From positions 1 through 27,305 of the forward strand of contig JBHJHA010000105.1 of the NCBI GenBank assembly GCA_050331235.1: a stretch of 27,305 nucleotides of DNA. Direction: 5' to 3'. The position numbers and the translations under genes were made by a program. This DNA comes from Leptolyngbyaceae cyanobacterium. GTDB lineage: Bacteria > Cyanobacteriota > Cyanobacteriia > Phormidesmidales > Phormidesmidaceae. Positions within the stretch are counted from its first letter, which is position 1; the number at the start of each line of letters is the position of its first letter. Positions 1 through 27,305 of the stretch are shown one piece after another. The notes under the pieces were generated by a model, which did not search any database, had not been told where the DNA came from, and saw only the letters and a list, made by a program, of their open reading frames with translations.

Positions 1-449
1 AATTCCATGATCGGCTGCTTTTGAACCCAGTTCCATCTGGGTATTTTAGTGTCTTCCAAGAAACTGCAAGTGTTGTATTGAATGCCATTCGCAGTGGTCT
101 GATAGTTGACGAGCATACTGTTCCTGATGGAAGCGTTGGAAACTTCTGGGGAAGATACTGGAATGACAATCAGTTTGATGAGAAGTATGGAAAACGGCTT
201 CGTCATCCGCACTTATATCCAAGTTACTTCTCTCAGGCTAGGGCTAATGGGTGCATCAAACCTTTTATCTATCCTTGTAAATCTCTGGGGGAGTTCAGGC
301 AGTGGCTTGATCAAGAGTATATTCCTAATAAGTTTCCTTCTTACCTGAAAAATAAGGCAGCACAAGGAGCTATTTCTTCCGCGAATATCAACAAGTTACT
401 AAAATCTGTTCAGCCTATCCAATTACCTGGAGGAGCAAAAACTGCTTAA
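1..449 (+). CDS. BstA-like phage-defence (abortive infection) protein, C-terminal part; gene starts upstream of the window
   Basis: The frame is open from base 3 (FHDRLLLNPVPSGYFSVFQE...), so TTG at 21 is not the true start. The motif series FHDR..VPxGYFSVFxE..VPDxSVG.xW..YW..KYG.R..H.YPxYFxQA..YP..LGEFRxW..YI..KFxxYL matches the C-terminal domain of BstA-family proteins as I recall it. The region is AT-rich and lacks HIP1. Confidence 0.72.
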   Translation, partial: FHDRLLLNPVPSGYFSVFQETASVVLNAIRSGLIVDEHTVPDGSVGNFWGRYWNDNQFDEKYGKRLRHPHLYPSYFSQARANGCIKPFIYPCKSLGEFRQWLDQEYIPNKFPSYLKNKAAQGAISSANINKLLKSVQPIQLPGGAKTA

Positions 450-450
450 A

Positions 451-816
451 ATGTTTACATGTTTAGTGATGGTGAATCTTCCGATCCCCGATTCAGCGAG
501 CAGCAGCGATACAACAAATTTTCGAATTGCTGAATTTGAATTCGATCCTGGTTGGGTTGTTGGAGAAGAAATACACATCAAAGATGCTTCATTGACAAGA
601 AACCGCCGAGATGGGCATCGTATAAGAAAAGAAACAACGCCTCGTTTTTCCTTTTTGGGACAAGTTATAGGCCGCAGGAAAATCGTTGAGGTCGATTTTC
701 AGGATGAAGGCAACCAAGTTTTTGACAAATATACTCTAGCCATCGAATTAGAGGTGGCAGATAAAGAGCAAATTCCCGACATGGTTGCCAAAATGAATCA
801 GTTCTTTGCTCGGTAG
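451..816 (+). CDS. hypothetical protein (121 aa), apparently co-transcribed with the BstA-like gene
   Basis: ATG lies 1 nt after the upstream TAA. Same AT-rich composition and a plausible soluble-protein composition. No family recognised. Confidence 0.7.
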   Translation: MFTCLVMVNLPIPDSASSSDTTNFRIAEFEFDPGWVVGEEIHIKDASLTRNRRDGHRIRKETTPRFSFLGQVIGRRKIVEVDFQDEGNQVFDKYTLAIELEVADKEQIPDMVAKMNQFFAR

Positions 817-898
817 TTCTGTCGGTTGGCACTGTCTTCTGGCAGAAGTTAGATGTATTAAAAGCGATCGAATGATTGGGTAGAATATCATGCCGTGT

Positions 899-990
899 CC
901 CTGCATCAATATCAACCGATGACTGGGCGTTGGCTTCTCGGAAGGGCGATCGCTTTGCGGGTGTGCTGTTTTTGGGGGGTGCGATCGCGA
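899..990 (+). repeat. HIP1-bounded inter-module repeat, copy 1
   Basis: ccctgcatcaatatcaaccgatgactgggcgttggcttctcggaagg-GCGATCGC(946-953)-tttgcgggtgtgctgtttttggggggt-GCGATCGC(981-988). By manual ungapped alignment it is 55/74 identical to 2511-2584, and 933-972 is 35/40 identical to 1769-1808. Confidence 0.85.
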
Positions 991-1042
991 TCGTTCAGCA
1001 TAGAGACTACAGTATGGGATAGACGCGCGATCGGCCCAAGCC

Positions 1043-1366
1043 ATGAAGCACAAGCAACGCAACGCCATTCTGGAAAGCGTGAAACAATCTCTTCAGACGC
1101 TTTATGGTGAGCAACTGAAGGCGGTAATCCTTTACGGTTCACAAGCGAGAGAAGACGCCCACGAGTTTTCAGACATTGATATTCTCGTGGTCTTAGATTC
1201 TGAAATCAATCCATATCGAGAGATCGATCGCACCAGTGAATTCATCGCCCAGCTTTGTTTAGACAACGACGTGGTGATTTCTCGACACTTCATTTCATCA
1301 GAGAAGTTTCAAAACGCCAGCAACCCGTTTCTTCAAAATATACGTAATGAAGGCATCCCAGTATGA
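1043..1366 (+). CDS. minimal nucleotidyltransferase (MNT) antitoxin of an MNT-HEPN TA system
   Basis: Pol-beta NTase motif LYGSQAREDAHEFSDIDILVV, 107 aa, ending NIRNEGIPV. Its stop overlaps the next start (ATGA, 1363-1366). Confidence 0.9.
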   Translation: MKHKQRNAILESVKQSLQTLYGEQLKAVILYGSQAREDAHEFSDIDILVVLDSEINPYREIDRTSEFIAQLCLDNDVVISRHFISSEKFQNASNPFLQNIRNEGIPV

Positions 1367-1742
1367 GTTCCGAGGTTTAGGCGTTCATCGCCAAAGCCCA
1401 AGACAGTCTGGCCGCATCCAAGCTGCTGACCGTCAACGGCCTGCATGACTTTGCCGCTTCGCGGGCTAATTACACTATGTTTTACATCGCAGAAGCCTTT
1501 CTTTGGCATAAGGGCTTATCATTTTCCAGCCATGCTGCCGTTGTGTCCGCCTTTGGGCGAGAGATTGCCAAGCCAGAGATCGTGCCTATCCAATTTCATC
1601 GGTATCTTTTGACGATCAGGATAGAAGAACCCAAGCCGACTACGAGATTGATGCCGACGCTAAATTGACGGCAGACGACGTTCAGCCACTTATCGAGCAA
1701 AGTGAACAATTTATTCAACTGGCAGAAAGTCTCTTGCTATAA
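1363..1742 (+). pseudogene. HEPN-domain toxin, inactivated by a nonsense codon and a frameshift
   Basis: Reads MSSEV*(TAG 1378-1380)AFIAKAQDSLAASKLL..DFAASRANYTMFYIAEAFL..FSSHAAVVSAFGRE..FHRYL. After a 1-nt frameshift near 1607-1610 it continues DDQDRRTQADYEID..EQSEQFIQLAESLLL* (TAA 1740-1742), typical HEPN motifs. Confidence 0.88.
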
Positions 1743-1768
1743 GACAGGATTCTGACTTTGCTCTCATA

Positions 1769-1822
1769 GCTTCTCGGCATCGCGATCGCGTTGCGGGTGT
1801 GGTGTTTTGGAAGGGCGATGCG
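1769..1822 (+). repeat. HIP1-bounded inter-module repeat, copy 2 (5'-shortened)
   Basis: gcttctcggcatc-GCGATCGC(1782-1789)-gttgcgggtgtggtgttttggaagg-gcgatgcg (degenerate second HIP1). Confidence 0.85.
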
Positions 1823-1890
1823 GCTTGGTGAGAGGAGGGGGGCGTTTTCATAACGGTGCGATAGGATTTACTGAAACATCTCGCACTAAC

Positions 1891-2112
1891 ATGAGCACCG
1901 CTGACACGCTGTATGAACTGGTTAAAACCTTGCCCGAAGAGCAAGCCAACCTCGTGCTGACGTTTGCCGAGTTTCTGCGGCAGCGACTTCAGTCCGATGC
2001 GGGCAAACAGTCAGAACCCCTCACTCAGTATTTCGGTACGCTCAAAAACTCCCCCAACTTCAACGAAGACCCCGTCGAGATCCAGAGAGCGATGCGACGT
2101 GAGTGGGACTAA
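1891..2112 (+). CDS. DUF2281-like antitoxin (VapB role)
   Basis: MSTADTLYELVKTLPEEQANLVLTFAEFL...FGTLK..DPVEIQRAMRREWD fits the typical LPxE..VLxFxEFL and RxEW pattern. It overlaps the downstream PIN gene. ATG at 1891 is preferred to TTG at 1807, which lies inside the repeat. Confidence 0.85.
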   Translation: MSTADTLYELVKTLPEEQANLVLTFAEFLRQRLQSDAGKQSEPLTQYFGTLKNSPNFNEDPVEIQRAMRREWD

Positions 2113-2476
2113 GTTGCTGTTGGATACCAACTTCGCAATCGGCTTGCTTAAAGGCAATGAGACCGTTCAGCAGGTTTTACGCGATCGCCCAATCTCTATT
2201 CAAGACTGCTCCTACAGCTTCATTACCCGAATTGAACTGCTGGGCTTTCCTGCTATTACAAATGCCGAAATCGAAAGCATTGCAACGCTGCTCAGCGCCA
2301 TGAATTACGTACAAATGAGCCAAGCTATTGAAGATGCCACCATTCAGATCCGGCGGCAATATGGCCTCAAAACGCCCGACGCGATTATTGCCGCTACAGC
2401 TAGCGTCCACCATTTAGAGCTACTCACTTTAGACCAACAACTTGCCAACCGGATGTCCGAAATCTCATCACAGTAA
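2099..2476 (+). CDS. vapC: VapC-family PIN-domain toxin
   Basis: A GTG start at 2099 gives MSGTKLLLDTN..SFITRIELLG..LKTPDAIIAATA..LLTLD. The conserved acidic PIN residues are present. Confidence 0.9.
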   Translation: MSGTKLLLDTNFAIGLLKGNETVQQVLRDRPISIQDCSYSFITRIELLGFPAITNAEIESIATLLSAMNYVQMSQAIEDATIQIRRQYGLKTPDAIIAATASVHHLELLTLDQQLANRMSEISSQ

Positions 2477-2510
2477 TCCAAAAGACAGCATCGCCGTTCG
2501 GATAAAAGAC

Positions 2511-2599
2511 CCCTTCATTAATGTCAACAGGAGACTGGGTGTTGGCGGCTTGGCATCGAGCTCGCTGTGCGGTTATGCGGTTTTGGAGGGCGATCGCGA
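2511..2599 (+). repeat. HIP1-bounded inter-module repeat, copy 3 (right border of the accessory block)
   Basis: cccttcattaatgtcaacaggagactgggtgttggcggcttggcatc-gagctcgc-tgtgcggttatgcggttttggagg-GCGATCGC(2590-2597). Collinear with copy 1; the first HIP1 has mutated. Confidence 0.8.
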
Positions 2600-2652
2600 G
2601 GACAATTAAAAACCTGCTCGATATCGGTGCCGAATTAACCCCCATTCATTAT

Positions 2653-4452
2653 TCAGAGCGACTCAAGTGCTTGCACCACGCAGTCGGTTTGGAGCAAGGT
2701 ATATTGCGCCGTTTGATAGGCCACACAGCGATCTCCAAGGGTTTGCAAGGCCGGTATGTTGCCATTCGCCAAGGCCGAAACCGCTTGACCAGCTTCTGGC
2801 TGATACTGCTGAATCCAGCGATCGCGATTCAGGGTGTGAATGTCGAAGGACAGCGGTTCTAACAACCAGTGGGTGACGCCGTATTGCGTAATAAAGTCGC
2901 TGACGACTTGGGGGTCGGCGCTGTATTGAGCTCTAATCAAGTCTCTGGCGCGCTGGCTAATTTCTGCGTAGTAGCCCACATGATAAGGGATGGCGATCTC
3001 CTGGCTGAGCAGCACCGACCGCTGAGCATAGCTGGGAATGTTGCTGGTTTCGACCGAGAGTCCAGCAATGAGGCTATCTTTGGGCTGCTGGGCCAGCACA
3101 CCATAGAGATCTGGAGCGTATCCCTGCGACATAGAGGTGGAAGGATAGTTTTGCATCGTCAGCGGATAGAGCACTACCCCAAGACCGAGAATAATGGTGA
3201 AGCCTAGGGCCAGGGCGGCGAAGCCCAACGAGACTGGCGAGGAGCGAGGTGGCGTCAGTAGGGCGATCGCCCAATTCAGACAGGCGTCGGCCAAAATCAC
3301 GACGACTATGCCCGCAGCAATGACGCCCACCATCAGTAAAAAGCGTCCCGTATAGCGACTGGGCAGATAAAGCTTGAACAAAACGATGTGGGCTGCAAAA
3401 AACCAGAAAAAGGCTGTCAGCAACAGTTTGAGCAACAAATCAAGGTCTCGCGTCACCGACTTGACTAACGGAAATGGGCGGGGCCAGCGCAGCATCAGCG
3501 GCAAACCTAGCGCCAGCAGGTTTGTCACGGGGGTTGTCGCTGTATCGAGGCGTAAGCCACCGCGCCCATAGAGTAAACCCTCCAACCAAGACGGTTTGAA
3601 GAAACTCGCCCGCCCCCCCGCAAAAAACTCAGGCATCATCAAGGCTTGAGCCCGGGTCATCGTGGGGCCAAATTGGCTGGTCGAGAGACCGTAATACAAA
3701 ATTACTGTGGTGGCAATCAGTAAACCCCCAAGGGTGATCTGCCGACGGTGGCGATCGCGCGCCCAGCTCCAGCGGCCTTCCCGTTGTTCTACCAGTCCCA
3801 AAACCAATACCCCTGCCGTAAGCAGTACCGCCTGGGGGTAAAGGATGCCCTGTAGGGCGATCGCGCCCCACGTGAGCCCTCGCGATCGCCGCAGCCAGCC
3901 ATATATAAACAGCAGCATCACCAGGTAAATGAATGCCTTGGAAGTTCCTGAGGCAAGTGTTCCGGTGTATTCCACCGATTGGGTCAGCAGCGCGGCGGTG
4001 ACAAAACCAGCGGCGGGCAACGCGCTAAATTCAAGAACGGTGAGAAAGGCGATCGCCCCAGTGAGGACAATCAATACTGGCGGCAAGAGTTTGCACAGGA
4101 GTAACGGTGAAACGCCCACGACTGCAAATAGTCGATAGATCAACACGTAGCCAATGGGCGACACCGACTGATAGTAGTCAGCGATCCAATCATTGACAAA
4201 CAGATCTGGGTCGGTGAACCGCAGCATCCAAACCACATGCTGGCGTGCATCATCGGCCAAGGCGTAGGGATCGCCAGCGATCTTATTCCAGCCCAGGACG
4301 GCGACCACGGCACTGTAGACCAGCGCTAAGCAAAACCAGACATAGACTCGGGGATGCCTAAGCGATCGCGGGGTCGGGGCCAACCAACGTTGCACTCCCT
4401 TGAGTATAGATACCCCCGAGCGACGGGAAAGGATTTCAGCCACAGCAGTCAA
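2653..4452 (-). CDS. polytopic membrane protein, possibly a GT-C-fold glycosyltransferase
   Basis: 599-aa ORF with about 10 or more hydrophobic segments, an acidic DDARQH motif in the loop after the first TM, and a soluble C-terminal domain. Rich in HIP1. The function is an inference and the TTG start is uncertain. Confidence 0.75.
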   Translation of the reverse strand: MTAVAEILSRRSGVSILKGVQRWLAPTPRSLRHPRVYVWFCLALVYSAVVAVLGWNKIAGDPYALADDARQHVVWMLRFTDPDLFVNDWIADYYQSVSPIGYVLIYRLFAVVGVSPLLLCKLLPPVLIVLTGAIAFLTVLEFSALPAAGFVTAALLTQSVEYTGTLASGTSKAFIYLVMLLFIYGWLRRSRGLTWGAIALQGILYPQAVLLTAGVLVLGLVEQREGRWSWARDRHRRQITLGGLLIATTVILYYGLSTSQFGPTMTRAQALMMPEFFAGGRASFFKPSWLEGLLYGRGGLRLDTATTPVTNLLALGLPLMLRWPRPFPLVKSVTRDLDLLLKLLLTAFFWFFAAHIVLFKLYLPSRYTGRFLLMVGVIAAGIVVVILADACLNWAIALLTPPRSSPVSLGFAALALGFTIILGLGVVLYPLTMQNYPSTSMSQGYAPDLYGVLAQQPKDSLIAGLSVETSNIPSYAQRSVLLSQEIAIPYHVGYYAEISQRARDLIRAQYSADPQVVSDFITQYGVTHWLLEPLSFDIHTLNRDRWIQQYQPEAGQAVSALANGNIPALQTLGDRCVAYQTAQYTLLQTDCVVQALESL

Positions 4453-4515
4453 CCGTCAATAGAATCCAGCCTTCACTTTACTGGACCTGGAGCAACCAGC
4501 AGTGGTCCTGGCCGA

Positions 4516-5760
4516 TCAGGTCGTGTATTCCGCATTGATGCGCACGTAGTCGTAGCTAAAGTCACAGCCCCAGGCAATTCCCTGACCGCTGCCATGGCCC
4601 ACCCCCACGTGAATCGTGACAATGTCTGTTTCCAGATATTTGCCCTGGGTGGTGGTGGTCTTGAGATAGTTGCTGGCGGCAGCCCGATCAAAAGGTTGCG
4701 GTTGACCGTGCTCCATCAGCAAAAAGTCCCCGAGCTGAATACGTAGATCAGATTGCTCAAAGGCGGCCCCCGCCCGGCCTGCCACGGCCGCAATGCGCCC
4801 CCAGTTGGGGTCATGACCAAAAATGGCACACTTTAGCAGCGAAGACCCCGCGATCGCCTTCGCAACTTGCCGCGCGGCGGCATCATCTGCCGCGCCGCTA
4901 ACGGTGACTTCGATCAAACAGGTGGCCCCTTCACCATCCCGGGCGATCGCCTTGGCGAGATGATCACACACCGCTGTGAGCATCGCCTCTAGACGATCAG
5001 CTGCAGGGCCCGGCTCGGTGATGGCCGGGGTGCGCGACTCACCATTAGCTAGGGCCAGCACACAATCATTGGTACTCGTATCACCATCGACAGTGATCTG
5101 GTTAAAACTGTGGGCGATCGCGCGGCTCAGCATTTGCTGCCACAGAGGAGGCGATACCGTGGCATCGCAGGTCACAAAGCCTAGCATGGTCGCCATATTG
5201 GGGTGAATCATGCCGGACCCTTTAGCAATGCCCCCCACCCGCACGGGGCGACCGTCCCAGTCCATCTCTAGGGCAATCGATTTAGCCACCAAATCCGTGG
5301 TGACGATGGCTTGGGCTGCCGCCTCTGATCCTGTTTCTGATAAAGCTGCCGCCGCCTGGGGCAGATTAGCGACCAAAGCATCCATGTTGATCCGCTGCCC
5401 GATCACCCCCGTGGAGGCTACCAATACCGATTCCACTGGCACCTGTAGCGCTTGGGCGGCAGCCTCGCAGGTCGTGATAGCATCTTGCCAGCCTTGGGGG
5501 CCGGTGCAGGCATTGGCCTGCCCGGCATTGACCACTATCGCACGGGCCGATGGCCTGGCTTCTAGCCGTTGCCGACAGTAGTCTACACAGGCAGCACGGA
5601 CCTGGCTCTGGGTATACACGCCTGCGGCGATCGCATCCGTATTAGAAACAATGAGGGCCAGATCTGTAGCCCCCGAGGGTTTTAACCCAGCGGCGATGCC
5701 AGCCGCCCGAAATCCTTTCGGCGCGGTAACGCCGCCATCCACGATGTGCCACTCTGCCAT
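4516..5760 (-). CDS. argJ: bifunctional ornithine acetyltransferase / N-acetylglutamate synthase
   Basis: GGVTAPKGF, NAGQANACTG, STGVIG, AKGSGMIHPNMATML (autocleavage Thr), VDGDTSTND, ARDGEGAT, DPNWGRI, C-terminal INAEYTT. Confidence 0.98.
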   Translation of the reverse strand: MAEWHIVDGGVTAPKGFRAAGIAAGLKPSGATDLALIVSNTDAIAAGVYTQSQVRAACVDYCRQRLEARPSARAIVVNAGQANACTGPQGWQDAITTCEAAAQALQVPVESVLVASTGVIGQRINMDALVANLPQAAAALSETGSEAAAQAIVTTDLVAKSIALEMDWDGRPVRVGGIAKGSGMIHPNMATMLGFVTCDATVSPPLWQQMLSRAIAHSFNQITVDGDTSTNDCVLALANGESRTPAITEPGPAADRLEAMLTAVCDHLAKAIARDGEGATCLIEVTVSGAADDAAARQVAKAIAGSSLLKCAIFGHDPNWGRIAAVAGRAGAAFEQSDLRIQLGDFLLMEHGQPQPFDRAAASNYLKTTTTQGKYLETDIVTIHVGVGHGSGQGIAWGCDFSYDYVRINAEYTT

Positions 5761-5798
5761 GTTGGTTTGTTCTCGGCTGACTGCTCCTGCGAGCCCTG

Positions 5799-5804
5799 AT
5801 TATA
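5799..5804 (-). promoter_or_regulatory. candidate -10 box for argJ
   Basis: Perfect TATAAT on the minus strand, 39-44 nt upstream of the argJ ATG. Confidence 0.4.
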
Positions 5805-5973
5805 TAGCGTCCCTAGGGAGACCTGGTGTGTCGAGCAGGCAAAATTAATTGGAGCCCTTTTTCTAAAGCGTGGCAGGAGGAAAAGATGATGCGGGCAAGC
5901 AGCCAGCCGAGACATGAAATGCAACATTTTCAAGAGCTGAGTTAACGTTTCCATAAACTTTAGTTTCAAGGAA

Positions 5974-6001
5974 TTGATATCCGGTTTTTAGGGCTTATAT
6001 T
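5974..6001 (+). promoter_or_regulatory. candidate sigma70-type promoter
   Basis: TTGATA (5974-5979), 16-nt spacer, TATATT (5996-6001), directly upstream of the hairpin-rich region. Confidence 0.35.
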
Positions 6002-6100
6002 AGTAGTCAAGGAGTCAAATACTCCGGTTTCAAATCGAAAGATCAGTTCACGTTAAATAGGAGGTTGATATCGATTTAACGTCTGATTCGGTTTCGTCAA

Positions 6101-6272
6101 CGATAGCAGCATCCAATCAGGTTTTTGATATTTCCTAGAATCAGTTAAAAAGGAAGCTACGCAGCAGACTCAGCTATGCCACACAGCTCTCAACAGGGTC
6201 TATGCCGTCTTCATATAGGCTGTTACAATGTTAGGAAATTCCTCAAATTAACCGATCTGGATGCTGCTGTCG
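6101..6272 (+). ncRNA. candidate structured non-coding RNA (long irregular rod hairpin), family unidentified
   Basis: 6101-6115 pairs with 6258-6272 (15 bp, one U-G). Pairing continues with small bulges through 6141/6228, and there are further inner stems. Wobble pairs favour the + strand. No ORF. Confidence 0.4.
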
Positions 6273-6808
6273 CGTTTGTCTAATTGACCTAGTTTTTCTA
6301 TCAGATATTCGATCACAAAAATTGGGTTTACCAGGCCGCGACAAATGCTAATTAGCCTATCGATTTGCCTCTAATTAAACAGCCTTTTATCTCTGTTGAT
6401 GGCAGCTAGACTGTTTACATTTTTCATCCAGGCAGAGGCGGCTCAGAGCTTTGCATCCAGCAAAAGCTTGAATTACCATTCTCTGGTTTGGCAAAGTACG
6501 ACGGTTAAAAGAGCCAAAAGTAGCCTATTCCCATCGTTGTCACAGCTCAACTGGAGGCCAAGGTCGTGACTCATCGGGATGACCACTGCCTGTCCGCTGT
6601 CCTCGCCTGAGAGATGCTTTGTAAACGCGATCGCGCCAAACCCTTCGAGCTATTCACATTTGATGAATGAATCGATGGCGCTCTTGCTGCTGCGGGTGAC
6701 TTTATCGTAGGCATCGGCTATGCCCTATGAGCGATGTCTAGTCTCTACTCTTGCCAGAAACTAGATTGATACTGTCCAGCTTGGGAGTTTCAAGGTTTAT
6801 AGGGATTT

Positions 6809-7696
6809 ATGATTTTCGGACTGATGCCCCACGGCTACTGCTTTCTGTGGGATATCGGGCTCACATCGCTGCATGTGTTAGCCGATGGAGCGATCGCCGT
6901 GGCCTATTTTTCAATTCCAACGGTGATGTACCTTAACCGCGATAGCGTTACGGATGAGATGCAGCCATTGATGTTAATGTTCGCTGCGTTCATTTTGTCC
7001 TGCGGTATTGGTCTCGTGTTTGCGGCGGGGAATATTTGGCACGGCAACTACTGGGTCGAAGGTGTTTGGAAAGCGGTGATCGCCGGGATTAGTTTGGCGA
7101 CGGCTTGGCACCTTAAGGGTGAAATTCCCAACTTTTTAGGGCTGCATCGTCAATTGACCGAGACCCAGATGTTGGCCAATACTGACCCACTCACAGGGCT
7201 AGCCAATCGCCGGGGGCTTGAGCAGGCCCTCGAACAGTTATTGCCAGTGCCCCTGACTGCGGCTCAACGGGGACATGTCCTCATGCTGATCGACCTCGAC
7301 CATTTCAAACAAGTCAATGATCGCTATGGCCACACCACCGGCGATCGCCTCCTACAGTCAGTGGCCCAAACCTTGAGCCGCCACACCCGCTCAACAGACA
7401 TTGTGGCTCGCCTCGGCGGTGACGAGTTCGCCGTCTTACTCACGGGCTGCTCTTTACCCAAGGGCCACACCATTGCCACAGCAATCCTGCAAGATCTGCG
7501 AACCATATCCTTAGAGGATGGCCCGGGGAGTTGCGATCAGCCACCTATGGTGACAGCGAGTATTGGACTCCATCGCCTGGAGTCTAGCCATAAGTCTTTT
7601 TTATCCATCTTTCAGCGGGTGGATAAGTTGCTTTACACCAGCAAACAGGCCGGCCGCGATCGCATCACCATTGCGTCATCCGAGGCGACGGGCTGA
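6809..7696 (+). CDS. diguanylate cyclase with an N-terminal ethylene-receptor-type (ETR1-like) transmembrane sensor domain
   Basis: N-terminus MPHGYCFLW..LHVLADGAIAVAYFSIP..FAAFILSCG..W..YW..G.WKAVIAGIS. C-terminus TDPLTGLANRR, DLDHFKQVNDRYGH, RSTD I-site, RLGGDEF. Confidence 0.92.
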   Translation: MIFGLMPHGYCFLWDIGLTSLHVLADGAIAVAYFSIPTVMYLNRDSVTDEMQPLMLMFAAFILSCGIGLVFAAGNIWHGNYWVEGVWKAVIAGISLATAWHLKGEIPNFLGLHRQLTETQMLANTDPLTGLANRRGLEQALEQLLPVPLTAAQRGHVLMLIDLDHFKQVNDRYGHTTGDRLLQSVAQTLSRHTRSTDIVARLGGDEFAVLLTGCSLPKGHTIATAILQDLRTISLEDGPGSCDQPPMVTASIGLHRLESSHKSFLSIFQRVDKLLYTSKQAGRDRITIASSEATG

Positions 7697-7710
7697 CTGA
7701 CAATGCTGGG

Positions 7711-8127
7711 TTAATTGCCAGCGCTAGCCGCTAAGGCTTTGAGGCAGGCGATCGCGGCCGCTGCTTGCGCCTGGGGCACAAATATGTGGTCGTGAAAGTA
7801 GGCCGAAATGACATTTGTGCTGATACCCATCGCCGCAAGGGCTTGGGTCACCGTAGCGATCAGCCCAACCGCAGCCAAATTTGAGTGAATGGTCAACGTA
7901 ATCATCCGGCAAGGATAGGCATAGGGCAGATTGATGCGATCGGCGTCCGCTTGAGCCAGGATTAGCGTTGTGCCCTCTGCTTCTTGAAATTGGCACAGCG
8001 GAACGACATTAGTAGGGAGGTCGCTAGCCCGGGCAATGGTTGCAAAAACAAACACTGTTGGCTGCAGTTTCGGCTGCATATTGGCCAACAGCGTTTTTAG
8101 ATGAATCTCACCGGGGAGAGAAGCCAT
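7711..8127 (-). CDS. tandem ACT-domain protein (DUF2241/ACT_3-ACT_7 type)
   Basis: GEIHLKTLLANMQPKL..FQEAEGTTLIL..ITLTIHSNLAAVGLIA..ISTNVISAYFHDHIFVP. Confidence 0.88.
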   Translation of the reverse strand: MASLPGEIHLKTLLANMQPKLQPTVFVFATIARASDLPTNVVPLCQFQEAEGTTLILAQADADRINLPYAYPCRMITLTIHSNLAAVGLIATVTQALAAMGISTNVISAYFHDHIFVPQAQAAAAIACLKALAASAGN

Positions 8128-8250
8128 GCTGACAGAAAAAACCGAGCAAATTATCTAAGGCTGCATTTTCGTGGAGTTAGCCTAGCCGCTCTCGCGGTGA
8201 GGCCCATACCCTACGGACTAATAGCTGAACCTAAGGATAATTCTGGACTT

Positions 8251-8487
8251 TTAATACTTGGAAAGATCAATGCCCGCCTCGCGCGCCATGGCACTGATGC
8301 CCTTCTTCTCTAGAGTTTTGATCGCTTTGGTCGACAGGCGCAGCTTAACAAACCGCTTGCCCTGCGGCCACCACACTCGCTTGGACTGAAGGTTTGCTTC
8401 TTGGAGCCGCTTAGTGCGACGGTGAGAGTGGGAAATCGCAAACGCGTTGTTAGCCTTTTTACCGGTGAGATCGCAATGACGTGGCAT
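8251..8487 (-). CDS. rpmB: 50S ribosomal protein L28
   Basis: [57 protein letters not shown], 78 aa from ATG at 8487. Confidence 0.98.
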
Positions 8488-8721
8488 GAGCTTCTCCGAA
8501 TCAGTCACTTTTATACACAATCACCAATAGTAGCTCAAACTAGTCTTGGCTGTAAATAACAGCGCTGTGGCAATAGGTGGAAATTTGGCGCGGCGATCGC
8601 ACCGCCAAAACCATACCCTCGCCAAGCGATCGCTATCTCAAAGCCGCTAAACGACGGAGCATCAAATCGGATTAAGGCTCTGTAAATTAAGCCTTCGCTG
8701 TGGTCGGCACTGGTCTACTAA

Positions 8722-9051
8722 GTAGCAATTCTAATTAAGGATGAGAACCAGGCTGGTTTTTAGGTGCATCGATGGTTGGCGGCGATTTTATCCAAGGTGG
8801 TGCTCCCTGTGGCATCAGCCAAAATCTTCTCTAAGGTGCAAAGTCATGCTTGATTTTGTTGACATCAGGGGAATAGGGAGCAGGAATTAATCCATGATGT
8901 CCAGCGGCCTCGGCAATTTCGTTGGCTTTCTCTAATCGATGAAACCGAGCATTATCTAATTCCGGAGTGAATGCTGGGGGCAAGACGGAACAGAGATGCG
9001 CTGCCAACGAGGTGTCAAAGATATCGCCGTGCTTCTGCCGGAGATCATCAA
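8722..9051 (-). mobile_element. IS630-family remnant (transposase C-terminus plus probable right end); not in the ORF track
   Basis: The minus strand reads IFDTSLAAHLCSVLPPAFTPELDNARFHRLEKANEIAEAAGHHGLIPAPYSPDVNKIKHDFA, then after a frameshift LEKILADA..TTLDKIAANHRCT* (stop 8760-8762). This carries the DNAxFH and PYSPDxNxIE motifs of IS630 DDE domains, with the catalytic E changed to K. TAGCAATTCTAATT at 8723-8736 resembles a terminal repeat. Confidence 0.8.
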
Positions 9052-9166
9052 CCTAGACTCAGCAGGTTTTCGGACGACTTTCGCGTAGGGGATAGCTGGA
9101 TAAAGGCGGCAGGGGAGATCTTTGCTGACTGAGATCTCAGCTAATGCGTAGGTCCCCCTCTGAACT

Positions 9167-11626
9167 TTAATGAATGGGTTTGAGGTGCTGGTCAAACCAT
9201 TGGAACTGTTCCCAAAGGACATGCTCGATAGTTTCTCTGGCCCGATAGCCATGGTCTTCGAAAGGTAAGAGCACTAAGCGGGTAGTGCCGCCAGAGCCCC
9301 TCACCGCCTCGTAAAACACTTCAGACTGAGCGGTGAGCGTCCCCGGATTGGAGTCGGCTTTTCCATGGATGATCAAAATGGGCTCGTCAATCTGGTCGGC
9401 AAAGAAAGTCGGCGAGACTTGGATATAAGTCTCTTGAGCTTCAAACAGCGATCGCCGCTCTGCTTGAAAACCAAAGGGTTGATTGGTTTTGTTATAGGAC
9501 CCACTACGGGCGATGCCGGCTCGGAATAAATCAGTATGGGCCAGTAAGTTGGCGACCATCAACCCGCCATGACTGTGACCGATAATCCCAATCCGCTCGG
9601 GGTCAGCAATGCCCATATCAACAGCCTGTTTGACTGCGGCCTCGGCGTCGGCGACCAGTTGGGGCACAAAGGTATCGTAGGCGGTCTCTGGGTCGCCCAG
9701 CATTGGCATGGCGGTTTGATCAAGGACGGCGTACCCCTGGAGCAAAAAGAACAAGTGGGAAGCGCCATATAGCCGCATGAACCGCCGATCAGAGCCACTG
9801 ACTTGGCCGGCGATCGCCCCGTCAGAATATTCCAAAGGATAGGCATAGAGAACTGTGGGCAAAGGCTTTCCCGGTTCGTAATCAGGGGGAACATAGAGAT
9901 GAAAGCTGAGCGGCACGCCATCGGCTCGCTCATAGCGAACGATTCGTTTTTGAATCTGGCGGAGCTGAGGCGTGGGGTCAGTAAACTGGGTGATGGGTAT
10001 TCGGGCAGTGATTTGATCAACCTGATCGGCACTTAGTGCTAAAGTTGCCAGGTAATAATTAGGGAAATCAAACGGCGATTCAGAGCGGAGGATAAATTGA
10101 GTTTCATCGCCTACGAATCCAACAAAATATTCGTAGCGCTCTGGATCGCAGTGGAATAAACGTTTGGTTTCACCCGTGTCAAGGTCGCGCAAATCCAAAA
10201 ACGGTCGATCGCCCTGATCTGACGCGCCATCGCCGCTGAAGTAGATGGCGTTGCCCCGCTGTCGCAGCACCCGACGACCGTTAGGTAAGGTTCGTAAGAG
10301 TGGTGTACCGGGGTCGCTGTAGCGATCGCTTTCGTTCAGGTCAAACCACTTTCGGGCGGTGCCTTGATCAACATCTAACAGCCAAACATAGCGCCAACGG
10401 CGGAGCCGTTCCCATTGGGTCAACATGAGCGTGTGGCCATCAGCACTCCAAGCATGACGCCAGGGTTGAATTCGGTGTTCAGCTTTAAACACAACCTGTG
10501 GTGTGGTGTCAAAGGGAGCCGCCAAGCGCAAAAGCTGATCTCGATACGGCACCTCAGCCCTGGGGAAGCCGCCATCTAATGCCTCGACCCAAACGAGGGT
10601 ATGGGGAGCAGTCGGCTGCCAGACAACCGCTCGGGGCCCTGTCGGGACGCCATGCACTGGCACCGCATCGGCTACGGGGAGAGAGGCGATCGCGGCGACC
10701 TTCTCACCCTGAGAATTCCAAACTTCAATCTCACTCGCAAAACGCCACCAAGCAACTTCATAAGACCACGGCTCGACTAAACGCTGTACGAGAAGATAGT
10801 CGCCAGAGGGGGAGAATTGGGCCTTGGTATAGGGAGCAGGCTTGCCAATAATCTGACTATCACCGGTCATTGGGTCAAAGAGGACCAGTTCAGATAGCGT
10901 GTAGTAATCAAACAGTGCTGCGTCGTGGGCCGTTTCTAGCAGATTACGGGCTTCATAGGTCGACCGGGCAGTGGCACCGGCCCCTTCTAAAATGTCAGGT
11001 CCCGTAGGTATCGCAGGGGGAGAGGGAACCGGTCCTCGCTCGGGAAGGCGCCGTAGGAGTAGGCGTTGCTGATCGGGGTGCCAGCTCACGGGATTGCCCA
11101 ATAGGGGATTCAGGGCCACGCCTTGGACCTCGGTGAGCTCGCCAGCAACTGAGCCGAGCCATAAGCCGATATGATCAGGGTGCTTCACGATCAAGGCAAC
11201 GCGCTCACCGTCAGCCGTCCATCGAACATCGTGAACCTCAGTATCAGCAGGCCAATTGATCGCTGTAATCAAACCATCTCTGACCCGGATCAGCCGTGGC
11301 GTAGTGCCGCCCCGACGATTGTAATGCCCATTCGTTGCTGGATTGACCTGGATGCCTGCGAGTCGGTGCATCGGGGCCGCCAACTCAGCCAAGGTAGGAT
11401 AAAGAACCAAGTCAGTCAGTAGCAGATGTTCTCCATTTGGAGCCGTCCAGACGCGGGGATAGTGTTGCCCATAGAGCACATCTAAAATCTCTTGAGGCGG
11501 TGACTGCCAGCTTGCGGCTGCGCCGAGGGATGCTTCAGTTTTTCCGAGGTTTGCTGTTGTCATGACTATAACCATCGCTAGTGCTAACCACGTGACAAAT
11601 TTAAATAAGACGGGTCGATTCATCAC
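9167..11626 (-). CDS. S9 (prolyl oligopeptidase clan) serine peptidase, glutamyl-endopeptidase/S9D-like, probably exported
   Basis: N-terminal hydrophobic signal-like segment and a propeller region. Catalytic triad contexts GHSHGG, HGKADSNPGT and LPFEDHGY, plus GIARSGSYN..PFGFQAERR. Confidence 0.92.
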   Translation of the reverse strand: MMNRPVLFKFVTWLALAMVIVMTTANLGKTEASLGAAASWQSPPQEILDVLYGQHYPRVWTAPNGEHLLLTDLVLYPTLAELAAPMHRLAGIQVNPATNGHYNRRGGTTPRLIRVRDGLITAINWPADTEVHDVRWTADGERVALIVKHPDHIGLWLGSVAGELTEVQGVALNPLLGNPVSWHPDQQRLLLRRLPERGPVPSPPAIPTGPDILEGAGATARSTYEARNLLETAHDAALFDYYTLSELVLFDPMTGDSQIIGKPAPYTKAQFSPSGDYLLVQRLVEPWSYEVAWWRFASEIEVWNSQGEKVAAIASLPVADAVPVHGVPTGPRAVVWQPTAPHTLVWVEALDGGFPRAEVPYRDQLLRLAAPFDTTPQVVFKAEHRIQPWRHAWSADGHTLMLTQWERLRRWRYVWLLDVDQGTARKWFDLNESDRYSDPGTPLLRTLPNGRRVLRQRGNAIYFSGDGASDQGDRPFLDLRDLDTGETKRLFHCDPERYEYFVGFVGDETQFILRSESPFDFPNYYLATLALSADQVDQITARIPITQFTDPTPQLRQIQKRIVRYERADGVPLSFHLYVPPDYEPGKPLPTVLYAYPLEYSDGAIAGQVSGSDRRFMRLYGASHLFFLLQGYAVLDQTAMPMLGDPETAYDTFVPQLVADAEAAVKQAVDMGIADPERIGIIGHSHGGLMVANLLAHTDLFRAGIARSGSYNKTNQPFGFQAERRSLFEAQETYIQVSPTFFADQIDEPILIIHGKADSNPGTLTAQSEVFYEAVRGSGGTTRLVLLPFEDHGYRARETIEHVLWEQFQWFDQHLKPIH

Positions 11627-11912
11627 TCATAAACGAAGTTGTTTTGAAGCTGTCGAGAGCTGAGGCTGCCAGGTCACATGACCAATTGGCTGGATGTTTT
11701 AGCCTGCACAGAATAAGCGGCACCAGTAAAAAAATTGTTTTATAGGCATTCTAAAATCCGCTTAGATTTATGAGACTTCAGTGAAGATGCTGGCATAGAA
11801 GTTCTGGTTTACACATTCAATCAGTATATTCATTGAGGTTGTATCAACAAAAATTTGATTGCAACTGTGGTTGCCACTGAACACGCTGTCTTCATAGGGA
11901 AAGATTTTACGA

Positions 11913-12662
11913 ATGTTTCGATCCAATATTTTAACTGCGGCGACTTTGGGACTTGGTTTTGTAATGGCAGTGGCTCCAGCCAACGCCCAAACCACGATCC
12001 TTGACTTTGATACGGGCAACGGTCTTCAGCCTCCAGGTTCCGGTCAGACGATTGGTGGCTCGACCCAACCGTTTACAGATTTCGGTGTCACAATCGAAAC
12101 CGACAATCCCAATAACAACCCTTTATTGCTGTTCAATAGCAACTGCGGTCCTGATTTTCCCAGCACATCTTGTACCGGAGGTGATCCTGATTTGGCTACT
12201 GGACAACCTAGCTTTGGTACTGATCCCCAAGGCAATGTTCTAATCATTCAGGAAAATGATGACCTGACTGATCCCGATGATGATGCTGATGGCGGCACTT
12301 TCCAGTTCTCGTTCATTGATCCGGTTGAGTTCTTAAATGCAACAATCCTTGATTTAGATGAAAACGTTGCCCCTATCTTTGAGTTTTCTTTTGAGAGTGG
12401 ATCTAGTCAAACTGTTAGTGCCAGCAGTGTTGATCTTCTAGGCAGCGAGTCTGGTGACAACTCATTGAGACAGTACAATTTCTCGGGCTTGACTGGAGTG
12501 ACTGGCCTCAACCTTACCTTGGATGATGTCAGCGGTGCAGTTGCTAGCTTGACTTACGAGCGACCGGAAACTCCCTCTATTCCTGAGCCGATGTCTGCAC
12601 TGGCTATCTTTACTGTGGGGGCTGTAGCCGCAGGGGCTGCTTCTAAGAAAAAGTCTGCATAA
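11913..12662 (+). CDS. PEP-CTERM sorting-domain surface protein
   Basis: Signal peptide ending APANA/Q, acidic Asp/Gly/Ser/Thr-rich body, C-terminal IPEP followed by a hydrophobic helix and a KKK tail. Confidence 0.92.
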   Translation: MFRSNILTAATLGLGFVMAVAPANAQTTILDFDTGNGLQPPGSGQTIGGSTQPFTDFGVTIETDNPNNNPLLLFNSNCGPDFPSTSCTGGDPDLATGQPSFGTDPQGNVLIIQENDDLTDPDDDADGGTFQFSFIDPVEFLNATILDLDENVAPIFEFSFESGSSQTVSASSVDLLGSESGDNSLRQYNFSGLTGVTGLNLTLDDVSGAVASLTYERPETPSIPEPMSALAIFTVGAVAAGAASKKKSA

Positions 12663-12694
12663 CTGTGACTAGTTATTACGAACCGTGATGCAGC

Positions 12695-12727
12695 AAAGCC
12701 CCTAGGTAAAGAACCCAGGGGCTTTTT
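12695..12727 (+). terminator. rho-independent terminator of the PEP-CTERM gene
   Basis: aaagcccctaggt-aaaga-acccaggggcttt stem (one mismatch) ending in a T run, 33 nt after the stop. Confidence 0.8.
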
Positions 12728-12812
12728 AAGACAATGCATATCAGCCAGTCTGGATTGGCTTTTGTGAGCTCAATCTAACCCCTTTCGGCGTTCGGGTGCT
12801 CGCTGTTAACTA

Positions 12813-13274
12813 ACCTGAGTTCGGATTAAGCCGATGGCGGGAGAACGAAGTCAAGAGTGAATGAGGGCTTCATGGGCTGATGGCAATCGGCAATCAAGCC
12901 ACAGATGACATTGACCATGAAGTTGGCGGGGCTGCGATGCCTGGAATGCTCAATCTGGGAGGTGTTCTTGAGCTGGTCAATGATGGTTTCGATAATGGCA
13001 CGCTTGTGGGCCAGCAACTTGTCAGTGAGCCGCATATAGGTAATTTTTCATATTGCGCCTGGGTTTGGCAAAGAACTCGATGCCATAGGTCTCAAATAGC
13101 CGTTTTGCCAGCACTTTCGAGACATAGCCCCCGGTCAGCGAAGACCTTGCCATAGAGGGCTTTGAGCACGTCTTCCACGGGCTTGCGGTCGTCGGTATTG
13201 CCCGGTGTGATCTGGATATTGAGCAACTCATCCGGCTCATTAACCACCAGATGGAGTTTGAAGCCAAAGAACCC
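12813..13274 (-). mobile_element. IS982-family remnant (3' half of transposase, frameshifted, with right end)
   Basis: Across frames: [76 protein letters not shown] (stop 12826-12828). End sequence ACCTGAGTTCGG from 12813. Cut at ~13274 by an IS3-type end. Confidence 0.92.
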
Positions 13275-13382
13275 TATAGTGGACCCTAAAAACTGGACAG
13301 GTACTTAAGCTCTGACTCACTCGAACCATGATAGGAGTCATTCATGAGCAAAAAACGCCGACAGTACAGTGCAGAATTCAAG
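13275..13382 (+). mobile_element. IS3-family left end with the first 13 codons of orfA
   Basis: TATAGTGGACCCTAAAAACTGGACAG resembles an IS3-family IRL (canonical 5'-TG changed to TA). It is followed by SD AGGAG and ATG 13344 MSKKRRQYSAEFK, a typical OrfA N-terminus, and then the similarity stops. Confidence 0.75.
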
Positions 13383-13422
13383 GTATTAAATGTCAAGTAC
13401 AAGGTATTAAATGTCAAGTACA
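13379..13422 (+). repeat. perfect 21-bp tandem duplication
   Basis: CAAGGTATTAAATGTCAAGTA at 13379-13399 and 13400-13420, followed by CA. Confidence 0.95.
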
Positions 13423-13533
13423 TAGAGTTGTCATCCGAGAGACTCGGGCTCATTCTGTCTGGGGAAGAGGTGTATCCTATTTTGAATACACCGTCTCAAA
13501 TTGGCACAATGCGGGCGTTAATTTGGAAGGCTT

Positions 13534-14796
13534 ATGTCTCCTCCTGAGACTTTACACCAGCTATTTGATGCGGCTGTGGCGGCGGCTCAACCCCACCGCC
13601 GCATTCCTCAATTCTTGCCCCCCTGCCCTCCGGGCAAAACCGTAGTGGTAGGTGCTGGTAAATCGGCGGCAGCCATGGCCCAAGCGATTGAGCAGTCATG
13701 GACAGGCGAACTCAGTGGAGTTGTTGTTACTCGCTATGGCCACGGTGCTCCAACCCAATTGATCACCGTACTGGAAGCGGCTCATCCCGTCCCTGATGCC
13801 AATGGTATGACTGCTGCTGACCAGATTTTGGCTACAGTGGCTTCCTTAGGGGCGGATGATTTAGTGATTTGTCTAATTTCGGGCGGGGGGTCAGCGCTTT
13901 TGACCTTACCGCCAGCTGATGTCGGACTTGATATGCTGGTCGAGTTAAACCGGAAGCTGCTCCGGTCGGGGGCCGATATTGGTGAAATGAATGCCGTGCG
14001 CAAGAGTTTATCACGTTCTAGCGGGGGGCGGCTGGCGGCGGCGGCTTATCCGGCTCGGGTCGTGACGCTGCTGATTTCAGATGTGCCAGGGGACGATTTG
14101 CGCGCGATCGCCTCTGGTCCGACAGTAGGGGATACGGTGACCGCCCAGGAGGCTTTGAACATATTGCAATAATATAACTAGCAAGTCCCGGCAGCGATCA
14201 AGGCTTACTTGCAAAAAAACGCTAATCCAGTCATTGCGCCTGGTGACACGCGCCTGTCGACCACGACGAATCATTTGATTGCGGCACCCCAACAGTCCTT
14301 AGAAGCTGCGGCCACAACTGCTCGAGCATTGGGCTATACCCCCTTGATTTTAGGCAGTGCCATCGAAGGTGAAGCCCGCCAGGTGGGAACCGTTCATGCT
14401 GGCATTGCCCAGCAGATTTGGCAATATGAACAACCGGTCAAGCCTCCGTGTGTCCTAATCTCGGGGGGAGAAACGACGGTTACCGTTACAGGTCAGAGCG
14501 GGAAAGGGGGGCGCAATAGTGAATTTCTGCTTTCACTGGCGATCGCACTCAAAGGACAGGCAAAGACTTGGGCGATCGCCTGTGACACTGACGGCATCGA
14601 CGGTAGCGAGGACAATGCAGGAGCTCTTATCGGTCCAGATATCCTACAACAGGGACGCCAGAAGGGGCTTGATGCAGCCAAGTTTCTGTTGGGGCACGAC
14701 AGCTACTCTTATTTTCAGGCTGTGGGGGCATTAGTACAAACTGGGCCAACTTTGACGAACGTCAATGATTTTCGAGCCATCTTAATCGATGTCTGA
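13534..14796 (+). pseudogene. glycerate 2-kinase / TtuD-like (DUF4147 + MOFRL), interrupted by two in-frame stops
   Basis: GAGKSA, AAHPVPD, LISGGGSAL, ISDVPGDD..IASGPT, then ILQ*YN*QVP (TAA 14170-14172, TAG 14179-14181). The same frame continues with SGGETTV, GGRNSE, DTDGIDG, TGPTLTNVNDFR. Confidence 0.9.
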
Positions 14797-15619
14797 GCCC
14801 CCTAAAATATCGCTTTCGCCACCTGTGACGCCGCGGCGACTTGGACTCATCATCGGGAATACTCGGTTGCACTGGGGGCTTTTTGAACATGGCCAACTCC
14901 AGACGGTTTGGCATACGCCCCATCTCACTGCGGCCCAAGCTGAGCAGCTAATAGGACGGCGGTTTGCCCTAGACGCTTGGCGGTCTTTGGGCATCGATTT
15001 GGCCTTGACTGTAAACCCTTTGGAATGCGTAGATGGGGCAACAGTGTATTGTGCTTCGGTGGTCCCTGCTCAGGCAGCCCACTGGCAAAACTACGACAGC
15101 GTTTATCACGTGAGCCTGCAGGATATTTCCCTAGCAAATCTGTATCCAACCTTGGGCATTGATCGAGCACTTAATTTGCTGGGGGCAGGCGATCGCTATG
15201 GTTGGCCCTGTTTGATTATCGACGCTGGTACTGCCCTGACCTTTACCGCTGGTCACAGTAACCAATTTATCGGGGGGGCAATATTGCTCGGTCTCGGAGC
15301 ACAGTTTGCCGCTTTGGGGCAACAAGCAGCGGCTTTGCCCGTAGCTGCTGCGGACGGTGAGTTACCGACACGTTGGGCAGATAATACCCCAACCGCCATT
15401 CGCAGTGGTGTCATCCGAGGCGCGATCGCCACCATTCGAGACTTTCTCAATGACTGGCAGCAGGAGTATCCTCATGGCTACGCTGTCTTTACCGGGGGTG
15501 ACGGCAAGCAGCTTTATCAATGGCTAGAGCCCATCCTAGCCGACGCTCATGCTGGGGTTGATGAGCACTTGGCCTTTCACGGGCTCGGCTGCCTATTGAA
15601 AGCACCTGCTAGCCGTTGA
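14789..15619 (+). CDS. coaX: type III pantothenate kinase
   Basis: IGNTRLHWG, ASVVP, YPTLGIDR, IIDAGTALTF, GGAI, TGGDG. The start overlaps the upstream stop (ATGTCTGA). Confidence 0.92.
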   Translation: MSEPPKISLSPPVTPRRLGLIIGNTRLHWGLFEHGQLQTVWHTPHLTAAQAEQLIGRRFALDAWRSLGIDLALTVNPLECVDGATVYCASVVPAQAAHWQNYDSVYHVSLQDISLANLYPTLGIDRALNLLGAGDRYGWPCLIIDAGTALTFTAGHSNQFIGGAILLGLGAQFAALGQQAAALPVAAADGELPTRWADNTPTAIRSGVIRGAIATIRDFLNDWQQEYPHGYAVFTGGDGKQLYQWLEPILADAHAGVDEHLAFHGLGCLLKAPASR

Positions 15620-16445
15620 GTAGGGTTTGATAGTGCTTGAGACGGTTGTTGGCCTGCTGGTCCTCAGCATACATTTGCTGCAAACGCTCTACCCGGTTTT
15701 CCGGATGGGGGTGGGTACTGAAAAATTCTGGCGTCCGGCCCCCGCTATTGAGCTTTTGCATAAAGGTGATAAACCCCCGCTGGTCAAAACCGGCTCGCCC
15801 CAAATTTTCGAAACCTAGATCGTCTGCCTCATACTCGGAGCTGCGGCTGTTAGGCAAAAATAGGGCGAGCTGCACACCCAAATTGACTAAGTCATCTTGG
15901 GAAACCCCTAAGGCCCCAACAATGCCATTAGCTAGGGCAATCTCCCGCATGCGATTGACTGAGTGGCGACCGACAATGTGACCGATTTCGTGGGCCATTA
16001 CGCCGGCGAGTTCGGCTTCGCTCTCGGCTTCACGAATCAGACCCGTATTAATGTAGACAAAACCACCTGAGGTCGCAAAGGCATTGACGCTATCGTCAGC
16101 CACAATCTGAAAGGTGTATGGAATATCGCTGCGTTCGCTGTGCGTTGCCAAAAGCTGTCCGAGTTGATTGATGTAGCTGACGACTTCCGGATCACGGTTG
16201 TAAACCCTTACACCCTGACGTTTCAAGGCTTCGTCGGTTTGGCGACCCAACGCCACTTCTTGTTCATCACTCAGATTAGAGAGCTGAACGTATTGAATGC
16301 CGTTAAAGATCAGATCAAAAATATTGATGTCGGCTTTAGAGGGCTGGGGAGTCGCAACGACTAACCCCGCGGCAACGACCATTGCCAATGCTCCATACAT
16401 CCATCGCTGGCCAAATCTACGTAACAAATTCATAAAGGATTTCAT
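15609..16445 (-). CDS. M48-family zinc metallopeptidase (exported)
   Basis: VNAFATSGG, LAGVMAHEIGH, EYEAD, FFSTHP and a signal-like segment. Start is uncertain (ATG 16517, 16445 or later). The 3' end overlaps coaX by 11 nt. Confidence 0.92.
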   Translation of the reverse strand: MKSFMNLLRRFGQRWMYGALAMVVAAGLVVATPQPSKADINIFDLIFNGIQYVQLSNLSDEQEVALGRQTDEALKRQGVRVYNRDPEVVSYINQLGQLLATHSERSDIPYTFQIVADDSVNAFATSGGFVYINTGLIREAESEAELAGVMAHEIGHIVGRHSVNRMREIALANGIVGALGVSQDDLVNLGVQLALFLPNSRSSEYEADDLGFENLGRAGFDQRGFITFMQKLNSGGRTPEFFSTHPHPENRVERLQQMYAEDQQANNRLKHYQTLLNG

Positions 16446-16729
16446 TGGATTTTCCTGCCCCGTGTGCTGCTGCTCCCCATAGGCGTAGGGTGCCTCTTTG
16501 GGCGACTTAATTCTCATAGACGTTGAAATTTGCTTTCAAGTTGCCAGTAAAGTGCTTAAATATGACTCTGACGATGGGAGTGTTTCATCCGTCTGATTCA
16601 GCACTATGCGATATGTGAAAATTGGCGATCGCGCCTCTGGATCTTGGCATTTGGCCCATTGTCACCACTCATTTGTTGGTAGATTACCCGTTTCACCTGC
16701 CTCGTTTGATCTGCTAAAGGTAAGAAAGC

Positions 16730-17269
16730 ATGGCAATTTTAGATTCTAAGGGTCGGCTATTTGGCAAGGTTAGCCTGCTTGATATTGGGGCTGCCCTCGT
16801 CATTTTGATGGTGATCGTAGGCATTTTTATCTTTCCAGGTACCGGGGGCTCAGTCGCTCAAGTAGGGGGCAACACAAAGCCTGTGGAAGTTGACATTATG
16901 GTGCGAGGGCTGACAGTCTCTGACCCTGAGGGCTTGTTTCAAACACTAAAGGAATCTGAAACCACGAATGTGATTATTCGGAACCAGCCCCACGGCGAGG
17001 TCCGTATTAAAGATGTCAAGAAGCTACCGCGCAGCCAAGCTGTGCCGCAGCCGGATGGTACTGTCAAGTCTCTGCCCGATCCGCGTCCGGAGCTGGACTA
17101 TACCATCGACATGCTGATTACGTTGGCTGACGATGCCCTGATTACTGAAAATGGTCCAGTTGTCGGCAATAGTCCAGTTAAGATTGGTACGCAGATTCAG
17201 ATTGAGGGCGACCTCTACAACTTTTACACCAGTACGGTCGGGGTACGCATCTTGGAACCGGAAGGTTAA
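16730..17269 (+). CDS. DUF4330-family cyanobacterial membrane-anchored protein
   Basis: MAILDSKGRLFGKVSLLDIGAALVIL..IIRNQP..VPQPDG..DPRP..KIG. Confidence 0.88.
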   Translation: MAILDSKGRLFGKVSLLDIGAALVILMVIVGIFIFPGTGGSVAQVGGNTKPVEVDIMVRGLTVSDPEGLFQTLKESETTNVIIRNQPHGEVRIKDVKKLPRSQAVPQPDGTVKSLPDPRPELDYTIDMLITLADDALITENGPVVGNSPVKIGTQIQIEGDLYNFYTSTVGVRILEPEG

Positions 17270-17284
17270 GCTAGAGCGGTTGGA

Positions 17285-17638
17285 TTGGGGCAAACAGACG
17301 TGGCTTCAGGTTTTTCCTCAACGGGGCGATCACTCCGTGTACAGCGATGGATTGCCATCTTTTTGATCTCCATGATTTTGCCCCCGTTGTTGATGAGCTT
17401 GTCTTGGATTATGCCTGGGGCGATCGCGGTCGTGCAAACGGGGATTTGTCCTCCCACCCCGCCCGATATTCCAGCCCATTCCTGCTCACTCGGTCAATAC
17501 CTCACCCGCATGACTGTGGGTCTTTGGGCCCTGATGGGGCATCTCATTACCTGGATGTCTTGGTTTGTAGTGAATTTTCTACTATGGGGATTAGGGCTAT
17601 TTGGCGTAGCCCTCTATCGCAATTTGCGAGCTGACTGA
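17285..17638 (+). CDS. small hypothetical membrane protein
   Basis: 117-aa ORF with hydrophobic segments flanking a CPPTPPDIPAHSC loop. The TTG start is uncertain. Confidence 0.55.
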   Translation: MGQTDVASGFSSTGRSLRVQRWIAIFLISMILPPLLMSLSWIMPGAIAVVQTGICPPTPPDIPAHSCSLGQYLTRMTVGLWALMGHLITWMSWFVVNFLLWGLGLFGVALYRNLRAD

Positions 17639-17920
17639 CGCTCCAAATAAGAGGTAGCCGAGCCCCATTTTCGATAGAAGTTGGGCTGGGTGTCAGCAGA
17701 TGGGCTGACTTCTACCAATCTAACCGTTTATTTAGCCTCAGGTAAGCATCCGGTATTGATATTGGAGGTTACTTGAGCGCGCTGACTGACTGCTTGGTCG
17801 ACTACTTCACCCGAATAATATTGACCTTGTTTAGCACTATCACAACGATTTGCTGATCCGCTGCTGCGGAATTCCCCTGTCGTATTAGCCTATAGTTTGG
17901 CCTGTTATCCGTTTCGCATT

Positions 17921-18967
17921 ATGACCTCACCGCTGTCTGTCCCCAACTGGAATCGTCTGGCTGACCAAGCGCTCGCTGGGGAAATCATCAGCCGTGAGGC
18001 GGCCCACCAAGTTTTGGAGGCACCTGATATAGAGCTGTTGGCTCAACTGCACGCGGCCTACCGCGTTCGCCACCATCACTGGGGCAACCGAGTTCGACTG
18101 CATTTTTTACTCAATGCTCAAAGTGGTCTGTGCCCTGAAGACTGTCATTACTGCTCACAGTCCAAAATTTCAACAGCGGAAATTGATAAGTATCCGCTGA
18201 TGGCCAAAGAGCGAGTATTGGCCGCAGCTGAACGGGCTCACACGCTCAAGGCGGGTACTTTTTGCATGGTTATTTCAGGGCGATCGCCCAACGAGCCCAC
18301 CCTTAACCGTATGCTAGAGCTCGTGCGGGCGGTCAAGACCCAGTATCCGATGAAGATTTGTGCCTGCTTGGGGCTGCTAGACGAAGATCAGGTACAGCAG
18401 CTAGCCGCGGCAGGAGTTGACCGAGTCAATCACAACCTCAACACCGCAGAAGCGCATCACGAAAATATCTGCACAACCCATACCTTTCAAGATCGTGTCG
18501 ATACGGTGGCCGCTGTCAAAGCGGCGGGGCTTACGACCTGTTCAGGCGGCATTCTGGGCTTGGGGGAATCAGCGGATGACGTTATTGATTTGGCACTCTC
18601 CTTGCGAGAACTTGAAGTGACCAGCGTACCAGTAAACTTTTTGATTCCTATCTCGGGCACCCCTTTTGCTAATCGCGGCGATCTCAATCCGCGCCAATGT
18701 CTGCGCGCGCTCTGTCTGTTTCGGCTGTTGCTGCCCAGTCAAGAACTGCGGATTGCCGGTGGACGAGAAGTGCAGTTACGATCGCTCCAACCGCTGGGGC
18801 TATATGCGGCAAACTCAATTTTTGTCGGCGACTATCTGACGACACCCGGACAGGCTGCTACGGCAGACTTTGCCATGATTCGCGATGCGGGCTTTGTGCT
18901 CGAAGCGCCTGACGGTTCTGTATTAGAGGGCGATCCAACGGCAGATTTGCAGGCGGCGATCGCGTAG
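17921..18967 (+). CDS. bioB: biotin synthase (radical SAM)
   Basis: [64 protein letters not shown] at 17921 is preferred to TTG at 17897. Confidence 0.97.
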
Positions 18968-19031
18968 TGTAGCAGTGCCTAAGTTTCCTGCCGCGCCAAG
19001 TTTTTGTTTGCGCTAATTTACGTCTCAACCC

Positions 19032-20402
19032 ATGACCCATTGGCAACAGGGGGAAACCCTCGAAATTGATATTACCGATCTCAGTAGCGACGGCGACGGC
19101 GTTGGTCGCTGGGAAAACCGCGTTGTGTTTGTTCCTAATACGGTGCCGGGCGATCGCGTCCAAGTGCGTTTGGTTTTTGTAAAGCCGGCTTTTGGTCGAG
19201 GCCGTCTGCTAGAGGTGATCAAAGCCTCGAGCGATCGCATTCGCCCACCCTGCATCGTGGCTGATAAATGCGGTGGGTGTCAGTGGCAGCCGGTGGCTTA
19301 TCCCGCTCAACTTGTCGCCAAGCAGCAACAGGTCGTTGATGCCCTAGAGCGCATTGGACAGTTCTCCACCGTTCCGGTCAACTCAATTATCGGGGCAGAT
19401 GAGCCGCTGACCTATCGCAACAAAGCTACATATCCGCTGCGACAATCTGCCGAAGGCACTGTCAAGGCCGGATATTTTCGTAAGGGCACTCACCAAATCA
19501 TCAATCTCAATCAGTGCCCTATTCAAGACGATCTCCTCGACAGTCTACTCGCCGAGGTCAAGGGGGACATCCAGGCGCGGGGCTGGTCAATTTACGACGA
19601 GACGTCTCGTCAGGGGGCGCTGCGTCATCTGGCGCTCAGGGTAGGCCGCCGAACGGGGCAGTTGTTGTTAACGTTAGTCAGTACCACTTGGGATCTGCCT
19701 GACATCGAGACGCAATGTCTAGAGTGGAAGGCCCGATATCCAGACTTAGCGGGGGTATGCATCAACCTCAATCAAAAGTCGGGCAACACAATTTGGGGAT
19801 CAGAAACTCGCTTTGTCATTGGCGAGCCGTATTTAGAGGAACGGTTTGCCAATCTGATCTTTCACATCTACCCCACGACTTTTTTCCAGGTTTACACCGA
19901 GCAGGCCGAGCGGCTGTTAAAGGTCATTTTGGATGAACTACAGCTCCAGGGGACAGAAGTTGTCGTGGACGCCTACTGTGGTATCGGTACGCTGACGCTC
20001 CCGTTGGCTCAGCGAGCAAGCTATTGCCTTGGGCTCGAAGTCCAAACCGAAGCGGTCGAAATCGCCATTGAAAATGCCAAATTGAACAACATTCGCAACG
20101 TGCGGTTTCAAACGGGTAGCGTCGACAAGTTGCTTCCTCAGGTAACTGGCTCCCTCAAAGATCAGACCCCTGACATTGTGGTGCTCGACCCGCCCCGCAA
20201 AGGCTGCGGCGATCGCGTGGTCGACGCTCTGGTGGCACTGCACCCGCAACGCATCGTTTACATGAGCTGCAATCCGGCTACTTTGGCCCGTGACCTCAAG
20301 CGGTTGTGCGGTGAGGGCGGCTATCAGCTCCAGCGAGTTCAGCCCGCTGATTTCTTTCCTCAAACTGCTCATGTAGAGTGTGTCGCGTTTCTGGTAGCGT
20401 AG
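19032..20402 (+). CDS. rlmD: 23S rRNA (uracil-1939-C5)-methyltransferase
   Basis: TRAM domain, C..CGGCQWQ Fe-S motif, YRNKA, FFQV, DAYCGIG, LDPPRKG, SCNPATLARD, DFFPQTAHVE. Confidence 0.96.
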   Translation: MTHWQQGETLEIDITDLSSDGDGVGRWENRVVFVPNTVPGDRVQVRLVFVKPAFGRGRLLEVIKASSDRIRPPCIVADKCGGCQWQPVAYPAQLVAKQQQVVDALERIGQFSTVPVNSIIGADEPLTYRNKATYPLRQSAEGTVKAGYFRKGTHQIINLNQCPIQDDLLDSLLAEVKGDIQARGWSIYDETSRQGALRHLALRVGRRTGQLLLTLVSTTWDLPDIETQCLEWKARYPDLAGVCINLNQKSGNTIWGSETRFVIGEPYLEERFANLIFHIYPTTFFQVYTEQAERLLKVILDELQLQGTEVVVDAYCGIGTLTLPLAQRASYCLGLEVQTEAVEIAIENAKLNNIRNVRFQTGSVDKLLPQVTGSLKDQTPDIVVLDPPRKGCGDRVVDALVALHPQRIVYMSCNPATLARDLKRLCGEGGYQLQRVQPADFFPQTAHVECVAFLVA

Positions 20403-20427
20403 GATAGCCCTATTTCAATCGGTTGGT

Positions 20428-21477
20428 ATGAAGTTCAGCGCGATCGCCCAAAGCATCGGGATCACCGAGACCTCGAGCCTCTCATCATTTCCCGAGCGGG
20501 ATCCTGAGATCACTGGCGTCGCGGCTGTGCAAACCGCCCAGGCCAGTACTTTGAGTTATATTGAGGGGCAAAAATTCAGCCAGTTTGCGGCCAAAACCCA
20601 AGCCAGCGCCCTGATTTTGCCCCAAGATGAGACGCTTCAGGCCGAGGCTGATGAACGAGGCATTGCTTGGCTGAGCACTGCCGATCCCCGCTTAGGGTTT
20701 GCGCGGGCCATTGGGCTGTTTTATCAGCCATTTCAGCCGGCATTAAGCATTCACCCTACAGCGGTAATTGACCCAACTGCTCAGGTAGGTCAAGACGTGG
20801 CGATCGGTGCCTACGCGGTGGTACAAGCCGGAGCCAAAATTGGCGATCGCGTTTGTCTTCATCCCCATGTGGTGGTTTATCCCGACGCCGTAGTGGGCGA
20901 TCGCACAGTGCTACACGCCAGCTGTGTAATTCACGAACGCACTCAGATTGGAACTGACTGCGTGATTCACAGCGGTGCGGCGATTGGGTCTGAAGGGTTT
21001 GGGTTCGTGCCCACAGCAGCAGGGTGGGAAAAAATGGAGCAGTCGGGGATCACCGTGATCGAAGACGGTGTGGAAATTGGCTGCAACTCCACGGTTGATC
21101 GTCCGGCGGTGGGCGAAACGCGCATCCGCCGCGGGACCAAGCTCGACAATATGGTGCACATCGCCCACGGCTGCGAAATCGGCGAGGGTGTGGTGATGGC
21201 AGCCCAAGTTGGCATGGCTGGCGGCGTCACCGTGGGTAACCGAGTCATCTTGGCGGGGCAGGTGGGCATCTCTAATCAAGCGAAAATTGGAGATGGGGCG
21301 ATCGCCACGGCCAAAGCCGGCATCCATAGTGATGTGCCCTCCGGGGAAATCGTCACCGGCATCCCAGCTTTACCTCACAAAGTTTTTCTTAAAGCCTCGG
21401 CGGTCTTTAGTCGCCTGCCGGAAATGCACCGGCCGCTGAGAAAACTCAGCCGACAGACCAACTCAGCCGGCTCCTAA
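20428..21477 (+). CDS. lpxD: UDP-3-O-acylglucosamine N-acyltransferase
   Basis: DPRLGFA, IHPTAVI, hexapeptide repeats, IGSEGFGF, VEIGCNSTVDR, KLDNMVHIAH, AQVG. Confidence 0.97.
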   Translation: MKFSAIAQSIGITETSSLSSFPERDPEITGVAAVQTAQASTLSYIEGQKFSQFAAKTQASALILPQDETLQAEADERGIAWLSTADPRLGFARAIGLFYQPFQPALSIHPTAVIDPTAQVGQDVAIGAYAVVQAGAKIGDRVCLHPHVVVYPDAVVGDRTVLHASCVIHERTQIGTDCVIHSGAAIGSEGFGFVPTAAGWEKMEQSGITVIEDGVEIGCNSTVDRPAVGETRIRRGTKLDNMVHIAHGCEIGEGVVMAAQVGMAGGVTVGNRVILAGQVGISNQAKIGDGAIATAKAGIHSDVPSGEIVTGIPALPHKVFLKASAVFSRLPEMHRPLRKLSRQTNSAGS

Positions 21478-22408
21478 AGGGTTCGATAATCGTGCAGTTG
21501 CGTCCCCTTGCTTTGGCTTTATACAGGGCATTGTCAGCTTGGTCGATGAGCTCATCCGGTGATAGCGATAACTGCGGGATGGCTGATATGCCTCCGGCAC
21601 TGTAGGTGACGTACTTATCTACCCATGAGCTGTCATGGGGGACTGCGGCCTCTGCCAGCCCTTGACGAATCTTGAAGTCAACGGTGGCTAGCCCCTCTTC
21701 GGCGGTATTGGGTAGCAAGACGATGAATTCTTCTCCCCCATATCGAGTGACCAAATCCGTGGGGCGATTTACGGCGTTTTTGATAATCCTGGCAAATTCT
21801 TTGAGGCAGACATCGCCGGCTAAATGCCCATAGCGATCGTTATATTGCTTGAACGCATCTAAATCACACAGGAGTAGTCCTAAGGGCTTTTGCTCTCTCA
21901 ATAGGCGGCCCCATTCTTTCATCAACACAGTTTGAAAATGGTGCCGATTGGCAATGCCTGTCAGGCTATCGGTTTGAGCTGCTTCTTGAAGTTTAGCGTT
22001 GGCCATTTCCAATTGTTTGAGCAGTTCTCGCTCACGCAAAACTCGGCTAATGCGATGGATCAGGATATTGAGATTGAAAGGTTTGACAATAAAGTCAGTG
22101 ACCGGAAAGGCAAAAATGCGATCGACCGATTCCGTATCGTCTAGACCTGTAACCACCAGTACTGGAGGACATTGAGTTCCTAACCTTTCGAACATGATGG
22201 AGCAGCATTGGAAGCCGTCGATGTCGGGGAGCATCAGATCTAGCAGTATGAGGTCGATCGCTTCATGCGCCAGAATCTCTAACCCCGTATGGCCGCAGCT
22301 AGATGTCAGGACCCGAAAATTTTCTGCAGTCAACGCAACTTCTAGCAGAGTTCGCGAGTCCTCATCGTCTTCAATCACTAAAACCGTCGGCTGCTTAGCT
22401 GAGATCAT
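21446..22408 (-). CDS. response-regulator diguanylate cyclase (REC-GGDEF, WspR/PleD-like)
   Basis: VLVIEDD, LLDLMLP (phospho-Asp), VVT, KPF; then DSLTGIANR, DAFKQYNDRYGH, RPTD I-site, RYGGEEF, ALYKAK..GRN. The 3' end overlaps lpxD by 32 nt. Confidence 0.95.
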   Translation of the reverse strand: MISAKQPTVLVIEDDEDSRTLLEVALTAENFRVLTSSCGHTGLEILAHEAIDLILLDLMLPDIDGFQCCSIMFERLGTQCPPVLVVTGLDDTESVDRIFAFPVTDFIVKPFNLNILIHRISRVLRERELLKQLEMANAKLQEAAQTDSLTGIANRHHFQTVLMKEWGRLLREQKPLGLLLCDLDAFKQYNDRYGHLAGDVCLKEFARIIKNAVNRPTDLVTRYGGEEFIVLLPNTAEEGLATVDFKIRQGLAEAAVPHDSSWVDKYVTYSAGGISAIPQLSLSPDELIDQADNALYKAKARGRNCTIIEPFRSRLSWSVG

Positions 22409-22782
22409 TAAACAATCAGCATCTGACTAAGGAGTAAGATGACACTCCAAACATTTCCTTGAATCGTTTCTACATTATATTTTCTCTGGCCTGATTAAAA
22501 GGTTCCATCAATAGGAATGTTCTGTACTCTGTCTGATTTGGTAAATTGCTAAACAGAGCGCTGGTGTCTTTCAGGACTTTCGTGACGAACGGTGCCAGGG
22601 CATTCGATTGCTATTGCCCTATCTTCAACTTAACTGTGGCAAGGTTTTGGTTGCAGCTAAGCTCACGTAGTTATTCCACTCTCCTACCCCCAATTGCTCC
22701 ATTGTTGAAAGTTGGCTCAAAGCGCGATCGCCCCGTGGGGGCATGTAGAATGCGGCAGTAACGCGCTTGTAACTGGGGCAAG

Positions 22783-25344
22783 ATGATGGGTCTGCATTCG
22801 GGGATTACAGCAGTTGGGTTGGCACTCCTGCCGGTTGGGTCCATCTTCATTCCCCTTGAACCCCAAAGGACGATCGCGGCAGCTGCGTTGACTTCTCATC
22901 ATGCTCCCATCGTGTTGGCACAAACCCCATCAACTGCTGCTGCGACCGACCGAGAGCAGCTTGAAACCGGCCTCTATCAGCTGCATCCCGATATTGTGCA
23001 GGTGCGTCCGAGTTCCTCCACAGCCTTATACAGCGACGGCACCGAATTTCGGTCTTGGTCACCCGCAATTACCTTACGAGCGGGACTCTCTGTTGCGGAT
23101 CAACAAGCGATCGCCCTTGCCGCTGCGGCATACGTTATTGATTTTCAACACCAAAAGTCCGGTGCACTGATTCCCCCTAATCCTGACTCGCCGGTTTATG
23201 GCGGTATCATTTTGTTTGTTGAAATTGAGGGGGATAGCTATCCGCAGGTTGATTTTGTTAACTTCACTGTCCTCAGTCGCCAGCCGGAAGTGGTGGACAT
23301 TAGCGTCCGGATTTTGACCGAAGACGCCTATACGGAAACTGCTGTGGCGCGGTTTGCCGACGGTCAGTTCACGCTGACGGCAACCGATCAGCCCGACCCT
23401 GCCGAAATGGCCAATGCTTTACTCGATAACGGTCTTACCCAGCTGTATGACGACGATCTAGCCGCTGCAGAAACCGCTTTTGCGTCCGCTCTCAAATTGT
23501 TTCGTGAGCTGTCGGATGTGAATGGTGAATATGAGGTGTTGCATGGGTTGGTAGCGATTTATGACCAAACGAATCGAGCCAGCGAGGCTAATGAACTACT
23601 GCAACGACAGGCTGTAATTGCGCGATCGCTCGTTGATCCTCTCAAGCTCAGGGCCGTGGCTAAAAAATGGCAATGCCGGGCCGGATGGGGAGCGGCCATC
23701 TCGACATATGAAGACGCCTTGGCGCTTTATCAGAAGAATCGTCCCGATGACTTTGATCTCCGCTTACCGCGTAGCGTTCTCGATGAGGAAATCGCCACGC
23801 TGGCGGCGATGGCCCAGACCCACATCAAAGCGGGACAGTTGTCGGAGGCGGAGGACGTGCTGAGGACAGCGATCGACCTGCTGGATCAGATTTTCGCCAA
23901 CGCTCAGGTAAATCGTGAAGATGATGATCTTGAAATCGACGAAGACATTCGCGAAATTACCGAGTGGTATGGTCAGCCGTTTAGCAGCACCAACTTATAC
24001 CAAATGCTGCAACATGTTCTCCTTCGTCAAGGGCGCCCAGAAGATGCTTTAGTTGCGATCGAACAGGGTCGGACACAGGGCTTGAAAGAACTGCGGGCTA
24101 TTAAACAACCAGGAGAGCGACTGAGCCCACCTAGCCTAGAAGATATGCAGGCGATCGCCCAACGGCGAAATGCCACATTGGTCACCTATAGCTTTGATAC
24201 GTTTATCGACAGTTGCGATGGGGCGGCGGCCCCTGCCCATCTACTGACTTGGGTGATAAAACCAACCGGGGAAATTCAGTTTCACACACAGCCGGTAGAG
24301 TTATCGGCTTTAGCGACGGTTCCCAGTGATGTGCAAAATCTGGTCCAGGAAACTCGTCTGATATTGGGCGCAAGGGGATTGGAAGTCGTCGCAGCCAACT
24401 TTGACGGGACTTCTCGCAGTGTACCGACGGACCGGCCTTACTTGCGGCAACTACATCAGCTGCTGATCGAACCCATTCAGGCTTCGCTCAGCAGTAATCC
24501 CCGCGATCAGGTTATTTTTATTCCAGATTTTGTACTGTTCATGGTGCCGTTTGCGGCGCTCCAAGCCCCTGATGGCACATATCTCATTGATCACCACACG
24601 CCGCTGACGGCTCCTTCGATTCAGGCCTTATCGTTGACGGCGCAATCGCGGCAGCAATCGTTGGATGCGTCTAGTAATCCCTTAATTGTCGGCAATCCGA
24701 CCTATGCACCTGTGCAGCGATTCAACCAACCACCACTGAGGTTGCCGGCGCTGCCTGCTGCTGAGCAAGAGGCCCGCCGCATTGCCGAGTTATTGGCCAC
24801 GGAGCCCCTGATCGGTGATGCCGCCACGAAAACCGACATTCTGCAGCGCTTTGCCAATGCTAGCGTGATGCACTTTGCTACCCATGGGCTGCTAGAAGGA
24901 CTCACACCATTTGACCTGCCGGGGGCGATCGCTGTTGCTCAAACTGATGGCGGGCAAACTGAGTTCATTGATTTGCCCGGCAATCAACAACCAATCTCCC
25001 TCTTTGATTCAGGCCTGATTGACACCAGCGAAATTTTGCTCTTTCGACTGCGGGCAGAGCTCGTAGTGCTAAGTGCCTGCAATACCGGTGGCGGTAACTT
25101 AACTGGCGATGGCGTCAATGGCATATCACGGGCTTTTATTGCGTCTGGAGTGCCCAGCGTTGTAGTGTCGCTGTGGTCAGTGCCCGATGCTCCCACCGGA
25201 GAGCTCATGGCGACCTTTTATGAAGAATGGTTGGCCGGGAGTGATAAGGCCAGTGCCCTGCGCACAGCCATGCTAACGACGCGGGAAAAATACCCCGAAC
25301 CGATTAACTGGGCCGCTTTTACGCTGATCGGAGAAGCTGACTAA
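22783..25344 (+). CDS. TPR + CHAT (caspase-like peptidase) domain protein, probably exported
   Basis: Signal-like N-terminus and TPR-like helices. CHAT motifs LHQLLIEPI, FIPD..LFMVPFAAL, HFATHG and LVVLSAC (His/Cys dyad), SLWSVPD, ALRTAML, WAAF. Confidence 0.93.
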   Translation: MMGLHSGITAVGLALLPVGSIFIPLEPQRTIAAAALTSHHAPIVLAQTPSTAAATDREQLETGLYQLHPDIVQVRPSSSTALYSDGTEFRSWSPAITLRAGLSVADQQAIALAAAAYVIDFQHQKSGALIPPNPDSPVYGGIILFVEIEGDSYPQVDFVNFTVLSRQPEVVDISVRILTEDAYTETAVARFADGQFTLTATDQPDPAEMANALLDNGLTQLYDDDLAAAETAFASALKLFRELSDVNGEYEVLHGLVAIYDQTNRASEANELLQRQAVIARSLVDPLKLRAVAKKWQCRAGWGAAISTYEDALALYQKNRPDDFDLRLPRSVLDEEIATLAAMAQTHIKAGQLSEAEDVLRTAIDLLDQIFANAQVNREDDDLEIDEDIREITEWYGQPFSSTNLYQMLQHVLLRQGRPEDALVAIEQGRTQGLKELRAIKQPGERLSPPSLEDMQAIAQRRNATLVTYSFDTFIDSCDGAAAPAHLLTWVIKPTGEIQFHTQPVELSALATVPSDVQNLVQETRLILGARGLEVVAANFDGTSRSVPTDRPYLRQLHQLLIEPIQASLSSNPRDQVIFIPDFVLFMVPFAALQAPDGTYLIDHHTPLTAPSIQALSLTAQSRQQSLDASSNPLIVGNPTYAPVQRFNQPPLRLPALPAAEQEARRIAELLATEPLIGDAATKTDILQRFANASVMHFATHGLLEGLTPFDLPGAIAVAQTDGGQTEFIDLPGNQQPISLFDSGLIDTSEILLFRLRAELVVLSACNTGGGNLTGDGVNGISRAFIASGVPSVVVSLWSVPDAPTGELMATFYEEWLAGSDKASALRTAMLTTREKYPEPINWAAFTLIGEAD

Positions 25345-25750
25345 CGTCAATTCCGGTTAAGCAGCGGGTGGCAGCGCCCACTCTAACAGCAAAGCTGGTT
25401 GCTTTGGTTGACGGCAATGAGCAATCAGATCGCAGCCGAGATTGACCATAAATTTGGTGGAACTACGATGCCGAGGATGTTCGATCTGCGCAATATTCTT
25501 CAGTTGGTCAATCACCGACTCAATGATGGTACGCTTTCTGGCTAGGAGTTTGTCGGTCAACCGCATCAACTTGTTTTTCAGATTCCGCTTGGCTTGGCGA
25601 AGAATTCAATCCCCAGTCCTGCAGCGGCTTTTGCGCCAACGGTTGGGAGAGATATCCCCGGTCGGCCAAGACTTTACCAAATCAGCCACTGAGCCAGTCC
25701 GCAGCGGGCTTGCGATCGTCGATATTCCCTGCGGTAACGGTGATATTCAA
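25344..25750 (-). mobile_element. IS982-family remnant (degenerate 3' part), cut by IS1634
   Basis: LNITVTAGNIDDRKP..SG*FGKVLADRGYLSQ../[34 protein letters not shown] (stop 25357-25359). End ACGTCAATTCCGG starts at 25344. Confidence 0.9.
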
Positions 25751-27056
25751 CCGACATTCCGCAGGTTGACAGGAATTAATTGAGGAGATGGTACCGGCAG
25801 CAAGGCATGCCCATGAGCCGAATAATCTTGCTCCGTTCCTCCAAGAGATTGGTGACTTGCTGACTATTGGTGATCGTCACTAGATGAATGGCCTGAAACT
25901 TCTTCAGTATCCACCTAGGGTCGGTTTGGCGGTGGGTCGTTGCTTCTGGTCGAGCACCGCTTCATCGAGTCGTTCCAGTTGTGCCCTCAGCTTTTGTTGT
26001 CCCAGGCTATGGATCAGTAAGGTCAGGGCCATCACGAGCGCCAGAGCCTCTAACCGTTGTAGCTTTTTGACAAACACACTGCTGTAAAAAAGGGGGGGCT
26101 TTGAGGAAGCGAAAGCCGCGCTCAACCTGCTGTTGGCCTTCGTACTCTTGTAATAAGCGCTCTGCCGGATAGGCCCGTTCATCGAGCACATTGGTGGCCA
26201 GGATGAAGCGGCTTTGACGCTGTCGAATCTGGACCTCGAAATTCGGTTGTCGCTCCAGCGTCGCCTGCCATTGAAAGCCGATGGCTGGGAGTTCTTGAGC
26301 CGCCGAACGCTTAGGCCGACCGGGCGGGCGCTTTGCGGTAACTGGCATCAGCGCGACCTGCACTAGAGTGTGCCACTGCAAGGCCTTTTCCTGTTTCTCA
26401 AAGGCTCGCTTCCACCCTTCTTGTTGAGCCCGCTGTCGACTCTCGACGAGAATCCAGCGCTGCTCGATGCCGCCGTAGGTTTGCTGCTGCTACCATAGTT
26501 GATAGCCCTCTCACTAGCAGGGCATGGCCTGCAATTGTTCAATATCACTGGCCACCAACCGCTGGCTGCCCCCAATGTTTGCGGAACCCGGCTGAGCCAT
26601 TGCAGTGAGCCGACTTGCTGTAAGTTTGGTTCGCCGTAGAAAGCTGCGTCAACGACACACAGACCGGGGGCTTGCCACTGCTGAGCAAACAGCGTCATCA
26701 AAGCGGCAAATGTTTGGCTATCGCTCTCGTTACCACTACCTACTTTGAACCACAACGGAATACCACCATCTGCGCTGCAGATAAGGTTCACTAAAAACTG
26801 CTTCAACTCGGGTCGATGGTCTCTGGAGTAGTCTCAGCAGATCTCAATGGCTTGCGGCGCTTCCTCCAAGGACTCATACGCACCGTCGAGGGCAAATGAG
26901 GTCGAGTCCAGATGCCATTGCTCTACACTGATCCCGAAGATAGTCACCACCTGCATCGCCATCCGGAGAAAAAACGCCGTCGTCCCATACTCGAATAGCC
27001 CGTCGAGGATTCGTCCTAAGCGATCCTCGTTAAGGTGCTCGGCTTTGACGCCAGGG
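25751..27056 (-). mobile_element. IS1634-family element, 5'-truncated, transposase pseudogene
   Basis: EHLNEDRLGRILD..HLDSTSF..*DYSRDHRPELKQF..DGGIPLW..GNESD..VVDAAFY..WLSRVP../RFILATN..QQVERGFRFLK../KPT../RYHLLN* (stop 25776-25778), with several frameshifts. The right end on the minus strand, ACCTGCGGAATGTCGG, finishes at 25751. Confidence 0.92.
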
Positions 27057-27165
27057 TAGTCCTTTCGGTAAGAATATCTAACATCCGCTGGATGCGATCG
27101 CTCGCTTCCGGTTGATAGCTGTGAGAGGGTAGTGGTTTACCCGCGTCTGATGTCTTCTCCCTTCC

Positions 27166-27305
27166 ACGTCAGTTCGACGAGTTAAAAGATGGCTTCAGGG
27201 AGCGCCGACAAGCCTTTGAACTCTAGGTCTAAGGCGGGTTTCTTCTCTTGATAGGTATAAGCCACCAAGGCCGCCAGAGTATTGACCAGGAAATTGAACG
27301 GGCTG
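27166..27305 (-). mobile_element. IS982-family element, 3' end (continues beyond the window)
   Basis: The minus strand reads SPFNFLVNTLAALVAYTYQEKKPALDLEFKGLSALPEAIF* (stop 27182-27184). End ACGTCAGTTCGACG starts at 27166. Confidence 0.85.

Follow-up and report, generated by a model that had tools for sequence, protein, structure and literature searches.

The PeSL cassettes of T4-type phages, as described by Arbiol et al. (2010, PMC2839356), carry accessory genes between short co-oriented repeats. Each of these repeats combines a sigma70 promoter with a terminator stem-loop, and the cassettes are reported to be excised as mini-circles. A relative that lacks one of the genes keeps a single chimeric repeat in its place, and that account identifies no dedicated recombinase. 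Integrons and their integrase-less form, CALIN, are described by Cury et al. (2016, PMC4889954) as ordered, permutable stacks of small cassettes that are rich in toxin-antitoxin and defence genes and reside at one chromosomal site. The minimal mobile elements of Neisseria (PMC3787668) represent another arrangement, in which homologous recombination swaps the variable genes that lie between conserved flanks.

Two further kinds of element bear on the locus described here. The HIP1 palindrome has had a role that, according to PMC13756078, has been open for three decades. Short elements have been tied to this palindrome, including SDR5, a dispersed sequence of 21 nt whose insertion splits one HIP1 after the third base and which is described from Nostocaceae only (PMC4390886, PMC13756078, PMC5861425). 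HIP1-bounded excision is represented by the smtB deletion between two HIP1 sites. The second kind of element is the REP-associated tyrosine transposase (RAYT), which is described in connection with dispersed REP hairpins and REPINs (Bertels et al. 2017, PMC5581495).

The cyanobacterial locus examined in the current study is probably the tail of a chromosomal array of toxin-antitoxin and defence cassettes, in which co-oriented repeats are the joints for loss, gain and reordering, and in which host recombination, as opposed to an integrase, is likely to do the work. HIP1 is likely the short joint of this array. Exchange at the repeat is proven by comparison of related arrays, and the mechanism set out below is one that we infer from their sequences.

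Repeat copies and genes of the window

The window, which is the whole stretch of DNA that was analysed (27,305 nt), begins at the start of contig C105, and the assembly offers no readable sequence to its left. Its repeat unit is modular (Table 1), and consists of a part A of at most 58 nt, a module B (HIP1, a G/T-rich spacer of 24-27 nt and a second HIP1) and an optional module C, which is a 24-nt spacer that ends in a HIP1-like site. An earlier, sequence-only reading of this DNA had recognized R1, R2 and R3 as co-oriented copies. All three are present, although R2, which had been drawn as 1769-1822, is extended by a module C that was omitted from that reading. The identities counted by hand between copies (35/40 for R1/R2 and 55/74 for R1/R3) were recomputed and are exact, and the word GGAAGGGCGAT lies at 940 in R1 and at 1809 in R2, as had been noticed. 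The word GGCATCG, which had been pointed out as common to R2 (1776) and R3 (2552), has an additional occurrence at 614. The proposed core of two HIP1 sites around a spacer holds as a layout, but the three spacers differ in length and both HIP1 sites are perfect only in R1, with R2 perfect at the left site only and R3 at the right site only.

Table 1. Features of the cassette array and its surroundings, in window coordinates.
Feature	Position	Strand	Details
BstA-family anti-phage gene, 3' half	3..449	+	cut by contig start; PADLOC BstA E 1.8e-52
121-aa ORF travelling with BstA	451..816	+	same pair in metagenome contig L085
Repeat R1	899-990	+	part A 899-945, HIP1 946-953, 27-nt G/T-rich spacer, HIP1 981-988
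Leader specific to MNT-HEPN cassette	989..1042	+	begins directly after HIP1
MNT (minimal nucleotidyltransferase) antitoxin, cassette a	1043..1366	+	PF18765 E 4e-11, PF01909 E 4e-10
HEPN toxin gene, cassette a, broken	1363..1743	+	stop at codon 6, frameshift near 1611
Repeat R2	1769-1844	+	short A piece 1769-1781, HIP1 1782-1789, 25-nt spacer, degenerate HIP1 1815-1821, module C 1822-1844
DUF2281 putative antitoxin, cassette b	1891..2112	+	PF10047 E 3.7e-9
VapC/PIN toxin, cassette b	2099..2476	+	PF01850 E 3.3e-13
Repeat R3	2511-2599	+	part A, degenerate HIP1 2558-2565, 24-nt spacer, HIP1 2590-2597; right end of array
599-aa gene beside argJ, outside array	2653..4452	-	not usual neighbour of array
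Lone module B (HIP1-25 nt-HIP1)	8591-8641	-	without cassette; upstream of L28 gene

The earlier statement that no other copy is seen in the remaining 24 kb is not fully accurate, because a half copy consisting of module B alone lies about 6 kb from R1-R3 (E 6.5e-7 with the refined model and 1.2e-8 with a B-only model). When BLASTN was run within the 4.8-Mb genome to which the window belongs, R1 matched R3 at E 3e-9 and R2 at E 4e-7, and the next best match was at 0.009. This genome holds 6,511 HIP1 sites, and its strong repeat matches are R1-R3 and the half copy. No further strong copy was found there with B-only or A-only models, and 12 of the 13 perfect HIP1 pairs with a 25-nt spacer in the genome are not related to the repeat. 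These observations rule out a dispersed small repeat or a MITE.

The gene calls for BstA, MNT, DUF2281 and PIN are confirmed by PADLOC and Pfam. The MNT-HEPN module stands as far as MNT is concerned, but its HEPN copy is broken in this assembly. A homologue of this HEPN gene in metagenome contig L089 matches PF05168, and contigs of runs X1 and X2 differ from the window in letters at the places of the stop and the frameshift. The 121-aa ORF has no match in Pfam, PADLOC or NCBIfam, and its best Atlas score (0.89) is to unnamed clusters. The MNT-HEPN leader recurs behind different repeat copies in three relatives (G010, G011 and G063), and is also present in a contig of run X1 that has a loose end at 987. 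In the public run contigs, there are loose ends at 987 and at 1766-1767, positions at which related MNT-HEPN copies have other neighbours, and the depth is lower over 1-890, which is a weak hint. Run X1 may represent the sample from which the window itself came. The 599-aa gene to the right of R3 was considered as the anchor of the array. This assignment is ruled out, since no repeat lies within 1.5 kb of the best matches to this gene in relatives (0 of 9 loci). What borders the array on its right varies from species to species, and other arrays end at purB or other genes.

The attC sites of integrons are delimited by the end motif RYYYAAC...GTTRRRY, and this pair was found in 0 of 40 repeat copies when both strands were searched. 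No stable hairpin is predicted for either strand (z -1.9 to +0.9 over 11 strands), covariation is nearly nil (two-sided change in 3 of 21 consensus pairs), and Rfam gave 0 matches at E <= 1 for window positions 800-2700. Two promoter-like and three terminator-like sites were counted, compared with 1.6 and 2.0 in shuffled sequences, and none of them lies inside a repeat copy. An attC site, a structured RNA and a promoter or terminator element are thus ruled out by the motif, fold, covariation, Rfam and shuffle tests.

Occurrence of the repeat and the slot behind nrdJ

A repeat profile (a model of sequence only) was searched against 146 genomes of the family and matches 10 of them, namely the genome of the window, 7 of 13 further members of its genus, and a single genome from each of two more genera. 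One toxin-antitoxin/defence array per genome accounts for 24 of the 26 matches in the family, and the repeat is not scattered at random beside core genes. The repeat is absent in the other 6 of the 13 same-genus genomes, and in four of these six the 3' half of nrdJ was also not found. In a class sample of 141 genomes, weak single or double matches (E 1e-4 to 1e-3) occur outside the family in 8 genomes, and strong matches to the B model are confined to the genus of the window. An exact degenerate pattern recovered 4 stretches from a species-level genome collection, in Halomicronema sp. CCY15110 and two MAGs, and 5 stretches on 4 contigs from metagenomes. Among 72,556 plasmid records there was no repeat, and the only matches were to MNT-HEPN, in 2 records.

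Wherever an assembly shows the link, the array is preceded by nrdJ, a ribonucleotide reductase gene (TIGR02505), which serves as its anchor. Both are carried on one contig in seven genomes (G001, G004, G007, G010, G011, G063 and G147) and in metagenome contigs L085, L087 and L089. In the window's genome, the start of contig C64 truncates nrdJ, and no readable contig that bridges C64 to the window's contig was found among the public run contigs. However, positions 1-818 of the window are 87% identical to the BstA-ORF pair of L085, in which BstA stands directly behind nrdJ. This match, together with the cut nrdJ of C64, suggests that the array of the window also lies behind nrdJ.

In relatives, the layout runs from nrdJ through a variable low-GC defence gene or gene pair and a decayed RAYT fragment to a repeat, a cassette and another repeat. 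The slot behind the nrdJ stop carries BstA, an AAA ATPase, an AIPR/AbiU-like gene, a retron RT-Toprim, NACHT, or genes without a family match, and the five slot genes that were measured have 35-43% GC and no HIP1. Sequences diverge within a few bases of the nrdJ stop in 12 of 12 loci, two of which agree at 97 of the last 99 nrdJ bases yet differ right after the stop. Toxin-antitoxin genes occupy the position behind nrdJ without any repeat in G005, G073 and G019, so that the repeat is not required for the nrdJ hotspot.

At most loci the RAYT fragment is the C-terminal part of the gene, which has the opposite orientation and continues into the first repeat; a complete relative matches NF047646. 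The left extension of long repeat copies also matches RAYT (E 4e-16 to 4e-37). A profile test gave a significant RAYT match for 0 of 20 copies of the 107-nt core repeat, and the in-frame resemblance of part A to RAYT is not significant. A repeat that maps to a decayed gene had been given as one result that would speak against the array reading. This result is half obtained, as a decayed gene is shown for the left extension, whereas the profile test does not support a decayed RAYT as the source of the whole repeat.

Cassette exchange and its explanation

Nine cassette types were distinguished: MNT-HEPN (a), DUF2281-VapC (b), four PIN modules (c, d, e and g), a DUF6972 pair (f), an HsdR_N-like gene (h) and a HicA pair (i). 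Their orders include a b in the window and a f c b e, c d a b, c b f, f b a, g c b d h, d d g, e d f and others elsewhere. Both possible orders were found for 9 of the 22 cassette pairs that were seen in at least two arrays, and the strand is constant for each cassette type in 51 of 51 occurrences. Crossover between co-oriented copies would yield such a result, in which the order is permuted and the strand is never flipped. The sequence-only reading had all genes co-oriented with the repeats. This applies to cassettes a and b of the window, but 6 of the 9 types lie antisense to the repeat in relatives. The repeat is present at 24 of 34 cassette junctions, and the remaining ten comprise three with a different chain of HIP1 modules, one intragenic deletion, and six with neither.

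An exchange can be followed in L085 and L087, two metagenome arrays that are 94-98% identical over their shared blocks. In array L087, cassette b stands between two repeats. Array L085 has one repeat at this place, which is bordered on its left by the sequence that borders the first L087 copy, and on its right by the sequence that borders the second. The crossover lies within 28 identical bp of module C, at the end of which is a HIP1-like site. This pair is the one cassette indel resolved between close strains, and either gain or loss could have produced it. The expectation that breakpoints between strains fall within the repeat is borne out by this chimera and by the order conflicts with fixed strand, and the same pair and the permuted orders reveal that cassettes are reordered and excised as units. 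No cassette joints were found in the contigs of four public runs from one study.

The copies had also been viewed as recombinational mosaics. In agreement with this, R2 of the window is a mosaic of the G010 joints to the right of cassette a and to the left of cassette b, which overlap at 1782-1808, and the L085 repeat is itself chimeric. However, a mosaic test on 32 of 40 copies, which remained after the near-clonal L085 and G013 had been dropped, was mostly negative. Part A shows no association with the upstream cassette (p 0.28), and that of module B with the downstream cassette is weak (p 0.015, in one of four tests).

HIP1 is associated with one side of the joints. Automated counts under eight settings place exits from a repeat into a cassette near HIP1 at 12-25 of 33 junctions, compared with a background of 16-26%, although part of this enrichment follows from the modules themselves, since B and C have HIP1 at their borders, and the junctions of kin are not independent. 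Entries into the repeat lie near HIP1 at 6-12 of the same 33 junctions and are not enriched. (The total is 36 junctions minus 3 duplicates; an earlier automated exit count was 13/36.) Two individual joints also involve HIP1: in G079 the joint between a truncated RAYT and cassette b falls at the HIP1 of the RAYT itself, and in G063 a copy of about 50 bp of the nrdJ 3' end lies inside the array, starting at a HIP1-like core. Neighbouring repeat copies share perfect runs of 9-28 bp, with a median of 14. Most of these runs are shorter than the 25-35 bp figure quoted for RecA transformation in B. subtilis (PMC6382021), and therefore excision at the present day may be slow.

These features are consistent with the following series of events. 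A RAYT/REP element might once have inserted behind nrdJ and then decayed. Incoming DNA, acquired by natural transformation, would pair on one side with nrdJ, with the RAYT remnant or with a repeat copy, and its other side would close at HIP1 microhomology, as in homology-facilitated illegitimate recombination. According to PMC6382021, other competent bacteria are known to take up DNA in this way, with an anchor on one side and a short illegitimate joint on the other. One-sided anchoring would be expected to duplicate part of the anchor, and so to create direct repeats that are ragged on the left and end in HIP1 on the right. Once two copies surround a cassette, a crossover between them could excise it, or a donor copy could insert the cassette at another joint, and toxin-antitoxin pairs would slow cassette loss. 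The natural transformation gene families dprA and comEC are present, and in two model strains transformation is reported to increase with HIP1 (PMC13756078).

Alternatively, a HIP1-specific recombination activity could be encoded elsewhere in the genome and cut and join DNA at HIP1. Modules B and C would then be the places where it docks, and the array would be a platform dedicated to capture. The enrichment of exits at HIP1 favours this arrangement, as does the length of 23-27 nt that is common to three to four unrelated spacer families (32 of 56 spacers, versus 10% in intergenic background), although two families account for most of these 32 spacers. For Synechococcus PCC 7002, PMC4390886 also cites site-specific recombination at HIP1. 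However, the HIP1 sites are frequently mutated (perfect in 19/30 copies at the left site and 16/30 at the right, degenerate in 11/30 and 14/30), neither the repeat entries nor the defence-slot borders keep to HIP1, both being scattered, no candidate enzyme is linked to the array, and an EMSA described in PMC13756078 gave no HIP1-specific protein complex. We therefore consider such an activity unlikely. A bolder proposal is that cyanobacteria have an undescribed gene-capture system, guided by methylation, which docks at HIP1-(24-25 nt)-HIP1 units. This functional counterpart of the integron, in which HIP1, the commonest palindrome of the genome, replaces attC/IntI and anti-phage cassettes are stocked behind nrdJ, is rather doubtful.

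The repeats might instead be passive scars of old insertions or tandem duplications in a defence hotspot, and no longer be used. Their copies are 65-90% identical and no closer within arrays (77.7%) than between arrays (78.5%), several cassettes are decayed, and the hotspot exists without the repeat in other genomes. However, a chimeric repeat between arrays of about 98% identity, together with nine order conflicts with fixed strand, calls for repeated crossovers in the repeat, and makes passive scars very unlikely.

A third explanation is that RAYT, an HUH single-strand endonuclease, captured the cassettes with the help of REP hairpins, and that the array is a relic of a RAYT-driven element. 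Fragments of RAYT head most arrays and recur inside some of them, a REP-like inverted doublet seen by eye flanks the remnant in G063, and complete-looking RAYT frames are present elsewhere in G004 and G010. Yet every RAYT at the locus is broken and is interrupted by cassettes, the joints lack a REP hairpin, and the queries used found no close RAYT in the window's genome (G000) or in G001, all of which leaves this origin highly improbable.

Finally, an integrase-less integron (CALIN) with atypical attC sites and an IntI acting in trans, as might be suggested by the cargo of toxin-antitoxin and defence genes, by integrons known in cyanobacteria (PMC4889954) and by an IntI above cut-off away from the array in two of five relatives (G010 and G011), is largely refuted by the results for attC ends, hairpins and covariation given above, by the antisense cassette types, and by IntI, which was not found in G000 (95.5% complete, with three weak tyrosine-recombinase matches on other contigs) and not above cut-off in G001, G004 and G063.

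The cassette array jointed by co-oriented repeats is thus the explanation that we favour. The earlier proposal of an integron-analogous, non-attC array is retained in that there is a cassette array with exchange at the repeat. It is not supported in its stricter sense, since neither a dedicated recombinase nor a fixed crossover point was found, most cassette types are antisense, and 10/34 junctions have no repeat.

Significance and comparison with known systems

No description of HIP1-jointed cassette arrays was found among the matches listed by searches of openly available full text, and no full-text match joined GCGATCGC, cassettes and anti-phage. The locus offers natural recombinants that can be aligned, with HIP1 on one side of the joint and ordinary homology on the other, and the part played by HIP1 in gene capture can be tested here by altering eight bases. 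Perhaps more broadly, the array would represent a route to an integron-like stock of defence genes that needs no integrase, and that possibly began with a dead transposase. The slot behind nrdJ is also a place to mine for unannotated defence genes.

Among elements tied to HIP1, the array repeat shares with SDR5 and with the HIP1-bounded smtB excision its shortness and its link to the palindrome. Unlike SDR5 as described in the papers cited above, the array repeat is about 50-110 nt long, holds a 24-27 nt spacer between two whole HIP1 sites, and has 4 copies in the genome, with the array at one locus. The RAYT remnant and the REP-like doublet at the array head recall the RAYT/REPIN systems of Bertels et al., but at this locus the RAYT is present as fragments, and the repeat does not have the form of a dispersed REP hairpin.

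The slot between nrdJ and the RAYT remnant, with its variable content, fits the minimal mobile elements of Neisseria as these are described in PMC3787668. The array departs from them in that its internal repeats split the region into separately moving cassettes, and its right flank is not conserved. With integrons and CALIN, as characterized by Cury et al., the array has in common that small cassettes, among which toxin-antitoxin and defence genes abound, are stacked at one chromosomal site in an order that can be permuted. It differs in having no attC motif, hairpin or linked intI, in carrying cassettes on both strands, and in the ragged ends of its repeats.

The PeSL cassettes reported by Arbiol et al. 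resemble the array in the placement of accessory genes between short co-oriented repeats, in the single chimeric repeat kept by a relative that lacks one gene, and in that no dedicated recombinase was identified. Whereas PeSL cassettes belong to phages and are reported to be excised as mini-circles, the array resides on a bacterial chromosome and is known here from assembled contigs alone. HIP1 and a RAYT remnant form the basis of its repeat, in which promoter and terminator signals do not exceed chance, unlike the sigma70 promoter and stem-loop of PeSL, and the cargo joined by this repeat consists of toxin-antitoxin and defence genes on both strands. Thus, although it fails the defining sequence features of both PeSL cassettes and integrons, the array is like both of them in the way that it works.

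Joints of the array

More than one repeat family supplies the joints of the toxin-antitoxin and defence array, since a second chain of HIP1 modules, in which a 45-nt spacer is followed by a different 25-nt spacer, links the DUF2281-VapC cassette to the unit that follows it. In one relative, the array carries a duplicate of approximately 50 bp of the 3ʹ end of nrdJ, the ribonucleotide reductase gene that anchors the array in relatives, and this duplicate starts at a HIP1-like core. In two others, an internal HIP1 is the point at which the N-terminal part of a REP-associated tyrosine transposase (RAYT) breaks off, and there it is fused to the DUF2281-VapC cassette. The window itself contains a lone module on the strand opposite to the array, and the short ORF near it resembles an IS630-type transposase fragment.

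Features in the window and at loci of relatives or metagenomes (L-numbers; G-numbers denote genomes of relatives)
Feature	Location	Strand	Context
599-aa gene	window 2653-4452	-	flanks array
Lone HIP1-25 nt-HIP1 module	window 8591-8641	-	upstream of ribosomal L28 gene; no cassette
Short ORF	window 8831-8983	-	near lone module
Second HIP1 module chain	L089 ~5190-5395
Second HIP1 module chain	L061 ~1475-1650
Second HIP1 module chain	L059 ~14760-14925
nrdJ 3ʹ-end duplicate	L105 8270-8400		G063 array
RAYT N-terminal fusion	L149 633-935		G079
RAYT N-terminal fusion	L150 ~4830-4960		G072
Retron type I-C-like RT-Toprim fusion, 593 aa	L055 12319-14100		slot, G004
Slot genes, 399 and 376 aa	L051 16758-19075		family matches weak or none
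Slot genes, 153 and 288 aa	L148 2103-3544		family matches weak or none
Slot gene, 411 aa	L087 310-1545		N-terminal restriction-endonuclease-like match

HEPN alleles and the flanking protein

Contigs from two public sequencing runs (X1 and X2) carry different letters at the stop that interrupts the HEPN toxin gene (1363-1743), as does one X1 contig at its frameshift; that habitat therefore probably harbours unbroken alleles as well. Neither Pfam nor NCBIfam gives a match for the 599-aa protein, but it belongs to a multi-copy family present in 29 of the 41 genomes searched.

Integrases and the nrdJ slot

Several integron-integrase genes exceed the TIGR02249 cut-off in two relatives (contigs C164, C180 and C110 of G010, and C1 of G011), and none is linked to the array. 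In other genera, long toxin-antitoxin and defence runs lie behind nrdJ with the repeat absent (L117 of G019 and L100 of G073). The variable slot directly behind nrdJ holds a retron-like fusion in one relative, and the slot genes of L051, L148 and L087, with weak or no family matches, are candidate defence genes.
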